Origin: Flavobacteriaceae bacterium
GTDB lineage: Bacteria > Bacteroidota > Bacteroidia > Flavobacteriales > Flavobacteriaceae
Assembly (NCBI GenBank): GCA_026710085.1
Contig: JAPORT010000050.1
Coordinates: forward strand, 3,227-67,226
Length of the DNA stretch: 64,000 nucleotides
Direction of reading: 5' to 3'
Every line of letters starts with the position of its first letter. The stretch's first letter is position 1. Under the pieces are notes generated by a model. It was not told the origin of the DNA and searched no databases. It worked only from the letters and a program-made list of their open reading frames with translations. The position numbers and the translations under genes were made by a program. Positions 1 to 64,000 of this stretch are shown here, piece by piece.

Positions 1-203
1 AAAGGGTAGTGATATTTTAAATTCACTTCTACCACAGGAGAAATTATTCCATTCTTTTCTATTTCCCCATAAGGTGTGTTTAAAGCATCAAGCCATTCAA
101 TTCGAGCTTCTTCTAAATATAGCACATAATTTGAATGATGCACCACTCCCATTTGGTCAGTTTCGACATAACGAATGGTTTTTTTCTTAGTTATAAATTT
201 CAT
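1..203 (-). CDS. acyl-CoA thioesterase, YbgC/4HBT hotdog family (5' part; gene runs off the left edge)
   Basis: Own minus-strand translation from ATG 203-201: MKFITKKKTIRYVETDQMGVVHHSNYVLYLEEARIEWLDALNTPYGEIEKNGIISPVVEVNLKYHYP. The DxMGVVHHxxY...EEAR pattern is typical of 4HBT thioesterases. Absent from the ORF track because it is truncated. Confidence 0.7.
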   Translation of the reverse strand, partial: MKFITKKKTIRYVETDQMGVVHHSNYVLYLEEARIEWLDALNTPYGEIEKNGIISPVVEVNLKYHYP

Positions 204-384
204 CTTTTTGAGGTATTTATTTGAGTTTCAATTAGCTGTAATTCTTAAAAAAAAACTTAAAAATTTTGTTCGGTATTTTATTAAAATAATTATTTTCGGT
301 ACGAAGAATGAATTCTATTTTTTGATGCATTTTTCATACCGTTTTGCATCATAAAATTAGATTTTTTTGATCCTTCTCAATCTG

Positions 385-1827
385 ATGAATAACCAAAGTG
401 TAGACCAAATATGGAATAACTGTAAAGCATTCATTAGAGACAATATTCAGTCAGAAAAAGAATTTTCAACTTGGTTTGGTTCCATTGAACCCATCGATTT
501 AAACAATAAAGAATTTACCATTAAAGTTCCGACCCATTTTGTTTATGAGACACTTGAGGCAAATTATTTGGACTTAATCCAATCGGCCCTAACTAAAGAA
601 ATAGGCCCCAATGTCAAATTGATGTACACCATTGATACAAAACAGAATGAATCAAGTAGTTTGAAATCTCCAAAATTTCAAGCTAAAGGAAATCTTGATT
701 TTCAAAGCCAAAAAAGACAAATGAATATTGTCCACTCTGGACAACCTGAGCGAATAAAAATTTTAGGTCTCAACAATGAACACTTTAGTCCTGAATTAAA
801 TTTAAACTACACTTTTGAGAATTTTGCAGAGGGAGATTCCAATAAGTTAGCCCGCTCTGTTTCATTAGAAGTCGCTAAAAACCCAGGTGGGACAGCTTTC
901 AACCCCCTTTTCATTCACAGTCATGTTGGTCTGGGTAAAACGCATCTTGTCAATGCCATAGGAATTCAGATTAAAAAAGATTTTCCTCAAAAATCGGTCA
1001 TTTACGTTTCTTCTGAAAAATTTACAGAGCAGTTTATTGCCGCTAGCTTGCATAAAGACAAAAACAAAATCAATAATTTCATTCATTTTTATCAACAATT
1101 AGATGTTTTAATCATTGATGATATTCAGTTTGTCACGGGGAAAGAAAAAACCCAAGGAGCTCTTTATAATATTTTCAATTATTTACATCAAAACAATAAA
1201 CAAATAGTGATGACTGCAGATATCTCTCCTAAAGATATGGAAGATATTGAAGAGCGATTATTGTCAAGGTTTAAATGGGGGTTAACTGCTGAAATAAAAA
1301 AACCTGATGTCCAAACTAGAAAAAACATCATCAAACTAAAAACCGAAAATCTCGGATTGAATTTAGACGAAAGTGTCTTGGATTTATTAGCAGAAAAAAT
1401 AGACTCTAATATTCGCGATATTGAAGGAGCTGTTGTCGCTATTTTAGCAGAAGCTTCCTTTAATAAAGTTTCGATAAATACGGAATTAGCCATGGGGGTG
1501 GTCAATCGATTGATTCGCGAAAAAGCAAGTCCAGAACAAGTTCCCTTTCATGTCATCGAAGATATTGTGGTTCAGTATTTTGAAGTGGATAATAAAGATT
1601 TGCGAACAAGAACCAAACGTAGGGAAGTCGTTGAGCCAAGACAACTCGTCATGCACTTTGCAAAAAAATACACCAAACTTTCTTTTCAAAAAATTGGAAA
1701 ACTAATGGGAAATACCAATCATGCAACGGTCATTTATTCTGTTCGCAAAGTGGATGAATTTAAATTGCACGATCGGATTTATAGAAATACCTATAATGCC
1801 ATTGATGAAAAAATCAAAAATTATTGA
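385..1827 (+). CDS. dnaA: chromosomal replication initiator DnaA
   Basis: AAA+ Walker A GLGKTHL, Walker B LIIDDIQF, C-terminal DNA-binding helix (HATVIYSVRKV). The track ORF opens at TTG 367; the in-frame ATG at 385 (MNNQSVDQIWN) is the more likely start. Confidence 0.95.
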   Translation: MNNQSVDQIWNNCKAFIRDNIQSEKEFSTWFGSIEPIDLNNKEFTIKVPTHFVYETLEANYLDLIQSALTKEIGPNVKLMYTIDTKQNESSSLKSPKFQAKGNLDFQSQKRQMNIVHSGQPERIKILGLNNEHFSPELNLNYTFENFAEGDSNKLARSVSLEVAKNPGGTAFNPLFIHSHVGLGKTHLVNAIGIQIKKDFPQKSVIYVSSEKFTEQFIAASLHKDKNKINNFIHFYQQLDVLIIDDIQFVTGKEKTQGALYNIFNYLHQNNKQIVMTADISPKDMEDIEERLLSRFKWGLTAEIKKPDVQTRKNIIKLKTENLGLNLDESVLDLLAEKIDSNIRDIEGAVVAILAEASFNKVSINTELAMGVVNRLIREKASPEQVPFHVIEDIVVQYFEVDNKDLRTRTKRREVVEPRQLVMHFAKKYTKLSFQKIGKLMGNTNHATVIYSVRKVDEFKLHDRIYRNTYNAIDEKIKNY

Positions 1828-2258
1828 CATCATCATAAATTTTTAATTTATTAAGACTTAAAAAGACTGATGAGTTTTCTATAGAAAAAGAGGGTTGATG
1901 CTTTGTTACGATCATTTTTGTTGAAATTCTCAAGTTGCAAGTCTTTTAACATCCCGACGCAAAGGTTCCGACATTGACAAAGATTCTGCGACCATTTGCA
2001 AGTTGGGGTTCGTCCGTACCCCTAAGTATTCAAGTGGCACAAAGCTTGGCATCAACATTTCAAATCAACTAGCTCAATAACACATTTCTGAGGATTTAAA
2101 TGATGATACCCACATCAAACACTCCGAATGAAAAAAATCATGATGTATTTATCCATCTATGTCAAAATAAAACTCAAAAGTGAAAATGATTCCTGAAAGT
2201 AGAGCGTATGTTCTTGACTCATGTGAAGCATCAAAACCTATTTATTAGAAAACTTTAA

Positions 2259-2280
2259 GGTACTACCACTATTTGTGTGG
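2259..2280. repeat. left terminal inverted repeat of the ISL3 relic (GGTACTACCACTATTTGTGTGG)
   Basis: Reverse complement of 3597-3618 with a single mismatch. Confidence 0.8.
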
Positions 2281-3608
2281 AAAAGCCATTTTTTGTTGTC
2301 TCCATTCTCAAGAAATGGAGTCTTCTAAGGCACTATATTTTGATGGTTCCTTTAGTTTTGATTCACGAATCAACTTTTTCAATATGGAAGTATCCTTTAA
2401 AATCCGTTAAACGGACCAAAGATCTCATGACCAAGGCCTTGGAACTAAGCGATGATTGGTTGATCGATGACTTCTACATGGGTCAAAAAGACTTGGTGAT
2501 CACGGTCGATGTGTCCCATACTGGTGGGGATCTCATCTGCACCGAAACCGATGAAGTCGGCACCCTCGATGACCATCGTCGTCAACGCCAATGGCGTCAT
2601 TTGGATTGATTTCAGTATCGATGCTTTATCCGCTACCGAGTCCCTCGCGTCCAGTCTTCTGCTGGCATCAAAACCATCAACATCCCTTGGGCCGATATTT
2701 CCCATCGCTTTGAATCTTGGGCGATTCAAGGGATGCTCCACAATAAAAATCAATACAAAACGGCGGAAACATGACGATGTGGTGACCACACCATGAGTCG
2801 GGTGATCAAGCGTTCCGTTGCTCGTGGATGAGCGAGACGATCGAACATGGTTCCCGAACGTTGAAGGATTGATGAGAAAGCCGATTAAAGAGGACATCGG
2901 TAGGCATCTGTGGTCAGCGATGCGACGACAAGAACCGTGTGGGATATCGCTCAAGGAAGATCTCAAAAAGCAACCATCGATTGATTAAAAAACGTGCTTC
3001 CTAAAGACCAAAGAAAGGGCGTCAAAACCGATACGGCTGATCGGTGGCAACCCTTTAGCAAAGTGAAAGAACTCGTGTTACCTCAAGCTCCATGAATTCA
3101 CAATCGATGCCATCTCATCAAACACATCCACCAGGGCATCGATCAGACCCGTCGATGGGAAGTGAAAGAGCTTCCCGATGTCTTGAAAAATAGGCGATAG
3201 GCCGTTTTGAAAAATCCAGAAAACCGAACCGAAAAACAACAAAAAATCTTTGAGAAGGTCGTCCAAGCCAATCTCAAAGGAGGCATCGCTTATCAATCTA
3301 GAGACGTCTTCAAAGCCTTTTGAAACGGTCAAGACATGGCTCAAGCATGTCGCTATTTCACTCTTTGGTATCAACACGTCATGAAGGCCGGTCTCCAACC
3401 AATCATGAGAGTGGCACAGATGTTCCGAAAGCACCTCGATGGGGTATGACACGCTATGATTCACAAACCATCCAGTGCTCGAGCCGAACGAATCAATGGG
3501 AAAGTACAGGAAGTCATCACGGTGGCTAGAGGGTTTCGAAACGATGAAAATCTCAGAGCCTCTGTTTTATTCTTTTGTGGCCATTTGGATCTCTTTCCAC
3601 ACAAATAG
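2277..3608 (+). pseudogene. ISL3-family transposase, multiply frameshifted with stops
   Basis: Pieces recognisable across all three + frames: ...LDDHRRQRQWRHLD, INIPWADISHRFE, LPQAP-IVhDRFHLIKH-like segment (HEFTIDAISSNTSTRASIRPVDG in the shifted frame), and C-terminal ...ARGFRNDENLRASVLFFCGHLDLFPHK* ending at TAG 3606-3608 inside the right IR. Confidence 0.7.
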
Positions 3609-3618
3609 TAGTAGTACC
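3597..3618. repeat. right terminal inverted repeat of the ISL3 relic (CCACACAAATAGTAGTAGTACC)
   Basis: Reverse complement of 2259-2280 with a single mismatch; contains the transposase stop codon. Confidence 0.8.
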
Positions 3619-3681
3619 ACAAGTATTAGATCAAGTATATATCCTACATCAACTAAGGAATTAACAATTCATTAACCTAAG

Positions 3682-4401
3682 TTACTCGGAGGTATCTTTT
3701 GAAGTTTGAGAGTCATTTACATAAGATTTTTCATACAAATGTGGACGTTTATTTTTAGTATTTGTAAGACTCATTTGATCTCTCCATTGATCAATTTTAG
3801 ATTGATTTCCTGAGAGTAAGACTTCAGGAACTTTCCAGTTATTAAATATCCTCGGTCTTGTGTAAATTGGGGCCTCAATCAAATCATCTTGAAAACTATC
3901 CCCTAGTGCCGAAGACAAATCTGAAAGGACTCCGGGAATTAACCGAACAATGGCATCACAAAAGACCGTAGCCGCAATTTCTCCTCCTGATAGCACATAA
4001 TCACCAACCGAAATCTCTTTTGTAATGAGGTGATCCCGAATTCGTTGATCGACTCCTTTATAATGTCCGCAAAGCAGAAGCAAATTTTTTTTTGTAGAAT
4101 AGTAATTAGCCATCTTTTGGTTTAATAATTCACCATCAGGAGCAAAATAAATGATGTCATCATACCCTCTTTTCCTTTTGAGGTCGGTAATACATTTGAA
4201 TATAGGTTCAATTTTTATGACTAGTCCCACACCTCCCCCAAATGGATAATCATCCACTTGTTTTCTGGGTGGTAACGCATACTGCCGTAAATCATGATAA
4301 TGAATTTCCACTAATTGAGCGTTTAGAGCTCTTTTGACAATGGAGTGTCCAAAAGGACTTTCCATCATTCCAGGAAATAATGTAATAATATCGATTCGCA
4401 T
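3682..4401 (-). CDS. trmD: tRNA (guanine37-N1)-methyltransferase TrmD
   Basis: MRIDIITLFPGMMESPF... and YVLSGGEIAA motifs are typical of TrmD; length 239 aa. Confidence 0.95.
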   Translation of the reverse strand: MRIDIITLFPGMMESPFGHSIVKRALNAQLVEIHYHDLRQYALPPRKQVDDYPFGGGVGLVIKIEPIFKCITDLKRKRGYDDIIYFAPDGELLNQKMANYYSTKKNLLLLCGHYKGVDQRIRDHLITKEISVGDYVLSGGEIAATVFCDAIVRLIPGVLSDLSSALGDSFQDDLIEAPIYTRPRIFNNWKVPEVLLSGNQSKIDQWRDQMSLTNTKNKRPHLYEKSYVNDSQTSKDTSE

Positions 4402-4426
4402 CGTTGTACAAAGTCCCTGTAAACCT

Positions 4427-4444
4427 TTAGGGGAATGCCCCTAA
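4427..4444 (-). terminator. perfect 7-bp hairpin (TTAGGGG-AATG-CCCCTAA) immediately after the htrA stop
   Basis: Seen directly. It starts 2 nt after the stop codon (4446-4448). There is no strong U-tract, so it may be an attenuator or processing hairpin rather than a full terminator. Confidence 0.3.
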
Positions 4445-4445
4445 G

Positions 4446-5813
4446 TTAATAAATCAGTGTAAACTGTTCTCCTTCTGGTGATTGTACTTTGACGGTTTTG
4501 ATGCCCTCATTTTTCCTTTTTATATCTCGAACATCATCAATATTGTTGACTATAATGTCATTGATTTCCAAAATTTGGTAATTCAAATATTTAGCCAAAT
4601 AACTCCTCGAAACATTAGCGATGGTTAATGCCCCATCAGGATAATTTTCATTTCTCTGAGGTTTTATTTCTCTGATTTCCATACCGCCAAATGTTTCAGT
4701 GACCGATTTGGTTAGTGTGACAACAACCTCTTTTAGTTGGCCGTTTCTTTTATAGGATATATTGACTTGGTCACCTGGCCGTTTGCTAAACAAATGACCA
4801 TGTAAATCAGCATACTTATTAATTTTATTGCCATCAATCGTTTTGATGATATCTCCAGATTTCAAATTAGCTTGGCTAGCACCAGTATCTGGGAAAACGT
4901 CACTAATATAAAATCCTTCCGTGTCATCCACATTGAGTTGTTCAGCTGTTTTTCCTGTTAGTGAATTACCGACGACACCCAAAATTCCTTTCTGTATATC
5001 ACCATATTCCATTAAATCTTCAAAAACTTTTCGAACAATGTTGCTAGGAATGGCAAAAGAATAACCCACATATCCCCCAGTTTGTGTTGATATTTTTGTA
5101 TTGATTCCAATAAGTTCCCCCCGGGTATTGACTAAAGCGCCTCCCGAGTTTCCGACATTGACAGCAGCATCTGTTTGAATGAAAGCTTCATTTTTATTAT
5201 CTCTTAAATTAGAATCTCTACTTTTGGCACTAATGATCCCTGCGGTCACTGTTGAGTTAAGATTCAATGGATTACCGACCGTTAAAACCCACTCTCCAAT
5301 TTGTGTATTATCGGAATTTCCGAAAACCATATATGGCAATGGAGTTTCTGGTTCGATTTTCAATATCGCTAAATCTGTATCTGGATTTGCTCGTACAATT
5401 TTCCCATTGAATGTACGATTATCGTTTAGAGTCACTTCCAATCCGTTATTATCTTCGATTACATGATAATTGGTAATAATGTATCCATCTGGTGAAACAA
5501 CCACTCCAGATCCAACCACTGAAGCTGAACTAGATCTTCTGTACCAAGTACTATTAATGGTTCTGATGGATTTGATATGCACTACTTTATTAACCACGTC
5601 ATTCGCAACTTCTACAAAATCTGTAGGTTCTAGCATAGAACTAACATTTGGATAATCATAGGTTGTGGGGATGACTCGATATGGTGACTCGATTGAAGAA
5701 GCATCTATATGCTGAGCATTATCCAGTAAGGGTATCACAAAAAAATAGAAGAGTACAAAACTTAAGAAAGAACTCACGATCGCAATTCCGAATGTATTAG
5801 CAATTTTTCTCAT
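4446..5813 (-). CDS. htrA: periplasmic serine endoprotease, HtrA/DegP/DegQ family (trypsin-like domain + two PDZ)
   Basis: Catalytic motifs ITNYHV, DLAILK, GNSGGAL; N-terminal membrane/signal segment. ATG at 5813 (MRKIANTFGIAIV) preferred over the upstream track start. Confidence 0.9.
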   Translation of the reverse strand: MRKIANTFGIAIVSSFLSFVLFYFFVIPLLDNAQHIDASSIESPYRVIPTTYDYPNVSSMLEPTDFVEVANDVVNKVVHIKSIRTINSTWYRRSSSASVVGSGVVVSPDGYIITNYHVIEDNNGLEVTLNDNRTFNGKIVRANPDTDLAILKIEPETPLPYMVFGNSDNTQIGEWVLTVGNPLNLNSTVTAGIISAKSRDSNLRDNKNEAFIQTDAAVNVGNSGGALVNTRGELIGINTKISTQTGGYVGYSFAIPSNIVRKVFEDLMEYGDIQKGILGVVGNSLTGKTAEQLNVDDTEGFYISDVFPDTGASQANLKSGDIIKTIDGNKINKYADLHGHLFSKRPGDQVNISYKRNGQLKEVVVTLTKSVTETFGGMEIREIKPQRNENYPDGALTIANVSRSYLAKYLNYQILEINDIIVNNIDDVRDIKRKNEGIKTVKVQSPEGEQFTLIY

Positions 5814-5996
5814 TTCAAATCGATTTATCTTGATTATAATAGATGCGAAATTACTTGATTTATTAACTGAAATCTTGAGTTTTAACAAAATTTTAACACT
5901 TTTGCTTGGTTTTCTTTATTGATCTGGTCGGATTTTCTCATTACAAACTAAAAAGAATAATGAGTTCGTCTTTATTTTGTATCGCAATACGTGTGA

Positions 5997-6788
5997 ATGA
6001 TGGTGATTGATTTCATTAAATATCAAGGTTCAGGAAATGATTTTATTTTGATTGAAAACATCAATGGGAAAATTCCCAATTTAAGTCGCAATACCATTCA
6101 ACATTATTGTCATCGCCATTTTGGTATTGGTGCTGATGGACTGATCATTATAAAGCAGAGTAAAGTTGCCGATTTTTATATGACCTATTACAATTCGGAC
6201 GGGAATATGAGTAGCCTTTGTGGCAATGGCAGTCGCTGTGCTGTGAGATTTGCCCATAGTCACTCTTTGATTCAAGCTAATGCAACGTTTGAGGCATATG
6301 ATGGAATCCATGAGGCTCAAATTTTAAAAGATGATCGAATAGCCATTCGGTTTAATGATATTGACCAATTAGAAAAATATCAAGATGGGGTTATTTGTGA
6401 TTCAGGATCGCCACATTACGTGCAATTTGTTGACAATATAGATGCTATTGACTTGATCCCTCTTGCTCGATCGATTCGAAATAATTCAAGGTTTCAAGAA
6501 AAAGGGATTAATGTGAATTATTTCCAAAAAAATAGTTCTTCAGAATTTGGTATTCGTACTTATGAACGAGGCGTAGAAAATGAAACTTTGTCATGTGGTA
6601 CGGGTGTGGTTGCTACTGCTATAGCATCCCATTTTTTAAAAATTTCTAATGCCTCCAAATTATTATTTCAAACTAAAGGGGGGTTATTAGAAGTTCATTT
6701 TACAGTTGAAAAATCAAAATACACTCACATTTCTTTGATTGGTCATGCTCATGAAGTTTTTCAAGGTCAAATTGATTATCAAATGTGA
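5997..6788 (+). CDS. dapF: diaminopimelate epimerase
   Basis: GSGNDFILIEN, SLCGNGSRC and SCGTGVVA active-site Cys motifs. Confidence 0.9.
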   Translation: MMVIDFIKYQGSGNDFILIENINGKIPNLSRNTIQHYCHRHFGIGADGLIIIKQSKVADFYMTYYNSDGNMSSLCGNGSRCAVRFAHSHSLIQANATFEAYDGIHEAQILKDDRIAIRFNDIDQLEKYQDGVICDSGSPHYVQFVDNIDAIDLIPLARSIRNNSRFQEKGINVNYFQKNSSSEFGIRTYERGVENETLSCGTGVVATAIASHFLKISNASKLLFQTKGGLLEVHFTVEKSKYTHISLIGHAHEVFQGQIDYQM

Positions 6789-7303
6789 ATTCAATTCAAC
6801 TTCGAGCGATAGAAAAAGAAGATTTACATTTTCTCTACCAAATTGAAAATAATCGTCAATATTGGAACTATTCCAATCGAATCGAATCTTATTCCAAAAC
6901 GCTTTTAAAGAATTTCATTGAAATACAACAACAAGATATTTATCAAACTCGACAAAAACGTTTTCTGATTATTATACAAGAAAATACAAAATGCGGATTT
7001 GTTGATTTATTCGAATTTGAACCCAAACATCAAAGGGCCTCTGTGGGCATTATTGTCATAGAAAAATTTCGTTCGAAAGGAATTGGTTTTGGTGCTTTAT
7101 CACTTTTAGAAGAGTATAGTAAAAATATTTTAAACCTTCATCAAGTCTATGCCCATATAGCAAAAGAAAATGCTCCTAGCATCAAACTATTTGAAAAAGC
7201 CAATTACAACCTAATTGGGGTCAAGAAAGATTGGAATTTTTACAATAACAAGTTTCATGATGAACTTTTATATCAGAAATTACTTTTGGTTGCGAAACCT
7301 TAA
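6785..7303 (+). CDS. GNAT family N-acetyltransferase (RimJ/RimL-like)
   Basis: GNAT core (RSKGIGFGALSLLEEY); 4-nt overlap (GTGA) with the dapF stop. Confidence 0.75.
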   Translation: MNSIQLRAIEKEDLHFLYQIENNRQYWNYSNRIESYSKTLLKNFIEIQQQDIYQTRQKRFLIIIQENTKCGFVDLFEFEPKHQRASVGIIVIEKFRSKGIGFGALSLLEEYSKNILNLHQVYAHIAKENAPSIKLFEKANYNLIGVKKDWNFYNNKFHDELLYQKLLLVAKP

Positions 7304-8333
7304 ATGGATTCTGATTGCTTTTCTTTTTATTAAACTCTTAGGAATTTTCATTGGCATTCTGTTTTACCAAACGGTATTGGCTAGTAATACCGCTTTTGAT
7401 GGGGCATCTATCGAAATTTTTATTGATCAAGATGATGATTTAGATAGTCTTAATTTAAAACTCGTTCCTCATCTAAAATCAACCAAAACATTTAATCGAT
7501 TGGCAAAATTCAAGTCCTACGGTGAATCGATCAAACCAGGTCGGTTTTTAATTTCTACATCTAGCAGTAACAATAGGATCATCAATACCTTAAGATCTGG
7601 AGGAACCCCAATCAAAGTGGTTTTCAATAACCAAGAAAGAATTGAAAATCTAGTGGGTAGAATTTCTAATCAATTAATGATTGATAGTCTTTCATTACTA
7701 GAACACATGACCAATCCAGACATCATCGACAAAATGGGGTTTACACTTGAAAATGCTTTAGCCATGTTCATTCCAAATACATATGAACTTTATTGGGAAT
7801 CCGATGCGAACACTTTTTTGAATAGAATGTATCATGAGTATCGACAATTTTGGAATCAAGAACGTCAGGAAAAGGCGAGAACACTAGGACTTTCCCCAAT
7901 TGAAGTTGTTATTCTAGCATCTATTGTTCACAAAGAAACCGTCAAAGTAGATGAAATGCCACAAGTTGCAGGGGTTTATTTGGAACGACTCAAACGTAAC
8001 ATGAAGCTTCAAGCCGATCCTACCATTATTTTTACCATTAAAAAGCATTCAGGCGACTTCGATAAAGTCATTAAACGAGTCTTATACCGAGATTTAGAAA
8101 TTGATTTGCCGTATAATACTTACCTCTATGGAGGACTACCTCCTGGTCCGATTATCACACCGTCTATTTCCAGCATCGATGCTGTTTTAAACCCCAAAAC
8201 GGAAGGTTATCTTTATTTTGTTGCTGATGTAGGAAATCCTGGATACCACAAATTTGCCAAAACACTATCCCAACACAATCGAAACAGAGCTAAATACATT
8301 CGTTGGATTAATTCTAAAGGAATCAAACGTTAA
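7257..8333 (+). CDS. mltG: endolytic murein transglycosylase MltG (YceG-like)
   Basis: N-terminal TM helix, then YceG hallmarks (ILASIVHKE, LQADPTIIF, YNTYLYGGLPPGPI). Start taken at ATG 7257 rather than TTG 7215. Confidence 0.9.
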   Translation: MMNFYIRNYFWLRNLKWILIAFLFIKLLGIFIGILFYQTVLASNTAFDGASIEIFIDQDDDLDSLNLKLVPHLKSTKTFNRLAKFKSYGESIKPGRFLISTSSSNNRIINTLRSGGTPIKVVFNNQERIENLVGRISNQLMIDSLSLLEHMTNPDIIDKMGFTLENALAMFIPNTYELYWESDANTFLNRMYHEYRQFWNQERQEKARTLGLSPIEVVILASIVHKETVKVDEMPQVAGVYLERLKRNMKLQADPTIIFTIKKHSGDFDKVIKRVLYRDLEIDLPYNTYLYGGLPPGPIITPSISSIDAVLNPKTEGYLYFVADVGNPGYHKFAKTLSQHNRNRAKYIRWINSKGIKR

Positions 8334-8855
8334 CAACAAAAAGTCTCTTCATAAGCGTTTTGTCTAACATCAAATAATAAATAAAAAAAGAATCTCATCA
8401 TGCAAGAACACAAAATGAGTTCCGGTTAGGATGAACGAACCATCTTAATAATAGTGATTTCCTCTTTTTCAAGTTCCGTCATGATTTCGTTAGAGATGGG
8501 GGTGTCAAAATGCTCGAATGAAAAACATTTACTTGAAATCAAAAACGCATCAAAATCTTCTTGCTCGTCATTTACATGATTTCGAATTTAGGAACTCTTG
8601 TTGGATTCATAAGTAAATGATCGACAATAGAAGATCAAGCGATCGATAGCCTACTATTTGTTACATAGTTAAGATTGAATAAAATAACTTTTTTCTTATC
8701 AATCGAATATAGTAAAGATAAAACAAAGAAGTCTATGACAAACGATCAAAAAGTTTTAATGTCTTCGTGATTTGGTCGAAAATCTTTATTTCTTCAGTTG
8801 TCCATGCAAAACGATAATCTCAACAAAACATTGATCATAAAACCAAAATAAATTC

Positions 8856-8863
8856 TAAATTTG
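8856..8863 (+). promoter_or_regulatory. Bacteroidota-type -7 promoter element TAAATTTG (TAnnTTTG) upstream of rplS
   Basis: Exact match to the TAnnTTTG consensus, 38 nt upstream of the rplS ATG. A TTG lies at 8831-8833, but the spacing is slightly long. Confidence 0.3.
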
Positions 8864-8900
8864 TAGGCCGAAATTGAAGTGCTTTTAATTCTTACATACC

Positions 8901-9263
8901 ATGGAAGCAACAATACGCGAAGTTGAAAAGGAACTCATTATAAAAAAGAATTTTCCTAAGTTTTCATCTGGAGATACGATTACCGTATACTATGAAATTA
9001 GAGAAGGTGAAAAAGTACGAACTCAGTTTTTTAGGGGTGTTGTCATACAAATCAAGGGACATGGACTAACGAAAACATTTACCATTAGAAAAATTTCGAA
9101 TACCATTGGTGTGGAACGTATTTTTCCAATCAACATGCCAACCCTTCAGAATATTGAAATCAATAAAAGAGGAAAAGTGCGTCAATCAAGAATATTCTAT
9201 TTTAGAAAACTTCGAGGGAAAAAAGCCCGTATCAAAGAGATTAGAAGACAATCCAAAAATTAA
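8901..9263 (+). CDS. rplS: 50S ribosomal protein L19
   Basis: FSSGDTITVYYEIREGEKVRTQFFRGVVI... is typical of L19. Confidence 0.95.
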   Translation: MEATIREVEKELIIKKNFPKFSSGDTITVYYEIREGEKVRTQFFRGVVIQIKGHGLTKTFTIRKISNTIGVERIFPINMPTLQNIEINKRGKVRQSRIFYFRKLRGKKARIKEIRRQSKN

Positions 9264-9396
9264 TTTGATTCCATTTCTAATCTATATTACAAACTCGATA
9301 AAACATTAATTTTTCTTTTGTTACCCCATAAAAATTTGAAAATCAATTTCAAAGGATATAGCATTGTAACTTACATTTACTGAAAATTATCCAATA

Positions 9397-10638
9397 ATGC
9401 CTAAATTAAAAGTCCAAAATCCGATTGTGGAATTAGATGGAGATGAAATGACTCGAATCATTTGGGAGTTCATCAAAAATCAACTCATTCTTCCCTACCT
9501 TGATTTAGATATTAAATACTATGATTTATCCATAACAAGTCGGGATAAAACAAAGGATGAAATCACCATTGAAGCAGCAAAGGCTATAAAAACATTCCAT
9601 GTCGGTATCAAATGTGCCACCATCACTCCTGATGAATCTCGAGTTGAAGAGTTTGGATTATCTAAAATGTGGCGCTCTCCCAATGGCACCATCAGAAACA
9701 TCGTTGGCGGAACTGTCTTTAGAGAACCTGTTATTATTAATAACATTCCTCGAATTGTTCCTGGCTGGACTTTACCTATTTGTATTGGAAGACATGCCTT
9801 TGGAGATCAATACAGAGCTGTCGACACTTCAATAGAGCAAAAGGGAAAACTCACCATGACATTCACTCCAGAGAACGGAAATCCTCAAACTTGGGAAGTT
9901 TATGATTATGATTCTCCGGGCGTAGCCATGTGTATGTTCAATGTTGATGAATCGATTTATGGCTTTGCTAGATCCTGCATGAATCAAGCCATTAATAAAA
10001 AATGGCCCTTATATCTTTCGACGAAAAACACCATTCTCAAAGCTTATGATGGACGGTTTAAAGATATTTTTCAAGAAGTATATGACCATGAGTTTAAAAC
10101 CCAATTTAAAAATCTTGGCATCACCTATGAACATCGTTTGATTGATGATATGGTTGCAGCAGCTTTAAAATGGTCAGGAGGTTTCGTTTGGGCTTGTAAA
10201 AATTATGATGGAGATGTTCAATCCGATACGGTCGCCCAAGGATTTGGCTCCTTAGGATTGATGACCTCGACATTAGTGACTCCCGATGGAAAAACCATGG
10301 AAGCCGAAGCTGCCCATGGAACGGTGACAAGACACTACAGAGAGCATCAAAAAGGAAATCCAACATCCACAAATCCTATTGCTTCCATTTTCGCATGGAC
10401 AAGAGGTCTTATGCACAGAGCCAAACTGGATGAAAATGAGGAGCTCAAGAATTTCTGTCTCGCATTAGAAACTGTTTGTATCCAAACTGTAGAATCTGGA
10501 AAGATGACCAAAGATTTGGCGCTATTGATTCATGGCTCAAAAACAACATCCCAGCATTACTTGAACACTTCTGAATTTTTAGCCGAAATCAGAGGCCGAT
10601 TGGATGAACATTTGTCATCAGCTTCATTCAACCGCTAA
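9397..10638 (+). CDS. icd: NADP-dependent isocitrate dehydrogenase (413-aa IDH1-like subfamily)
   Basis: [38 protein letters not shown] motifs. Confidence 0.95.
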
Positions 10639-10661
10639 AGAACTCTTTCTTTCGTCAAAAG

Positions 10662-11486
10662 ATGACTGAATTTATAAGAATCACCGAACAAGATTCCAAT
10701 CATCGTGATTTAGAACAGAAAACTGTGGAACAATTAGTTCACGGAATTCACCAAGAAGATGTTTCTGCGATAAGAGCTCTTGGTGGTGTATTGGATCGAG
10801 TGGTCCCCCTGATAAAGGTTGTGATCCAGCGATTAAAAAATAGAGGACGATTGTTTTATATCGGGGCAGGAACCTCGGGGAGACTTGGTGTTTTAGATGC
10901 TTCAGAATGCCCTCCAACTTATGGAGTTTCTCCCGACTTAGTCATCGGGATCATTGCTGGAGGAGATGATGCGCTTCGCAATTCGATTGAACATTCTGAA
11001 GACGACGTCTCACAATGTTGGAAAGATTTATCTAAATATCGTGTTTCCCAACAAGACATTGTGATTGGTATCGCAGCCTCGGGAACAACACCCTATGTCG
11101 TGGGTGGTTTATCTGATTGTCAAAAAAATGGGATTACTACGGGATCTATTACCTGTAATCCAAATGCTCCAATGAGTCAAGTGAGTGACTTTCCTATTGA
11201 AGTGATTGTCGGACCCGAATACGTCACGGGTTCTTCACGAATGAAAGCTGGTACCGTTCAAAAATTAATACTCAATATGATTTCGACGGCAACAATGATT
11301 CAACTAGGGCATATCAAGGGGAATAAAATGGTGGATATGAAATTGGCCAACAATAAGCTAAAAAAAAGAGCTGTTGGCATCTTGGTAAAGGAATTGAAGA
11401 CATCAGAAGACAAAGCCCAACAATTATTAAAAAAACATGGAAGTATTCGAAGTGTTCTCCAATCTTATAAATCAGATTCACAGTGA
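10662..11486 (+). CDS. murQ: N-acetylmuramic acid 6-phosphate etherase
   Basis: SIS-domain motifs GAGTSGRLGVLDASECPPTYG, AASGTTPYV, GSSRMKAGTVQK. Confidence 0.9.
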   Translation: MTEFIRITEQDSNHRDLEQKTVEQLVHGIHQEDVSAIRALGGVLDRVVPLIKVVIQRLKNRGRLFYIGAGTSGRLGVLDASECPPTYGVSPDLVIGIIAGGDDALRNSIEHSEDDVSQCWKDLSKYRVSQQDIVIGIAASGTTPYVVGGLSDCQKNGITTGSITCNPNAPMSQVSDFPIEVIVGPEYVTGSSRMKAGTVQKLILNMISTATMIQLGHIKGNKMVDMKLANNKLKKRAVGILVKELKTSEDKAQQLLKKHGSIRSVLQSYKSDSQ

Positions 11487-11716
11487 CCAAAAGACAAATT
11501 CGGCTCATATTGACCTATTTGATACTCTTTGTCATCTGTGGATTTATTTCCATGGTATTGATTGTCAATGCTTTTCAAAATAAAGATCATCGACTCTACT
11601 ATCCGGTATTGATTTTTGGGATTTTGGTCTTTATCACTTCTATTTATTATGGCTATATGGGGGTGGATACATTAAAAATCAGTCTCCTTGGTAAAAAATC
11701 CAAACCAAAAAACTAA
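11483..11716 (+). CDS. small membrane protein (two predicted TM helices)
   Basis: Hydrophobic 77-aa ORF with 4-nt overlap to the murQ stop; no recognisable family. Confidence 0.45.
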   Translation: MTKRQIRLILTYLILFVICGFISMVLIVNAFQNKDHRLYYPVLIFGILVFITSIYYGYMGVDTLKISLLGKKSKPKN

Positions 11717-11734
11717 CGGGCATTCCAATAACTC

Positions 11735-13696
11735 ATGATTACAATTGCTTTTCCTTCAGGTGAAAAAAAAACTTTTGAAAAAGGAATATCTGCTCATGAT
11801 ATAGCCTTTTCCATTAGCAGAGGATTAGGACAAACTGCCCTTTCAGCTCGATTCAACAATCAAATCATTGAACTATCTCAAAGCATCGAAACTGATGGCG
11901 CCATCGAATTCTACACATGGAGTGATTCAGAAGGTAAAAAAGCTTTTTGGCATTCATCTGCTCATGTTTTAGCTCAAGTATTAGTGGAATTATATCCTGA
12001 TTGTCATTTAACAATCGGTCCCCCTATAGATCAAGGATTTTACTATGATGTTTCTTTCAACGGTAATGCGCCCTCTGCCCGGGACTTTCAAACTATTGAG
12101 AATCGTTTTAAGGAACATGCTCGTAAAAAATACCCTTTTCTAATGCGTTCTGTTTCCAAAGAAGATGCCCTTGATTACTACAAAAAAGAAAAAAATCCAT
12201 ACAAAGTAGAGCTTATTGAAAATCTAACTGACGGAGACATTACTTTTTGTGATCACGCGGATTTCACTGATTTATGTCGAGGAGGGCACATCCCTAATAC
12301 TGGATACATCAAAGCTATCAAACTTTTAAATATTTCAGGAGCGTTTTGGAGAGCTAATCAATCCAATGCACAACTCACAAGAATTTATGGTATTTCCTTT
12401 CCAAAACAAAAATATTTGAACGAATACCTCCAAATGATTCAAGAAGCAAAAAAAAGAGATCATCGCGTTATCGGGAAACAATTAGGATTGTTTACCTTTT
12501 CCAATCATGTTGGCGCCGGTCTTCCTCTTTGGCTTCCTGATGGTGCTGCTTTGAGACAACGACTGGAAGAATTCATGAGGGATGCTCAAAAAAGAGCTGG
12601 ATATGACTTTGTCATCACCCCTCACATTGGTGCTAAACAACTTTACGTGACTTCGGGGCATTTTGAAAAATATAGTGCCGACAATTTTGGCCCCATTAAA
12701 ACACCCGATCAAACTGAAGAGTTTTTACTCAAATCGATGAATTGTCCTCATCATTGTGAAATCTATAATTCCCAACAATGGAGTTATAAAAATTTGCCCG
12801 TACGTTATTCTGAATTTGGGACTGTCTATCGTTACGAACAAAGTGGCGAATTACATGGATTGACTAGAGTTCGAGGTTTTACTCAGGATGATGCGCACAT
12901 CTTTTGTACTCCCGAACAATTAAACCAAGAATTTAAAAAGGTCATTGATTTGGTTCTCTATGTTTTTGAATCGTTAAGTTTTAAAGAGTTTACAGCACAA
13001 GTTTCTTTAAAAGATCCCAAAACTCCAGAAAAATACCTAGGGGACGAAAAGCAATGGGAAAAAGCTCAAAATGCCATCATCAAAGCGACTAAAGAAAAAG
13101 GACTCGATTATACCATTGAAGTCGGTGAAGCTGCCTTTTATGGGCCTAAGTTGGATTTTATGGTCAAAGACACCCTTCAAAGAAAATGGCAATTAGGAAC
13201 CATTCAAGTTGATTATAACCTACCTGAACGCTTTGACTTGGTCTATAAAGGAAAAGATGATAAACTTCATCGACCGATCATGATCCATCGAGCTCCTTTT
13301 GGTAGTTTGGAACGTTTTGTGGCCATATTGATTGAACATACTGCTGGAGAATTTCCTCTTTGGTTGACGCCTCACCAAGTAAAAATCCTTTGTGTGGGTG
13401 AAAGTCATCATCAATATGCCCAAAAAGTGGCTCAATCCTTAGAAAATTCCGATATTCGCACGCGAATCGATATGAGAAATCAAACAGTTGGTAAAAAAAT
13501 TAGAGATGCCGAAATTTCTAAAACTCCATACATGTTGTTGATTGGAGATCAAGAAATTGAAACAAAGACTTTATCGGTTCGAAAACACAAAGAAGGTGAT
13601 ATCGGATCCATGTCTTTAAATCAATTTATTTCTGAAGTCAAACAAAAAGTCAAAGAGGAAGTCTCATCTTTTGAAAATAACCATTTAAAACAATAA
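11735..13696 (+). CDS. thrS: threonine--tRNA ligase
   Basis: TGS, editing (HSSAHVLA) and class II core (FRYEQSGELHGLTRVRGFTQDDAHIF) motifs; 653 aa. Confidence 0.97.
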   Translation: MITIAFPSGEKKTFEKGISAHDIAFSISRGLGQTALSARFNNQIIELSQSIETDGAIEFYTWSDSEGKKAFWHSSAHVLAQVLVELYPDCHLTIGPPIDQGFYYDVSFNGNAPSARDFQTIENRFKEHARKKYPFLMRSVSKEDALDYYKKEKNPYKVELIENLTDGDITFCDHADFTDLCRGGHIPNTGYIKAIKLLNISGAFWRANQSNAQLTRIYGISFPKQKYLNEYLQMIQEAKKRDHRVIGKQLGLFTFSNHVGAGLPLWLPDGAALRQRLEEFMRDAQKRAGYDFVITPHIGAKQLYVTSGHFEKYSADNFGPIKTPDQTEEFLLKSMNCPHHCEIYNSQQWSYKNLPVRYSEFGTVYRYEQSGELHGLTRVRGFTQDDAHIFCTPEQLNQEFKKVIDLVLYVFESLSFKEFTAQVSLKDPKTPEKYLGDEKQWEKAQNAIIKATKEKGLDYTIEVGEAAFYGPKLDFMVKDTLQRKWQLGTIQVDYNLPERFDLVYKGKDDKLHRPIMIHRAPFGSLERFVAILIEHTAGEFPLWLTPHQVKILCVGESHHQYAQKVAQSLENSDIRTRIDMRNQTVGKKIRDAEISKTPYMLLIGDQEIETKTLSVRKHKEGDIGSMSLNQFISEVKQKVKEEVSSFENNHLKQ

Positions 13697-13699
13697 GTC

Positions 13700-14254
13700 A
13701 TAGGCATACGTAGAAGGAGAAGTCATCGACCTGCTCGAATTATTCGAGAAGATCCTCACAAGATTAACGAGAAAATAACCGCTAATGAATTAAGACTGGT
13801 TGGGAACAATGTTGAAGTTGGTATCTATACCCTCAATAGAGCTCTAGAAATCGCTCGACAAAAAGAGCTTGATTTAGTGGAAATTTCTCCTAATGCCAAA
13901 CCTCCAGTATGCAAAATATTAGATTATAAAAAGTTTTTATTTGAACAGAGAAGAAGAGAAAAGGAGATTAAATCAAGGGCTTCCAAAGTGGTGGTCAAAG
14001 AAATTCGATTTGGCCCTAATACCGACGAACATGATTATGAATTTAAAAAGAAACACGCCATCAAGTTTTTAAATGAAGGAGCCAAAATCAAAGCTTTTGT
14101 TTTTTTTAAAGGACGTTCCATCATGTTCAAAGATAAGGGACATATATTACTTTTGCGCTTGGCCCAAGAATTAGAAGAATACGGTAAAATTGAAAAGATG
14201 CCAGAACTCGAAGGAAAAAGAATGACCATGATAATCAATCCTAAAAAAAATTAG
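13700..14254 (+). CDS. infC: translation initiation factor IF-3 with a non-canonical start codon
   Basis: The IF-3 frame is open from the thrS TAA (13694-13696). My translation is [76 protein letters not shown]... There is no ATG/GTG/TTG before the conserved N-domain, and ATA codons lie at 13700 and 13706. Confidence 0.85.
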
Positions 14255-14259
14255 ATCTC

Positions 14260-14457
14260 ATGCCAAAACAAAAGACCAATTCAAGTGCAAAAAAAAGGTT
14301 TCGTCTGACAGGTAGTGGAAAGCTCAAGCGCAATCAATCCAATAAACGTCACTTATTGACCAAAAAAACCAAAAAAAGAAAACTGAGATTAACCCATTCG
14401 ACATTAGTTCATCAAAGTGATGCTGATAATGTCCGAAGACAATTAGGATTAAAATAA
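14260..14457 (+). CDS. rpmI: 50S ribosomal protein L35
   Basis: [24 protein letters not shown]... is typical of L35. Confidence 0.95.
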
Positions 14458-14489
14458 ATTTATTTTTCATCAATAAAAATCAATAAAAA

Positions 14490-14837
14490 ATGCCTAAAGC
14501 GAAAAATACAGTTGCTTCTCGTGCGAGACGAAAGAAAATTTTAAAGTTTGCCAAAGGATACTATGGTCGAAGAAAAAATGTCTGGACAGTTGCAAAAAAT
14601 GCCGTTGAGAAGGGATGGACTTATGCCTATCGTGATCGAAGAACCAAAAAGAGAAATTTTCGTGCTCTATGGATTGTCAGAATCAATGCAGCTGCTAGAC
14701 AACATGGATTTTCTTATAGTGATTTCATACAAAAAGTCCAAGCTTCGAACATCAAACTCAATCGAAAAGTTTTGGCTGACTTGGCCATGAACCATCCTAA
14801 TGCATTTGAAGCCATCGTCAAAAAAGTCACTACTTGA
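14490..14837 (+). CDS. rplT: 50S ribosomal protein L20
   Basis: [20 protein letters not shown]...[24 protein letters not shown] is typical of L20. Confidence 0.95.
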
Positions 14838-14905
14838 ACTTTTTAGTGTAACATTTTTCCATTGATGATCGTTTATTACAACATCACCAATCGTTTACTT
14901 GCTGA

Positions 14906-17446
14906 GTGAAGTTACTCTTTACTATTCTTGGATGTCTTGGAATTTTGTTTGACGGAATCGCTCAGCAACCTGCAGGAAACAGACCAAGTTTTAGTCGAGG
15001 GAACCTAAACCCCATCACTATGAGCGGTCAGATTGTGTCTCAGCAATCTAAAGAGCCTTTAGCCTTTGCTACCGTTTTATTTCGAAATAGTCAATTTCCA
15101 AATCGACCTCAGGGAGGCATTACCGATGATGAAGGTTTGTTTGAAATTGAAGTCGTACCTGGAGATTATGTCATCGAGATTGAATTTATTGGTTTTGAAA
15201 GCATGATTATCGATCAACAAGTTTATTCTGAAACCACCGATTTGGGGGTTATTGAATTAATTCTTGAATCCAAAGAACTTGATGAAATTGAATTGGTTGG
15301 GGAACGAACCACAGTCGAAATCAAGCTTGATCGAAAAATTTATAATGTAGGTTCCGACATCACCGTTAGGGGTGGAAGTGTTTCGGATGTTTTAGATAAT
15401 GTCCCTTCTGTAAGTGTTGATGTTGAAGGAAATGTCGCCCTTCGAGGGAATAACAATGTCCGCATCTTAATCAATGGAAAACCATCCGGGCTCGTTGGGC
15501 TATCAGGACCTCAAGGACTCCGGTCGCTCCCTGCAGAATCCATTGAGCGAGTTGAAGTGATTACGTCTCCTTCGGCTCGATATAGTGCTGAAGGAACTGC
15601 TGGAATTTTGAATATCATCTTAAAAAAGCAAGATTTGTATGGCATCAATGGTAATTTGATTGGTAGCATCGGAGAACCTGATCTTGCAAGTGGATCGGCA
15701 ACTTTAAACTGGCGAAGGGAGGAGTTTAATCTATTTACAACTAATTCTTATAACTATAGTAATAATTCAGGATACTTTTCCAATAACAACACGTATTATA
15801 ATATCGATGCTGAAGGGGTTGATCAACCAGATACCTTTTTATCTGAGTATCGGGATGCCAATCGTAAACGCAATGGCTATTTTACGACCGTTGGTTTGGA
15901 ATACTTTTTTGATGAAAAAACTTCCATAACCCTCAATGGATTTTATAGAGAATCCGATGGGAAAGATCGTACGCCTAATGAAATTGAAGAGTTCGATAGC
16001 AATCGAACTCCCATTAGCTTGACTGAAAGAACCGAATTAGAAGACGAAACGGATATTTCCAAACAAGTTAGTCTTAATTTTTTCAAAGACTATGAACAGC
16101 GAGATCATCGGTTAACAGCAACGCTTCAGTATGAAGAAAGTTCTGAAGATGAGCTAGCTAATATTTCTAATGAATCTATCTTTCCTCAAAAGAGTCTTCT
16201 ACAAAAAGAACGAAATATCACGATCGAAGACGATCGACGCATCCTAGTCCAAACTGATTATGTCAAACCTTATGAGAATGGCAATCAATTTGAAATTGGA
16301 TTTAGAGGAAACTATACCAATCAATTGATTGATTACCAAGTGAGTTTTAATAGAAATGATCATCGTGAGTTCACATTAGATACTGATTTATCCAATGTCT
16401 TAGAATACAAAGAATATATTACTGCAGGTTATTCCCAATACGGCATCCAATGGGATAAGTTTGGTGTTTTGTTAGGGATCAGGGTCGAATATTCAAAAAT
16501 CACAGTCAATCAAAAAACAACCAATGATTTAAGTATTCGAGACTATACAGACTTTTTTCCAACGGTCAACGTGTCTTTGGAAGTCAATGAGAAAACATCG
16601 TTTCAATTAGGATATAGTCGCCGAATAAGCAGACCTCGATCCCGATTTATCAACCCCTTTCCTTCAAGATCAAGTGTCACTAATTTATTTCAAGGAAATC
16701 CAGATTTGGATCCAACCTATTCAAACTCTTTTGATTTAGGTTTTTTAAGACGTTGGGATAAGATGACCTTTAATGCTTCAACCTATTACTCTAAAGCCAC
16801 TAATAATTTCGTTTTCGTCAATGAAGATACAGGCATGCTTGTCACGATTAGTGGTGATCCAGATAATCCCAATCGTCAACTCACTCAAGTGCCCGTGATT
16901 CGAAGGTCTCCAGTCAACTTAACATCCAATATTCGTTTGGGAACTGAGTTTAGCATTTCATGGTTTCCATCTCGAGATTTTCGATTGAATGGAAATTTCA
17001 ATTTATTTCATTCTTCAATAGATGGAGATTACAATGGCATTAATTATGATGCATCTAATTTGAGTTGGTTTGCTCGATTGAATGCCAACATTCAACTTCC
17101 TTTTGATATCGATATGCAATTACGAGGCTTTTACTTTGGACCATCTGAAGATGCCATTAATAAACGACGGGGAAACTTCATTGCCTCGGGTGCACTCAAT
17201 AAACGAATCTTCAAGGAAAAAGGAACGATTTCTTTTAGAGTGTCTGATATTTTCAATTCTGCCAAAAGACAGATTGAAACCTTTGCGCCTACTTTTTATA
17301 CCGAAACTGAAATACAGTGGAGACCTCCTTCCTTTGTCCTTTCTTTAAGTTACATCATTAATGAGCGACGTGATAATCGCCGCCGCAGTCAAGGACGAGG
17401 TAATGATGGTGGCGGATTTCAAGATGGGGAAGGTTTTGATTTCTAA
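14906..17446 (+). CDS. TonB-dependent outer-membrane receptor with N-terminal CarboxypepD_reg-like domain
   Basis: Signal peptide, carboxypeptidase-regulatory-like fold (FATVLF...GLFEIEVVPGDYVIEIEFIGF), plug (VEVITSPSARYSAEG) and a long beta-barrel ending in an aromatic residue. Confidence 0.85.
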   Translation: MKLLFTILGCLGILFDGIAQQPAGNRPSFSRGNLNPITMSGQIVSQQSKEPLAFATVLFRNSQFPNRPQGGITDDEGLFEIEVVPGDYVIEIEFIGFESMIIDQQVYSETTDLGVIELILESKELDEIELVGERTTVEIKLDRKIYNVGSDITVRGGSVSDVLDNVPSVSVDVEGNVALRGNNNVRILINGKPSGLVGLSGPQGLRSLPAESIERVEVITSPSARYSAEGTAGILNIILKKQDLYGINGNLIGSIGEPDLASGSATLNWRREEFNLFTTNSYNYSNNSGYFSNNNTYYNIDAEGVDQPDTFLSEYRDANRKRNGYFTTVGLEYFFDEKTSITLNGFYRESDGKDRTPNEIEEFDSNRTPISLTERTELEDETDISKQVSLNFFKDYEQRDHRLTATLQYEESSEDELANISNESIFPQKSLLQKERNITIEDDRRILVQTDYVKPYENGNQFEIGFRGNYTNQLIDYQVSFNRNDHREFTLDTDLSNVLEYKEYITAGYSQYGIQWDKFGVLLGIRVEYSKITVNQKTTNDLSIRDYTDFFPTVNVSLEVNEKTSFQLGYSRRISRPRSRFINPFPSRSSVTNLFQGNPDLDPTYSNSFDLGFLRRWDKMTFNASTYYSKATNNFVFVNEDTGMLVTISGDPDNPNRQLTQVPVIRRSPVNLTSNIRLGTEFSISWFPSRDFRLNGNFNLFHSSIDGDYNGINYDASNLSWFARLNANIQLPFDIDMQLRGFYFGPSEDAINKRRGNFIASGALNKRIFKEKGTISFRVSDIFNSAKRQIETFAPTFYTETEIQWRPPSFVLSLSYIINERRDNRRRSQGRGNDGGGFQDGEGFDF

Positions 17447-18256
17447 AATCAAACCCCATTCGCTTTGTTTATAGTGAATTTTCACTTTGCAAAATCGAGT
17501 TATTGAAAGTAAAAAGGCTCTACTACAAAAGTTATTAATTATGAGATAAAAGAATATAAGGAGGCAAGAAAAGATTTTGAAAAATGATACTAGAGACCAT
17601 TGAAAGTTCCAATAAATTTAAACTCAATGAACTGTACACTCCCAAAATCTACAGAGCTTATTTACTAGCCAATGACCAAGTACAATTACTCAATATACAC
17701 CGATACCTATTTTTTTAATCTAGGTGCTATTGAATGTATCGTAGTGAATTCTACAACTTATACTAATTTGCGTTTTAAATTACTTTTCAAAGTCGGGACA
17801 TAATCTTTATGTTTCATAATATATCTCGTTGATTTAAAGGGAATAAGAGTAAAAACTAGGTGCATATAATACAGAAGAAAAATTGGCGTTATGACAATCA
17901 AAAAGCTCATTTGAATCGGATTCTATTTGTTGTTTGTTAGTCAAAAATTATCCTTATAAAAGTTCTTCTATGTTTTTCCTAATGTATTTGTCATGCTACT
18001 TTTTTTCTTTCCATCACATAGTCACAAGAGAGATAGTATGATAGCTAGAGATATCAAAGATTTCCCAGTTAATCCCACAATGTGTCCTGTTTCTTTTAAT
18101 CCATTTTCCATAACATACACAGCATCTATTCCTGAAAGAAAACACAATCCACATAATAGAATCAGAGGCATAATCCTATGTTTTTCTACCCCCTTTGTTT
18201 TAGGCTGATACTCATTCATGTGTTAAGTTCTTTAAAATTCATTTGTAACAACTGGT

Positions 18257-19195
18257 TCAAAGATTAATCTTCACTCCAAAATCAAGACTTAAAGAATAAA
18301 TATTATCGATTTCAGTGTATGATTGAATGGGTTCGGAATCATCCAATCTTATATTGGGTGGGTGGCTTCTCAAGGGATCCCAGACCAATTCTTGAGATTT
18401 CAATTTTCCGTAGTTCGTATAGTTTATTTTAAGCATAACCGATGTCTTTTGGCTGAGATGATATTCGAGTCCTCCCAATATTTTATATGAAATGACCGTA
18501 TCCTTCATCGGTCCGAATGCAGAACTAACCGCTCCAGCCAAATTTTGTTTTATTTGATCTGCATTTTCAAGTTGATTGATGACTGCCGTATTAATGCGTT
18601 CTGCATCATGGAATCGGGCCCAAACACTTGCATATTCAGCCTGCAAACTGCTGATGCCGACACCCAAACCTAAATAAGGACTCCAAGAGCTTAAACGCGC
18701 CAGTTTGAATATGACATTTCCACTGAAACTACTGGATTTCAAATCTCCCAAACGTTCCTCAGCCTTATAAATTTCGCCTTCTAACTTTTCTCTATCAACA
18801 CCTCTTGATTCAAAACCATTCACTTCTGATGTTTCATTATAAGAGGCCACTGAAAAATGATGTTCTAATTCAAATGCGATAGACGAGGTTATTTGAAGAC
18901 CCAATCCAAGACTTCCCGATCGACCGAATGAACTTTCAAAATCAACCGTATAATAATCTCCTACGCCTCTATTCATGTCATCACAACCCGGTATCATCTG
19001 ATAATTTGGATTGATGTATTCATCACAGTAACTCGCTCGATCATTGGAAGCTCCTTTCATTTTCAAACTTGGATGGTAGCCAAGGCCGACATTTATTGTC
19101 GAGTAGAGTTCTATTTGACCCAAAACCGGCGTACAAATCAAGATGAAAATAAAGAGCGTGTAAATCGTTTTTTTCTTGGAATTCATAGGTCTCAA
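18257..19195 (-). CDS. outer-membrane beta-barrel protein (porin/OmpA-like barrel)
   Basis: Signal peptide, alternating amphipathic beta-strand pattern, C-terminal ...LDFGVKINL. Confidence 0.55.
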   Translation of the reverse strand: MRPMNSKKKTIYTLFIFILICTPVLGQIELYSTINVGLGYHPSLKMKGASNDRASYCDEYINPNYQMIPGCDDMNRGVGDYYTVDFESSFGRSGSLGLGLQITSSIAFELEHHFSVASYNETSEVNGFESRGVDREKLEGEIYKAEERLGDLKSSSFSGNVIFKLARLSSWSPYLGLGVGISSLQAEYASVWARFHDAERINTAVINQLENADQIKQNLAGAVSSAFGPMKDTVISYKILGGLEYHLSQKTSVMLKINYTNYGKLKSQELVWDPLRSHPPNIRLDDSEPIQSYTEIDNIYSLSLDFGVKINL

Positions 19196-19366
19196 AATAG
19201 TTTCTATTGGTTATTTCTCGAACAACTCACGAGATTAAAAAATAATTAAAAATCAGTCGTTATGATTGAATCTTTGAGCCAGTCGAAATCGATGAAAAAA
19301 ACTCTTGAAGTTACTGTGTGTCAATTCCATTCCAACTTAAAGAAGAAGATGATCAAATGAAAAACC

Positions 19367-19540
19367 TTAGGGTTTTAAGGGTGATTTTTTTGATTTTATA
19401 AAGGCTTTTATTTTTTCAATCATGGGACCAAAAATCCAATACGGAACAAGAAATGTGGCTAAAAAAATCATGAGCCAAAAGCCCATCAAAACAATTCCAG
19501 TGAATACGATAAATCCTAAATACTGACTGAACTCAAACAT
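19367..19540 (-). CDS. small membrane protein (58 aa from the internal ATG)
   Basis: MFEFSQYLGFIVFTGIVLMGFWLMIFLATFLVPYWIFG... has two hydrophobic helices. The upstream part of the track ORF overlaps the fumC start region and is unlikely to be coding. Confidence 0.4.
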   Translation of the reverse strand: MFEFSQYLGFIVFTGIVLMGFWLMIFLATFLVPYWIFGPMIEKIKAFIKSKKSPLKP

Positions 19541-19675
19541 GTTCCTTGTATTTACGCAAATGTAGTATAATCTCTTTTCGAATACCACATAAAATTCATC
19601 AAGTTTTTTACATCCCACAAATGAGATGCCCGACATTTGACTAATTTTGAATACAATTCGTGGCTCATCTTAAAT

Positions 19676-21073
19676 GTGAAATACCGACTTGAAAAAGATA
19701 CGTTAGGTACTGTACAAGTTCCTAAAGACGCTCTTTGGGGGCCACAGACGCAACGCTCGATCAATAATTTCAAAATTGGTCCTTCGGCATCAATGCCTAT
19801 TGAAATCATCTATGGTTTTGCTATCGTCAAAAAGGCTGCGGCTTATGCCAATCACCAACTAGGTGTATTGAACGAATCCAAAAGAAATTTAATCGCCCAA
19901 GTATGCGATGAAATACTCAATGGGACATTAGACGAGCATTTTCCTCTTGTGATTTGGCAAACAGGCTCTGGGACTCAAACCAATATGAATGTTAATGAAG
20001 TGATTGCCAATAAAGCTCAAATCAATCAAAACAAGGAATTAGGGGCATCACCTATTCTGAAACCCAATGATGATGTCAACAAATCTCAATCATCCAACGA
20101 TACTTTTCCAACAGCGATGCATATTGCGGCCTATCAAATGATACAACATCATACCATTGTTCAAATTGAACAATTAACTGACATTTTTGAAACCAAAGCC
20201 AAACAATTTGAAAAGATTGTTAAAATTGGTCGCACCCATCTGATGGATGCTACACCATTGACATTAGGTCAAGAATTTTCAGGATATGTGCATCAATTGA
20301 AAACGGGATTGAAATCACTGAAACAATCGATGGATCATTTATCAGAATTAGCTCTAGGAGGAACAGCTGTAGGAACGGGATTGAATACCCCCAAAGGATA
20401 CGACAAACTAGTTGCTAAATTCATTTCTGAATTTACACAATTATCCTTTAAAACCGCTTCCAACAAATTTGAAGCTTTATCTTCTCACGATGCCATTATT
20501 GGTACGCACAACGCATTGAAGAAATTAGCCGTCAGTCTCAATAAAATCGGTAATGATATACGCATGTTGGCATCAGGACCAAGAAGTGGATTGGGAGAAC
20601 TATCCCTTCCTTCGAATGAACCAGGCAGTTCCATCATGCCTGGTAAAGTAAATCCCACACAATGTGAGGCCCTCACAATGGTTTGTACTCAAATCATCGG
20701 CAACGATGTTGCACTTTCCTTTGGTGGGGCTCAAGGTCACTTTCAACTCAATGTTTTCAAACCGATGATGGCATACAATATCTTACAGTCTGCAAGATTA
20801 TTGGGAGATGCATGTAAAAGTTTTGGGAAAAACTGTGTCATTGGAATTGAACCTCGATTGGAGCGTATTGAAGAATTAGTTGATCATTCTCTCATGCTTG
20901 TTACTGCCTTAAATCCAACCATTGGATACTACAAAGCTGCTGAAATTGCTCAAAAAGCATACAAAGACAATACCACTTTAAAACAAGCTTGTCTTTCACT
21001 AGGTTATTTAACATCAAAAGAATTTGATTCTTTAATCCAACCTGAGAAAATGACCAACCCCGATCATACATAG
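19676..21073 (+). CDS. fumC: class II fumarate hydratase
   Basis: [16 protein letters not shown] signature and [15 protein letters not shown] 19676 ([16 protein letters not shown]) matches the usual FumC N-terminus better than the track start at 19637. Confidence 0.95.
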
Positions 21074-21076
21074 AAG

Positions 21077-21556
21077 ATGAAACAGTTGGCAATGTCCATT
21101 GTTCCCTATCAAGAAAAATATCATCAAGCATTTATCGATTTGAACATGCATTGGCTTGAAAAATATTTTGAAGCAGAGCCCTATGATAAAAAGCAATTGG
21201 AACAGTGCCAAGAAATGATTATTGATCCAGGTGGTTGTATTTTTATTGGAATATTGGAGAACAAACCTATTGGAACCTATGCACTAGTTAAAATTAATCG
21301 TCAAACGACCGAATTTAGTAAAATGGCTATCGATGAAAGCTACCAAGGAAATGGGTTTGGCAAACAACTTATGGAGCACAGTATTGACACAGCAAAAAAC
21401 ATGAACTTTCAGAAACTTGTTCTTTACACTCATTGCAAATTAGAAAGTGCCATTCACATTTATAAAAAGTTCGGGTTTCAAACCATAAACGTAGAATCTA
21501 ATTGTCCCTATGAAAGATGCAATAAAAAAATGGAATTAGACTTAGCATTGAAATAA
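21077..21556 (+). CDS. GNAT family N-acetyltransferase
   Basis: GNAT core QGNGFGKQLMEHSI...IYKKFGF. Confidence 0.8.
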   Translation: MKQLAMSIVPYQEKYHQAFIDLNMHWLEKYFEAEPYDKKQLEQCQEMIIDPGGCIFIGILENKPIGTYALVKINRQTTEFSKMAIDESYQGNGFGKQLMEHSIDTAKNMNFQKLVLYTHCKLESAIHIYKKFGFQTINVESNCPYERCNKKMELDLALK

Positions 21557-21616
21557 AAAGTAATTTTACATAGCAACCTCTTAAAAACTATTAACACAAA
21601 TATTAATTTAATTACA

Positions 21617-24366
21617 GTGTCAGAAAATCAAAGTTTTAAGGGAAGTAAATGGTGGAAATTTGACTTCCACACGCACACGCCAGCTTCAGCTGATTATTTA
21701 TCAAAATGTACATCACCTAAAGATTAGATTCGTAAAACAATAGAAGCAGGATTAGATTGTGTCGCTATAACAGATCACAACACAGGTGATTGGATTGATA
21801 AATTAAAAAAAATAATAATGAAATTAGGAGCAGTATTGACAGACCTTATTGGTATACTAAGGAATTAACTATTTTTCCTGGAGTTGAAATCACTATTGGA
21901 GGTAATAATCAAAGAACTCATGTATTAGCAATTTTTGATCCTAAACTTGGCAGTAATAAAATAACAAGTGTGCTTGGTGCATGTGGAATAACTAAGGGAT
22001 TCGGTGAAAGTGAACATTTTACTATAAAACGTTTAGCTGATGTACTATATATAATTAAACAGAATAATGGGGTTGCTATTGCGGCTCATGTAGATCGAAG
22101 AAACGGACTTCTTCATCAAGAAACCACTCTAAAAAAAGTGCTTAAAAAAAATCTTGACAGTTTAACTGCTTTAGAGTTTTGTGAATGTGAATCTAACAAC
22201 TACTCTCCTGAATTAAAGAGTGAAATAGATAAGCTTGCACATGTTTCAAGTTCAGATGCTCATAATCCTGATGACATTGGCAAATCCTTTTCTTGGATTA
22301 AAATGAGTAAACCAAATATCAATAATTTAAAACTAGCACTACTTGACACTCATATGTCAGTCAAAAACCAATCTGAAAATCCTAACGAATTTTCAGATAT
22401 TTTTTTGACTAAACTGACTATAAAATCCATGAAACACTGTGGACGCATACAAAACAAACCATTTATAATCGATTTGAATCCTCACTTCAATTCGTTAATC
22501 GGTGGACGAGGAACTGGAAAGTCTACGATTATTGAAGCTATTCGCATTGCTTCACGTTGTGATAGAAATCTTGAATCACAAGCCCCAGAAGTGAGTAAAC
22601 AGCTTAAAGAGTTTATGAGACATTCTCATGATGATGGGGTAATGCTTAATGATACAGAAATATTATTAGAGTTACAACGTCGTGATAAAAAGTATGTCTT
22701 AAGATGGAATTATGATGGAAATGGAATAACTGTAACTGAAGAAAGTTCTTTACAAAGTTCTATTGACTCTAAAAATCTCAAAGAAAGGTTCCCCATAAGT
22801 ATATATAGTCAAAAGCAAATTAATGAACTCTCTTCAAATTCAAGCGGTCTCATAGACATTATTGACAATTCAAAAGAAGTAAATCGACTCGAGCTGAAAT
22901 CTAGTTGGGATAGTACCTTAAGCAAATTCTTTCAGTTAATGATAAGAAAAAGAGAGTTATCAAGAAATATAAATCAAGAGCTTGAACTAACGGTTAAATT
23001 AACAGACATAGAAAATGACTTGAAACATTATGAAGAAAAGGGGCATGAAAACGTTTTGAATTTATATCAGAAACGTAGCCAACAGAAAAGTGTACTCTCA
23101 GATAATTACATTTTTGACAATCTTTACGATAGTTTAAATTCATTGGTTGAAAACAGTGTGTTACCCGATTTTCCCGAACACATATTCGACGAACAAGATG
23201 AGACAACCACTGAAATCAAAAAAATTTATTCAGAAATAGGTGAAAAATTCAGCAATCTTAGAAAGTCAATTATTCGAATTGCAAAAGAAGTAAAGGATTT
23301 AAACAATCAAAGAACATTCAAAATATCCTCAACTAGTTGGAAAAAATCGTTAGATGATAGTATTGAAAAATATCAAAAACTAATTAAAGAGTATGAGAAA
23401 AGTAAAACATCAATAGATGTATATACATACGGTGTTTGGGTTCGTGAACGTAATCAACTACTTGGTAAGTTGAAAAGTATAAGTATAATTCAAAAAGAAT
23501 TTAATCTTCTTGAGATAGAAGTTAAACAAACAAAAAATAAACTTTTAGATTTAAGAAAGGAACTCTTTGTGCGTAGGGCAAACTTTATTGAGAAAGTTAT
23601 TGGAAAAAACGATTTCGTACGAATGGATTTAGTGCAATTTGGAGATACAAAAGATGTAGAAAAAAAATATCGATCGATTCTAGGCATTGAAAAAGAAAAG
23701 TTCAAAAGTTCGATATATGATATTGATAACAAACAAGGTGTTTTATGGGATTTTATGAATTGGGAAAAACAAAAAGTACCTAAGTCTAAACTTTCAAAAC
23801 TTATTTTTGAAATCAAAAATAAAACTCATAGAATTGCAAGAGGTATTGAAGATTATGGACTACATGGTAAGTTTGTGAATTATTTAAACGCCCTATACAA
23901 GGAAAAACCAGAGTTATTCGATAAACTAAAGGTATGGTGGCCAAAAGATAAACTTCGAGTCAAATATTCCAAAAATTCTAAATTTTACGACTTGAATAAA
24001 GGCTCAATTGGGCAAAAGTCTGCTGCGATTTTATCCTTTTTATTAAGTCATGGTAGTGAACCTCTAATAATAGATCAACCAGAAGATGATTTAGATAACG
24101 CCCTAATTTACGACCTAATTGTAAAACAAATACGTCAGAATCAAAATAAACGTCAATTTATAATTGCAACTCACAACCCAAACATTGTAGTTAACGGAAA
24201 TTCTGATCTTGTTAATATTCTAAAATTTAAAAATGGTCTAGTAACTCTACATCAAAAAGGTGGACTTGATGAAATAGAAATTCGAAATGAGATATGTAAC
24301 ATCATGGAAGGTGGTCGAGAGGCTTTTGAAAATAGGTATAAGCGAATTGCACTTGAAGTAGAATAA
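21617..24366 (+). pseudogene. PHP-domain + SMC/ABC-like ATPase (Ppl/TrlF-like architecture), N-terminal PHP domain disrupted
   Basis: From GTG 21617: VSENQSFKGSKWWKFDFHTHTPASADYLSKCTSPKD, then TAG (21725-21727), then IRKTIEAGLDCVAITDHNTGDWIDKL. The frame then shifts in the A8 run 21805-21812 into ...RPYWYTKELTIFPGVEITIGG... and the 798-aa ORF. That ORF has PHP residues AAHVDR and SSSDAHNPDD, Walker A GGRGTGKST, long coiled-coil-like K/E-rich segments, and C-terminal IIDQPEDDLD / IIATHNPN. Confidence 0.75.
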
Positions 24367-24378
24367 AATGCAAAAATC

Positions 24379-25620
24379 ATGAATGATTTGATTAATCAAA
24401 TTAGGTTAGGTGAAGAAACTTTGCTTGAATTTAAAAATCTTCAATACAAAGGATATCAAGTTGTCGGCCCTCATCGTAATAGTATGGCTGATGAGTTAGC
24501 TGCAATGGCAAATACAGATCACGGTGTATTTTTACTTGGTGTTGATGATAAAACCAAAACAATTGTTGGTATTCCTATTGAAAAAATAGATGTTGTTGAA
24601 CAATGGATAATGGGAATATGTAATGATCTTATTGAGCCAAAGTTAAACTATTATATTCGGAAACTGCCTATAATTACTGATGACACCGAAGAACAAATCA
24701 TCATTAGATTAGATGTACGCAAAAGTCTAATTGTTCATAAAAGTCCAGGGGGATACTTTCACCGTATTGGTAGTTCTAAACGTCAAATGGACACTAATTA
24801 CTTAACTGGATTTATCCAGCAAAGAAGTCAAACTAGAGTTATTAATTTCGATCTTCAACTTGTAACAGATGCTCATCCTGACTGTCTTGAAAAAACTTTG
24901 TGGGGAAAATTTAAAACAAATTTATCTCCAGAAGATGACGATGAATTCTTACAGAAACTTAAACTGATTAAAAAGGATTCAGATGGACAGAATTATCCGA
25001 CCGTTGGTGGACTTTTAATGGCTAGTAAAAGACCTGATGAGTTTTTACCTCATGCTTACATACAGGCCGTTGCTTATCGGGGAACTGAAAGAGATGCAGC
25101 TTATCAAATAGACGCTAAAGATTTATACGGTCCTTTAGACGTTCAAATTGACAAAGCTTGTCATTTTGTTTATAAGAATATGAGAGTCTATGCCATTAAA
25201 AATCCAACTAGACTTGATATTCCTCAGTATGACATGCGTGCAATATTAGAATCAATTGTCAATGCAATAATCCACAGAGATTACTACAATTATAAATCTA
25301 AAATTCGTTTGCATATGTTCTCAGATAGACTTGAAATTTTTTCACCTGGAGCACTAGCCAATTCTATGACCATTGAAAATATACCTTTATTACAAGCTAC
25401 TCGTAATGAATTAATTGCTAGTTTAATTGCAAGATGTCCGATAAACCCAAGTGAATACATAAAGAGTAATCGTAAAAATCTAATGGATAAACGAGGTGAA
25501 GGAGTGCCGATTATACTTACAAAGAGTAAAAATTTATCAGGACGTATCCCTGAGTACAGAGAAATTGACCAAATGGAATTACTCTTGACAATATACGCAA
25601 CACCACCTCCCAACATATAA
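24379..25620 (+). CDS. AlbA_2 (Schlafen-like) DNA-binding domain protein with C-terminal HATPase_c_4-like/wHTH region
   Basis: N-terminus LINQIRLGEETLLEFKN and GVFLLGVDDK are typical of AlbA_2 putative DNA-binding proteins. C-terminus has NAIIHRDY...GEGV motifs. It starts 12 nt after the preceding stop, so likely the same operon. Confidence 0.65.
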   Translation: MNDLINQIRLGEETLLEFKNLQYKGYQVVGPHRNSMADELAAMANTDHGVFLLGVDDKTKTIVGIPIEKIDVVEQWIMGICNDLIEPKLNYYIRKLPIITDDTEEQIIIRLDVRKSLIVHKSPGGYFHRIGSSKRQMDTNYLTGFIQQRSQTRVINFDLQLVTDAHPDCLEKTLWGKFKTNLSPEDDDEFLQKLKLIKKDSDGQNYPTVGGLLMASKRPDEFLPHAYIQAVAYRGTERDAAYQIDAKDLYGPLDVQIDKACHFVYKNMRVYAIKNPTRLDIPQYDMRAILESIVNAIIHRDYYNYKSKIRLHMFSDRLEIFSPGALANSMTIENIPLLQATRNELIASLIARCPINPSEYIKSNRKNLMDKRGEGVPIILTKSKNLSGRIPEYREIDQMELLLTIYATPPPNI

Positions 25621-25662
25621 GTATTGGTGTTTTCCGCTTTCACAAAATAAAATCGAACTCAC

Positions 25663-28600
25663 TTAGATTTTGACTTGGTTTTGTTTTAATTTTTTAGCTT
25701 CAAGCTCCGATTCAGTTAATGCTTGAGCCCTCTTTTTTTGAGTATCGAACATGACCGGAGTCGCAATGAATACCGATGAATAAGTCCCCACAATAACACC
25801 TATAATAAGAGCAAACATGAATCCTCGAATGGATTCTCCTCCAAAGATGAAAATGGCCACAAGAACAATCAAAGTTGTTAATGAAGTATTCAAGGTTCTA
25901 CTTAGTGTGCTATTTAAGGCTTGATTGACCGTATCATGGAATTCAGATTTTGAATGTTCTCGAATAAACTCCCGAATCCGATCGAAAACCACAACGGTAT
26001 CATTCAAGGAATAACCAATGACTGTTAAAATAGCAGCAATAAATGCTTGGTTGATTTCCATATTAAAGGGCATGAATTGATAAGCCAAAGAAAAAATTCC
26101 CAAGACAATCAAGACATCATGAAAGACCGCGGTTACCGCACCCAAAGAAAATTGCCATCTTCGGAATCTCAATAAGATATAAAGGAATACAACAATTAAA
26201 GAACCAAAGACAGCTAAAAAAGAATTGTTTTTAATATCATCAGCTATTGTTGGCCCCACTTTAATTGAAGACATGATTCCAGCTTGCTTTTCATCACTAC
26301 CAGGAATAAATGCTTCGTAAGACATTTCTTCAGGTAAATAAGGAGTCAACACTTCATACATGATTTCTTGTATCTCTGTATCAACGTCTAAACCTTCAAC
26401 ATCCACCTTATAATTAGTCGTGATTTTTAATTGATTGGCCTCACCAAATGTTTTGGCTTCGGCACTACCCAATCGATCGGTGAGAGAATTGGTGATTTCA
26501 ACTGCATTAACAGGCTCTGTAAAACGAACAATATAAGATCGACCACCAACAAAATCAACACCTTGATTCAATCCCTGTGTGAATAAAGAAAGAATACAAA
26601 TCACAATAGCAATCGAAGATATAAGATAGGTTTTTTTTCGCAAATTCAAAAATTTAATAGCGACTCCTGCTAATAGATCTTTGGTGTATTTGGTAAAGAA
26701 AGACACTTCTTTCTTTTTGTTATTACGAATATTAATAAAGATGCGCGTGATAAAAATGGCAGTAAATAATGAAGTAGCAATGCCTATAAGTAGTGTTGTA
26801 GCAAATCCTTTGATGGGCCCCGTTCCAAAAACAAATAGAATCAAAGCAGTTAAACCCGTCGTGATATTGGCATCGAGTATGGAAGATAAGGCATTACTGA
26901 ATCCATCAGCAACGGATTTTCTCAACCCCTTTCCTTTTTTAAGCTCTTCACGAACCCTCTCAAAAATCAAGACATTAGCATCAACCGAAATACCAATGGT
27001 TAATACAATTCCTGCAATTCCAGGAAGTGTTAAGACGGCTCCCAATCCTGCTAAAACACCAAAAATGAATAGTAAATTGAGTATTAAAGCGATATCCGCA
27101 TATAATCCTGCTCGACCATAATAGAAAATCATCCATATCAAGACAAAAACTAAAGCAATGAAAAAGGAATAGACCCCAGCTTGGATGGCTTCTTTACCGA
27201 GAGATGGTCCAACGACTTCCGATTGAATGATTTCTGCTGATGCTGGAAGCTTTCCAGCTCTGAGAACATTGGCCAAATCAATAGCTTCTAAAAGAGTAAA
27301 GTTTCCAGAGATTTCACTTCGGCCACCAGAAATAGCACCACTTGAAACACCGGGTGCTGAATAAACCACATCATCAAGAACGATGGCAATGGAACTTTGT
27401 TGCTCAAAAGCTTTACCCGTCATGGATTCCCAAATGCGAGCCCCTCGAGCATCCATTTGCATGGAAACACTTGGATTGCCTATCGCATCGTAGGATTGCA
27501 TGGCATCAATCACAACGCCACCACTTAGAGAAGCAATGTTTTCACGATTGGATTTTAAAGCGTACAGTTCTGTGGCGCCATCATCTCCAGGTATTCCCCA
27601 AGCAAAACGCACGTATCGAAATTCTGATGGTAACAATCTCCGAACGCGAGGATCATCGAGATAAGACATGATCTGGTCGAGTTGATGATTATCAAATCTC
27701 GCCAGGATCGGTCCTCCTTGAAAACCATAACCTCTGATGGCGTCTAGAATTGGATTGACTGGTATGATTGAATCTGTTGATTCAGTGATTTCTTCTAATA
27801 AGTCATCTATTTCAGATTCTTCATCCGTTTGCTCCTCTTCAATGTCAGTAACTTCTGTTGGATCATCATCAATTATCGGGGTATTTAATGCAACAATATC
27901 TTTCGCAACTTGATTTGCTTGAGATAAAAAAGCAGATAATTCAGTGTTTTTAAAAGTTTCCCAAAATTCAAGTTGAGCGGTACTTTGTAACAGATTTTGA
28001 ATTCGATCCACATCTTTAGCCCCTGGTAATTCAACCAAAATACGGCCCGATGATCCCAAACGTTGTATGTTGGGTTGACTCACTCCGAATTTGTCAATTC
28101 TTTTTCGGAGCACTTCAAAAGCAGAAACAATGGATTCATCAATGCGTCTTCTCAGTACTGATTGTACTTCAGAATCACTCATTTCAAAGTTTATTTCATC
28201 ACTTAATGAACGATTAGAAAAGATATTTGGGGATGATAATCGAGTCGTTCCACTGATGTTATCAAATGCAGAGAAAAAAGATTCGATATAGGGTTGATTG
28301 CTTTGTTTTTGGAGTTCATCGGCATCTTCTAAAGCCTGTAGAAAGATCGGATCCGTCGAGTTTTCCGACAATCCTTTCAAAATATCCTTAACAGAAATTT
28401 GAAGAATGACATTAATCCCACCTTTTAAATCCAATCCTCGATTTAATTCTTTGGTTTTGGCATCTGCATAATTGGTATAACCAAATGCTTGAATATTGGC
28501 CACTGAATCCAAATAGGATTGTTCTGTTGCTTCCCTAAGTTCTAAATAATTTTCAGTGTCGGAAGAAATCCTTTCAATCGAAAAATTCTGAGCTTTATTT

Positions 28601-28695
28601 TCAATATCTGCAACAATAAACGTATACGACAATTGGTAGATGCTAATGACACCAAATAACACACCAAAAACTCTAATTAACCAATTAGTCTGCAT
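25663..28695 (-). CDS. secDF: protein translocase subunit SecDF (fused)
   Basis: 1010-aa fusion with two 6-TM RND-like blocks and periplasmic domains; LGLDLKGG and GPSLG motifs. Confidence 0.95.
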   Translation of the reverse strand: MQTNWLIRVFGVLFGVISIYQLSYTFIVADIENKAQNFSIERISSDTENYLELREATEQSYLDSVANIQAFGYTNYADAKTKELNRGLDLKGGINVILQISVKDILKGLSENSTDPIFLQALEDADELQKQSNQPYIESFFSAFDNISGTTRLSSPNIFSNRSLSDEINFEMSDSEVQSVLRRRIDESIVSAFEVLRKRIDKFGVSQPNIQRLGSSGRILVELPGAKDVDRIQNLLQSTAQLEFWETFKNTELSAFLSQANQVAKDIVALNTPIIDDDPTEVTDIEEEQTDEESEIDDLLEEITESTDSIIPVNPILDAIRGYGFQGGPILARFDNHQLDQIMSYLDDPRVRRLLPSEFRYVRFAWGIPGDDGATELYALKSNRENIASLSGGVVIDAMQSYDAIGNPSVSMQMDARGARIWESMTGKAFEQQSSIAIVLDDVVYSAPGVSSGAISGGRSEISGNFTLLEAIDLANVLRAGKLPASAEIIQSEVVGPSLGKEAIQAGVYSFFIALVFVLIWMIFYYGRAGLYADIALILNLLFIFGVLAGLGAVLTLPGIAGIVLTIGISVDANVLIFERVREELKKGKGLRKSVADGFSNALSSILDANITTGLTALILFVFGTGPIKGFATTLLIGIATSLFTAIFITRIFINIRNNKKKEVSFFTKYTKDLLAGVAIKFLNLRKKTYLISSIAIVICILSLFTQGLNQGVDFVGGRSYIVRFTEPVNAVEITNSLTDRLGSAEAKTFGEANQLKITTNYKVDVEGLDVDTEIQEIMYEVLTPYLPEEMSYEAFIPGSDEKQAGIMSSIKVGPTIADDIKNNSFLAVFGSLIVVFLYILLRFRRWQFSLGAVTAVFHDVLIVLGIFSLAYQFMPFNMEINQAFIAAILTVIGYSLNDTVVVFDRIREFIREHSKSEFHDTVNQALNSTLSRTLNTSLTTLIVLVAIFIFGGESIRGFMFALIIGVIVGTYSSVFIATPVMFDTQKKRAQALTESELEAKKLKQNQVKI

Positions 28696-28759
28696 AAAAA
28701 GCGAAATATTTTTTCAAAAGAATGCAAATATAAGTTTTAGGATGAATTGCCCTGGATTC

Positions 28760-29692
28760 TCATAAAATAGAATCAAGCGATTGATTCATTTGCTGAACTT
28801 TATGAGCACTTTGAATGAGTTTCTCTTGTTCGTTTGAATCTAGGTCAATTTCGATAATAGATTCCAATCCTTTGCCTCCTATAATACATGGGACTCCAAT
28901 GCACAAATTATCAAGACCATACTCTCCGTCTAATAGGACACTACATGGTAAGAGTCTTTTAAAATCTCCCAAAATAGAATCCACTAAATAGGCAGCTGAA
29001 GCACCTGGTGCATACCATGCTGAGGTGCCTAATAGAGTCGTCAAGGTGGCCCCACCAACCATTGTATTTGAAACGACTTGATTTAGTTTTTCAACAGATA
29101 GCAACGTGGATACGGGAATACCATTGTAGGTGGCTAATCTTGCCAATGGAATCATTGTGGTATCACCATGACCACCGATGACCATTCCTTGAATTTCACT
29201 TGAAGGAACCCCAAGAGCCAATGATAAATATGTTTTAAATCGAGCACTATCCAATATCCCACCCATTCCTATAACTCTGTCTTTTGGCAAACCTGTTTTT
29301 TTTAATGTCAGAAAAGTCATCGTATCCATGGGATTAGAGACAACGATAAAAATGGTCTTTGGTGAAAATTTTAAGATTTGTTGTGCTACTGAATCAACAA
29401 TTCCAGCATTGATACCAATTAACTCTTCTCGAGACATTCCGGGTTTTCTTGGTATTCCTGAAGTAATCACAACCACATCGCTATTTTCTGTAGCTTGATA
29501 ATCATTGGTCACCCCGACTACTTTAGTATCATAACTCAACAGAGTAGCACTCTGATAAATATCTAAAGTCTTTCCTTCAGCAAGTCCTTTTTTTATATCC
29601 AAAAGAACAACATGATTTGCTATGGATTTAATGGCTACATATTCGGCACAAGAAGCCCCCACACTACCTGCACCAATAATCGAAACTTTCAT
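28760..29692 (-). CDS. mdh: malate dehydrogenase (LDH-like family)
   Basis: MKVSIIGAGSVGAS Rossmann motif, GIPRKPGMSREEL, GGHGDTM-like segment. Confidence 0.95.
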   Translation of the reverse strand: MKVSIIGAGSVGASCAEYVAIKSIANHVVLLDIKKGLAEGKTLDIYQSATLLSYDTKVVGVTNDYQATENSDVVVITSGIPRKPGMSREELIGINAGIVDSVAQQILKFSPKTIFIVVSNPMDTMTFLTLKKTGLPKDRVIGMGGILDSARFKTYLSLALGVPSSEIQGMVIGGHGDTTMIPLARLATYNGIPVSTLLSVEKLNQVVSNTMVGGATLTTLLGTSAWYAPGASAAYLVDSILGDFKRLLPCSVLLDGEYGLDNLCIGVPCIIGGKGLESIIEIDLDSNEQEKLIQSAHKVQQMNQSLDSIL

Positions 29693-30438
29693 ATTCTGAT
29701 GGTAAAAGGATATAAATTAATGTCTATCGTTTTTCTAATTCTTTTCGCTTTCTCATGAACTGTCTGGTCTTTTTGAAAGACTGCTTCAATGCTATGGAGA
29801 TGCATATGATCATTATTATAAGTAAGATAAATACGATAATTAATGTTGATACCATCATTTGCACACTTTAATCTCTAGTTAGTGGAATGAATTATTAAAA
29901 TACGACAAAAAACCAACGATCATAAAAACCAGCAACTATAATTGGATTTTGGCTAAATTAATGAGTATTCATAAGAATAAACCCTATCCTTTTAGAATTA
30001 ATTCTAACAATTTTAAGTTCCTCTTAGTGAAGTCTTTGCTGGGCCGTCCTTAATCAAGTTTCAGTTGTCTATTCCTACATTTCTGTATTGAATTAGGAGA
30101 TCGCAAAAGAACTACTTGAATTTAAATTATTGACTTTTTCTTTAATTTTTTCTATCATTCATGAATTATTCGTTATGTGAAATCTTTAAAAAAACATACC
30201 CTAATATTCATTTATCTATTGCAAACTGTGTCAGTTTAACATCATTTGTATGAAACGAGATAGAATTCAAAATAAAAAATACTTGCTTAAAAATTAATGA
30301 AGCCAATCCTATTTCTAGTCGTAGAAACAGAGAAGGTGAAACTATTTTCATGATTTGATTTTGCTAATCTTTTCTTTGCATTCCATAGAGACATAGTGAT
30401 GGAAGCACAATATTTCATTGAAATAACAAGACTCCAAT

Positions 30439-32658
30439 TTAACGTTTGAATTTAGCATAGTCGGGGAGTAATTGTTTTAAAAGCGAGTTTAATTTACTAA
30501 AGTCTGGAACTCTATCTAGTTTTTCTAATCGATTGACTTCATGAGCTATTTGGATATGCCAATGATTACTCGAGTCAAATAATGGAATGGGAATGGATTT
30601 GAACGGACTTTTGTGATAGTGCATTTTGGATGTTTTAGTCCATCGCCAAGCTGGTTGCATGTTGGGTGCATTGATGACCCCAACAAGATATTGAGCTTCT
30701 TGTTCAGATTCACATAAAATATAGTACAATTTGGAATTTGCAATGATGTTGCGTGGAATTCTTATAGCCCTTAACGTATTGCCGGAAGAATTATAGACCA
30801 CTTTTGTTCTTGTCGTATCATCGCCACATTTGTTTAATTCATCTTCTAAATCTCTCTTAAATCCATAATTAAGTTCTAAAATTGGTTTAGACCTGTCCAT
30901 ATCTCTTTTTTCATCATATTGTTTTTGACATTTTTTCCAATATTGATGAAGATGAGGATATAGCCTTTTTCTTTCCAAATTTTCATTCTTCAATACATCA
31001 ATTCCATCCACTCCTAACATTAATTTTTGGTTTTTATCTAATGGTGCAATGAGCCACATTTCTGGTTCGTAGTTTAATTGTTTCAAATGTTTGCTATCGA
31101 TTAATGGAAGTAAACACTCGGATTCAATCATTCCATCAAATCCACAATTTTTCCAATCGCCTCTGGTTCCTTTTTGTGTGAATATTTCAGATAACCCCTT
31201 TTCCTTATCCATTCGTTTTAACACTTGGAAGTAACAAAATGGGCCAAAAAAAACCCCTCTTTCTACTTTATCCAAATATGGAGATTGAGCATGATTCATT
31301 GAATTGATTTGTTTTATCATTGGATTTTCTACATAATTTCCACTGAATCGAAATACTTGATGAGTTTTGAATTCAACTTTTTCATCGGTCGTTTTTCCCA
31401 ATACAACACTGCACCCATTGGGTGAATGTGCAAAAATGGGTGGTTCAACATCGGTTAAGTCCCACATTTCTTGATGTTGTACTTTCACATTCTTCCAGTT
31501 GCCTTCACGCCATTTTCTCCATGCCTGTCCAATGATGGGACTCTTGGGCAATACCCAGCCATACCCTCCTCCTTTTTGAGGTAAATAAAGCCTGATTGTT
31601 CTTGCTGTAAATAAACATGCTAAATCAACATTAGCCAAATAACCATTGGTTCGAGTATAGACCCCTTCGTCTTTTGCAATTTGTTTGTAAAGTACCTTTC
31701 TGATGGACTCTTGAGCATTATTTTGAACTAACCATGGGGGATTGCCAACAATACGCCCTACCCCTTTGGAAAAAAGATTGGTTAAGTATACTTTATTACG
31801 AATCAACCATTCCCAAATATGATTACCCTCTTCTTCAATGATTTTCTTCAAATCTTCATATAACGTTTTGACTGAACCTTTGATCCCTTCATCAAATTCA
31901 TCCAAACGGATCATTTTATTTTGAGTCACAATAGCATGGTTGATTGAGGAAACAATATTTGAAAAAAAGGGGTGATGATACAAAACACTTGAAATCTGAA
32001 TGGTGCTTTTTGGTGTTTTAATATCAATAAATAAATATTTGTCTCCGACATTATATTCATTTAGAGCACTACCAAGACATACTCGATAAGCTCCATCATG
32101 GAGTGAATCTGTTAAAATTGCCCTTAATGTTGCTTTACTCATCTCAACGGCAATAGGATGAATATCGATTCCATGAACTAATCTCGCAATGATTTTTGAG
32201 GCATGAAATAATTTGTCCTTATGATTCCGTCTTATTCGATTCTTTATGTGGATCGCGGACTGCAATAAAAAGGTTCCAGAACCACATGATGGATCAAGGA
32301 CTCCCAAGTATTCATCATTCGTGGCCTTTCCCATCATCAAATGATAGGCTCTTTCAATCGATTCATCCAACCAATCATCATCTAAGACTTGTTCCACCAC
32401 ATCTTTTGCCAAATAATCCGGCGTGTAAAACTCCCCAAATTCCTTTCTTTGCTCTGGCGGTGTTAAAGCATGATACAAATATTTCAAAACATCTTGTGAA
32501 TAAAATTCCCATTGATATTTTTGAATTTCAGAGGCCAACTGTATCATCAACTTTTTGGTTGACCGATGTTCCAATAGCCAAGCATGAAAGCCATCGCCTA
32601 CATAGTCGACCAACTCTTTTTTGGATAACGTCGGATGATCTAAATGGCCAATAATCAT
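30439..32658 (-). CDS. N6-adenine DNA methyltransferase + target-recognition part of a Type IIG/IIL (MmeI-like) R-M enzyme
   Basis: FGEFYTP, motif I LDPSCGSGTFL, motif IV GNPPW, long C-terminal TRD. The same frame stays open upstream with no stop as far as 32992, through the homopolymer at 32967-32975. Confidence 0.8.
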   Translation of the reverse strand: MIIGHLDHPTLSKKELVDYVGDGFHAWLLEHRSTKKLMIQLASEIQKYQWEFYSQDVLKYLYHALTPPEQRKEFGEFYTPDYLAKDVVEQVLDDDWLDESIERAYHLMMGKATNDEYLGVLDPSCGSGTFLLQSAIHIKNRIRRNHKDKLFHASKIIARLVHGIDIHPIAVEMSKATLRAILTDSLHDGAYRVCLGSALNEYNVGDKYLFIDIKTPKSTIQISSVLYHHPFFSNIVSSINHAIVTQNKMIRLDEFDEGIKGSVKTLYEDLKKIIEEEGNHIWEWLIRNKVYLTNLFSKGVGRIVGNPPWLVQNNAQESIRKVLYKQIAKDEGVYTRTNGYLANVDLACLFTARTIRLYLPQKGGGYGWVLPKSPIIGQAWRKWREGNWKNVKVQHQEMWDLTDVEPPIFAHSPNGCSVVLGKTTDEKVEFKTHQVFRFSGNYVENPMIKQINSMNHAQSPYLDKVERGVFFGPFCYFQVLKRMDKEKGLSEIFTQKGTRGDWKNCGFDGMIESECLLPLIDSKHLKQLNYEPEMWLIAPLDKNQKLMLGVDGIDVLKNENLERKRLYPHLHQYWKKCQKQYDEKRDMDRSKPILELNYGFKRDLEDELNKCGDDTTRTKVVYNSSGNTLRAIRIPRNIIANSKLYYILCESEQEAQYLVGVINAPNMQPAWRWTKTSKMHYHKSPFKSIPIPLFDSSNHWHIQIAHEVNRLEKLDRVPDFSKLNSLLKQLLPDYAKFKR

Positions 32659-32944
32659 TCGGGAAACAGAAACAATAAAAGAATGCCGCCAAAAAATGTC
32701 AGCCTCTATGGTTGGAGCACGATCTGGAATGACTCCTGCGTTTTTTAAGATGATTTTCCAAACCCCAATTTTCGTATGGTACTCCGTTGTTGACTCTAAT
32801 TGTTCCGATTGAATCGTACTTTTGATATTACTAAAAATCGGCTTGAAATCTTTTTCAAGTAAATTTTCTTTGGATGGTATTTTTATTTTTTGAACCCCTT
32901 TCCATCGATCATAGATGGAATCTTGGAGATATTGATGAATGGAT

Positions 32945-33367
32945 TCAGGGGTTTGAAAGGCTTTTGCCCCCCCCCATTTTTTCAGATTCTCTTAATTTTC
33001 GATGGTTGCTATCGTAATCATAACACGCCCATAGCTGGCCATCCGTGATCATCCCTTTCCAAACAATCGATTGACCTTGATTCCATAATTCATTATTAAA
33101 ATTGGGCACAACGCCATCAAGGTATTTTAATAATTGAGTTTTATTCTCTTCAATGTTCATCTGACCTCGTTTTTTGGTTTCGATGACCACTTTATTTGAA
33201 AATGAAATCATATCACATAACCCTTCTGATGTTGAAAAGTTTTGAGTCCAATCGTCTTCACTATTGAGTTGCCGAAAAATCATCTTTAGAAGGGTTTCAA
33301 GATTTCTTTCAGCACTATCAAGTTGAATTAATTCTTGATAGAGGTTTTCTTGTTCTTGATTCATCAA
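32945..33367 (-). CDS. PD-(D/E)xK endonuclease module of the Type IIG enzyme (truncated 10 codons after the G9 tract)
   Basis: CDMISFSNKVVIETKKRGQ...QLLKYL has the same D-x(10-11)-ExK-x-RG...Q..Y layout as MmeI-family nuclease domains. It reads into the methylase frame if the tract is G8 or G11. Confidence 0.65.
   Translation of the reverse strand: MMNQEQENLYQELIQLDSAERNLETLLKMIFRQLNSEDDWTQNFSTSEGLCDMISFSNKVVIETKKRGQMNIEENKTQLLKYLDGVVPNFNNELWNQGQSIVWKGMITDGQLWACYDYDSNHRKLRESEKMGGGKSLSNP
32967..32975. repeat. homopolymer C9 (G9 on the coding strand) at the nuclease/methylase junction
   Basis: Counted directly (cttttgCCCC CCCCCatttt). Tract length sets the reading frame between ORF 32945-33367 and the methylase frame. 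Confidence 0.95.
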
Positions 33368-33521
33368 ATATTTTTTTTAAAAAGCCATATTCTTGTTTAG
33401 TCACCAACATTCTTCTAGAAAATTTTTGTGTCAAAAGTATCATATCCTATTTGTTTTTTTGACTTGCAAAACGTTTCCTTTCGGGGGATCATGTTGAAAT
33501 TCATTTGATTCGTTTATGGAT

Positions 33522-34406
33522 TTATTCATTGTAAGGATCATACCCTTTGATGCTTTTATATCTCTTTTGGATTGTATCTAAGTGAGCTCCTTTTTTGGTG
33601 TCTTTCATACGCATTTCTCTTATAACGTATTTGAAATAAGAAATAGCATGATTAAACATATAATTGATAAAAGGTTCCATACTCTTATCATGCCATGAAC
33701 ATCTCAATGAGTATTTATAGAGTTCTGCATTATTTTCTAATATAGTTGTCAGTGGTTGTTTATGATAACCTTGTACATAGTTCATTAATAATCGACTGAT
33801 TCGGCTATTGCCGTCACCAAAAGGATGAATAGTTATTATGTCATAGTGCATTTTAAAACTTAATTCATAGATATCTAATACGTCTTTTACTTACCGACAT
33901 TTAGCATTATTTTCGACAAGTATTTTAGATAATTGAGATATCACTTCAGAATAGTGAATGAATTCATGTTTCGCATTTTTATTGAACTCCCATTCAACTT
34001 GGTAATCTCTTATTTTTCCCGAAGATCTATTGACGACCCGTCCACTTTCTATCATTCCAAGATTATTTATTTTATTCAATAATATTTTATTGACTTCTTC
34101 AATCATTGGTATTTCTATCGAGGTTTTAAATCGACAAAAATTGATCACCTTGTACAATGCATTGATATGGTTTTTTACCATTTGATCGTGCTCTACTGGT
34201 TTTCCAGAAGGTTTTCCATACTTCTGTAGTAAAGCCACTTCTTTTCTAGTCAGAGTACTTCCTTCAATTTTGGTGCTCTGCTCGGTAAGCAAAGCAACTA
34301 AGTCTTCTTGAATAAAAGAAGAATTAGAAATCAATTTTTTATAATTATTTACTTGGTTTAAGAATTCTTTTTTATCAAACGATTCTAAATTGTCCAAATT
34401 CATCAA
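33522..34406 (-). pseudogene. Fic-domain protein (class II, internal inhibitory SxxxEG helix) interrupted by one in-frame TAA
   Basis: ORFs 33891-34406 and 33522-33851 are in the same frame, separated only by TAA (33891-33893) plus 13 sense codons: ...ENNAKCR*VKDVLDIYELSFKMHYDIITIHPFGDGNSRISRLLMNYV. The Fic motif is HPFGDGNSR (G to S at the penultimate position). The inhibitory motif STKIEG is in the N-terminal part. Confidence 0.75.
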
Positions 34407-34729
34407 GCCATCAGTTTGTGTGAATTTTTGAATTCGGATTTATAATAATCAATGAAGAATTTGTCAACAATCTCTCTTAATGCACGAATGTGTCTCACAT
34501 CCAATCTTTCTCCTTTTTCATTTGATTCTTCTAAATCGTTTATAAAACCAATAAAATTCAACCAATTCAAACAATCTCGTTGCTGATGATGATCAAAATC
34601 AAATTCAACATTATCGTATGGATTGCCATTTTTATTAATAAAACTCCTGACGTAACTAACTAATTCTTTTTGCTCTTGTAGGGTGGCTTTTGTTATCGAA
34701 GAGTTTTCTGATTTCACTGCTTTATTCAA
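34403..34729 (-). CDS. hypothetical protein, 108 aa, overlaps the Fic start by 4 nt
   Basis: ORF only (TTG start). The overlap (ATGA) suggests co-translation with Fic. No family recognised and no SxxxE(G/N) antitoxin motif. Confidence 0.4.
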   Translation of the reverse strand: MNKAVKSENSSITKATLQEQKELVSYVRSFINKNGNPYDNVEFDFDHHQQRDCLNWLNFIGFINDLEESNEKGERLDVRHIRALREIVDKFFIDYYKSEFKNSHKLMA

Positions 34730-34892
34730 TTTATTTAGGCTTGATATTGCCTATGACAGAACCTTGAGCTACTTTGCAAAAAATAATCTTAAGAAATCTC
34801 TGAATAACGCAAAATTAAAAAAATGAGGTACTACGAGGAAGTTATCTTTTCTTTTCAGCCAATGAATCCACCATTCCATGTTGCTTTCCTCC

Positions 34893-34900
34893 AATTTTAG
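34893..34900. repeat. flanking direct repeat AATTTTAG (putative target-site duplication)
   Basis: Identical 8-mer abuts the other end at 36223-36230. Confidence 0.8.
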
Positions 34901-34923
34901 GGGAATTATATACTTTCATAACC
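34901..34923. repeat. TIR (GGGAATTATATACTTTCATAACC)
   Basis: Reverse complement of 36200-36222 apart from one position. Confidence 0.9.
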
Positions 34924-36174
34924 ATTATTTATTGAATGATTATTCCAGTCCGATTGACACTTCAATGTATTCAGCCCTTCATATCCATGACTGGATATAA
35001 TGGGTCTTACAAACACTCCATGTCCGTTTTTTAGCATGGTCCCCTTCCCCGAGGCCCATATATTTCGTGCTGCATTCACATCCGCGTTCTCCGTATGACC
35101 ACATTGCTGACAAACAAATTGCGATTGTGATAAACGATTATGCTTTGATACATACCCACAACAAGAACATGTTTGAGATGTATAGGCAGGATTGATTTTA
35201 TGAACCATTCCTCTCGCCGATAAATGCTGTTCCAATTGATACCATCCCGTGCCTAATATGGCGCGATTTAAACCTGATTTTGATTTTACATTTTTACCAG
35301 GTTGGTCGATCGTCCCACGAGCAGACGCCGTCATGCCTTTGGTTCTCAGGTCTTCCATGACGATGGAACTACTCTTAGTGGTGATTTGGTTTGCGATATG
35401 TATTAAATCGTTTTTTCTGATATTTTTTATTTTTTCATGGTGTCGATTGATCGTTAATTGTGTTTTGTAGGACCGACGACTCCCCTTTTTCTGTCGAGCT
35501 TTCTTTCGTTGCCAATATTGGATTCGTTTTTGAATCGAATCCGTATTGGTTAAATGATATAACTGCCCTTGATGATCCGCTACTTGTCTGACATTCCGAT
35601 CAATACCAATCCCTAACCCATCCTCTTTTTGTTCCATCGCATCCACTTGATAACATACCGTTAAGTACCATTTCCCCGTGGTGGATTGTATGATACGAGC
35701 ACATTTGGGAATAGGATTTTGATAACGATTTAATTGCTTATGATAATGAATCAATTTAATATCATGTCCTTTCTTCATTCTAAAATAAACGCCATCTTCT
35801 TTTGTTTTGAATCGATCATTCATTTCAATCGGTATGGATGGTCGGTTTCGATGTTTGCTCTTAAATCGTGGACGCCCTCGTTTTTTAGTCACGAAAGCAC
35901 GATAAGCATCAGACACATCTTTTAATATCACGCGTGTTATTGATCTTGGATAATTTTTCAACCAAGGAGCGGTTTGATTTTTATAGATAACATACCATCG
36001 ACATAATGAAAAAAAACTAAAATCTGATTTTTTAGTGGTTTGATATTGTTTGTCAATCATTTCTAACGCCGCATTCCATAAATGACGATTCGCCCCCGAT
36101 ATTTGATGTAGTAAACGATAATTCGATGGCGAAGTCCGAATCCGATAACGTATTTGAATGTAAGTTTTCTTCAC
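34906..36174 (-). CDS. tnpB: TnpB (IS200/IS605-family OrfB, RNA-guided RuvC nuclease)
   Basis: Split RuvC residues GIGIDRN (D), IVMEDL (E), NADVNAARNI (D) and zinc ribbon CSCCG...CQQCG. GTG start. The stop codon lies inside the terminal repeat. Confidence 0.85.
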   Translation of the reverse strand: MKKTYIQIRYRIRTSPSNYRLLHQISGANRHLWNAALEMIDKQYQTTKKSDFSFFSLCRWYVIYKNQTAPWLKNYPRSITRVILKDVSDAYRAFVTKKRGRPRFKSKHRNRPSIPIEMNDRFKTKEDGVYFRMKKGHDIKLIHYHKQLNRYQNPIPKCARIIQSTTGKWYLTVCYQVDAMEQKEDGLGIGIDRNVRQVADHQGQLYHLTNTDSIQKRIQYWQRKKARQKKGSRRSYKTQLTINRHHEKIKNIRKNDLIHIANQITTKSSSIVMEDLRTKGMTASARGTIDQPGKNVKSKSGLNRAILGTGWYQLEQHLSARGMVHKINPAYTSQTCSCCGYVSKHNRLSQSQFVCQQCGHTENADVNAARNIWASGKGTMLKNGHGVFVRPIISSHGYEGLNTLKCQSDWNNHSINNGYESI

Positions 36175-36199
36175 TACTCTATAAAGATACGACTTTTTT

Positions 36200-36222
36200 G
36201 GTTATGAATGTATATAATTCCC
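36200..36222. repeat. TIR (GGTTATGAATGTATATAATTCCC)
   Basis: Reverse complement of 34901-34923 apart from one position. Confidence 0.9.
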
Positions 36223-36230
36223 AATTTTAG
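36223..36230. repeat. flanking direct repeat AATTTTAG (putative target-site duplication)
   Basis: Identical 8-mer abuts the other end at 34893-34900. Confidence 0.8.
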
Positions 36231-36396
36231 CCTATTCGGCTCCATATTCAGTCCTTTTTGAACCGAATATGGGTTTCAAGGCCTCTTTTTCCTTAATTCC
36301 TCTTTTGAGAGTTACCATATAAGCTACCATACCTAGTGATTTCTTTGGGACTTATGTATTTAATTTGAATATTGTTATCGTGTTTAGGTTCCTAGA

Positions 36397-36418
36397 CCCA
36401 CTTCGGTGGGATTTTTTT
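36397..36418 (+). terminator. intrinsic-terminator-like hairpin CCCAC-TTCG-GTGGG followed by A + T7
   Basis: Seen directly: GC-rich 5-bp stem, UUCG tetraloop, T-run. No + strand gene lies upstream of it. Confidence 0.4.
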
Positions 36419-36431
36419 GTATCTCCGTCGT

Positions 36432-36668
36432 ATGATTACTGAAAAACAAAAACAATTTGTCATCGAACAAATGAAGCCTTTTGATCCCATTGAAATCAGG
36501 GTTTTTGAAAACACACCAACATCAGTTGGCTTTTTCTACCATTTCAAAAAACCTTGTGGTCTTGATTTTGTGGATATTTGGGATGCCATCGAAGACAAGT
36601 TTCAAAAACAAGCTCGATTTGTCCGAATTCCTGATATAGCCATCACACACCCTTATGATCAAGAATGA
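36432..36668 (+). CDS. hypothetical protein, possibly a degenerate MNT-type nucleotidyltransferase antitoxin
   Basis: The suggestion rests only on position directly upstream of a possible HepT/DUF86-like relic and on its small size. The canonical GS...D.D motif is not recognisable. Confidence 0.3.
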   Translation: MITEKQKQFVIEQMKPFDPIEIRVFENTPTSVGFFYHFKKPCGLDFVDIWDAIEDKFQKQARFVRIPDIAITHPYDQE

Positions 36669-36699
36669 ATATTAAAAAATAAAGAACTCTTTTATTCCA

Positions 36700-37017
36700 A
36701 TGAATCCATTAAAAAAACATCTGAACATATTGGATATCATCATCGATGAACTCGATCACGTTTTTCAAGATTTTAATCTTTCTTTGACTTGGGAAATATT
36801 TACAAAAACTCGCTAACTCCAACGTTCTTCGATGGCATCCATGATTCTTATAGATAATGCTTTTAAAGATATTGAACCTTTTTTCAGGAAAGGATATTAT
36901 ACGGCTTATTGGCGTCAACATATTCGATTAAGCGATAACGTAGCTCACTTATATCATGGACTTGATATTGGAACTCTTTGGGATACAGTTCAAAGAGACG
37001 ATCTTTTATTGCAATAA
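36700..37017 (+). pseudogene. possible HepT/DUF86-like toxin relic with an in-frame TAA
   Basis: My translation: MNPLKKHLNILDIIIDELDHVFQDFNLSLTWEIFTKTR*LQRSSMASMILIDNAFKDIEPFF...YWRQHIRLSDNVAHLYHGLDIGTLWDTVQ. The stop is at 36814-36816. The DUF86-like C-terminus has the RNxxxHxY positions altered to SDxxxHxY. Confidence 0.45.
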
Positions 37018-37535
37018 CAATGAATCGCTTTGAAAAAAGAATTAACGCAACAAAGTAAAACAACCAAAGGAACACAACAAACACCTAACGATTCTTCTGT
37101 TCAACGATGAGTCAGAACTTCTCCATCAGTCCAGCTCAAACTTTGTTTGATGGATCGCATTATTTTTGGAATATCGATATTCATCAATTGGATTGATTCT
37201 AACGAATCCAAAAAGAGAAAACTCTTATTCAAGATAAATACACAAGTCCCTTTTATTTCATAATGCTTTGCCTTATTCAATGGCACTAACAGTAAAATCA
37301 AATACCACACATAAAAGAACTCAAAATTAGTATAACTAGATGGTAGATAAGGCTTGACGCATCATCTGTTGTTATCCATAACTTGTATTATACCATTGCC
37401 ATAAAGCCCTTTGGTGGGATGAATAAAAAGTTAAGATTAGAATGATGGTGGAAAGAAGGATGAGAAATGAAAAAAAAGAAATTGTAATCTTTAATCCATC
37501 CTTTTAGGAGGATTTCTAGCACTACCTTGACTTGA

Positions 37536-38720
37536 TTATAACAAATCAAACATCCGTTGTATTCTCACACTTGGTTTATGACCAATCATCTTTAAATAGT
37601 TTTGATATTCTTGCAACATCCAAGTTCTTAAAGATGGAATCGGGATTTGATAAAATCCATCAGGACGCATCTGCAAAACACCCCAGGAAACCAAGTCTTG
37701 AAACATCTGTTTCGGATCGCCAACAGTAGGGTTATTTTTAAAATCTGATTTCACTTGAGTTCCTATCACTATGTTTTCATGCTGTTCATTTTCAAATAGA
37801 GCATGATAAATGGACGCTCTTTCTTGTGCTTCCAACTCAGCAAAACGTTCATGATAATAAGTCTTTTTTTTACGACGAGATTCCTTTAATACTTCCGATA
37901 ATAAATCTTCTGACAATTGCCCACCTTCTTCTTTTATTTTTTCCAATGCCACTTGTCCATAGCACGAAACATGATGAGCCCACTGATGTGTTTCTTTTGA
38001 CATTTGATTCACCCAATGATTAAGATTCGAATCAGTAACAGCAACTCTAGCCCCTTCCACCAAATAATCTTTCAAAATATTATTTTCTGCTTCTTTGTCT
38101 AGTATGCTTAAATTAATGACATAATCATCATTGAATCTTGATATTTCAAAATCTTTAAATATTTTTCGGGTATGACTTAATCCAGTAATTAAAAAAACCA
38201 ATCCATGTTTTAATTCAAGATTATGAATTTCATCGAATAAGTTGGCTATTTTTTTTGTTTCAAGACTATCCTTGGTGATGCCAATACGAATCATTTGTGC
38301 TTCATCTAAAGACAGTATAATGGGTTTATCAACAGCCTTAACCATTTTTGAAATGCTAGGTTCAGTTCTATCATACCGCATCTTTTTCCTGAGCACTTTA
38401 AAATTTATTTGAACCTCTTTTGATGTTTTATCATAATTCTTTTCACCAATTAAAGCATTTTGTAATCTGCTGACATTTAATAAAGCATTCAATTCTAATT
38501 TCACGACATGGCAACCTCTTTTTTTCATTTGTTTCCCAAACTCATTTAAAAGAGCTGATTTACCAACACCTGGTGCTCCTTGTATTAAGATCGAGTGACT
38601 TTTTTGATTTTTTTTAGATAATGCTAAAATTTTATTGAAAAAGTTAATTTCTTGTTCTCTCCCATGAAAATAATGTGCTGCTCCACGATCCGTAACCGCC
38701 ACTCTTTTATGAGAACTCAT
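37536..38720 (-). CDS. P-loop NTPase (AAA+/archaeal-ATPase-like), paralog 1
   Basis: AHYFHGREQEI, Walker A QGAPGVGKSALL, Walker B ILSLDEAQ, C-terminal DGFYQIPIPSLRTWMLQEY. ATG 38720 (MSSHKRVAVTDRG) preferred to the TTG track start at 38768. Confidence 0.7.
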   Translation of the reverse strand: MSSHKRVAVTDRGAAHYFHGREQEINFFNKILALSKKNQKSHSILIQGAPGVGKSALLNEFGKQMKKRGCHVVKLELNALLNVSRLQNALIGEKNYDKTSKEVQINFKVLRKKMRYDRTEPSISKMVKAVDKPIILSLDEAQMIRIGITKDSLETKKIANLFDEIHNLELKHGLVFLITGLSHTRKIFKDFEISRFNDDYVINLSILDKEAENNILKDYLVEGARVAVTDSNLNHWVNQMSKETHQWAHHVSCYGQVALEKIKEEGGQLSEDLLSEVLKESRRKKKTYYHERFAELEAQERASIYHALFENEQHENIVIGTQVKSDFKNNPTVGDPKQMFQDLVSWGVLQMRPDGFYQIPIPSLRTWMLQEYQNYLKMIGHKPSVRIQRMFDLL

Positions 38721-38774
38721 ACACACGAAATTAACAGATTTCGCTAATCCGTGCCGTATCGCTAACAAAAAATG

Positions 38775-38805
38775 CCTTGAAAAGGAAATTATATCCTTTC
38801 GTAAC
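38775..38805. repeat. inverted-repeat arm B (CCTTGAAAAGGAAATTATATCCTTTCGTAAC)
   Basis: Its reverse complement aligns with 40264-40296: GTTACGAAA(A)GGATATA..TTCC..TTTT.AAGG, roughly 28 of 33 positions by eye. Confidence 0.65.
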
Positions 38806-38870
38806 TAGTAGTTATATTAATTAAACTTATGATATGGCGATTCGAATGGGATCGGGTAGCGTGTCCAATT

Positions 38871-39344
38871 TTATCCAAAACCTCCTCGATTCGCAAAGTT
38901 CGCAAATTCACCCTGATTAAAAACCTGTTCTAGTCGATTTTTGCCTGATTGATCCAGCAACCATTGTCGCGCTCCATCTGAATACCCACCACCATCAAGA
39001 AGAATCATCGTATTGTATTGACTTTGATTGATGCACAAAACTTCATACGGATATTTTTCTTCAACACTTCCGCCAGAAGCTTGCCACTTGCATTGAATAG
39101 CCAAACAGCTTGGATATTGTTTTGGGTGATAAAGAATTAAATCGACCAATCGTCTTTTGTCGTAAATACTCTTACCTGTCTCAAACTGCCTCGAATAAAT
39201 GGGTTGATTCTTTTCACGCATTGGTAAAAATCGATGCGGTTCGGTATATCGGTAACCTCTTTCCTCCAATATTTCAGAAGCAAACCGTTCTAGTCTTTTT
39301 CCAGACGTATTAGCACGTGTACCACCGCTTTTTCGTCGTGACAT
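38871..39344 (-). CDS. small PD-(D/E)xK-type nuclease, putative restriction endonuclease partner of the Dam-like methylase
   Basis: GKRLERFASEILEERGY ... VDLILYHP...LAIQCKW fits a D...(E/Q)xK core. Its ATG overlaps the methylase stop by 1 nt (TAATG), implying translational coupling. Confidence 0.5.
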   Translation of the reverse strand: MSRRKSGGTRANTSGKRLERFASEILEERGYRYTEPHRFLPMREKNQPIYSRQFETGKSIYDKRRLVDLILYHPKQYPSCLAIQCKWQASGGSVEEKYPYEVLCINQSQYNTMILLDGGGYSDGARQWLLDQSGKNRLEQVFNQGEFANFANRGGFG

Positions 39345-40164
39345 TATTTCTTACTAGTGATCAAAAGCTCCGTCACTTGTTGACGTTTGGAGGCTTTACA
39401 ATTGATATTTCTAGAGGCTTGAATTTGATTGATCTGATAGCCTTTCCACGTTTTCCTTATAAAATCGGTATCACTGTTTGATACAATAATGCGAGCTCCT
39501 GCCTCGGCCCAAGAATCGCACATTTCCCTTAATTTGACTTGGCTATCTCTATTAAAACCTGAATTTGTATACTGATCGTATGTTTCATCGTAAGGTGGAT
39601 CGCAATACACTAAGTCATGATGACCTGGCCTGATATGCTCAAATGATTGAACTTTCAAATCAACAGATTCTAACACTTCTGAAACTTTCATTAAATTCAT
39701 TGTATCATAAATCTTAGGATTCTTGTATTTTCCTATTGGAACATTAAACCGACCAACTTGATTGACTCTATAAAGCCCATTATAACACGTTTTGTTTAAA
39801 TAGATAAATTGAGCTGCCAACTTCATAGCATCTTGCCCATGATTATATTGGGAATTATATTCTTCTCTTATGGAATAGTAATGTTCTTTTGAATGCTTTT
39901 TTTGATAGTCAGATAGTTGTTCAATGACCTTTCTTGGTGATTTCTGCAACATTCGATAGGTCAGCATCAAATCAGCATTGACATCGCTTAAAAAAGCCTT
40001 ATGATGTATTCTGCTATTCAGTCCAAAAAAAACGGCACCACCGCCTAGAAAAGGCTCATAATAATCATTAAATGGGGGGGGGCGATAAACCTTTCTATAT
40101 GAGAAATTAACGCTCTTTTTCCGCCAGCCCATTTAAGAAATGGGTATGCTTGTGATGGGTTCAA
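39344..40164 (-). CDS. Dam-family (alpha-class, DPPY) N6-adenine DNA methyltransferase, frame interrupted at a C9 tract
   Basis: From TTG 40164: [30 protein letters not shown]. The frame is then lost. The downstream ORF has [16 protein letters not shown] (motif I) and VYCDPPY (motif IV). Motif X (KWAGGK) and motif I are in different frames with 9 C and in one frame with 10 or 7. Confidence 0.8.
40074..40082. repeat. homopolymer G9 (C9 on the coding strand) inside the 5' end of the Dam-like methylase
   Basis: Counted directly (aatGGGGGGG GGcgat). Confidence 0.95.
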
Positions 40165-40263
40165 TTTAAGGTAAAAAAATCGTCACTAAATTACGTTAAA
40201 AAAAACTGGATGAATCATCAATTATTAGAATATGGCTATCCATTATATCTCAACCACTGAGTG

Positions 40264-40296
40264 GTTACGAAAAGGATATACTTCCCCTTTTTAAGG
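40264..40296. repeat. inverted-repeat arm A (GTTACGAAAAGGATATACTTCCCCTTTTTAAGG)
   Basis: Aligns with the reverse complement of 38775-38805. It overlaps a small perfect hairpin AACCAC-TGA-GTGGTT (40252-40266). Confidence 0.65.
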
Positions 40297-40302
40297 AGAA
40301 GT
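40280..40302 (-). terminator. hairpin downstream of ATPase paralog 2 (RNA: ACUUCUCC-UUAAAAA-GGGGAAGU), followed by a U-containing tail
   Basis: 8-bp stem with one G-U pair, 9 nt after the stop codon. The tail AUAUCCUUUUCG is only moderately U-rich. Confidence 0.35.
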
Positions 40303-40311
40303 TGTCCCTTT

Positions 40312-41367
40312 TTAAGAGAACACTTTAAGGTTGTTTTCATATTCTTGAAGCATCCAAGTCCGCAACGATGGAATGGGAATCTGGTAAAATCCATCCGAAC
40401 GCATCTGTAAAATACCTTTTGAAATCACTGTTTGGAAAGTTTTTTCGGGGTCTTGAAATCGTTGCACTTTTTTTAAATCCAATAAAGCATCAACTCCGCT
40501 GATGAGATTCTCGTTGATTTCATGATCGAATAGAGCATGAGATATCGCTATCCTTTCGGATGGTTTCCATTCATCAAAAAGTCCTTGATAATACTCCTTT
40601 TTCTTTTCACGCGATAGGACTAATATCTTATCCAATACATCTTCGGTTAACTGTCCATTATTCTTTTGAACAAGTCTTGAAACTATCTGTCCATAACAAG
40701 AAAGATAATCAGGCCATTGATGCGTTTCATTAGTTAAAGTATGAATCCATTGGCCTAACTTTGGATGATCCGGATGGACACCAGTCCCTTTGACTAAAAA
40801 ATCTTGAAGGATGTGCTTTTCGGCTTTTTTATCCAAAGTTTCCAATCGGAAAACACAGCCACTATTGAAACGTATGATTCGAAACTCATGGAAGAAACTC
40901 CGAGTATGAGTCAATCCGGCCATCAATAGAATCAGGCCATGTTCCGTATGGAGATTATGTAATTGATTTAATACGCTAACGGTTTGCATGATTTTAGAAT
41001 GTTCATGCCGATAGCCGACACCCAGCAAGTGGGCATCATCCAAGACCAACAACATCGGTTTTTGAATGGCCTCAATAGTTCTGGATATGCTTGGAAAAAG
41101 GCCATCCGTTTTGGCTTCACCGAATAAAATCTTTTGGAGGGAATCGATACACCATAAAGATTCTAATGTTAATGTTGCTACCGTCCAACCACTCTTTTCT
41201 CCTACTTTTTCGAGTTCTCTTAGTAATGCTGTTTTACCAACACCAGGTGCTCCTTGCAAAAGCACCGTGTACCCTTTTTGACTTTTTTGTGATAAGACTA
41301 CAATCGATTGGAAAGCATGGATTTCTTGTTCTCTTCCATGAAAATAATGGGCTCTTCCACGATTCAT
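40312..41367 (-). CDS. P-loop NTPase (AAA+/archaeal-ATPase-like), paralog 2
   Basis: AHYFHGREQEI, Walker A QGAPGVGKTALL, Walker B LLVLDDAH, C-terminal DGFYQIPIPSLRTWMLQEY. Colinear with paralog 1 over its whole length by eye. Confidence 0.7.
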   Translation of the reverse strand: MNRGRAHYFHGREQEIHAFQSIVVLSQKSQKGYTVLLQGAPGVGKTALLRELEKVGEKSGWTVATLTLESLWCIDSLQKILFGEAKTDGLFPSISRTIEAIQKPMLLVLDDAHLLGVGYRHEHSKIMQTVSVLNQLHNLHTEHGLILLMAGLTHTRSFFHEFRIIRFNSGCVFRLETLDKKAEKHILQDFLVKGTGVHPDHPKLGQWIHTLTNETHQWPDYLSCYGQIVSRLVQKNNGQLTEDVLDKILVLSREKKKEYYQGLFDEWKPSERIAISHALFDHEINENLISGVDALLDLKKVQRFQDPEKTFQTVISKGILQMRSDGFYQIPIPSLRTWMLQEYENNLKVFS

Positions 41368-41409
41368 AACGATGACGTTTTTTTTCAGAATGCATCCTCA
41401 CAAAGCTAA

Positions 41410-41425
41410 GAGAATGATCATTCTC
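41410..41425. promoter_or_regulatory. perfect 16-bp palindrome GAGAATGATCATTCTC (central GATC) in the ATPase-2 upstream region
   Basis: Seen directly. It lies 15 to 43 nt upstream of the two candidate start codons and looks like an operator. Confidence 0.35.
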
Positions 41426-41510
41426 AGAATTGAACTATTTTTAACTATGCAATGACCACTTTAGTGCATAATCACCAAACATTTGATATGTCTGTTGAAT
41501 TCAAAATGGT

Positions 41511-42484
41511 ATGCTTGAATTAATATTCCAAAAAATAGTCAATTTTTTTGGTATTCATCGATTTTTTCAAATACTCAATGAAGGAGATGATCATCAATTT
41601 TTGACTTATCACGGCATTACCTCAATCATCGCTCCAATAACCCCCCTTTTAATGGCTTGTGAATTTATCCTGGGATTGGTCTATAAAAAAACCCAAACCA
41701 AAATTTGTCAAGTCCTTTTCTTAATCGATGTCTTTAATCGAATAGTTGGTCGATTTATTGCCATTGCTATGGTGACAATTTGTATCGGACTATTGGAACC
41801 TTGGGCCATCATCAACACCTCTAATACTTGGTATTGGTTTATCTATAGCTATATTATTTGGGAACTAGGGCATTTTATAGACCATTATTTGGGACATAAA
41901 GTTCACTTATTCTGGCGCTTGCATGCCACACATCATACATCAAAAGGAATGACTTTATTTGTTTCACACGCCCATTTTTTTCTTGAAGCTCCCTATGCTG
42001 ATTTAATTAGAATCACCATTTGTGTTCTATTGGGAGTGGATTCAACGGTACTATTGATCATCATGTTTATGGATGGCACTTATCGAACTTTGATTCATGT
42101 GGAAAAAAATTTAATCAAAGATGCTCGATTTGGTTTTCTCAATAAAATCATGCTTGCCCCCTCTCACTACCGAGTCCATCACGCGAAAAACCTACTTTAT
42201 ATCGATACGAATTGCTACAATTTATTGAATATTGAGGATAAACTTTTTGGCACACATCAAGATAAAAAAAAGATGTTGCCATTGAATATGGCGTGATGAA
42301 AAAAATCAAATCTGAAAATTTTATCGATATTTATTTTGGTAAAATCTTCCGGTTAATCAAAGTCGTTTATGCAGTGCCTGGGGGTTTAACAAACTCAACT
42401 ATGTCTTCTACCCATCCGTATGGAATCACTTGGGAACCAGTAAAACCGCTGAGGTTATTCACCAAAAATACCTGCGAAAAATAA
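41511..42484 (+). pseudogene. fatty-acid hydroxylase/sterol desaturase family membrane protein, frameshifted at an A8 run
   Basis: Histidine boxes HFIDHYLGH, HATHH, HYRVHH. The expected C-terminal continuation ...DVAIEYGVMKKIKSENF is in another frame after A8 (42264-42271). The usual WD before LFGT reads ED. Confidence 0.55.
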
Positions 42485-42681
42485 AAACCCGTTAGATGAA
42501 TCAATCAACTCTGTGGATGCTGAGCATTGCTTTAATCCTTTTATCCATAGTGATTTCAATATTCACGAACATTGGATTATTCATTCTGTTTCTACCCTTA
42601 GGTTTGTTATTCTTTAAAAGAAAAAAATCCAATTAATTTTACAATGAACATGATTTAAAAGTTTTTTAAAATTCAAGAAAC

Positions 42682-42975
42682 ATGAACATCAAAACACACA
42701 GTCAAATCATTCAGTTTTTATCAGAACAAAATCACGATTGGAACATTGACAATGATGGTCAATTAGAAATCGTCTTGGCCTTTGAAAACTATCTCCAAAC
42801 TTTTGGTCAAGCGTCTCAAATTGCTTTGATATCAGAGCAAATGGACCATCATCCAACCCTAATTATTGATTACAATAAACTAGCCATCAAAATCAAAACC
42901 CATTCTGAAAATGGAATCACTGAAAAAGATTTTGAATTCGTTAAAAAAGTTAATCAGACGCTGTCAACCAATTAA
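42682..42975 (+). CDS. 4a-hydroxytetrahydrobiopterin (pterin-4a-carbinolamine) dehydratase
   Basis: 97 aa with the DHHP motif (EQMDHHPTLIIDYNKL). Confidence 0.8.
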   Translation: MNIKTHSQIIQFLSEQNHDWNIDNDGQLEIVLAFENYLQTFGQASQIALISEQMDHHPTLIIDYNKLAIKIKTHSENGITEKDFEFVKKVNQTLSTN

Positions 42976-44479
42976 CTTTTGGATCTCTGTAGAAATGAAT
43001 CCCCAACTTTTCGAATAGCTTTCCATGGATGGCTAAATCTTTTTTATACTCGTCCCAAGTTCTGGAATCCCCTCTTTCTGACCATCCAATTTCAGCATAA
43101 CCTAATAATCTTGGAAATGCTAAATATTCTATGTCGTCGCTATTCGTGATGGTTTCACCCCAAAGTGGGGCTTCAATCCCGATGATATTTTCTTTTTCAA
43201 CTCCTTCAACCAGTGTTTCTGGTGTCCAACTATATGCTCTTTGGGTATCGATATATCCAGCCCAGTGATATCCTATTGGCGTTAAAGAATCGTATTTCAT
43301 ATCCAAATAAGCATAACTGGCAGGAGACATTAAGACCTTCGCTCCTTTTTGGACTCCATTGACTGCATTTTCAGTATTTGCCCAATATTGAACAACTGCA
43401 TCTGGTGGTAATTCACCTAGATTGATTTCATCCCATCCAATCACTTTTTTGCCATATTTTCCAACTAGTGGTATGACTCGATTGATGAATTGAATATAAT
43501 CTTCTTCTGGTGTGGCATGGGTTTCATCTCCACCAATATGAAAATAAGGCCCGGGTGTGATTTGGGAAATTTCTCGAATCACATCTTCGACAAACTGATA
43601 GGTTATTTCTTTATCGACACAAAGGGTTGAAAAGCCTACTTCACGTCCATAGTATCGATCTCTTTTTTTATTGTCACAATTTAATTCAGCATAAGATGCT
43701 AATGCTGCATTCGTGTGACCAGGCACGTCAATTTCTGGAACAACCGTGATGAACCTCTCAGCAGCATATTGAACAATATCTTGGTATTCATCTTGGGTAT
43801 AAAATCCTGCTTCTCCACCATCAACTTGTGATGTCCCTCCGATTTCTGTCAACAAAGGCCAACGATCAATGTGAATTCGCCATCCTTGATCATCGCTCAG
43901 ATGCATGTGAAAATAATTGATTTTATAAAATGCTAGCTGATTAATATATCGCTTCACTTCATCAACCGAAAAGAAATGTCTTGCCACATCTAACATGGCC
44001 CCTCTGTAGGAGTATTTGGGAAAATCGATAATCAAGCCACATCCTATTGAATGCTCCCCTTTCAAGTAAAGCATTTGCCTAAGAGTTTGCCATGCTCGAT
44101 ACACCCCCTCATCTGATAATGCAGATATCGTGATGCCATGTTCATGTATTTCTAAGTGATATGATTCTTCACTTTTCAAATCCAAAGTTGTATCGATAAT
44201 GATTTCAAGTAAAGTCGATGCATCATCCGTACCTTGGTCTGTTATGATTTGTTGCCATTGTTGAGTGATTCGATTTTTTAAATCTTCATTTTGATTTGTT
44301 TTCCAATTGAAATCAAGCTTTGCTCTAATCTGAAGGGACCCAGATGCATCTTCGATTTGATTGACTTTTGGAATCAAAGCAAATTCACTTATGGACTTCA
44401 CTGAATTTTCGGAATGAGACACATGATGACATCCAATCAATAACCATAAGCAAATAGCGGTTAAAAAAAACCGACTCAT
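42950..44479 (-). CDS. beta-N-acetylhexosaminidase (GH20), lipoprotein
   Basis: Lipobox LLIGC. GH20 core RGAMLDVARHF, HMHLSDDQGWR, HIGGDE. Confidence 0.9.
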   Translation of the reverse strand: MSRFFLTAICLWLLIGCHHVSHSENSVKSISEFALIPKVNQIEDASGSLQIRAKLDFNWKTNQNEDLKNRITQQWQQIITDQGTDDASTLLEIIIDTTLDLKSEESYHLEIHEHGITISALSDEGVYRAWQTLRQMLYLKGEHSIGCGLIIDFPKYSYRGAMLDVARHFFSVDEVKRYINQLAFYKINYFHMHLSDDQGWRIHIDRWPLLTEIGGTSQVDGGEAGFYTQDEYQDIVQYAAERFITVVPEIDVPGHTNAALASYAELNCDNKKRDRYYGREVGFSTLCVDKEITYQFVEDVIREISQITPGPYFHIGGDETHATPEEDYIQFINRVIPLVGKYGKKVIGWDEINLGELPPDAVVQYWANTENAVNGVQKGAKVLMSPASYAYLDMKYDSLTPIGYHWAGYIDTQRAYSWTPETLVEGVEKENIIGIEAPLWGETITNSDDIEYLAFPRLLGYAEIGWSERGDSRTWDEYKKDLAIHGKLFEKLGIHFYRDPKVNWLTASD

Positions 44480-45829
44480 CTAAATCAATTTCAGGTTTAT
44501 CGGGTCCCACTGAATCACCTTTTTTTGATGATAGCTATCATTGCACAACAACGCTGGAGCAGCAGCACGAAATCCATAAATCGGATCTTGAATCACTGGC
44601 GTTCTCGTTTTGATAGCATAAATCAAAGCTCCATGATGATCAAAATGCGCTCCCCGATAATTATCTTCGACCTTGTAAACGGTTTCATTGGGAGGTAACA
44701 TTTGTTTTCGAGGGTTTGAATAACCCATTAATCTCATTTTTTTTCTCTCTTTTTGTGTGATGTTTTGAGCTGCTCTTTTGTTTTGTTTCAATCGAACCGT
44801 GTTCCAACCAACATCCATAGAGCCTTCACTGCCTACTAATCTTAAAATATTGCTTTTGGTTGTGGGATCGACAAAATTGCAATACAAAGACAAATTAAAT
44901 CCAGGATGGCTCTCTGTTTCGGGATAATTAAAAATACCGAGCATCACATCAGGAACCTCTCGGCCATCTTTCCAATATCTCAATCCGCCTAAGGAAGAAA
45001 TAGTGTTTGGTCCTATGGAATCAACCACAAAATGTAAGCTAGTGAATAGATGAACAAATAAATCTCCAGACATTCCCGTCCCATAATCCAAATAGTTCCT
45101 CCATCTAAAAAAACGTAAAGGATCAAATTCCCTTTGAGTTGTATTCGATATAAATCGTTTCCAATCAACATTTTTTTGATTTCCATCTTGAGGTATGCGA
45201 TATTGCCACGCTCCTGAAGAAGAATGTCGAGCATAGATGGCTTCAGCATAATTTAAATCCCCAATCGCGCCCTCCATTAATAATTCTTTGGCTTTTTCAT
45301 TTCCAGGTGAAGACATCCCCTGGCTGCCAACCATAAATATTTTTCCAGAATCTTTCCATGCTTCAATCAATTGATTTCCTTCTTGAATGCTATGCACCAT
45401 CGGTTTTTCACAATAGACATGCTTTCCTGCTTTGAGCGCATCGATACCAATTTGCATATGCCAGTGGTCTGATGTGGCTATAATGACAATGTCGACATCA
45501 TCTCTTTTTAATAATTCTTCATGTTTTTTAGTCAGAAACAACTCGGTACCAAACTCTTTTTCAATCGAATTGAGACGCCCTTGGTAGAGATCACAAACTG
45601 CTGTTAACTTGGTATGATGGTGTCTTAAAGCAGTACGAATATTTTGAAGACCCATACTACCAGCACCGATTAATCCATACCTCAAAAATTCAGAATTCTC
45701 TTGTTTGTATTTTCTATTGAGTATGTAGACTTTTGGATTGCTCTGGGATAAAAGTTCATTGGTACTGAATAATCCAGCGCCAACTAATCCTACATTTTTT
45801 AAAAATTTTCTTCGGTTGGAAAGTTTCAT
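44480..45829 (-). CDS. Gfo/Idh/MocA family oxidoreductase with twin-arginine signal
   Basis: MKLSNRRKFLKNVGLVGAG Tat motif, Rossmann GLIGAGSMG, and EKP motif (YCEKPM). ATG 45829 overlaps the upstream stop by 4 nt. Confidence 0.85.
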   Translation of the reverse strand: MKLSNRRKFLKNVGLVGAGLFSTNELLSQSNPKVYILNRKYKQENSEFLRYGLIGAGSMGLQNIRTALRHHHTKLTAVCDLYQGRLNSIEKEFGTELFLTKKHEELLKRDDVDIVIIATSDHWHMQIGIDALKAGKHVYCEKPMVHSIQEGNQLIEAWKDSGKIFMVGSQGMSSPGNEKAKELLMEGAIGDLNYAEAIYARHSSSGAWQYRIPQDGNQKNVDWKRFISNTTQREFDPLRFFRWRNYLDYGTGMSGDLFVHLFTSLHFVVDSIGPNTISSLGGLRYWKDGREVPDVMLGIFNYPETESHPGFNLSLYCNFVDPTTKSNILRLVGSEGSMDVGWNTVRLKQNKRAAQNITQKERKKMRLMGYSNPRKQMLPPNETVYKVEDNYRGAHFDHHGALIYAIKTRTPVIQDPIYGFRAAAPALLCNDSYHQKKVIQWDPINLKLI

Positions 45830-46434
45830 GGGACAATGGGTTCGAGTTTGATCTCTCTCCACCGAATTTTGATGCCCCCACCATCATGAATTTGTAATGC
45901 AATCGATCCCTTGCCAGCCCCTATTTTTTCATCCTCCAAATGAATCATTTGTGTTCCATTAAGCCAAGTAGTGATTTGATCTCCATCCACTTTGATTTTT
46001 AATGCATTCCATTCATTTTCATTTAATACTTCTTCTAGTTCGGGTTCTGGTTTGATGAGCCATCCCCTCCCATAAGATTCATAAATACCACCCGTATGGC
46101 GTCCTTTAGGGGCCACTTCCACCTGCCAACCGGAAATTCTGATTCCTTCAATGGTGGATCGGACAAAGACCCCACTGTTATTATCTGATTTCGATTCTTG
46201 TTTAAATTCTAAATTCAAAATAAAATCTTGAAAATGATCTTGGGTCACTAAATAACCATATTCTTTTTGTGGACTGCTTTCACAAACTAAATGTCCATCT
46301 TCAACATACCATAATTCCGTACCATGGATATTCCATCCTTGAAGATCGATACCATTGAATAAACTGATTTCTTGTGCTGTTGTATAAAAAACAACAGCCA
46401 CAGAAAAAATCAGCGAGCGTTTCATATTTTTCAT
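45826..46434 (-). CDS. DUF1080 (3-keto-disaccharide hydrolase-like) secreted protein
   Basis: Signal peptide, NGIDLQGW...WYVEDG...NSGVF...EVAP/QIHD pattern typical of DUF1080, commonly paired with Gfo/Idh/MocA. Confidence 0.75.
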   Translation of the reverse strand: MKNMKRSLIFSVAVVFYTTAQEISLFNGIDLQGWNIHGTELWYVEDGHLVCESSPQKEYGYLVTQDHFQDFILNLEFKQESKSDNNSGVFVRSTIEGIRISGWQVEVAPKGRHTGGIYESYGRGWLIKPEPELEEVLNENEWNALKIKVDGDQITTWLNGTQMIHLEDEKIGAGKGSIALQIHDGGGIKIRWREIKLEPIVP

Positions 46435-46480
46435 ATATTAGATTAATGTATTTGCTAAATTAGTTGAATATAACTTGTTT

Positions 46481-48247
46481 CTATTGAGTGAATCGATGCG
46501 ATTCATTTGCTTTTGATATTTGATTTTGAATGAATGATTTGGATTGATTATCGAAAATGATATACAATTGATGATTGGCTCTAGTACACGCTACATAAAG
46601 TGCATTTTTGCGTTTTTCAAAATTGGATTCATTACAATCTGAGATCAATAGGACCACATCATTTTCCAATCCTTTAAACGATTTAATGGTGCTATGGGTC
46701 AGTCCTTTTGTTTCGATAAAATCTTGAATGATTTTAGAATCTTCTAATAACGTATTAGCAAATATCTTTCGAGTTAGAATCGTCACTCTTTCCAAAGGAA
46801 TTTTTTCTCTAAGTTGTTCCAAGATCGCAATCACTTCTTTCAATTGTTTGGATTTCGTGGGAAATCGAAGATCGACCTGCTTTCCTAGAATGGATCGATG
46901 AATTTCTTTTGGAATGGGGTGTCCCGATAATATTGAAGCAAATGCAGCAATTTCCCTAGTATTTCTGCAATTAATCGTTAATTTCAAAATAGTGAATTCC
47001 GTTCGCTTCAAAATGAGTTCGATCAACTGATCCCCATCAATCTCATTAAAAAGCCCTTGTCTGTAAAAATCCCCAACAAAACAAAAACTGCCCTTTTCTA
47101 ACCCTCCCACAAGCGCGGCATCAATAACATCGAGATAATTTGGTTTTAATAAATCTTGGGCTTCATCAATGACTAGATAATCCAACTTCTCTTTTTCAGT
47201 CCAATGACTCGATTCAATAAGAAATTCAAGGGGTAGGTCTTCATTAAAAAACTGGTTTTGTTCTTCTGGAGACATTTTATCGACTTGAGTCTCTTGATGG
47301 ATATGATCAAACATAAAACTATGAAATGTTTTGACATACCTCAAGTTAGGAAACTCATTTTGTAACTGTTTGAGTTTCTTTTTTAAATGATTGGCCAATG
47401 AATTCGTAAAACACATAAAACCCACTTTTTTCGATTCTTTGAGCTTTCGATAAACCATTTCCATCGCCATCAAAGTTTTACCAGTCCCAGCTGGTCCTTC
47501 AATTAATACTCTTGGGTTATAACGTGTTTGTTCTAGAATATCAAATTGTTCTCGAGTATATTGATTGATTAAATTTTTGGAATCAATCATCCGGTTGATT
47601 TCACTATAATCAAATTCAAAATCCCCCCTCAGCAATTGAAATAACTGGTAACAATCTTTTTGACTTGGTCGCGAGTCTGTTTTAGAGTACCACCGACAAG
47701 TGGACAAATTATGATATTTATGATGCCAGCCATGACTTAGTTTTTCCATATAACCGCTGATTGGCTTCGCAATATCTCGTCGGTCAAATATTTGCCATCT
47801 TTCAGCTTCAGGTTCAAAGAAATGATGATTTATTTCAATGCTTGTAAAAGCTACACCGTACCCCCACAATCTATTTTTAAAGTTTTGATTTAGTTTCGGA
47901 TGAGTCTTGATTTTGGTTTCGACATAACTTTTGATTGATTGCATGGTTTTATTAACTTGATCAAATGGACTTCGGTTTTTGATAAACGTTTGTTGATTTC
48001 GATTGGAATAAATCCACTGTCCATCTTTTCGCTGAACGTTACCATGTTTGACTTCAATAGCAAAAAAGCCATGATTTGGCAACAAGATTAAAAAATCTAA
48101 CTCACCCGATACCCTTTTAAAATGTTGACTACAAAAAACTGACGGCAAAACAAATGCATCATGCATTTTGGGGTCTTGACTGAATTTTTGAGCCAATATT
48201 TGCTCCCCAATCGAATTGTAGTTTCTGATATTATTGGGGTAGAGCAC
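46481..48247 (-). CDS. NERD nuclease-domain + SF1 (UvrD/AAA_19-like) helicase fusion
   Basis: N-terminus ELDFLILLPNHGFFAIEVKHG (D...ExK NERD core), Walker A EGPAGTGKT, Walker B LVIDEAQDL, C-terminus KGLENDVVLLI...YVACTRA. Confidence 0.8.
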   Translation of the reverse strand: MLYPNNIRNYNSIGEQILAQKFSQDPKMHDAFVLPSVFCSQHFKRVSGELDFLILLPNHGFFAIEVKHGNVQRKDGQWIYSNRNQQTFIKNRSPFDQVNKTMQSIKSYVETKIKTHPKLNQNFKNRLWGYGVAFTSIEINHHFFEPEAERWQIFDRRDIAKPISGYMEKLSHGWHHKYHNLSTCRWYSKTDSRPSQKDCYQLFQLLRGDFEFDYSEINRMIDSKNLINQYTREQFDILEQTRYNPRVLIEGPAGTGKTLMAMEMVYRKLKESKKVGFMCFTNSLANHLKKKLKQLQNEFPNLRYVKTFHSFMFDHIHQETQVDKMSPEEQNQFFNEDLPLEFLIESSHWTEKEKLDYLVIDEAQDLLKPNYLDVIDAALVGGLEKGSFCFVGDFYRQGLFNEIDGDQLIELILKRTEFTILKLTINCRNTREIAAFASILSGHPIPKEIHRSILGKQVDLRFPTKSKQLKEVIAILEQLREKIPLERVTILTRKIFANTLLEDSKIIQDFIETKGLTHSTIKSFKGLENDVVLLISDCNESNFEKRKNALYVACTRANHQLYIIFDNQSKSFIQNQISKANESHRFTQ

Positions 48248-48269
48248 CGTATTGAATTTTAAAACTTAT

Positions 48270-49415
48270 TTAGGCTGGTTGATGCACCTTCATCAAGACA
48301 TTTTGATACACTTTTTCATATGCTTTAATCACATGCGTGACGTCAAATCTTTTTGCATTTTCAAAAGCTTGGTCTTTGTATGTTTTGTGGTTGTGAGGGT
48401 TTGACAAAATAGCTAAAGCCCCCTGAGCCATTCCATCGATATCGCCTACCGGAAAGGTTAACCCGGAAAATTCATGTTGATTCACTTCAGGGAGACCACC
48501 AACATTTGTAGAGACCACAGGGACTTTGTAAAGCATGGCCTCAAGAGCTGCCAAACCAAAACTTTCTGATTCTGATGGTAATAAAAACAAATCCGATAAA
48601 CAAAGGATCCTTTGAATTTCAGAACTCTGACCTAAAAACATCACATCGTTCAATAAATTTCTGTTTTTACAGTATTGATAGGCTTTTTTCCGATCGGGGC
48701 CATCACCAACCATCAAGAGTTTGACGGATAATTGTTCTTTAACTTTTTGAAATATTTTAATCACATCAATCACCCTTTTTAATGGTCTAAAATTGCTGAT
48801 ATGCGTGATGATTTTTTTGTTGACATCAGATTCGATCATTCTTCGATCACACTTTATTTGATGGTCTAAGCCTTTTTTGATGTCGATGAAATTGGGAATT
48901 ACTTCGATTGTTTGATTGAGGTTGAAAAGCTGGAATGTTTCTTCTTTCAAACTATTGGAAACTGCAGTTACAGCATCCGAATGATTGATTGAAAAAGTAA
49001 CGGCTGGCTTGTATAACTGACTTTTTCCAACGAGCGTAATATCGGTTCCATGTAATGTGGTAACTATGGGAATGCTCATTCCGAAATCTTCTAGCATTTT
49101 TCGAGCCATATAAGCTGCATATGCATGAGGAATCGCATAGTGAACATGAAGCAATTCAATCTGATATTTTTGAATGACTTCCACGAGCTTACTCGATAAG
49201 GCCAATTCATATGGCTGATAACGAAACAAAGCATATTGGGGTACATCGACTTCGTGAAAGTGTATGTTGGCACTGAGCTCTTCCAACCTCACTGGATGGG
49301 AGTAAGTAACAAAATGAACCTCATGACCTTTTGTTCGAGACAACGCCTTGCCCAATTCGGTAGCAACGACACCACTCCCACCAAATGTAGGATAACAAAC
49401 AATAGCGATTTTCAA
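48270..49415 (-). CDS. bshA: N-acetyl-alpha-D-glucosaminyl L-malate synthase (GT4, bacillithiol biosynthesis)
   Basis: MKIAIVCYPTFGGSGVVATELGKAL N-terminus and GT4 E-x7-E region (SESESFGLAALEAM). Confidence 0.75.
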   Translation of the reverse strand: MKIAIVCYPTFGGSGVVATELGKALSRTKGHEVHFVTYSHPVRLEELSANIHFHEVDVPQYALFRYQPYELALSSKLVEVIQKYQIELLHVHYAIPHAYAAYMARKMLEDFGMSIPIVTTLHGTDITLVGKSQLYKPAVTFSINHSDAVTAVSNSLKEETFQLFNLNQTIEVIPNFIDIKKGLDHQIKCDRRMIESDVNKKIITHISNFRPLKRVIDVIKIFQKVKEQLSVKLLMVGDGPDRKKAYQYCKNRNLLNDVMFLGQSSEIQRILCLSDLFLLPSESESFGLAALEAMLYKVPVVSTNVGGLPEVNQHEFSGLTFPVGDIDGMAQGALAILSNPHNHKTYKDQAFENAKRFDVTHVIKAYEKVYQNVLMKVHQPA

Positions 49416-49416
49416 C

Positions 49417-52335
49417 TTATTTTTTTTCTATTAGAGCATCATAGACCAATTGGTGCATGCGTGGTCGTACGTAGTTTTTGGAAATTAACGTATTGTTCAT
49501 TGTAGGAAACGTCCGATTTGATAAAAAGACAAAGATTAAATCATACTGGGGGTCAGCCCAAGCGAAGGTTCCAGTAAACCCATAATGGCCAAAGCTTAAG
49601 TCTGATGCATCTCCAGCCGTATTGAATCTTTTTTGATTGATTTTTCTTTTTTTATCGAATCCAAGGGCTCGATCATTCTGATGATCTTTATAATGCCTGG
49701 TATTGAATAGATCAAAGGTCGCCGCATCAAAATACTGCTGATTTAAAATTTTCCCTTTGTTTAAAAATAGATTCATGATCACGGCAACATCTTTTGCATT
49801 AGCAAATAATCCAGCATGAGCACCCACACCTCCCATTAAAGCAGCTGTCATATCATGGACATATCCATCAACAATGCCATATCTAAAATAATCATCTAAT
49901 TCTGAAGGAATGATTTGATCATCTGGAAAATACAAATGAGGATTATAACTCATTTGCATAAGTCCTAAGGGCTGAATAATGCGTTGCCACACTAAATCAT
50001 CAAATGACTGAACGTACGTATCCTCAAAATAATCCATCAAAAGAATGAATCCTAAATCAGAATAGCGGTACATCGGTTTTGATATTAAGTCCGAAGTATA
50101 AACTTCTTGAAGTATCTCTTGTGTGTAGTCTGTATGTAAAAATAATCCATCATAAACCATTATAGGGTAATCCTCCTTGTAATATGGACTGTACAGACTA
50201 GTTAAAGGTTTTTTATGGATGCTATCCAATGTTTTGAGATAAAAGGGAATCCAAGACTGTAATCCCGTATGATGTGATAAAATTTGCTTCACCGACAAAT
50301 CGCTTTTGTTGGTATGAACCGCCCTTGGGTTTAGATTCTTTAGTTGATCCTCAAGTCTTAATTTTCCATGACTGACTTCTTGCATGACCAATGGAACTGT
50401 TGCCAAAATTTTGGTCAATGAAGCCAAATCAAACAAGTGATGGTTTTCTACACGAATCTCTTGAGCATAGGTATGGGTTCCAAAGCTTTTATTATAAACG
50501 ACTTTTCCCTTTCGTGCCACCAAAAGTTGCAAACCAGGCGTCACCATCGAATCAATGATCATTTCAGCAAATTGATCCAACCGATTTAATTTTTGGGGAT
50601 GAAATCCAAGATCGAGGGGATCTGCATAAGGCATACTTTTCGTCGCTTGTAGTTCAATACCCAAGCCTATCTTAATTTCCTTTGAAGGAGATACTGGTAA
50701 TTTTCCAAGAATCGAACTGTATCCCATTAAAGCATCAGCGGCAATTTTTTGAGCTTCTGCTGAATTTTGATAAGCAACCAAAATCGATTCCAACTCATTA
50801 GGTGCATTTAATTGACCCAAAGCATAGGGACTTGTAAAACTGACCAAGACAACTTGAAATTTTTGACTTAATTTCCAAATTTGGTTCAATTCATTTTCAC
50901 TGAATCGATAATCGACATAAGGAGTATGATTTTTTTTGTGATACGCAATAACAACCGTGTCAACACTAGCATTTTCAGAATCCATAGACTCTAATTGTTG
51001 ACCATTGAGTTCTTCAAGGGTTGCATAGTTGGAAAGTTGTTGTTTAAAAATAGTCCCATCTCCATCACCTATTTTGAAATAGCCTATCGAAGTGAATTCT
51101 TCGAATGGAACTAGATTTTTTTTGTTGTGAACTAATGTCATCGCATTTTTTATCGCCTTTTCGTACAATGTTTGATCGATTGGTGGATTGATCTCTTGTA
51201 TCAAATTTTTGGGATCAATTGCTTTGTAATGATGAAGCCCAACTTTGTATTTGGCTTTTAAAATCTTTTTGACAGAATAAGCCAATCGTTGCTGGGTTAT
51301 TTCGCCTGATTTTACAGCATCCACAATGGATTGAATCCCCCAAGGAATATCATTCGAAATCAATAAAACATCATTCCCGGCTTGAAAGGCCATTTTATCC
51401 ATTCCTTTAGCAGGTGCATACATGGTTGCTCCTTTCATATTCAATGCATCTGTTAAAATCAATCCTTTGAAGTTTAATTCTGATTTTAATAAATTGGTGA
51501 TGACTTTTTTTGATAGGGAAGTTGGCACAACTGAATCAGTTAAACTCGGAACATTTAGATGAGCTACCATCACCGAGGGAAGACCCTGTTCGATCAATTT
51601 TTTATAAGGATAAATCTCGATGTTTTCAATATGTTTTTTCGTATGTGAAATCGTGGGTAACGTGAGATGCGAGTCTGCATCAGTATCGCCATGTCCGGGA
51701 AAATGTTTTCCAGTCGTTAACACCCCTGCTTTATGGTGTCCTTTCATATAGGCTAAAGCTGTCTCTGTAACCCTTTTTTTAGACTCGCCGAAAGATCGAT
51801 TGCCAATGATTGGATTATTAGGATTTGTGTTCACATCGAGTACTGGCCCATGGTTCATGTGAATCCCTAGCCGTTTGGCATGTTTTCCCATTTGGTATGC
51901 AATTTTTTCAATCAATTCTAAATCTTGTATGGCACCTAAAGTCATGGCCCATGGAAAATCGATGACCGAATCCAGTCTCATGCCAATACCCCACTCAGCA
52001 TCCATTGTAATTAATAAAGGCACTTTCGATTGGGCTTGGAATTCATTGAGCCATTGGGTTTGATTTAAGGGCCCACCTCTCGAAAAAATAATTCCACCAA
52101 TATGATTTTCTTGAATTAATTTTATGGTTGAATCAAACTCTTGTTGGTTTTCAGAAAAAACCATAGGAACAAATAACTGGCCCACTTTTTCTTCAAGCGT
52201 TAGGCCACGATAAATGCTGTCGACCCAGAATTTTTGCTTTTCTTGATGAGCCTCCCCAACAACTAAAAGGGGATCAACCACCTGAGAAAAAATACCGATG
52301 GGAACTAATACGATACTTAAGAAAAATCTCATCAC
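49417..52335 (-). CDS. GH3 beta-N-acetylglucosaminidase (NagZ-like) fused to a serine beta-lactamase/PBP-like domain
   Basis: GH3 motifs KHFPGHGDT and ITDAL-like LILTDALNM. The C-terminal half has an SxxK (ASLTK) beta-lactamase-fold motif. Signal peptide present. Confidence 0.85.
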   Translation of the reverse strand: MMRFFLSIVLVPIGIFSQVVDPLLVVGEAHQEKQKFWVDSIYRGLTLEEKVGQLFVPMVFSENQQEFDSTIKLIQENHIGGIIFSRGGPLNQTQWLNEFQAQSKVPLLITMDAEWGIGMRLDSVIDFPWAMTLGAIQDLELIEKIAYQMGKHAKRLGIHMNHGPVLDVNTNPNNPIIGNRSFGESKKRVTETALAYMKGHHKAGVLTTGKHFPGHGDTDADSHLTLPTISHTKKHIENIEIYPYKKLIEQGLPSVMVAHLNVPSLTDSVVPTSLSKKVITNLLKSELNFKGLILTDALNMKGATMYAPAKGMDKMAFQAGNDVLLISNDIPWGIQSIVDAVKSGEITQQRLAYSVKKILKAKYKVGLHHYKAIDPKNLIQEINPPIDQTLYEKAIKNAMTLVHNKKNLVPFEEFTSIGYFKIGDGDGTIFKQQLSNYATLEELNGQQLESMDSENASVDTVVIAYHKKNHTPYVDYRFSENELNQIWKLSQKFQVVLVSFTSPYALGQLNAPNELESILVAYQNSAEAQKIAADALMGYSSILGKLPVSPSKEIKIGLGIELQATKSMPYADPLDLGFHPQKLNRLDQFAEMIIDSMVTPGLQLLVARKGKVVYNKSFGTHTYAQEIRVENHHLFDLASLTKILATVPLVMQEVSHGKLRLEDQLKNLNPRAVHTNKSDLSVKQILSHHTGLQSWIPFYLKTLDSIHKKPLTSLYSPYYKEDYPIMVYDGLFLHTDYTQEILQEVYTSDLISKPMYRYSDLGFILLMDYFEDTYVQSFDDLVWQRIIQPLGLMQMSYNPHLYFPDDQIIPSELDDYFRYGIVDGYVHDMTAALMGGVGAHAGLFANAKDVAVIMNLFLNKGKILNQQYFDAATFDLFNTRHYKDHQNDRALGFDKKRKINQKRFNTAGDASDLSFGHYGFTGTFAWADPQYDLIFVFLSNRTFPTMNNTLISKNYVRPRMHQLVYDALIEKK

Positions 52336-52817
52336 GTCAAATAACGATTATGCCAACTTTTTTCTATGGATACTTTCCAATGCGTCAGTAATTCTTTTTT
52401 TGAAGAAATCAAATTATTAAATACCTGAGTTGATTGGTTGATTTCGTTCTTTTCAATTAATTCTTGAAACTCATTGAGTTGCACTATTCGAATTTTTCCA
52501 TTTGATTGAAAAGCCACATGGGTTCGATCTAAGAGCGTTCCACCAATTTTCTTTTCAATTCGTTGGACGGCATGCATCATAGCATCTATGGAACATCCAC
52601 TAGCTGTTTGATTTTGATCCAAACCTATGATGACAAACAAATCATGGAGTATGATGAATCCAGCATGAAGCGATTCTTGATGAGAAATCCAAGATCCTAA
52701 CAACCGATTTAATTCGAAGTTAATGCTGTTGATTTGTTGAGGACTCAAAAATTGATTCGATTGAAATATCCAAATTCTAGAATCCTCAGGAAGAGAATGA
52801 AACGAACGCAACATCAA
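52332..52817 (-). CDS. conserved hypothetical protein
   Basis: 161-aa ORF, 4-nt overlap with the downstream gene; no motif recognised. Confidence 0.5.
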   Translation of the reverse strand: MMLRSFHSLPEDSRIWIFQSNQFLSPQQINSINFELNRLLGSWISHQESLHAGFIILHDLFVIIGLDQNQTASGCSIDAMMHAVQRIEKKIGGTLLDRTHVAFQSNGKIRIVQLNEFQELIEKNEINQSTQVFNNLISSKKELLTHWKVSIEKSWHNRYLT

Positions 52818-52886
52818 TCAATTTCTGAAAATAAATCTTGTAGAATATCCCAAATGAAATTCACAACAATATGACGAATCTAGAAT

Positions 52887-53321
52887 TTAATCGTCGAAAA
52901 CCTCTATGGTAACTTCTTTTTGAACAAGATCTGTAAACTTACCATTATAACGTGTTGCCCGAACCAAATGATTATCGATCCAATGGTAATTTCCACCTCT
53001 TGGTTTTCCCATCAACAGACTATGATACTTAAATCCATTTTGTTTTAACCATTTTTCGGTGACTTCTCGATGAGATTCCACTCTTGCAGTAAAAAAACAG
53101 ATTAAATGGCCTTGGTCATACCATCTGTTTAATGTTATGAGTGCGTCCGGATAAACTTTTGCGGTTTCCATTCGATGGGGTTCTTCATTTGGAATATCAT
53201 CACAAATAGTTCCATCGATATCGACTAGATAATTTTTGACGCCTTCTGGAAGAACAGGACTAACTGTTAAACCTTCTTCAACCTTTTGATGCAATAAATT
53301 TTCTGCTTCTTTTCGATCCAT
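52887..53321 (-). CDS. HAD-superfamily phosphatase-like protein
   Basis: DxDGT motif (LVDIDGTICDD) and a downstream ...FFTAR... segment. Confidence 0.55.
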   Translation of the reverse strand: MDRKEAENLLHQKVEEGLTVSPVLPEGVKNYLVDIDGTICDDIPNEEPHRMETAKVYPDALITLNRWYDQGHLICFFTARVESHREVTEKWLKQNGFKYHSLLMGKPRGGNYHWIDNHLVRATRYNGKFTDLVQKEVTIEVFDD

Positions 53322-53365
53322 TTTGTAGTCTTGAATAAAATTTATGTCGTCTTTTAGATTACAAT

Positions 53366-54301
53366 CTATTGATTTTTTGATTTTGCTTTATCTCGCCGTC
53401 CGAATAGTGAAAAATGAACATATCTTTTAGGATTTGACTGTAAATCGAGCATTAATCCATTGAGGATTTGGGTCGTTTGATTTAAGTTATCGTAAAGACT
53501 TGGATCGGTAAGTAATTGACCCATTGTTCCTTCTTTCGATTGCATTTGACTCACCATTGTATCAACATCTCCAATAAGATCATTCATTTTGGATACTGTT
53601 TTATTGATGTTTATTTCGATTAACGAATCCGAAAGTGCTTTCATGTTTTGCGAAGCTTCAGCAACATTGGAAATCGTTTGATTGATCGCATCTTGATTTT
53701 TTCTAACGCCGGTAATAATTTCACCAGACAGTTGATTGACATTATCCACTAGTAATGTAAAATCCTCAAGCGCATTTCTGAGTTTCACTTGTCCTGTATC
53801 ATCAAAGACATTGTTAAAACCAATCACTAAAGAATCCAAACTAGTAATTAGGTTTTCAAGTTTGGTTTGAAGTGGTGCAAATTGATCATTGATTAATGCT
53901 GTTAAAACAGGTTTAATCACAGAAGGTAATACATCTCCATGTTGGATGACCTCGGAGTCGTACAATGGAATGATTTGGATTGCACGACCACCAATCAAAC
54001 TCGTTTCATAAAGAATAGCCGTACTATTTTTCGAAAATTCTAGATCGGATCGAATATTCATCTCCACCTTTAAAGCAGAATAATCTTCTGAAAAATCGAT
54101 ATCGGTAACCGAACCCACTGAAAATCCATTAACCGTCACTTTGGCACCAATGCCTAGCCCTTCCACATTTTCAAAATAACTATAAATCTTTTTTGAACTC
54201 GATAAAATAAAATTATTTCTTAAAAAAGAATAACCGATAACAAACAAGGCGATTCCTGCAATAAAAATGAATGTGATTTTGACTTCTTTAGAAAGTTTCA
54301 A
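53366..54301 (-). CDS. MlaD/MCE-domain protein
   Basis: N-terminal TM anchor, MCE fold (GLGIGAKVTVNGFSVGSVTDI), long helical C-terminus. Confidence 0.75.
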   Translation of the reverse strand: MKLSKEVKITFIFIAGIALFVIGYSFLRNNFILSSSKKIYSYFENVEGLGIGAKVTVNGFSVGSVTDIDFSEDYSALKVEMNIRSDLEFSKNSTAILYETSLIGGRAIQIIPLYDSEVIQHGDVLPSVIKPVLTALINDQFAPLQTKLENLITSLDSLVIGFNNVFDDTGQVKLRNALEDFTLLVDNVNQLSGEIITGVRKNQDAINQTISNVAEASQNMKALSDSLIEININKTVSKMNDLIGDVDTMVSQMQSKEGTMGQLLTDPSLYDNLNQTTQILNGLMLDLQSNPKRYVHFSLFGRRDKAKSKNQ

Positions 54302-54727
54302 AGCTTTTAAGATGAGAACAAAATTACTAATTAATTGACATGGAATGTCTGATGTCTCATTGCATCATGAAGTTACTGAAGCAGACTCTATTCTTGGAGC
54401 AAGTATTGGTCAAACTGATTCGTCGATTCGATAGATCTCTGCCTTGATATCTTCAAAATTTCGTCATTAAGAATAAATACAAGAGTAACATATACCATCC
54501 GTATTCCATTGTTTGACTATGAGTGTTCTTTGTAATCATCTCATGATCCATATCGATGATGAAACATAACGATATCAAACCTATTTCTCAAACTATTTGT
54601 TCTTAACAAAGAAAAGAATATGTGGCAACAACCCCTAAAAAAAACCTGATATCGCAACAAAAATTTATTGCACTATGTGGTTGAACATGACACAAATAAT
54701 TTGTCATAAACTTTTCATTGCATCGAT

Positions 54728-55843
54728 TCAATACCATTCTTTGGTTCGCTTCCCATCGATGAATTTAACAACACCAGCATCTTTAAACCCTCTACTAATG
54801 GCATCATTTTTAAATCGATTAGCTTGTTCATGAGAACGTGTCATACCGTAATAATAGCGTATCAGATTATTGTATCGTTCTTTGGATATGGGCGATAATT
54901 CCTTAAAATAAGAGTCATAAGGGCTTCTATTTATTTTTGATACAAGAAGTTGAACACGATAACTCACGCCTTGAGAATAATCTTCGATTTCTGCTGGATT
55001 GGAGCTCTGGGTTCCCCCTAGAGTCGAAGTATTATTATGGACCCAATCTCGATAATCGACAATGGCATCTGCGACTGCTTTGGCAATTTCCATCTGGCCA
55101 GAATATGACTTTAAGTATTTGGCATCATTCGAATTGGTTAAAAATCCGGTTTCAAGTAAAACACTAGGAACATTGGTTTGATGCAAGACTAAAAATCCAG
55201 CTTGCTTGATGTCTCTTACTTTTCTTTTTAAGTCAAATTCAACTCGATCATGGATGAATTTGGCTGCCATAATGCTTTTTTCATGGTAATCTTGTTGAAC
55301 ATCATGAAGTGCAATGACTGTTTCGGGATCATTAGGACTAAAACCGGGATAGTTTTCTTCATGTCCATCTTCTAAAAAAACGACTGAATTTTCATGTTTC
55401 GCTACTTCATAATTTCTTTTATTGACATGAGTTCCCATCACAAAAGCATGGGTTCCTTGAATGCCCGGATTTCTGATAGCGTCACAATGAACCGAAATAA
55501 ATAAGTCGGCTCCTGCTTTATTATCTGCTCTTTTTATTTCATTGGCTATCTGGGCTCTTCGCCATAATTCGACAAATTGATCTGACCGACGAGTTAAAAT
55601 AACTTGAATCCCTTTATGATCTTTTAATTGAGCTTCTATTTTCTGACTGATTGAAAGAACCAAATCTTTTTCTTTTGCACCAAAAGCCATTGCTCCAGGA
55701 TCCTTTCCCCCATGGCCAGGGTCAACAACAACCACAAATGAATTATCTGTAGGAGTTTGAGCATCTACGCCATAGCATAAAGCTAAATGAAACCCAATCA
55801 CCAGTCCCCAAAAAAATAATTTCTTCTTATTTTGAATCCTCAT
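54728..55843 (-). CDS. N-acetylmuramoyl-L-alanine amidase (Amidase_3) with C-terminal SPOR-like domain
   Basis: VVVDPGHGGKDPGA, ISVHCDA, VLLETGFLTN. The C-terminus YRVQLLVS...FKDAGVV is SPOR-like. Confidence 0.9.
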   Translation of the reverse strand: MRIQNKKKLFFWGLVIGFHLALCYGVDAQTPTDNSFVVVVDPGHGGKDPGAMAFGAKEKDLVLSISQKIEAQLKDHKGIQVILTRRSDQFVELWRRAQIANEIKRADNKAGADLFISVHCDAIRNPGIQGTHAFVMGTHVNKRNYEVAKHENSVVFLEDGHEENYPGFSPNDPETVIALHDVQQDYHEKSIMAAKFIHDRVEFDLKRKVRDIKQAGFLVLHQTNVPSVLLETGFLTNSNDAKYLKSYSGQMEIAKAVADAIVDYRDWVHNNTSTLGGTQSSNPAEIEDYSQGVSYRVQLLVSKINRSPYDSYFKELSPISKERYNNLIRYYYGMTRSHEQANRFKNDAISRGFKDAGVVKFIDGKRTKEWY

Positions 55844-55925
55844 GGTCGATGAATGATAGGCAAAATTAATCCTTAATTTTATTGCCCCATTAACGGCGAT
55901 TAAAAAAGCTTCAATCTGTGATGGT

Positions 55926-58601
55926 TTGTTGATTCGATTCTATTTTTTAACCTTATTGATGCTTCTCTTTTTCCCAATTGCAGGTATTGCCAATGAATAT
56001 GAGTCCTTGAAATTCTTTCAAGTACAACAAGATACCATTCCAAAAATTATTTCCGATTCAATTCCAGAAGCCCAACAAATCGAACAAACGCCTCTGATTA
56101 ATGATCAAATTGATTATACCGCCAAGGAATATGTACAAATCGATCGAGTTCAAAACAAGCTGTATCTCTATGATCAAGCCGAATTATATTATCAAGATAC
56201 CGAACTAAAAGCAGGCGTTATTGTCATGGATTTTGGTCTCAATGAAGTTTATGCTGGTCGAATAGCCGACTCAGCAGGAAATTTGGTGCAATCACCTTCA
56301 TTCAAACAGGCTGATAATTTAATTAACCCCGATTCCATAAGGTATAATTTTGATACTGAAAAGGCCCTGATTTGGAATTCAAAGTCTGGTCAAAATGGAA
56401 TGGATGTATTTGCTCGATTGACAAAGAAAGAAAATGATTCAGTATTTTATCTCAGAGATGCAAGAGTTTCAACCGCGGGACAACTTCTAGGAAATTTAAC
56501 CGAAGGATTAGATTATTATTTTCGAGTTCGAAAAGCCAAAGTCATTCCAGGCAAACAAATCATTACTGGTTTTGCCAACATGATTATTGCTGATATTCCC
56601 ACTCCTGTGGCAGTCCCTTTTGCTTACTTTCCGACCCAAACAAAACAAGAATCAGGATTTTTATTTCCATCCATTGGTGAAAGTGTCAACCAAGGATTTC
56701 ATATTCAAAACGGGGGATATCACTTTGCATTATCAGATTATTATGATTTGACATTAACAGGGGATTATTATACCAATGGAAGTTTTGGGATTCGATCCAA
56801 CACGCAATACATCAAGCGCTATAAGTTTTCTGGAAACTTTTCATTTCGCTATGAACGAAACATCACTGAAGAAAGAGGTTTACCCAATTATTCCAAATCG
56901 AGTGTCTTTAATGTTCGATGGTCTCATCGAAAAGATCGTAAATCAAATCCAAGTTCCAATTTTTCTGCTTCAGTTAATTTTGGAAGTAGCAATTATTTTA
57001 GAGAATCACTAAACCAACTCAATTCTCCAAATTTCCTCAATAATGACTTAAGCTCTTCGATTGCGTACACCAAAACTTTCCCTGCCTATCCCCGTGTCAA
57101 TCTTTCATTTAACGCTAACTTATCCCAAAATTCACGATCCATGAGAGTGAATATGACACTGCCTACCTTTCAAGGAAATATGGAAAGAATATTTCCATTT
57201 GCCCCAAAAACAGGATCTAAAAAAGGGATTTTAGAAAATATCAATTTTCAATACACAACAAAATTTGAAAATCGAATCATCACTGATGAAGATCAAATGT
57301 TTAAAAAGGGGATGTTTGAAGACGCACGTTATGGAGCCACTCATACCGTTCCCATATCGACTAATTTTAAAGTCATGAAATATCTAAGTGTCACCGTTGG
57401 GTCTAATATCAAAGAAGTATGGACGCCCACAACCATTCGATATCAAGATTTTGATCTTGCCGAAAACGCTGCTATCAAAGACACGATTTCTGGATTTGAC
57501 CGATTTACAAGCTATAATATATCGGCAAGTGTTGGCACGACTATTTATGGAACCGTTAATTTTGGATTGGAGAATAAAATTCAGTCCATCAGACACACCA
57601 TGAGGCCATCCATTTCTTATTCTCAACGGCCCAGTTCAGAACGTTATTATGATACTTATATTATCGATGCTGATGGAAATACCGCTGATTACACACGATT
57701 TGAAGGTGGTTTATTTGGAGCTCCTTCTAAATCGAAATCAAATTCAATGAATCTTTCTATCAGCAATTTATTTGAAGCCAAAGTTCGGGATCGAGATTCG
57801 ACAGCTACGGAACCCAAAAAGATCACTCTTATAAAAAATCTCAATATTTCCACATCCTATAATTTCAATGCCGAAGAATTTAAACTAGCTCCAATCCGAA
57901 TGACGGCTGGGTTTGATATGATTCAAAATAAACTAGGCATGAACTTAGGAGCCACATTTGATCCTTACGCATTAGACGAAAATAATGTGCGAATTCCTGA
58001 ATTCAATATTAATTCAGGAGGTGGATTATTACGATTAACGAGTCTCAACGGAAATTTTGATTTTAATATTAGTAGTGAATTTTTTCAATCCAAAAGAGAT
58101 TCAGATACCCAAGAATCTGACCAAGAGTCATTGGATAATTCTCAGCAAGAAAGTGCCTTTGGAGGTGGAAGATCTGATGACTTATTCGGTAGAGCTCAAG
58201 ACTTTACCAATCGAAATTTTTCCCAAGATGATGGAAAAGAAGCTCCAAAATACCCTTCATTCCGGACTCGAATTCCATGGGATTTAAGAATCGCCTATAC
58301 CCTAACCTATCTCAATTCAACAAGACAACGAAGGATTTCAAATAATTCACTAATGTTTTCTGGCAATGTTGATTTAACCCCTAAATGGCAAGTTGGCATC
58401 TCCTCTGGTTATGATTTTGAAGGAAAAGGCTTCACCTACACTCAACTCCGGTTTGAAAGAGATTTAGATAGTTGGCGTTTGAATTTTGACTGGGTCCCCT
58501 TTAGCGACCGAGCATCATGGTATTTTTTTATCGGTATTAAATCCGGATTATTAAAAGATATCAAATATGAAAAGCGAAGAGAACCTGATCGAAGATTTTA
58601 A
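55926..58601 (+). CDS. large outer-membrane protein, LptD-like (putative LPS assembly protein)
   Basis: 891 aa with signal peptide, N-terminal OstA-like region and extensive beta-strand pattern. Assignment is by size and architecture only. Confidence 0.6.
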   Translation: MLIRFYFLTLLMLLFFPIAGIANEYESLKFFQVQQDTIPKIISDSIPEAQQIEQTPLINDQIDYTAKEYVQIDRVQNKLYLYDQAELYYQDTELKAGVIVMDFGLNEVYAGRIADSAGNLVQSPSFKQADNLINPDSIRYNFDTEKALIWNSKSGQNGMDVFARLTKKENDSVFYLRDARVSTAGQLLGNLTEGLDYYFRVRKAKVIPGKQIITGFANMIIADIPTPVAVPFAYFPTQTKQESGFLFPSIGESVNQGFHIQNGGYHFALSDYYDLTLTGDYYTNGSFGIRSNTQYIKRYKFSGNFSFRYERNITEERGLPNYSKSSVFNVRWSHRKDRKSNPSSNFSASVNFGSSNYFRESLNQLNSPNFLNNDLSSSIAYTKTFPAYPRVNLSFNANLSQNSRSMRVNMTLPTFQGNMERIFPFAPKTGSKKGILENINFQYTTKFENRIITDEDQMFKKGMFEDARYGATHTVPISTNFKVMKYLSVTVGSNIKEVWTPTTIRYQDFDLAENAAIKDTISGFDRFTSYNISASVGTTIYGTVNFGLENKIQSIRHTMRPSISYSQRPSSERYYDTYIIDADGNTADYTRFEGGLFGAPSKSKSNSMNLSISNLFEAKVRDRDSTATEPKKITLIKNLNISTSYNFNAEEFKLAPIRMTAGFDMIQNKLGMNLGATFDPYALDENNVRIPEFNINSGGGLLRLTSLNGNFDFNISSEFFQSKRDSDTQESDQESLDNSQQESAFGGGRSDDLFGRAQDFTNRNFSQDDGKEAPKYPSFRTRIPWDLRIAYTLTYLNSTRQRRISNNSLMFSGNVDLTPKWQVGISSGYDFEGKGFTYTQLRFERDLDSWRLNFDWVPFSDRASWYFFIGIKSGLLKDIKYEKRREPDRRF

Positions 58602-58603
58602 AT

Positions 58604-58990
58604 ATGAAAAAAGTTTTATTTACACCTAAAGCCCCACAGCCCATTGGGCCCTATCGTCAAGGGATTCGAATCGGCAACACTCTTTACACTGCCGGGCAGA
58701 TTCCCATAGACACGGAAACTGGAGAGTTATTCGATGGGTCTATTGCAGACCAAACTCATTTGGTGATGAATCATCTCAATGAAATTTTGAAAGCTGGCAA
58801 CATGTCGTTTTCTCATGTGGTTAAATCCGTCATTTATTTGGAAACCATGGACGATTTTCAAACAGTCAATCGAATTTATGCTCAATATTTTGAAAACACA
58901 ACTCCACCCGTTCGAGAAACCGTTGCAGTTAAAACCCTACCTAAAAATGCAAAAATTGAAATTTCAATGATTGCGATTCAAGATGCATGA
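58604..58990 (+). CDS. ridA: RidA/YjgF family reactive-intermediate deaminase
   Basis: APQPIGPYRQG...YTAGQIP...PVRETVAVKTLPKNAKIEI is typical of RidA. Confidence 0.9.
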   Translation: MKKVLFTPKAPQPIGPYRQGIRIGNTLYTAGQIPIDTETGELFDGSIADQTHLVMNHLNEILKAGNMSFSHVVKSVIYLETMDDFQTVNRIYAQYFENTTPPVRETVAVKTLPKNAKIEISMIAIQDA

Positions 58991-59003
58991 GCTCCTTTTG
59001 AGA

Positions 59004-59861
59004 TTATTCTAATAAACATAATTTGTGATACTCAACCAATCTGTCGATTGGTCTTTTGACAATTCGTCCCAAGGTCAACCCGTACGAATCTAGTGCCTTT
59101 TCGACTTCTTTTTTTAAGTAAAAGGCAACCGAACCAATAAAATGAATTGGAACTTCTTTACAATTTTCAAATTGGAATATTTGATGTTCAATGAACCGAT
59201 GAAGTCCTTCAAAAATTATTTTTTGAAAAAGTGGTTCTTCTTTATTCTCAATAACAAACTTTCCAACTTTAGCTAGATAGGTATTGGGCTTTTCATTTTC
59301 GTATAAATTTTTATTGATCACCTCATTTCTCATGTCATACTGGCTTTCAAACTTAACTTTCATTCCTTTAGAAAGTTCATTGAAATAATAACTTCTGATG
59401 AGTTGTTTTCCATAAAAATTTCCGCTGGCTTCATCCATGATGATATATCCTAACGATCGGACTCTTTGTTCTACATTTTTTCCATCATAATAGGAACAGT
59501 TGGATCCTGTTCCTAAAATACATACAATGGCAGGTTGGGATGGGGTTATCGTGGCATAGACCGCCGCATAAGTATCTTCCCGTATCAAAAAAGAACTATT
59601 GATAAATATCTCGCTTAAAACTTTCTCCATGCTTTGAGCGGCTGTTTTGACACCCAGACCAGCACCATAGAAGTAAATTTTTTTTACTTGGCTTTGATGT
59701 TGGATGAGTTGTGGGTTCTGTTTTATTCTCTGATCGAGAGTTTCTTCCTCTAAAATGGATGCATTGAGACCATGCGTCTGGGTGGTCCATAATACATCCC
59801 CCATACTGTCTATAGCAATCCAATCTGTTTTAGTGGAACCACTATCTGCAATAAAAAACAT
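59004..59861 (-). CDS. BadF/BadG/BcrA/BcrD-type ATPase, N-acetylglucosamine kinase-like
   Basis: MFFIADSGSTKTDW and ILGTGSN motifs of the ASKHA fold. Confidence 0.7.
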   Translation of the reverse strand: MFFIADSGSTKTDWIAIDSMGDVLWTTQTHGLNASILEEETLDQRIKQNPQLIQHQSQVKKIYFYGAGLGVKTAAQSMEKVLSEIFINSSFLIREDTYAAVYATITPSQPAIVCILGTGSNCSYYDGKNVEQRVRSLGYIIMDEASGNFYGKQLIRSYYFNELSKGMKVKFESQYDMRNEVINKNLYENEKPNTYLAKVGKFVIENKEEPLFQKIIFEGLHRFIEHQIFQFENCKEVPIHFIGSVAFYLKKEVEKALDSYGLTLGRIVKRPIDRLVEYHKLCLLE

Positions 59862-59870
59862 GTTTATAAT

Positions 59871-61870
<2,000 letters not shown>

Positions 61871-62719
61871 TGGATGCCCTTCGTAAAGTGCGTCAAATTT
61901 ATGTTTTTCTATCTAAACTTTGGTTTCAATACGATGAATTTATAGTAACATCAAATAACACGAAAGTAGATAAAAGAATCTCGAGATTTATCAAAGTTTA
62001 CCATTCGGCTGTAGTGTGACTTTTTGAATTTTTCTATTGACTTATTCAGGATCATTTAGCATTGAAGTGTTCATCAATAAGGTCGTTTCATACGTCCCCA
62101 AAATGTCTTTAGTCATCGATGTTCGTCAAATTATTTCTTCAGCACTTAATTCCATTATACTTTGAAACTAAAGTTTAAAAGGGGACCCATATACTTTTCT
62201 ATGTAGAATTACTAATTCATTCGACTTTTAGCAAAAAATTTTATCAAACGCTAACCATTAAAAAATTGATTGTCTTTCGTTGTCAAAAATTGATTCCAAA
62301 AAAAAGAGGAAAACAGCAAAGGGCTTTTCATGATTCAATGAAAGACCTGGTCTTTTTACCAATAGAATATCAGAGGGACTAACGATTAATTTAGTATAGT
62401 AGTTGCTAATTCTAGGTCACTTGATAACACCAACAATAAAAATCTGCCACATGAACTCTTACCAAAAACGATATTCGAGTACACATGCATTTAATGGCTA
62501 CTGCAATGATTCGATTTGGAACCAAAACATCAAAAAAAATGGTTAATAGAAAAACTTTTTGAAATAACGTGTGAGGTTCAATAGTTCCTGTTAATCAATC
62601 GAATGTACTCCATCATTTTCATCAGAAATATCTCATGTTTGAAGTGATGTCATTGACCAAGTCCAAGTATTTTCAGAAGATTTGTTTCTCTGAGTGTTTT
62701 GATTTGATTCACTTTTTTT

Positions 62720-62998
62720 TCAAAAAAAATGATGGGCTCCCCTATTCTGAATCAAATGAAGTTCTTTTTCAAAAAAAAGAATCGCTTCTTGAAACATAAA
62801 TTCATAGAACCAATCGTAACCATTCGTTTTTCTTACTTCCTCTAATGCTTGAAAATAATCGTGTTTATGATCTGTATGAACAATAGACATCGGTAAATCA
62901 TGACATCTTTGAACATAGTTCATGATTAATCAACTCAATCGACCATTACCATCTCTAAATGAATGGATGTTGACTAAAAGAAAGTGTGAACGAAACGA
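62720..62998 (-). pseudogene. second Fic-domain relic (C-terminal part only, with an in-frame TGA)
   Basis: Own translation: FRSHFLLVNIHSFRDGNGRLS*LIMNYVQRCHDLPMSIV... The Fic motif is degraded (HSF for HPF). TGA lies at 62930-62932 just upstream of track ORF 62720-62923. Confidence 0.5.
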
Positions 62999-63265
62999 AA
63001 ACTTATAAATATCCGTAATGGTTTTTTGTTTCAGAAAGCCCAAACCAACACCAAACGATATTCCCAAAGAAATTCATTTGGGAGCAGAACGATTAGCCAG
63101 GGCTTTAAAAATTCCCAACTTTGCTGAAAAGGAGCAAAAGCGAATCAATGAAGAAAAACAACGATCCATTTTTTAATCAGATTTCGTTGTGTTTACTTTG
63201 AAAAATAAGCCTTGTGTAATAGAGTATATAGTTCCCTTTTTAAAAAGGATTACTATTTAAAGATT

Positions 63266-64000
63266 TTAGTTCAACACCTTTGAAATAGTCTTGGATTTTT
63301 GCAATATTTCTTCCCACTCACTTTCGGGGTCACTATCTAAAGTAATTCCAGCTCCAACATACAATCGCACAACATCACTCAATATTTGAGCGCATCTAAT
63401 ATTCACAAAAAGTGAAAAGTCATTAATATCCGTTGGTCCTAAAAATCCGGAATAAAACGATCTGCAGTATCCTTCGTTTTGTTTTAAAAATACCAAAGCG
63501 TTTTTTTTAGGATGTCCCGCAATGGCAGAAGACGGATGTAATAACTTGAGAATTTTTGTAGGATGACAATCGGTTTGGAATTGAAATTCGGTGAATAGAT
63601 GAAATAGGTGACCCGTATTCAAATCTGAGGTCTGGCTAATATCAATTTTATACTTACCACATATCGATTTTAAATCATTATGGATTTGATTTTGGACTAT
63701 TTTTTGTTCATGCTTTTCTTTCTCAGTCCAAGGTCTAGACTCATGAGGGTTAGATGGTTTCGTTCCAGCTAATGCCACTGTTTTGTAATGAACACCTTTT
63801 TTTTGAAGTAACAATTCGGGAGTAGCAGAAAGCCATGTGGCGATTTTAGGATGGTGAAAAAAAGAAACAAATGCACTTTGATATTCCGACAGAGTATCAC
63901 AAAATAAACGGGAAAACTTGCTGCTAGTCTTTATTTCTCCACAAGCAGATACGACAACTTTGGTTGCCTTTTTTTCTAGAATATATTTTTTGGCATTTAT
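63266..64000 (-). CDS. menF: isochorismate synthase (menaquinone-type), 5' end beyond the window
   Basis: The frame is open from the right edge: ...INAKKYILEKKATKVVVSACGE...WLSATPELLLQKKGVHYKTVALAGTK...GGYCRSFYSGFLGP...YVGAGITLDSDPESEWEE. This is the chorismate-binding family. Confidence 0.8.
   Translation of the reverse strand: MNAKKYILEKKATKVVVSACGEIKTSSKFSRLFCDTLSEYQSAFVSFFHHPKIATWLSATPELLLQKKGVHYKTVALAGTKPSNPHESRPWTEKEKHEQKIVQNQIHNDLKSICGKYKIDISQTSDLNTGHLFHLFTEFQFQTDCHPTKILKLLHPSSAIAGHPKKNALVFLKQNEGYCRSFYSGFLGPTDINDFSLFVNIRCAQILSDVVRLYVGAGITLDSDPESEWEEILQKSKTISKVLN

Follow-up and report, generated by a model that had tools for sequence, protein, structure and literature searches.

Slipped-strand phase variation at a run of nine G, by which restriction and methylation would be turned off together, is considered the best explanation for the interrupted restriction-modification gene described here, with a probability of roughly 70%. 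As judged from its sequence, the locus probably encodes, in one gene, a Type IIG enzyme made as a single chain (MmeI-like, probably Type IIL). The window, i.e. the whole stretch of DNA which was analyzed, has a length of 64 kb and a GC content of 35.7%. The following features were located:

33432..33439, minus strand: candidate -7 promoter box of the Bacteroidetes type, TACTTTTG, ~70 nt ahead of the start codon, found as a motif match only
32945..33364, minus strand: upstream ORF as sequenced, PD-(D/E)XK nuclease domain, 139 aa from ATG 33364
33212-33214 (D51), 33179-33181 (E62) and 33173-33175 (K64), minus strand: catalytic residues of the nuclease domain, assigned by conservation and an AF2 model
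32967..32975, minus strand: G9 homopolymer, frameshift point and proposed slipped-strand switch; ON with 8 or 11 nt, OFF with 7, 9 or 10 nt
32659..32991, minus strand: linker segment of the downstream frame, open, without ATG, GTG or TTG; N-terminal half of the helical spacer domain
30439..32658, minus strand: downstream ORF of 739 aa with the rest of the helical domain, a gamma-class N6-adenine methyltransferase, a target-recognition domain (TRD) and C-terminal helices
32275-32295, minus strand: methylase motif I DPSCGSG (residues 357-363), within the 739-aa ORF
31732-31743, minus strand: methylase motif IV NPPW (residues 541-544), within the 739-aa ORF
40074..40082, minus strand: second 9-nt tract, G9 on the plus and C9 on the coding minus strand; ON with 10 or 7 nt

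The C9 run on the plus strand, which reads G9 on the coding strand, is the sole lesion of the gene. Gene callers choose ATG 33364 for the upstream ORF, which then encodes 139 aa ending in ...EKMGGGKSLSNP*; when started from TTG 33367 (32945-33367, minus strand), it encodes 140 aa. Changing the tract to G8 joins both frames in an ORF of 974 aa from the ATG or 975 aa from the TTG, G11 results in 975 aa, and G7 and G10 give truncated products of 159 and 160 aa, respectively. A preliminary description of this DNA had named the tract, the 140-aa ORF, the 739-aa ORF and their fusion by G8 or G11 into a protein of about 975 aa. All of these were recovered, as were the motifs it quoted (D51...E62-x-K64, FGEFYTP, DPSCGSG and NPPW). 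The downstream frame is open upstream of the 739-aa ORF as it had claimed, but the limit given, 32992, was off by one and is really 32991 (TAA at 32992-32994). The 739-aa ORF is identical to the database protein P0001, annotated as ‘MAG: N-6 DNA methylase [Flavobacteriaceae bacterium]’.

The tract is found at nt ~393 of 2925 (codon ~132). In the AF2 model of the fused protein (pLDDT 89.8, pTM 0.87) it encodes a loop (residues 127-138) that joins the nuclease domain to the helical spacer, and in the alignment with homologues it falls into an inserted stretch of 3-4 residues (KMGG) within a variable linker. The position between nuclease and methylase which had been assigned to it is correct for the nuclease edge; the next domain, however, is the helical spacer, and methylase motif I follows ~225 codons further. 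The motif TAnnTTTG occurs a single time in the 336 nt that precede ATG 33364, at a background rate of 0.39 per kb per strand, and TACTTTTG may act as the promoter of the gene.

The G8 product aligns end to end with hundreds of single-chain homologues of 950-1030 aa and is colinear with them across the junction; the closest homologue, P0002 (974 aa), has 63% identity at 100% coverage. Among 71 homologues, conservation of D51, E62 and K64 is 90% or higher, and the AF2 model places these residues on neighboring beta strands (48-54 and 59-63); DPSCGSG and NPPW form invariant alignment columns. From the N-terminus, the domains are a PD-ExK nuclease, a helical spacer, a gamma-class N6-adenine methyltransferase and a target-recognition domain. 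The earlier assignment to an MmeI-like Type IIG enzyme was borne out as far as the Type IIG/IIL architecture is concerned. PADLOC reports REase_MTase_IIG (1.7e-38), and Foldseek aligns CamA, M.BseCI, MmeI, BpuSI and DrdV, all with a probability of 1.00 over ~730-1140 columns, which includes the TaqI/MmeI-type C-terminal target-recognition domain. Searching PDB sequences with the fused protein as a single sequence gave nothing at E ≤ 1 and a family profile was needed, for which MmeI (5hr4, E 4.4e-8, colinear, ~100 residues) was the best match among solved structures. In Pfam, Eco57I (PF07669; 9e-9, 36.1 bits, cut-off 25.3) and N6_Mtase (26.6 bits, cut-off 20.4) were detected. Membership in the strict MmeI family did not stand: MmeI_Mtase (PF20473) reached only 20 bits, whereas the cut-off is 27, and MmeI_N, MmeI_hel, MmeI_TRD and MmeI_C had no match at E ≤ 0.1. 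Since the MmeI models stay below threshold, yet the profile finds 5hr4, the protein is regarded as a distant relative of the MmeI family and not as a member. Activity and specificity of the enzyme are predictions.

The first start codon in the downstream frame is ATG 32658 (Met236 of the fused protein), and the linker upstream of it, being devoid of start codons, is translatable only at an ON tract length or through recoding. A methylase-only product from ATG 32658, as suggested in the preliminary description, was not upheld: Met236 is situated inside a spacer-domain helix (217-242) and is replaced by Ile in the closest intact homologue. The same codon would have to serve as start in a stable two-gene split, in which a 139-aa nuclease subunit is accompanied by a 739-aa methylase/TRD subunit. 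Such a split would accord with both ORFs being intact and under purifying selection and with Met236 being common to the window allele and a diverged allele, L006. It is contradicted by the helix position of Met236, by Ile or Leu at this position in close intact homologues, by the Bacteroidetes -7 box (TAnnTTTG) being absent from the 342 nt upstream of Met236, and by the single chains encoded in homologues without the tract. The 99 start-less codons before Met236 have, furthermore, a dN/dS of 0.145 in the comparison with L006. On account of this linker value and the absent start codon, the two-gene split was rejected as highly improbable.

A first-order Markov model predicts 0.07 G/C runs of ≥ 9 nt in 64 kb and 2 were observed, an about 27-fold excess. 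The lengths of G/C runs in the window are bimodal, dropping off by 6 nt and being present again at 8-9 nt, and GGG makes up 16% of the Gly codons. Given the number of runs and their bimodal lengths, chance does not explain the tract, which goes beyond what base composition or codon usage accounts for.

The second run belongs to the same phenomenon in this genome, separate from the Type IIG gene. It causes a frameshift at the 5’ end of the gene for a Dam-like methyltransferase (39344-40164, minus strand, start TTG 40164), whose canonical N-terminus MNPSQAYPFLKWAGGKR is out of frame with EPFLGGGAV. With C10, the product has 273 aa and covers Pfam MethyltransfD12 completely (positions 1-253 of 253, 8.5e-55), and the adjoining ORF 38871-39344 (minus strand) encodes a PDDEXK_11 nuclease (1.4e-28), forming a restriction-modification pair. 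The corrections required by the two tracts are opposite: -1 or +2 nt for the Type IIG gene and +1 or -2 nt for the Dam-like gene. As a further observation, a Fic gene in the region carries an in-frame stop.

The diverged allele L006 has G9 at the same site. Between both alleles, dS is 0.56 and dN/dS 0.11 for the N-terminal part, and dS is 0.86 and dN/dS 0.22 for the rest of the protein. The 99-codon linker has 90% amino acid identity (dN 0.055, dS 0.38). Purifying selection thus includes a segment which is readable only when fused, so that selection acts on the fused frame, and G9 being shared at a dS of 0.4-0.9 means that the tract was kept through deep divergence. Two syntenic orthologues are likewise broken at homopolymers, L004 at G9 (codon ~595; G8 gives 960 aa) and L005 at C15 (codon ~345; C14 gives 976 aa); the position of the disrupting tract therefore varies among orthologues (codons ~132, ~345 and ~595). 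When the N-terminal 235 aa served as query, a word-index homologue search retrieved two proteins only and led to L009, a paralogue in a related genome and a truly decayed copy with three frames and truncation at aa 289. A scan of genome contigs with the fused protein found OZ244911.1 alone, the same chromosome on which L006 is located.

These comparisons bear on the possibility that the gene is a recent pseudogene, in which the tract, as the most mutable site, broke before any other, and the gene effectively stays OFF and is beginning to decay. In its favor, all tract-bearing alleles found are OFF and an ON allele was found nowhere, and other decay is known both nearby (the stop in the Fic gene) and in the related genome (L009). 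It is at odds with a dN/dS of 0.11-0.22 over a dS of 0.4-0.9 between two G9 alleles, untranslatable linker included, with 2.9 kb of gene free of a second lesion, and with a tract retained uninterrupted across the L006 divergence. Moreover, L004, L005 and L006 are each one nucleotide from intact with breaks at homopolymers only, and the window allele, a recombinant mosaic, is still intact. Considering dN/dS and the contrast with L009, the pseudogene was rejected as quite unlikely. The earlier reading of the tract as a switch and not as random decay is supported by the purifying selection, the homopolymer-only breaks in orthologues and a length difference between two further alleles.

The latter, L006 and L007, are near-identical and carry G9 and G10, respectively, at the corresponding tract; the contig of L007 has a coverage of 9x, however, and a homopolymer miscall is possible there. 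Both G/C9 tracts differ between them (G9/G10 and C9/C8), compared to one of four A/T runs of ≥ 8 nt, and the L007 contig, which may be a long-read assembly judging from contig naming, also has a gene-breaking A8 to A9 difference. For the window allele, length variation was not seen: G9 was present in all eight contigs carrying the 139-aa ORF, among them contigs of MEGAHIT, scaffold and Logan assemblies (ERZ27276879, ERZ23497148, SRR10996935, ERR5005019 and ERR5004232). Exact look-up in a collection of 15 billion proteins returned neither the G7, G8, G10 and G11 products of the window allele nor the C10 and C7 products of the Dam-like gene, and the ON products of the other alleles (L006 G8 and G11, L004 G8, L005 C14) were absent from it as well. 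The tract flanks with a variable gap had no match in JGI metagenome contigs, where the organism is apparently absent; JGI is not given as the source for any of its proteins either.

Were G9 merely a miscall in sequencing or assembly, the gene would really be intact. Several platforms are error-prone at long G/C homopolymers, and the contigs of L007, L005 and L009 have a coverage of just 9-11x. An identical G9 in independent assemblies from several runs and different assemblers argues against an error, as does G9 in the sister allele L006, which sits on a circular chromosome of 423x coverage. In addition, the two tracts of the window are off in opposite directions, and an in-frame G8 in pfkA (61085-61092) was read correctly. 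An artefact is very unlikely and was rejected due to the multiple assemblers and runs and the 423x chromosome.

Another rival is recoding, in which G9 is fixed and is decoded by RNA polymerase slippage or by ribosomal +1 frameshifting at GGG-G, so that the full-length enzyme would be made at a low but constant proportion. The tract would in this case control how much of a potentially toxic enzyme is produced and would not be a heritable DNA switch. G9 in eight contigs of several datasets, in L006 and, at another site, in L004 speaks for this, together with ON-length alleles being found nowhere and a fused frame that is nonetheless under strong purifying selection. Transcriptional slippage on runs of ≥ 9 nt is established for bacterial A/T runs, which counts for recoding; it is less well documented on G/C runs, which counts against it. 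Also opposed to it are the G10 of L007, the opposite corrections needed by the Type IIG and Dam-like tracts, and the C15 of L005, so long that it suggests instability at the DNA level. Since a stimulatory element is not evident either and the two tracts of the window need opposite shifts, ribosomal frameshifting in particular was judged unlikely. A stable modal G9 is, furthermore, also the mutational equilibrium in C. jejuni, where the modal poly-G/C tract has nine repeats (PMC3401435). Altogether, fixed-G9 decoding and the dose-setting role that goes with it are both unlikely. In a broader version, which is improbable, the lineage would possess 9-nt G/C tracts directed at restriction-modification genes, as a set similar to that of Campylobacter. 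These would have originated independently in the Dam-like methylase and, within one group of Type IIG orthologues, at three or more positions, and would be fixed out of frame (G9/C9) in natural populations. Full-length enzyme would be made mainly via RNA slippage, the tracts being dose limiters for toxic defence enzymes and not ON/OFF switches.

Under slipped-strand phase variation, a hypermutable G tract would have arisen in the loop-coding insertion between nuclease and spacer, and mispairing during replication would shift its length by +/-1 nt. Cells with G8 or G11 would produce the full enzyme of 974 or 975 aa, by which own sites would be methylated and unmodified incoming DNA restricted. 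With G9, the sequenced state, translation would end after 139 aa, leaving a nuclease domain without the DNA-recognition module. As the OFF product lacks this module, restriction and modification would be lost together, and the joint loss would not cause self-killing, in contrast to the loss of a separate methylase. The population could thereby hedge between defended cells and cells which are undefended but cheaper or open to DNA uptake, and its methylation pattern may vary as well. Switching of the tract and the switching rate are predicted, and any selective benefit is presumed.

The design of a poly-G switch in a Type IIG gene is already known, whereas the phylum is unusual. In C. jejuni NCTC11168, Cj0031 (cj0031/cj0032) is a phase-variable Type IIG enzyme with a G9 tract, for which ON/OFF switching was measured (Anjum et al. 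2016, PMC4889913). Both proteins are single chains of nuclease and N6-adenine methylase with the Pfam Eco57I domain, and both genes have an intragenic poly-G of nine, where a change of +/-1 nt leaves two separately annotated ORFs. In the OFF state, restriction and methylation are jointly lost (here proposed), the TRD region differs among alleles, and the tract is present in a subset of alleles only. Unlike the enzyme described here, Cj0031 has 1243 aa and its tract falls late in the gene, at nt 2573 of 3732 and within the methylase/TRD portion. Measurements exist for the ON/OFF switching of Cj0031, for its methylated motif and for its restriction of phage, whereas switching and enzyme activity are predictions for the window gene; the host of the former is a pathogen of the Campylobacterota, that of the latter an uncultured member of the Flavobacteriaceae (Bacteroidota) known from metagenomes only.

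Similar homopolymer switches were described for the Type IIG/IIL enzymes JHP1272 and HP1353-HP1354 of H. pylori (Hpy99XIV family; Krebes et al. 2014, PMC3936762). These are MmeI/TaqII-like single chains as well, interrupted in H. pylori by C-homopolymers which encode poly-Pro; frameshift repair restores activity, and the tract length is strain-dependent. The H. pylori genes have two tracts each, the second of which alters specificity via an extra TRD module. In contrast, one disrupting tract per allele is found here, its position differs among orthologues, and a module for switching specificity is not evident. With MmeI (Type IIL; PDB 5hr4) the enzyme shares the order of its four domains, with D-Xn-E-X-K in the PD-ExK nuclease, and the absence of an adjacent companion methylase; it differs in that identity is only ~12% in the Foldseek alignment and in that it passes Pfam Eco57I but not the MmeI models. 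We know of no homopolymer tract in MmeI.

Type III mod phasevarions (Haemophilus, Neisseria, Helicobacter) resemble the proposed switch in that repeats frameshift a methyltransferase, with ON/OFF methylation across a clonal population. They differ in that mod is switched and res depends on mod, and their repeats are often tetra- or pentanucleotides; a regulatory role was demonstrated for them. On poly-G phase variation in Flavobacteria, the literature searched contained nothing relevant, and searching it for the accessions of the samples and runs gave no result. To our knowledge, homopolymer phase variation of restriction-modification systems has been studied almost solely in host-adapted pathogens (Campylobacter, Helicobacter, Haemophilus, Neisseria and Mycoplasma). 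Known phase variation in Bacteroidota proceeds mostly by DNA inversion. If confirmed, the switch would extend poly-G/C contingency loci to environmental Bacteroidota and would mean that switch tracts were gained repeatedly in one defence gene. In metagenome-assembled genomes, a full-length Type IIG enzyme that can be switched may be concealed behind annotations such as ‘split’ or ‘N-6 DNA methylase’, of which the public annotation of the window gene would be an example.

The minus strand at the junction reads ...GAATCTGAAAAAATG-GGGGGGGGG-CAAAAGCC..., and its run of nine G (C9 on the plus strand, 32967-32975) separates two ORFs:

32945-33367, minus strand: upstream ORF, 140 aa from TTG 33367 or 139 aa from ATG 33364, C-terminus ...EKMGGGKSLSNP*
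30439-32658, minus strand: downstream ORF, 739 aa, with its frame open up to 32991

No ATG, GTG or TTG is present in the frame of the downstream ORF between 32991 and 32658. By conceptual translation, a tract edited to G8 or G11 gives a single ORF of 974/975 aa, and G7 or G10 gives truncated products of 159/160 aa. Re-translation thus bears out the preliminary description, which had placed a G9 between a nuclease and a methylase ORF and had both fused by G8 or G11. G/C runs of this length are also more frequent than chance predicts: the GC content of the window is 35.7%, and 0.07 G/C runs of ≥ 9 nt are expected in 64 kb under a first-order Markov model vs. 2 observed. G/C run lengths tail off at 6 nt, then reappear at 8-9 nt, and GGG makes up just 16% of the glycine codons. 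The splitting of the Type IIG gene at G9 is a correct observation and no chance feature. Besides the two 9-nt runs, there is only one other long G/C run, according to which long G runs are not limited to dispensable genes:

61085-61092, minus strand: in-frame G8 on the coding strand, reading ..QRGGSP.., in the pfkA (6-phosphofructokinase) ORF 60887-61870

The fused protein matched Pfam Eco57I (9e-9, above the cut-off) and N6_Mtase, and its top PADLOC model was REase_MTase_IIG (1.7e-38). The database search yielded 604 homologues, of which those with near-full query coverage consist of one chain, ~900-1120 aa long (most 950-1030). The nearest intact one, P0002 (974 aa), aligns with 100% of the query at 63% identity. 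When 18 and 71 sequences were aligned, the conceptual G8 product was colinear with its single-chain homologues across the junction. The PD-ExK triad D51, E62 and K64 (numbered from ATG 33364) is conserved in ≥ 90% of the sequences, DPSCGSG and NPPW are invariant, and the tract-encoded residues KMGG form a 3-4-residue insertion within a variable linker. In the AlphaFold2 model of the fused chain (pLDDT 89.8, pTM 0.87), the tract codes for a loop, 127-138, with the nuclease domain on one side and a helical spacer on the other. The best solved relative found by a profile search of the homologue family was MmeI (5hr4, 4.4e-8). Foldseek matched CamA and M.BseCI for methylase plus TRD, and BpuSI, MmeI and DrdV as full-length Type IIG/IIL enzymes. 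The split gene is therefore predicted, from sequence and model, to encode a single-chain Type IIG enzyme of MmeI-like architecture. Of the earlier label "MmeI-like Type IIG", the type and the domain architecture stand; strict MmeI-family membership was rejected because Pfam MmeI_Mtase matched the fused protein only below its threshold. No companion methylase was found next to the gene, which is bordered by a Fic pseudogene and the gene for malate dehydrogenase. Among public sequences, the 739-aa ORF is identical to 'MAG: N-6 DNA methylase [Flavobacteriaceae bacterium]' and the 139-aa ORF to MCY4298399.1. Over the 8.2 kb surrounding the gene, contig ROBB21-1_SAMN13943197 scaffold_150 shows no difference from the window, and ERZ27276879 k141_46831 shows 2 SNPs.

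Decay and switching were weighed using homologues on contigs of related genomes. A diverged allele (L006) lies on a 2.75-Mb circular contig of 423x coverage, the same chromosome as OZ244911.1, at a different genomic site from the window gene. It carries G9 at the same gene position, and G8 would give 995 aa.

Substitution rates between the window gene and the diverged allele L006
N-terminal part: dS 0.56, dN/dS 0.11
Rest of the protein: dS 0.86, dN/dS 0.22
99 codons from the tract to the first start codon of the downstream ORF: dS 0.38, dN/dS 0.145, 90% amino acid identity

Because the split state leaves the 99-codon segment untranslatable and it is nevertheless constrained, selection must have acted on the protein in its fused form. 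The tract, too, stayed uninterrupted through the divergence of the two alleles. A true pseudogene of the family looks different from the window gene: in a related genome (L009), only residues 1-289 are left, in three frames (4907-5763), at a MacB/FtsX-adjacent site where another relative, L003, has an intact gene. With dN/dS at 0.11-0.22, the 99-codon segment included, and orthologues broken at homopolymers only, the earlier reading of a switch rather than random decay is supported. The adjoining Fic-domain gene (33522-34406, minus strand) is, in contrast to the R-M gene, an ordinary nonsense pseudogene without a homopolymer, split into ORFs of 171 and 109 aa by an in-frame TAA at 33891-33893.

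The window allele is a mosaic. Over the first ~540 alignment columns, on the N-terminal side, it shares 80-95% identity with L006, and its TRD half is nearer to the syntenic orthologues L004 and L005 (75-94%) than to L006 (20-70%). Judging by these identities, recombination has joined the tract-bearing module to a different TRD, and the module is still intact. This pattern suggests that paralogous loci exchange modules or TRDs.

The syntenic orthologues lie in the orders queG-RM-mdh-secDF (L004) and queG-RM with other genes downstream (L005). Each is broken at exactly one homopolymer, located elsewhere in the gene than the window tract. L004 has G9 at codon ~595 (LPKMGGG|YGW), and G8 would give 960 aa. 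L005 has C15 at codon ~345, directly before motif I, and C14 would give 976 aa; it retains an in-frame G7 at the tract site of L004. No tract was found in L003, the closest intact homologue. L007, nearly identical to L006 (7 SNPs in 10.4 kb), differs from it in length at both G/C9 tracts of the region (G9/G10, C9/C8) but at only 1 of 4 A/T runs of ≥ 8 nt, with the caveat that the L007 contig has just 9x coverage. Further 9-nt G/C tracts occur in these relatives, several of which appear intergenic: L004 3967-3975, a C9 located 25 nt upstream of the R-M start codon; L005 9125-9133; L006 9208-9216, a C9 which is C8 in L007 (9212-9219); and L009 10349-10357 and 10445-10453, two G9 runs less than 100 nt apart. 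Tracts of this kind, usually exactly 9 nt long, seem to be numerous in the lineage. L005, L007 and L009 stem from one sample, with 9-11x coverage, and all three loci may belong to the same genome.

The only G/C run of 9 nt in the window other than 32967-32975 frameshifts a second methyltransferase gene:

40074-40082, minus strand: C9 on the coding strand, near the 5' end of a Dam-like (D12-class) methyltransferase gene, 39344-40164
38871-39344, minus strand: PDDEXK_11 nuclease ORF adjoining the Dam-like gene and overlapping its 3' end
34906-36174, minus strand: TnpB (OrfB) gene, IS605 family
37536-38768 and 40312-41367, both minus strand: two paralogous AAA/STAND-like ATPase genes

The canonical N-terminus MNPSQAYPFLKWAGGKR... 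(PFLKWAGGK) starts from TTG 40164, in another frame than ...EPFLGGGAV..., and the two frames are joined at C10 (273 aa) or C7 (272 aa). The match of the C10 protein to Pfam MethyltransfD12 extends across all 253 positions (8.5e-55); the public annotation is a 262-aa ORF from an out-of-frame ATG. The same OFF frame (262-aa form) is present on 12 contigs, and in-frame Dam products were not found among ~15 billion proteins. By gene content, the Dam-like gene and the PDDEXK_11 nuclease are probably a second switchable R-M pair. The TnpB gene and the two ATPase genes flank this pair, and the region of ~30.4-41.4 kb resembles an island of defence genes and mobile elements inserted beside mdh-secDF. 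In L004, queG and mdh are the immediate neighbours of the R-M gene on either side.

With a probability of roughly 70%, the Type IIG gene of the window is phase-variable through slipped-strand mispairing. Such mispairing in the G tract would toggle it between ON lengths (G8/G11), producing the full enzyme, and OFF lengths (G9/G10/G7), producing only a nuclease domain without recognition modules. Restriction and methylation would be lost together, a property that, as argued for Cj0031, allows Type IIG enzymes to be switched safely (PMC4889913). The start codon is preceded by a candidate Bacteroidetes -7 box:

33432-33439, minus strand: TACTTTTG, upstream of ATG 33364

A methylase-only product from ATG 32658 (Met236), held possible in the preliminary description, found no support. 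Close intact homologues have Ile or Leu at residue 236, Met236 lies inside the spacer helix 217-242 of the AlphaFold2 model, selection acts on the codons preceding it, and a motif match gave no -7 box upstream of it.

The 139-aa (G9) product occurs on 8 contigs. The tract was read in five of them and was exactly G9 in 5/5: two come from ENA assemblies (one MEGAHIT-style k141 contig, one scaffold) and three from Logan assemblies of the runs SRR10996935, ERR5005019 and ERR5004232. Neither the G8, G11, G10 and G7 products of the window allele nor the ON products of the L004, L005 and L006 alleles were present among ~15 billion proteins. Switching was not seen for the window allele, and a fixed G9 combined with RNA-level slippage is a possible, though less likely, explanation. 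The two tracts of the window need opposite corrections, however (+1 nt for the Dam-like and -1 nt for the Type IIG tract), which argues against a single recoding mechanism as well as against a one-directional sequencing bias. In C. jejuni, the modal poly-G/C length is nine, with insertions predominating among the mutations of G8 and deletions among those of G11 (PMC3401435); hence, a uniform consensus G9 in large populations is compatible with hypermutability.

By analogy, the closest precedents for such a phase-variable gene are C. jejuni Cj0031 and H. pylori JHP1272/HP1353-54. The former is a Type IIG enzyme with an Eco57I domain, whose gene falls into cj0031/cj0032 at a G9 tract and whose ON/OFF switching was measured (PMC4889913). 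The latter are Type IIG/IIL genes with C-tracts, in which frameshift repair brings back activity (PMC3936762). In Cj0031 the tract lies in the methylase/TRD part, whereas that of the window gene lies at the nuclease/spacer boundary, and the tract positions differ among the window-gene orthologues, unlike in the precedents. Such a switch would be of a kind already known; a third difference from the precedents is the host, an uncultured member of the Flavobacteriaceae.

Follow-up and report, generated by a model that had tools for sequence, protein, structure and literature searches.

The window analyzed here, a 64,000-nt stretch of Flavobacteriaceae bacterium DNA, contains a 1322-bp unit (34901-36222) whose sole open reading frame (ORF) is one intact tnpB gene. 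The unit is bounded by terminal inverted repeats (TIRs) that, in tnpB orientation, read GGGAATTATATACATTCATAACC at the left end (36200-36222, minus strand) and GGTTATGAAAGTATATAATTCCC at the right end (34901-34923, minus strand). The 23-bp arms match at 22 of 23 positions, and the inverted repeat extends to 24 nt (34901-34924 and 36199-36222) with 96% complementarity. The TIR 23-mer is found nowhere else in the 64-kb window, and shuffled sequences gave an expectation of 0.00 matches. Identical 8-mers, AATTTTAG on the plus strand or CTAAAATT in tnpB orientation, directly abut both arms and form the tnpB-upstream (left, 36223-36230) and tnpB-downstream (right, 34893-34900, read from the sequence) copies of a target-site duplication.

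A 25-nt leader, AAAAAAGTCGTATCTTTATAGAGTA (36175-36199, minus strand), separates the start codon from the left TIR; it is kept in close relatives (alignment A1) and is presumably a promoter or ribosome-binding region. At the other end, the right TIR encodes the final G-Y-E-S-I of the protein and its stop codon. All features that the original prediction had described (TIRs, 8-mers, gene, and spacing, including the 25 bp from the inner edge of the upstream TIR to the start codon and the stop codon inside the other TIR) are present at these coordinates. The element is surrounded by restriction-modification and ATPase genes, a restriction/defense island in a Bacteroidota-type chromosome. A look-up of the 108–amino acid ORF flanking the element returned nothing on record, and no empty site was recovered in this way.

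The tnpB gene (34906-36174, minus strand) encodes a 422–amino acid protein. It starts with a GTG codon, which aligns with the ATG of relatives, and ends with a TAA codon at 34906-34908. A protein scan matched the product to NCBIfam guided_TnpB (4e-61) and to the Pfam models HTH_OrfB_IS605, OrfB_IS605, and Cas12f1-like_TNB (5e-18); matches to solved TnpB structures, such as that of ISDra2 TnpB, were also obtained (E about 2e-12). The RuvC triad and the zinc ribbon, which had been called intact from the single sequence, correspond to invariant or nearly invariant columns of the family alignment. D192 of RuvC-I (GIDRN; codon 35599-35601, checked in the sequence), E274 of RuvC-II (MEDL; codon 35353-35355), and D365 of RuvC-III (NADVNAA; codon 35080-35082), all on the minus strand, are invariant in alignments A2 and A3. 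In the zinc ribbon (C336/C339 and C355/C358; 35101-35169, minus strand), C336, C355, and C358 are invariant, and C339 is nearly so (at least 90%). Given the intact triad and zinc ribbon, the gene looks functional; in this respect the protein differs from TldR-type regulators.

To find relatives, we combined a one-genome-per-species scan with a protein search and context retrieval in metagenomes, which yielded the more distant members. The scan revealed relatives only in one Flavobacteriaceae metagenome-assembled genome (MAG; OZ241330.1), which carries two full copies and one 3′ fragment (~87% protein identity). The full copies have the same TIRs and different duplications (AATTAAAA and TAATCGAT). 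Identity is 84.5% between the copies within the MAG and 88% between these and the window copy; these values of 84 to 88% give no sign of recent movement. Overall, 13 full-length TnpB elements from other genomes and metagenomes (44 to 89% protein identity) share GGnrATTAT... ends, with the consensus GGnrATTAT(A/G)T in complete elements. According to the TIR and target-duplication scripts, 10 complete elements located at unrelated sites have a perfect 8-bp duplication, each of a different sequence (CTAAAATT, AATTAAAA, TAATCGAT, AAAAAGAG, ATAATTTT, TCTCGTTA, AACAATTA, AATGATAT, ATTTTAAA, and ATATAAAA); the duplication is decayed in two of the remaining elements and absent in one. In every member, the ORF ends ...ATA TAA TTCCC, inside the TIR. 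No transposase gene was found inside or adjoining any of the 13 TnpB elements. No TnpB relatives were found in IMG/VR, and all those found on plasmids were below 35% identity.

The further copies with the same TIRs that the original prediction had proposed to look for thus exist, and because 10 of them have perfect duplications, chance similarity does not account for the repeats. On this comparison, the combination of TIRs and duplications in the clade is a real footprint of transposition. This bears on the customary classification of such elements. Since the protein is a TnpB and tnpB-only elements are usually assigned to IS200/IS605, the unit could be an ordinary member of the IS1341 group moved by a Y1 TnpA, with the repeats and the 8-mers being coincidental. 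We give this almost no credence: symmetric ends and perfect, differing 8-bp duplications recur in 10 elements, the ends are common to DDE elements of the IS1595 family (see below), and the left flanks share a single G only, with no fixed 4- to 5-nt target motif preceding the left end.

The ISNwi1 group of the IS1595 family has, as the ISfinder consensus, ggnnatTAT ends and an 8-bp duplication, and its members often carry passenger genes. The relation of the window element to this family was assessed on sequences rather than on that consensus. A consensus-like IS1595 transposase query led to annotated IS1595 transposases on plasmids; an 8-bp duplication and GGCCTTTATAAACC ends were found in ISRm32, an annotated IS1595-family insertion sequence (IS). 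With four actual IS1595 transposases aligned as the query (A7), 43 loci were then retrieved from IMG/VR. In 13 of these, a GGGAATTATATAC-like sequence is located some 40 to 120 nt upstream of the transposase gene. Both ends were found in five (L064, L100, L067, L066, and L082), with the inverted partner downstream, and the left end was found in seven more. L064 (1419-3304) has the TIRs GGGAATTATATACTTGACAAT and GGGAATTATATACGTCACAAT and a perfect duplication, ATACTTTT; L100 (1411-3143) has the perfect duplication CTCGACGG; the flanks of the other three are imperfect. When the five ORFs were scanned, all matched DDE_Tnp_IS1595 (6e-26 to 2e-45), and four also matched Zn_ribbon_IS1595. L064 and L067 carry DNA methylases as passengers.

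These IS1595 elements begin with the same GGGAATTATATACTT as the window TIR. The first 15 nt are identical, and 16 to 19 of the 23 positions match overall; the inner positions (about 16 to 23) differ, and cross-recognition by a given transposase is therefore unproven. The IS1595 elements with matching ends come from IMG/VR contigs for which no taxon is given. IS1595 elements from Bacteroidota plasmids (L041-L043 and L047) had other ends or none detectable. Four further alphaproteobacterial and gammaproteobacterial IS1595 elements were mostly uninformative. A search of IMG/VR with the TIR pattern GGGAATTATATNNNNNNRTAAC gave 23 single, unpaired matches, by our own estimate about the chance level. 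Those examined were located in phage genes or at contig ends.

No IS1595 transposase was detected by tblastn in the 64-kb window or in the loci of the GGGAATTATAT-ended elements; over 275 kb, the sole IS1595-like matches were weak fragments (about 26 to 29% identity) at two sister-clade loci (L013 and L015). The window element has the TIRs and 8-bp duplication of the IS1595 type and lacks a DDE transposase with an N-terminal zinc ribbon (PF12762/PF12760). Since tnpB is its only ORF, it is a derivative rather than an autonomous member of the family, that is, an IS1595-type shell in which the transposase has been replaced by tnpB. It likewise has the attributes of a mobile insertion cassette: IS ends with a duplication, a passenger gene, and no transposase. 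Because the element has tnpB where the DDE transposase would be, its movement must depend on an IS1595-family enzyme encoded outside it, and we infer mobilization in trans by such a transposase. The match of both ends and duplication to transposase-encoding IS1595 elements lends good support to the earlier proposal of a TnpB cargo that a DDE transposase moves in trans.

Additional evidence comes from a second kind of cargo. In L007 and L005, another element is nested within a tnpB copy and splits it; this insertion shares the terminus, is flanked by a separate 8-bp duplication (ATAATGCT), and carries an AAA_16 ATPase as its sole cargo. The existence of an ATPase-only element with these ends shows that a trans-acting factor moves elements that have the ends and lack tnpB. 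The same observation bears on the idea that TnpB itself inserts the element, which would then be an autonomous tnpB-only transposon with an 8-bp duplication produced by a staggered cut. Cas12-type nucleases do leave staggered ends, and no transposase was found with any copy. Nevertheless, we regard this explanation as exceedingly improbable, since not only the ATPase element but also the IS1595 elements have the ends and the duplication without tnpB, and since a guide-directed cut would not give insertion sites that are mutually unrelated.

The variety of cargoes could also mean that the repeats come from an older host element or MITE with TIRs of its own, and that an unrelated tnpB landed in it by chance: the same ends bound the ATPase (L007), the methylases (L064 and L067), and possibly the restriction-modification pair in the window. 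This would require tnpB and the ends to be separable. In fact, they travel together across 44 to 89% protein identity, the stop codon is always inside the right TIR, and a conserved RNA helix, described below, uses the inner part of that TIR. In addition, no IS605-type ends were found within the 34901-36222 unit. We consider chance insertion into a host element very unlikely; as compared across the clade, tnpB, the ends, and the RNA helix are a long-lived integrated unit and not the result of recent nesting.

ISL3-type ends flank the members of a sister TnpB clade (42 to 45% identity). The L012 locus carries, on one contig, both a genuine ISL3 IS and an element with TnpB alone, and the two share an identical 25-nt TIR. 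The TnpB has therefore been captured by, or has moved between, two DDE families that make 8-bp duplications. As ISL3 elements also generate 8-bp duplications, an ISL3-family transposase was considered as the partner of the window element, the more so because ISL3 remnants are found in the window (2259-3619) and near the TnpB copies in L001 and L002. The remnant in the window is its only trace of a DDE element; it is decayed, its ISL3-like gene (2427-3599) is a stop-ridden pseudogene, and its ends differ from those of the tnpB element. ISL3 ends at these loci (GGCTCTAATCAC... and GGTACTACCAC...) are unlike GGGAATTATATAC, whereas IS1595 elements have that exact terminus. ISL3-type (GGCTCTT) ends are confined to the sister clade and the decayed IS at 2259-3619. 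ISL3 was thus rejected as the partner, and movement by an ISL3 transposase appears to have only a slim chance of being correct.

It could further be argued that the window copy is now immobile, that the host has recruited its tnpB for a role of its own, for example in defense or RNA-guided regulation, and that the ends are relics. The copy is single in the window and lies within a restriction/defense island, the 84 to 88% identity between copies does not point to recent spread, and Altae-Tran et al. (PMC10691335) found most TnpB clusters to be immobile. Against co-option, neither the catalytic residues nor the duplication has decayed, the two TIRs differ at a single position of 23, and relatives occupy many unrelated sites. 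We consider this scenario improbable, if less so than the alternatives above. Overall, the element is very probably a transposase-less IS1595 derivative that carries tnpB as cargo, is moved in trans, and would encode at its 3′ end a structured RNA, for which an omega RNA is the simplest interpretation. As proposed, the element would keep the TIRs of the IS1595 family (GGGAATTATATAC...) and insert with the 8-bp duplication typical of that family, with tnpB taking the place of the DDE transposase.

The right end of the element has no noncoding part, and any omega RNA must therefore overlap the ORF and the TIR. The original prediction had reasoned in the same way, pointing to the coding 3′ end and the TIR, and a conserved structure was found there. 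The putative omega RNA (reRNA) scaffold (34901-35057, minus strand), predicted from covariation and folding, extends over the final ~50 codons and the right TIR. RNAalifold analysis of 12 family members revealed three helices in the last ~160 nt. Helix 1 is formed by 35057-35038, and helices 2 and 3 are formed by 35024-35013 paired with 34970-34956. Across the 12 sequences, 15 pairs were 98.9% paired, compared to 36 to 53% when the partners were slid. Compensatory changes were observed in 9 of the 15 pairs, and the covariation score was 0.68, as opposed to 0.05 to 0.22 in the slid controls. In four of five measures, shuffles never reached the observed value.

The window sequence folded by itself gave −46.2 kcal/mol (z = −2.9), with an extra 3′ hairpin (34949-34912) whose 3′ arm is located in the inner TIR, followed by the single-stranded tail GAAAGUAUAUAAUUCCC (...AUAUAAUUCCC). 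Comparable hairpins were noted by eye in distant members. An Rfam scan of 33500-37500 returned no relevant family. A sliding scan of nucleotide identity did not clearly mark the 3′ RNA region as more conserved than the rest of the element, and the claim of an RNA therefore rests on covariation rather than on conservation. The conserved structured RNA at the 3′ end is most simply interpreted as an omega RNA. By analogy with the reRNAs of TnpB and Fanzor systems, we infer that, if this RNA reads through the right end, its guide would read CTAAAATTGGAGG...; the predicted guide segment, CTAAAATTGGAGGAAAGCAA (34881-34900, minus strand), consists of the duplication and the adjacent flank.

In tnpB orientation, 12 of 13 cargo elements (11 of 12 TnpB elements and the ATPase element) have a G directly before the left duplication, on its 5′ side. 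The same base is found at 6 of 16 autonomous IS1595 ends (Fisher P = 0.006 versus cargo elements), and at the mirrored position after the right duplication, the equivalent base is present in 2 of 10 cases (Fisher P = 0.0007). This asymmetry implies that the G does not result from a symmetric target preference of a DDE transposase. Speculatively, it may reflect a target-adjacent motif whose last base is G; the stretch matching the guide would come after this G in an empty site and after the C of the TIR tip in the occupied one. If so, the C found in the equivalent position at the tip of the TIR could spare the occupied site while leaving empty sites cleavable. We keep the motif reading at the level of a hypothesis, since the sample is small and the ATPase-only element, which lacks tnpB, also has the G.

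Under the preferred explanation, transcription past the right end would add the duplication and the flank as a guide, and the nuclease would then cut element-free copies of the locus, favoring retention. In a more far-reaching reading, TnpB and its omega RNA would act as a retention or homing device for an IS1595-type element, with a guide made of duplication plus flank, protection by the C at the TIR tip, and a motif ending in G that would account for this base at 12 of 13 surviving cargo insertions. We propose this reading only tentatively and consider it, as a whole, rather doubtful. An argument in a 2026 review (PMC13565253) counts against our preferred explanation: homing would benefit DDE cut-and-paste elements less than IS605 elements, and links between DDE transposons and TnpB would bring little benefit. 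If the homing reading is true, the clade would be the bacterial equivalent of the Fanzor arrangement and perhaps its precursor, and the OMEGA strategy would be transferable to transposons that make target duplications. The nuclease gene, the presumed guide RNA, and the DDE-type end are tightly fused here, with the stop codon and one RNA helix inside the TIR. Such a compact clade would allow one to test homing with a target-duplicating transposon, the avoidance of self-cleavage, and the shift of tnpB between transposon families.

TnpB is normally tied to scarless single-strand IS605 transposons or to serine-recombinase IS607 transposons, and links to DDE transposons are rare in prokaryotes. Like elements of the IS1341 group, the window element is ~1.3 kb in size and filled by a single tnpB. 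IS200/IS605 elements have no TIRs and no duplication, and they have subterminal hairpins and a Y1 transposase (PMC13565253); the window element, in contrast, has a 23/24-nt TIR and an 8-bp duplication, and its clade shares both. The assessment that it is atypical for IS200/IS605 was therefore right: the defining features of the family are missing, and the element should not be filed there despite its tnpB. More generally, filing every tnpB-only element under “IS200/IS605 family” can be wrong.

The suggestion of an undescribed element class did not hold up. Altae-Tran et al. (PNAS 2023; PMC10691335) described six DDE-associated TnpB branches (DDE-1 to DDE-6) with inverted terminal repeats, as well as solo TnpBs that have the same ends and whose movement is presumably driven in trans. 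Since TnpBs with inverted ends, whether linked to a DDE transposon or solo, have been on record since 2023, the element is not a new class; the general idea is published, and the IS1595 link is more specific than what had been predicted. The DDE partner named in its main text is IS630, to which the 2026 review (PMC13565253) adds ISL2 and IS1031; the main text of PMC10691335 makes no mention of IS1595 or ISL3. The original prediction also allowed that the clade might prove to be routinely TIR-bounded and already described. The clade is indeed routinely TIR-bounded, but no description of an IS1595-TnpB link was found in the searchable literature, judged mostly by titles and abstracts. The window element resembles the DDE TnpBs of Altae-Tran et al. 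in that TnpB resides in an inverted-repeat transposon, the 3′ end of tnpB is near the transposon end, and solo copies are presumably moved in trans; it differs in that all copies found are transposase-less and the stop codon is inside the TIR.

The ISNwi1-type members of the IS1595 family share with the window element the GGnnATTAT... ends, the 8-bp duplication, and the frequent presence of passengers, but they encode a DDE_Tnp_IS1595/Zn-ribbon transposase where the window element has tnpB. Mobile insertion cassettes (MICs), such as MIC231 of Bacillus cereus, and transporter IS carry a passenger between IS ends and are moved in trans by the cognate IS. Unlike in MICs, the passenger here is a transposon-derived RNA-guided nuclease, with a putative RNA fused to the IS end. 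Lastly, the element is a bacterial parallel to the Fanzor1 and Fanzor2* elements of eukaryotes and their viruses (PMC10711439; PMC3627910), which are likewise TnpB-type nucleases in cut-and-paste transposons with TIRs and target-site duplications, often nonautonomous. In Fanzor reRNAs, the TIR and the target-site duplication join the scaffold (PMC10711439), and the layout of the putative omega RNA, whose structure is predicted here from sequence alone, is the one expected for TnpB and also resembles theirs. The window element differs from Fanzor in being bacterial and in belonging to another transposon family; its protein, moreover, is a canonical TnpB of compact size in which the RuvC parts are arranged as usual.

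The base located directly 5′ of the left target duplication, read in tnpB orientation, was G in 12 of 13 elements. The sample comprised 12 TnpB elements and an ATPase-carrying element nested in tnpB, with sites at window 36231 and in loci L001, L002, L004, L007, L009, L011, L016, L017, L049, L052, and L053 from other genomes and metagenomes. A mirrored bias was not seen on the opposite (right) side, and the ends of autonomous IS1595 elements had no G bias comparable to that of the left flank.

At L016 6902–6923, GGGAATTATAA immediately precedes the left end of the tnpB element (GGGGATTATATACG...), which apparently went into the tip of another terminal inverted repeat (TIR) of the same type, with AATTATAA as the target 8-mer. 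In L050 (1146–2781), the outermost bases of the left TIR have been lost from a tnpB element, and a transposase gene of the IS110 family is located ~540 bp upstream of this truncation.

Elements of a sister TnpB clade (42 to 45% identity), in L012 (3845–5411), L013 (6908–8336), and L015 (6908–8341), have TIRs of the ISL3 type (GGCTCTAATCACTTTGTTGTGGAAT) at their ends. In all three of these elements, the two bases preceding the putative duplication are TA. An insertion sequence with an ISL3 transposase begins at position 6991 of L012, and its initial 25 nt are identical to the TIR of the TnpB element on the same contig. The window itself contains a decayed ISL3-family insertion sequence (2259–3619) with its own TIRs, GGTACTACCACTATTTGTGTGG and GGTACTACTACTATTTGTGTG; it matches an ISL3 transposase over 395 amino acids in tblastn (43% identity, E = 8e-90), with many interrupting stops.

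Genes for AAA_16/AAA_22 ATPases repeatedly adjoin tnpB elements, in the window (37536–38768 and 40312–41367) as well as in L007 (2008–3437), L005 (2094–3522), L002 (3120–4295), and L004 (6215–7315). In L007 and L005, the ATPase gene is the only cargo of a TIR-bounded element nested in tnpB, which has the terminus GGGAATTATATA, as in tnpB elements, and the duplication ATAATGCT. A defense/restriction-modification island that includes several gene remnants (window 30439–34729) directly adjoins the tnpB element; it contains an Eco57I-like methylase/restriction fusion (30439–32658), a DpnII-like fragment (32945–33367), a Fic-domain fragment (33522–33851), and two further open reading frames without a Pfam family.

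The two ATPase genes of the window are paralogues located one on each side of a restriction-modification cassette, in which a PD-(D/E)XK nuclease gene (38871–39344) and a Dam-like D12 methyltransferase gene (39344–40132), both on the minus strand, are bracketed by the TIR-like sequence GGAAATTATATCCTTTCGTAACT and the inverted GGGAAGTATATCCTTTTCGTAACC (38784–40286). These match the TIR of the tnpB element at 19 and 16 of 23 positions, respectively, and the inverted similarity reaches ~9 nt further outward. No direct 8-bp duplication surrounds the bracketed pair. The cassette could represent an old cargo element of the IS1595 type whose restriction-modification pair would be comparable to the methylase passengers of L064 and L067. 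In these two IS1595 elements, found on IMG/VR contigs, DNA methyltransferases (N6/N4 and C5) are carried within the TIRs, at 2439–3290 in L064 and 2575–3267 in L067.

Follow-up and report, generated by a model that had tools for sequence, protein, structure and literature searches.

The window, meaning the whole 64,000-nt stretch of Flavobacteriaceae DNA that was analysed, carries on its minus strand what its sequence identifies as a chromosomal module of two genes for Type II restriction-modification, of the DpnII/Dam kind, in which a methylase gene is followed by the gene for a presumed restriction partner. The methylase gene is interrupted by a run of nine C. The features of the module, from its 5′ end, are as follows.

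40165-40204, minus strand: methylase leader, the first 40 nt of the block common to the two genomic contexts of the module
40083-40164, minus strand: N-terminal methylase segment, read in the frame of TTG 40164, bearing the Dam motif FxKWAGGK
40074-40082, minus strand: C9 homopolymer (G9 on the plus strand, flanked there by T and C), the sole frame break in the gene
40045-40047, minus strand: TAG at which, with C9, the TTG-40164 frame ends, from translation
39344-40132, minus strand: 262-aa open reading frame from ATG 40132 to TAA 39346-39344, called a Dam methylase by gene callers
39342-39346, minus strand: TAATG, read in the sequence, where base 39344 belongs both to the methylase stop and to the nuclease ATG
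38871-39344, minus strand: intact 157-aa predicted PD-(D/E)xK nuclease, the presumed restriction partner (PF20472 PDDEXK_11, E 1.4e-28)

The frame opened by TTG 40164, which has an in-frame TGA seven codons on its 5′ side, ends at C9 after 39 codons. FxKWAGGK, FxGxG and DPPY are all present; at C9 the latter two share a frame to which the first does not belong, and C10 or C7 alone brings the three into a single frame, yielding proteins of 273 aa and 272 aa, respectively. Tract lengths of C8, C9 and C11 give no full-length protein. The first-pass annotation had placed the Dam N-terminal motif and motif I in separate frames with nine C between them, and had proposed that 10 or 7 C would mend the gene; both statements agree with the G9 read on the plus strand and with the translations. 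The C10 protein spans profile positions 1-253 of 253 in Pfam PF02086 (E 8.5e-55, 186.7 bits against a cut-off of 22 bits) and scores 266.5 bits against TIGR00571 'dam' (cut-off 114.85 bits). Among solved structures the best relative of the methylase is DpnM (PDB 2dpm, E 6e-52), followed by EcoDam (1.5e-35), and the N-terminal segment was aligned to the N-termini of 18 homologues as well as to DpnM and EcoDam. Despite a GC content of 36%, 242 codons of the gene remain open. By these matches the gene is a predicted D12-class N6-adenine methylase of the Dam/DpnM type, apparently interrupted at the tract alone, and no second Dam-type gene was found within the 64-kb window. Homology of the window with loci L004 and L006-L012 begins at 40204. 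Upstream of the methylase, a terminator-like hairpin at 40302-40280 closes an ATPase gene.

The protein that public annotation assigns to this locus is the 262-aa product of ATG 40132 (clusters P0001/P0121/P0122; NCBI name 'Dam family ... [Flavobacteriaceae bacterium]'). From 40072 onwards it is the true methylase body, with motif I and DPPY (in the form YCDPPY), and its codons 1-17 are out-of-frame sequence. If this protein were itself an active methylase, nothing would be switched off; its reading frame is open, it is annotated as a Dam methylase and it retains both motifs and the C-terminal half. We nevertheless regard this as very unlikely. The 262-aa protein lacks FxKWAGGK, with W12 and K16, which are invariant in a 20-sequence alignment, and also lacks P8, F9, K11, A13, G14, G15 and R17, each at least 90% conserved. 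The matching N-terminal segment belongs to the solved chains of DpnM and EcoDam, and its residues presumably contact AdoMet and the GATC site, as in the EcoDam and T4 Dam structures. The 17 residues that stand in its place have no homologues. Moreover, the true N-terminal frame is open in every haplotype of the locus available to us, with a single change, S/P, in which P is the family consensus.

The nuclease retains D68, Q84-x-K86, DGGGY and every other invariant column of its family; D68 and K86 are invariant throughout, and at position 84 close relatives have Q where distant ones have E. A confident AF2 model (pLDDT 86) gave fold matches to PD-(D/E)xK proteins that were weak and generic (best 6.6e-3, the MspJI nuclease domain), so no specific restriction enzyme can be named for it. 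By sequence, the nuclease had no match in the PDB even at E 10; some of its homologues gave weak matches to Pfam DpnII (PF04556). A literature search on PF20472 returned nothing. No PADLOC model matched the nuclease, and the ATPases that flank the module gave weak PADLOC matches only. These ATPases were considered as members of the system and were rejected, since they are absent from homologous methylase-nuclease loci.

A D12 methylase gene lies directly upstream of the nuclease homologue, on the same strand, at 75 of 80 loci, and is in a single frame at 66 of those 75. The spacing between the two genes is -8 nt at 19 loci, -1 at 11 and -4 at four, with a gap of +1 at four more (38 loci). A methylase gene whose stop overlaps or abuts the start of a nuclease gene is thus the norm of the family, and the TAATG of the window, where the first-pass annotation had the nuclease ATG overlapping the methylase stop, conforms to it. 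The further proposal that one tract toggles methylase and nuclease jointly is less secure. The ATG-40132 reading frame is in the frame of the methylase body and ends at the same TAATG, so ribosomes can still reach the nuclease start at C9; coupling between the two genes may persist in this state and their joint silencing is not assured. A scan for sigma-70 promoters gave counts equal to the shuffle expectation, with a model that is ill-suited to Bacteroidota.

The C run occupies codons 28-30 of 273, in the 5′ part of the open reading frame. Homologues have no tract at this site and read VL-PESF where the present gene reads IAPP(P)F; the run was acquired in this lineage, after codon 27 and in a loop that tolerates changes of length. 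Long G/C runs are ~10-fold commoner in the window than expected, with five overlapping matches to G/C 8-mers against 0.45 expected and at least five in none of 100 dinucleotide shuffles. The numbers of G/C runs of lengths 4 to 9 are 132, 30, 4, 0, 1 and 2. Each of the two 9-mers is located in the 5′ part of a restriction-methylase gene, and such genes make up ~6% of the window. The second belongs to a Type IIG gene 7 kb away, with the following features.

30439-33364, minus strand: Type IIG gene (Pfam Eco57I, N6_Mtase, MmeI_Mtase)
32945-33364, minus strand: N-terminal nuclease part of the Type IIG gene, with a weak DpnII-MboI REase match
32967-32975, minus strand: G9 tract, a second switch candidate, which splits the ~975-aa Type IIG restriction-methylase gene
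32991 to 30439, minus strand: open frame of the methylase and target-recognition part

The Type IIG gene matched the PADLOC model REase_MTase_IIG at 1.9e-37. It would be mended by G8 or G11, and 850 of its codons remain open at 36% GC. A homologue with 62% identity (P0244) runs uninterrupted across the tract site and lacks 'MGG'. In a related genome (L104, ~84% DNA identity), the same codon carries G10 rather than G9; the in-frame lengths are 8 or 11 in both genomes, and hence the gene is OFF in both. The L104 gene has a second frame break as well. By these comparisons the Dam and Type IIG tracts are both lineage-specific, being insertions or recodings in variable loops relative to homologues.

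A run of identical bases may be miscalled, and an error of sequencing or assembly would mean that the real genome has C10. Low coverage can give miscalled homopolymers, and some of the contigs have names in the style of long-read assemblers. Against this, C9 was found in all 11 public assembly records, which represent three haplotypes and include MEGAHIT-style, Logan and long-read-style contigs, the lengths being those of the assembly consensus; with the window, 12 of 12 sequences agree across assemblers and read types. A G8 run in pfkA (61085-61092) reads in frame. Furthermore, the Dam tract would need one nucleotide more and the Type IIG tract one fewer, so a uniform length bias cannot explain both. 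A length error is accordingly scarcely credible, and the frameshift is taken to be real, as had been claimed from the window alone.

In-frame alleles were sought in several ways. The 273-aa protein, used as a query against 5.8 billion protein clusters, retrieved no in-frame Dam allele; its matches were the 262-aa out-of-frame product (~95% identity), with a length of 262 aa in all members of the matched cluster, followed by homologues of at most 64% identity. Retrieval through the nuclease, which is unbiased by tract length, returned C9 only. A DNA pattern with exact flanks on either side of C5 and a further 0-12 bases, so that tracts of all lengths would match, was found neither among GTDB species genomes nor among JGI metagenomes, and thus added no strains. 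Because no public assembly is ON, a plain dead gene has to be weighed: a single slip within the mutable C run would have become fixed, and the module would be a decaying remnant in a gene-shedding defence island, with the nuclease silent or dead from causes that its sequence does not show, or with GATC protected by another methylase encoded elsewhere in the genome. We regard this as the main rival explanation, less likely than not.

Several observations fit such a loss. The tract is invariant across assemblies and haplotypes; the same island holds a SoFic-like pseudogene with an in-frame TAA; an FA_hydroxylase gene is split in one haplotype (L005); and the L104 Type IIG gene is broken twice. 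In addition, a frameshifted methylase stands beside an uninterrupted nuclease in five other genomes among the ~75 homologous loci, mostly at positions outside any tract, which indicates that a broken methylase with an intact nuclease occurs without any switch. Comparison of the haplotypes points the other way. The first-pass annotation had associated simple pseudogenes with invariant tract length together with further lesions in methylase and nuclease; the invariance was found, and the lesions were found in none of the three haplotypes. The frameshift is older than the split of the haplotypes, yet the methylase has accumulated three synonymous and two or three non-synonymous changes among them (dN/dS ~0.2, a signal that rests on 5-6 substitutions in three independent haplotypes). 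Counted over all its sites, the methylase has diverged less than its neighbours have at synonymous positions (Fisher p 0.004, 0.07 and 0.03). The nuclease, with a dN/dS of ~0.3-0.7 between haplotypes, has kept all family-invariant residues, which would be unexpected long after loss of the methylase. Nor does the long open frame of the Type IIG gene suggest decay, and at 36% GC, restriction-methylase genes are unlikely to hold two 9-nt G/C runs by coincidence. Taken together, these data indicate that the methylase is not decaying despite C9 in three haplotypes, thin as the signal is.

The same persistence of C9 could be expected if C9 were the working allele. Under such recoding, either polymerase stutter would add a C, or ribosomes would make a -1 slip on C CCC CCC with two tRNA-Pro. 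A little full-length methylase, the same protein that C10 encodes, would then be made at a constant level, sufficient against a weakly expressed nuclease. The frame-0 sequence gcC CCC CCC fits the X XXY YYZ heptamer pattern perfectly, and a -1 slip would give IAPPPF, the same as C10. The out-of-frame length is shared by three haplotypes with flanking coding sequence that is apparently under purifying selection, and cells that combine C9 with an intact nuclease evidently survive. However, the 131 nt starting at the tract showed no RNA structure (z +0.93, with 168 of 200 shuffles folding at least equally well), the Type IIG tract would need the opposite shift, and bacterial transcriptional slippage is documented mainly for A/T runs. 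Moreover, with no more than 0.5-2% divergence between haplotypes, little weight attaches to the conservation of C9. We therefore judge either route to recoding improbable, and the small supply of methylase it would provide equally so. The same low likelihood attaches to an extension of the idea, in which slippage would be fixed at a low rate, the overlapped nuclease would follow whichever frame is read, and the homopolymer would set the methylase-to-nuclease ratio.

We tentatively favour a contingency locus that is OFF wherever it has been sampled, an explanation to which we give slightly less than an even chance. The Dam tract is longer than the threshold for repeat instability, lies in the 5′ part of the open reading frame, and has a complete in-frame protein available to it; long tracts are over-represented in the window and concentrated in restriction-methylase genes. 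Differences in tract length among strains, also characteristic of contingency loci, were not found at the Dam tract; the Type IIG tract does differ in length between related lineages (G9 and G10). In the model that we infer, the methylase gene would switch by slipped-strand mispairing at the C run, C9 being OFF and one more C restoring the full-length methylase. In the OFF state, ribosomes from TTG 40164 would halt after their 39 codons, ~700 nt short of the nuclease gene, which is on the same message and is not set apart by a spacer. The nuclease, taken in this model to be active, would then presumably be weakly expressed through lost coupling and polarity; such co-silencing with the methylase is not assured, because ribosomes entering at ATG 40132 could keep the two genes coupled. 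GATC is likely the target of the module; DpnM and EcoDam as nearest solved relatives point that way indirectly, as does the depletion of GATC, the most depleted 4-nt palindrome of the window (observed/expected 0.65, z -6.7). Weak expression of the nuclease would then explain how cells stay viable although their nuclease is intact and GATC occurs 237 times in 64 kb.

The proposed module shares with the DpnII system (DpnM), and with the Dam family of E. coli and T4, a D12-class alpha-type N6-adenine methylase bearing FxKWAGGK, FxGxG and DPPY. As in the DpnII system, the methylase is paired with a PD-(D/E)xK nuclease, here a predicted one, and GATC is depleted in the window. Unlike in that system, the nuclease is a 157-aa PF20472 protein with no sequence match to a solved structure, and the methylase is out of frame.

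Phase-variable restriction-methylases with homopolymeric tracts include cj0031 of Campylobacter jejuni, which carries a poly-G tract. In the Type IIG enzyme JHP1272 / HP1353-54 of H. pylori, a poly-C tract that encodes a PPPP region underlies on/off switching (PMC3936762). The present genes resemble these in having a G/C run of at least 8 nt in the 5′ part of an otherwise intact gene in a low-GC genome, in the presence of several tract genes per genome, and in a poly-C run that encodes poly-proline. They differ in that switching has been demonstrated in H. pylori and C. jejuni, whereas the Dam tract here is C9 only. Further, the Dam tract belongs to a two-gene Type II system that encodes its methylase apart from its nuclease, and in which losing the methylase alone should be dangerous; and the genes come from the MAG of an uncultured marine member of the Bacteroidota, not from a host-adapted pathogen.

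A repeat in a methylase gene that would toggle methylation, and probably restriction too, is also found in Type III mod phasevarions, although the repeats there are usually tetra- or pentanucleotides. Type III Res needs Mod, so the OFF state is intrinsically safe, whereas no such dependence is known for the present nuclease. By analogy, the 157-aa nuclease may be active only together with the methylase, and a switch in the methylase gene would then be intrinsically safe as well. The dcm8/dam3 Type II methylase of Metamycoplasma hominis, in which TA repeats varied from 6 to 12 in Sanger-sequenced clones (PMC10305163), is likewise a Type II methylase with a Dam-type part whose frame is set by the length of a simple repeat; there the repeat is a dinucleotide and the methylase is a fusion. 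A literature search on phase-variable restriction-modification in sponge symbionts returned nothing.

If the methylase is merely a pseudogene, the finding is an ordinary one. Public annotation labels a 262-aa out-of-frame reading frame as a Dam family methyltransferase and does not flag the frameshift, so methylome and defence-system predictions drawn from such MAGs would be wrong. Switching of the methylase in a two-gene Type II system is normally considered lethal, and the locus raises the question of how an intact nuclease beside a broken methylase is tolerated. If the tracts do switch, these uncultured, apparently sponge-associated Flavobacteriaceae would randomise their restriction barriers and methylome through poly-G/C loci of the Campylobacter/Helicobacter type. 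The strategy would thereby reach symbionts among the marine Bacteroidota, as well as a Type II system of the classical two-gene kind.

The Dam-like (D12-class) methylase gene is divided between two reading frames that meet at a homopolymer:

40164, minus strand: TTG opening the motif-bearing N-terminal frame, which past the tract hits TAG at 40047-40045
40074-40082, plus strand: G9 tract between a T and a C (C9 when read on the coding minus strand)
40132 to 39346-39344, minus strand: body frame from ATG to TAA, including motif I and YCDPPY

No start other than TTG 40164 can serve the motif-bearing frame, which is closed by a TGA seven codons further upstream. In silico, full-length methylase was obtained with C10 (273 aa) or C7 (272 aa), while C8 and C11 gave no rescue. 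The C10 protein covers the whole of PF02086 (Pfam, E 8.5e-55) and scores 266.5 bits against TIGR00571 'dam'; among solved structures DpnM is its nearest relative (E 6e-52), followed by E. coli Dam. Sequence, translations and both family models thus agree with the first-pass annotation on the frame split at C9, its rescue by C10 or C7 and the Dam-family identity. Homologues read VL-PESF in the tract region, versus IAPP(P)F here, and contain no such run at the DNA level; the length of this region differs between DpnM and EcoDam. C7 restores the length typical of close homologues, and C10 adds one proline. The TAG at 40047-40045 (frame 0) abuts a weak, terminator-like hairpin with T8 (40030-40047). 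The motif I codons (GGGAVFF) fix this sequence, which is probably coincidental and could add to polarity when the methylase is out of frame (OFF).

The tract is genuine: C9 is present in 11/11 public loci spanning it (exact-protein look-ups; ENA, Logan and NCBI records), retrieval through the adjoining nuclease, unbiased by tract length, also returned C9 only, and a G8 run in the housekeeping gene pfkA (61085-61092; RGG of the conserved HIQRGGSPS), an internal control, is in frame. The 11 loci form three haplotypes with 0-31 substitutions from the window over 2.7 kb and fall into two upstream contexts, whose sequences part exactly at window position 40204 (40 nt upstream of the TTG). Nine were retrieved via the 262-aa ORF from ATG 40132, present only at out-of-frame lengths, which biases the sample. 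Compared with 5.8 billion protein clusters, the in-frame reconstruction matched only the 262-aa ORF (95% identity) and then homologues at no more than 64%. Tract-length variation, on which the first-pass annotation had placed weight, was not found: all assembled loci are C9, and the collections examined held no assembled in-frame allele.

Two less likely readings would leave methylase activity at C9. Recoding at C CCC CCC could occur but gains no support from RNA folding: downstream structure was looked for past the tract and none was found. The 262-aa protein, which the first-pass annotation had raised as a potentially fully active methylase, is unlikely to be one, judging from its lack of the near-invariant FxKWAGGK motif.

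The adjoining nuclease gene is intact:

38871-39344, minus strand: nuclease ORF, 157 aa, PF20472, PD-(D/E)xK family (Pfam)

Its ATG overlaps the methylase stop by one base (TAATG), as had been claimed. All invariant family columns are kept (D68, Q84-x-K86, W87, Q88, GSV, K97, DGGGY), and the AF2 model is confident (pLDDT 86) without a close solved relative. A nuclease-alignment scan of genomes identified 239 related loci, many from lineages named like sponge symbionts (Poribacteria, Caldilineaceae, Spongiisociaceae, Poriferihabitaceae), and the best 80 of 239 were kept. In 75 of these 80 the gene immediately upstream, in the same orientation, encodes a D12 methylase, which is in one frame in 66 of the 75. 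Among the best 80, the methylase stop and nuclease start often overlap by 8, 1 or 4 nt or are 1 nt apart, which makes translational coupling of the two genes a plausible family trait. In a Nitrosomonadaceae MAG (OZ252054.1; L074-L077 and L080, ~640-2970 per locus) the pair sits behind an IS1595-family transposase; this 2.33-kb unit occurs in at least 5 copies at >=99.6% identity, so a transposon can carry this module. Fragments of IS1595 are likewise present near the module in L004, a Dam-locus haplotype, and near the Type IIG gene in L104, a related genome.

In the window, the TAATG overlap and family conservation support the principle of coupling put forward in the first-pass annotation, but the C9 body-frame ORF from ATG 40132 still ends at this junction, which ribosomes may therefore still reach. 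The further proposal, that one tract switches methylase and nuclease together, is weakened, since this ORF may still bring ribosomes to the nuclease start. Polarity after the early stop at 40045 might additionally silence the nuclease.

The surrounding region lies near the origin of chromosome replication, given dnaA at the window start, and carries housekeeping genes typical of Bacteroidota; NCBI names the source MAGs 'Flavobacteriaceae bacterium'. Its 22-41 kb segment is a defence-gene-rich island, with secDF and mdh lying between its genes, and holds a Ppl-like ATPase, a Schlafen/AlbA_2 protein, a Type IIG enzyme, a SoFic-like gene, an IS605 TnpB and two AAA_16/ATPase_2 genes:

367-1827: dnaA
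21970-25620: Ppl-like defence ATPase (PADLOC 2e-98), then Schlafen/AlbA_2 protein with HATPase_c_4 domain
33522-34406: SoFic-like Fic gene with in-frame TAA at 33893-33891; halves of 170 aa (N-terminal) and 109 aa (C-terminal, with HPFGDGNSR)
37536-38768 and 40312-41367: paralogous AAA_16/ATPase_2 (STAND-like) genes flanking the methylase-nuclease pair

The flanking ATPases share a near-identical C-terminal stretch, YQIPIPSLRTWMLQEY. They were considered as parts of the system and rejected: neither was found beside homologous pairs, and they are treated as neighbours. In other strains the upstream ATPase is replaced by IS1595, an N6_N4 methylase and two small ORFs. The downstream ATPase has a dN/dS of 0.3-0.55 between haplotypes, with the maximum for window versus L004.

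The Dam tract fits best, on sequence grounds, as a slipped-strand contingency switch that would be OFF in all sampled populations, resembling the poly-C tract that turns the H. pylori Type IIG enzyme JHP1272 on and off (PMC3936762). The main rival is fixed loss of the methylase. ON alleles are wholly absent, and ordinary pseudogenes occur in the same island, namely the SoFic-like gene and an FA_hydroxylase split in one haplotype. Broken methylases beside uninterrupted nucleases are also found elsewhere in the family (five loci among the best 80). In one of the five (L067, a Rhodobacteraceae MAG, ~1800-1830) the break falls at a G8 run formed by glycine codons of motif I, so that a homopolymer would have broken the methylase twice independently in this family; the others are broken at ordinary positions. 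Against fixed loss, the methylase acquired no stop or indel in the three haplotypes, contrary to the further inactivating lesions envisaged in the first-pass annotation for simple pseudogenes. With both parts counted in their proper frames, there were 3 synonymous and 2-3 non-synonymous changes (dN/dS ~0.2, small numbers). Over all sites the methylase has diverged less than the nuclease and ATPase genes have at synonymous sites (Fisher p 0.004, 0.07 and 0.03; comparisons not independent). Small though the numbers are, the pattern is unlike that expected for a pseudogene older than the haplotype split.

A second tract interrupts another restriction gene:

32967-32975, coding minus strand: G9 tract; apart from this and the Dam tract the window has no 9-nt G/C run
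30439-33364, minus strand: Type IIG restriction-methylase gene, ~975 aa, split by this tract
4303-7293 of L104: Type IIG gene, tract at 4683-4692

G8 or G11 gives a single ORF. Downstream of the tract, a frame of 850 codons without a stop matches Eco57I, N6_Mtase and PADLOC REase_MTase_IIG (1.9e-37); the protein homologue P0244 (62% identity) is unbroken across the site, without the three tract-encoded residues. L104 (~84% DNA identity over the gene) carries the tract at the same codon as G10, with in-frame lengths again 8 or 11, and its frame is broken a second time next to an A9 run; at 9x contig coverage, these homopolymer lengths call for some caution. As the Dam tract needs one nucleotide more and the IIG tract one less, no single length bias accounts for both. 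G/C 8-mers are ~10x commoner in the window than in dinucleotide shuffles; run lengths drop steeply to zero at 7, followed by one run of 8 and two of 9. CCC makes up 21% of Pro codons and GGG 15% of Gly codons.

Restriction-methylase genes with homopolymer switches are well documented, and M. hominis has a repeat-dependent Type II methylase (PMC10305163). The novelty here lies in the host, an uncultured marine Flavobacteriaceae MAG, and in the gene affected: the tract sits in the stand-alone methylase gene of a two-gene Type II module whose nuclease is intact. Our literature search found no paper on a homopolymer tract in such a module or host. Among the 4-nt palindromes of the window GATC is the most strongly depleted (237 observed, 366 expected, ratio 0.65, z -6.7), as would fit prolonged exposure to GATC-specific restriction activity. 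A GATC nuclease acting unopposed would find lethal targets in the 237 sites that remain.
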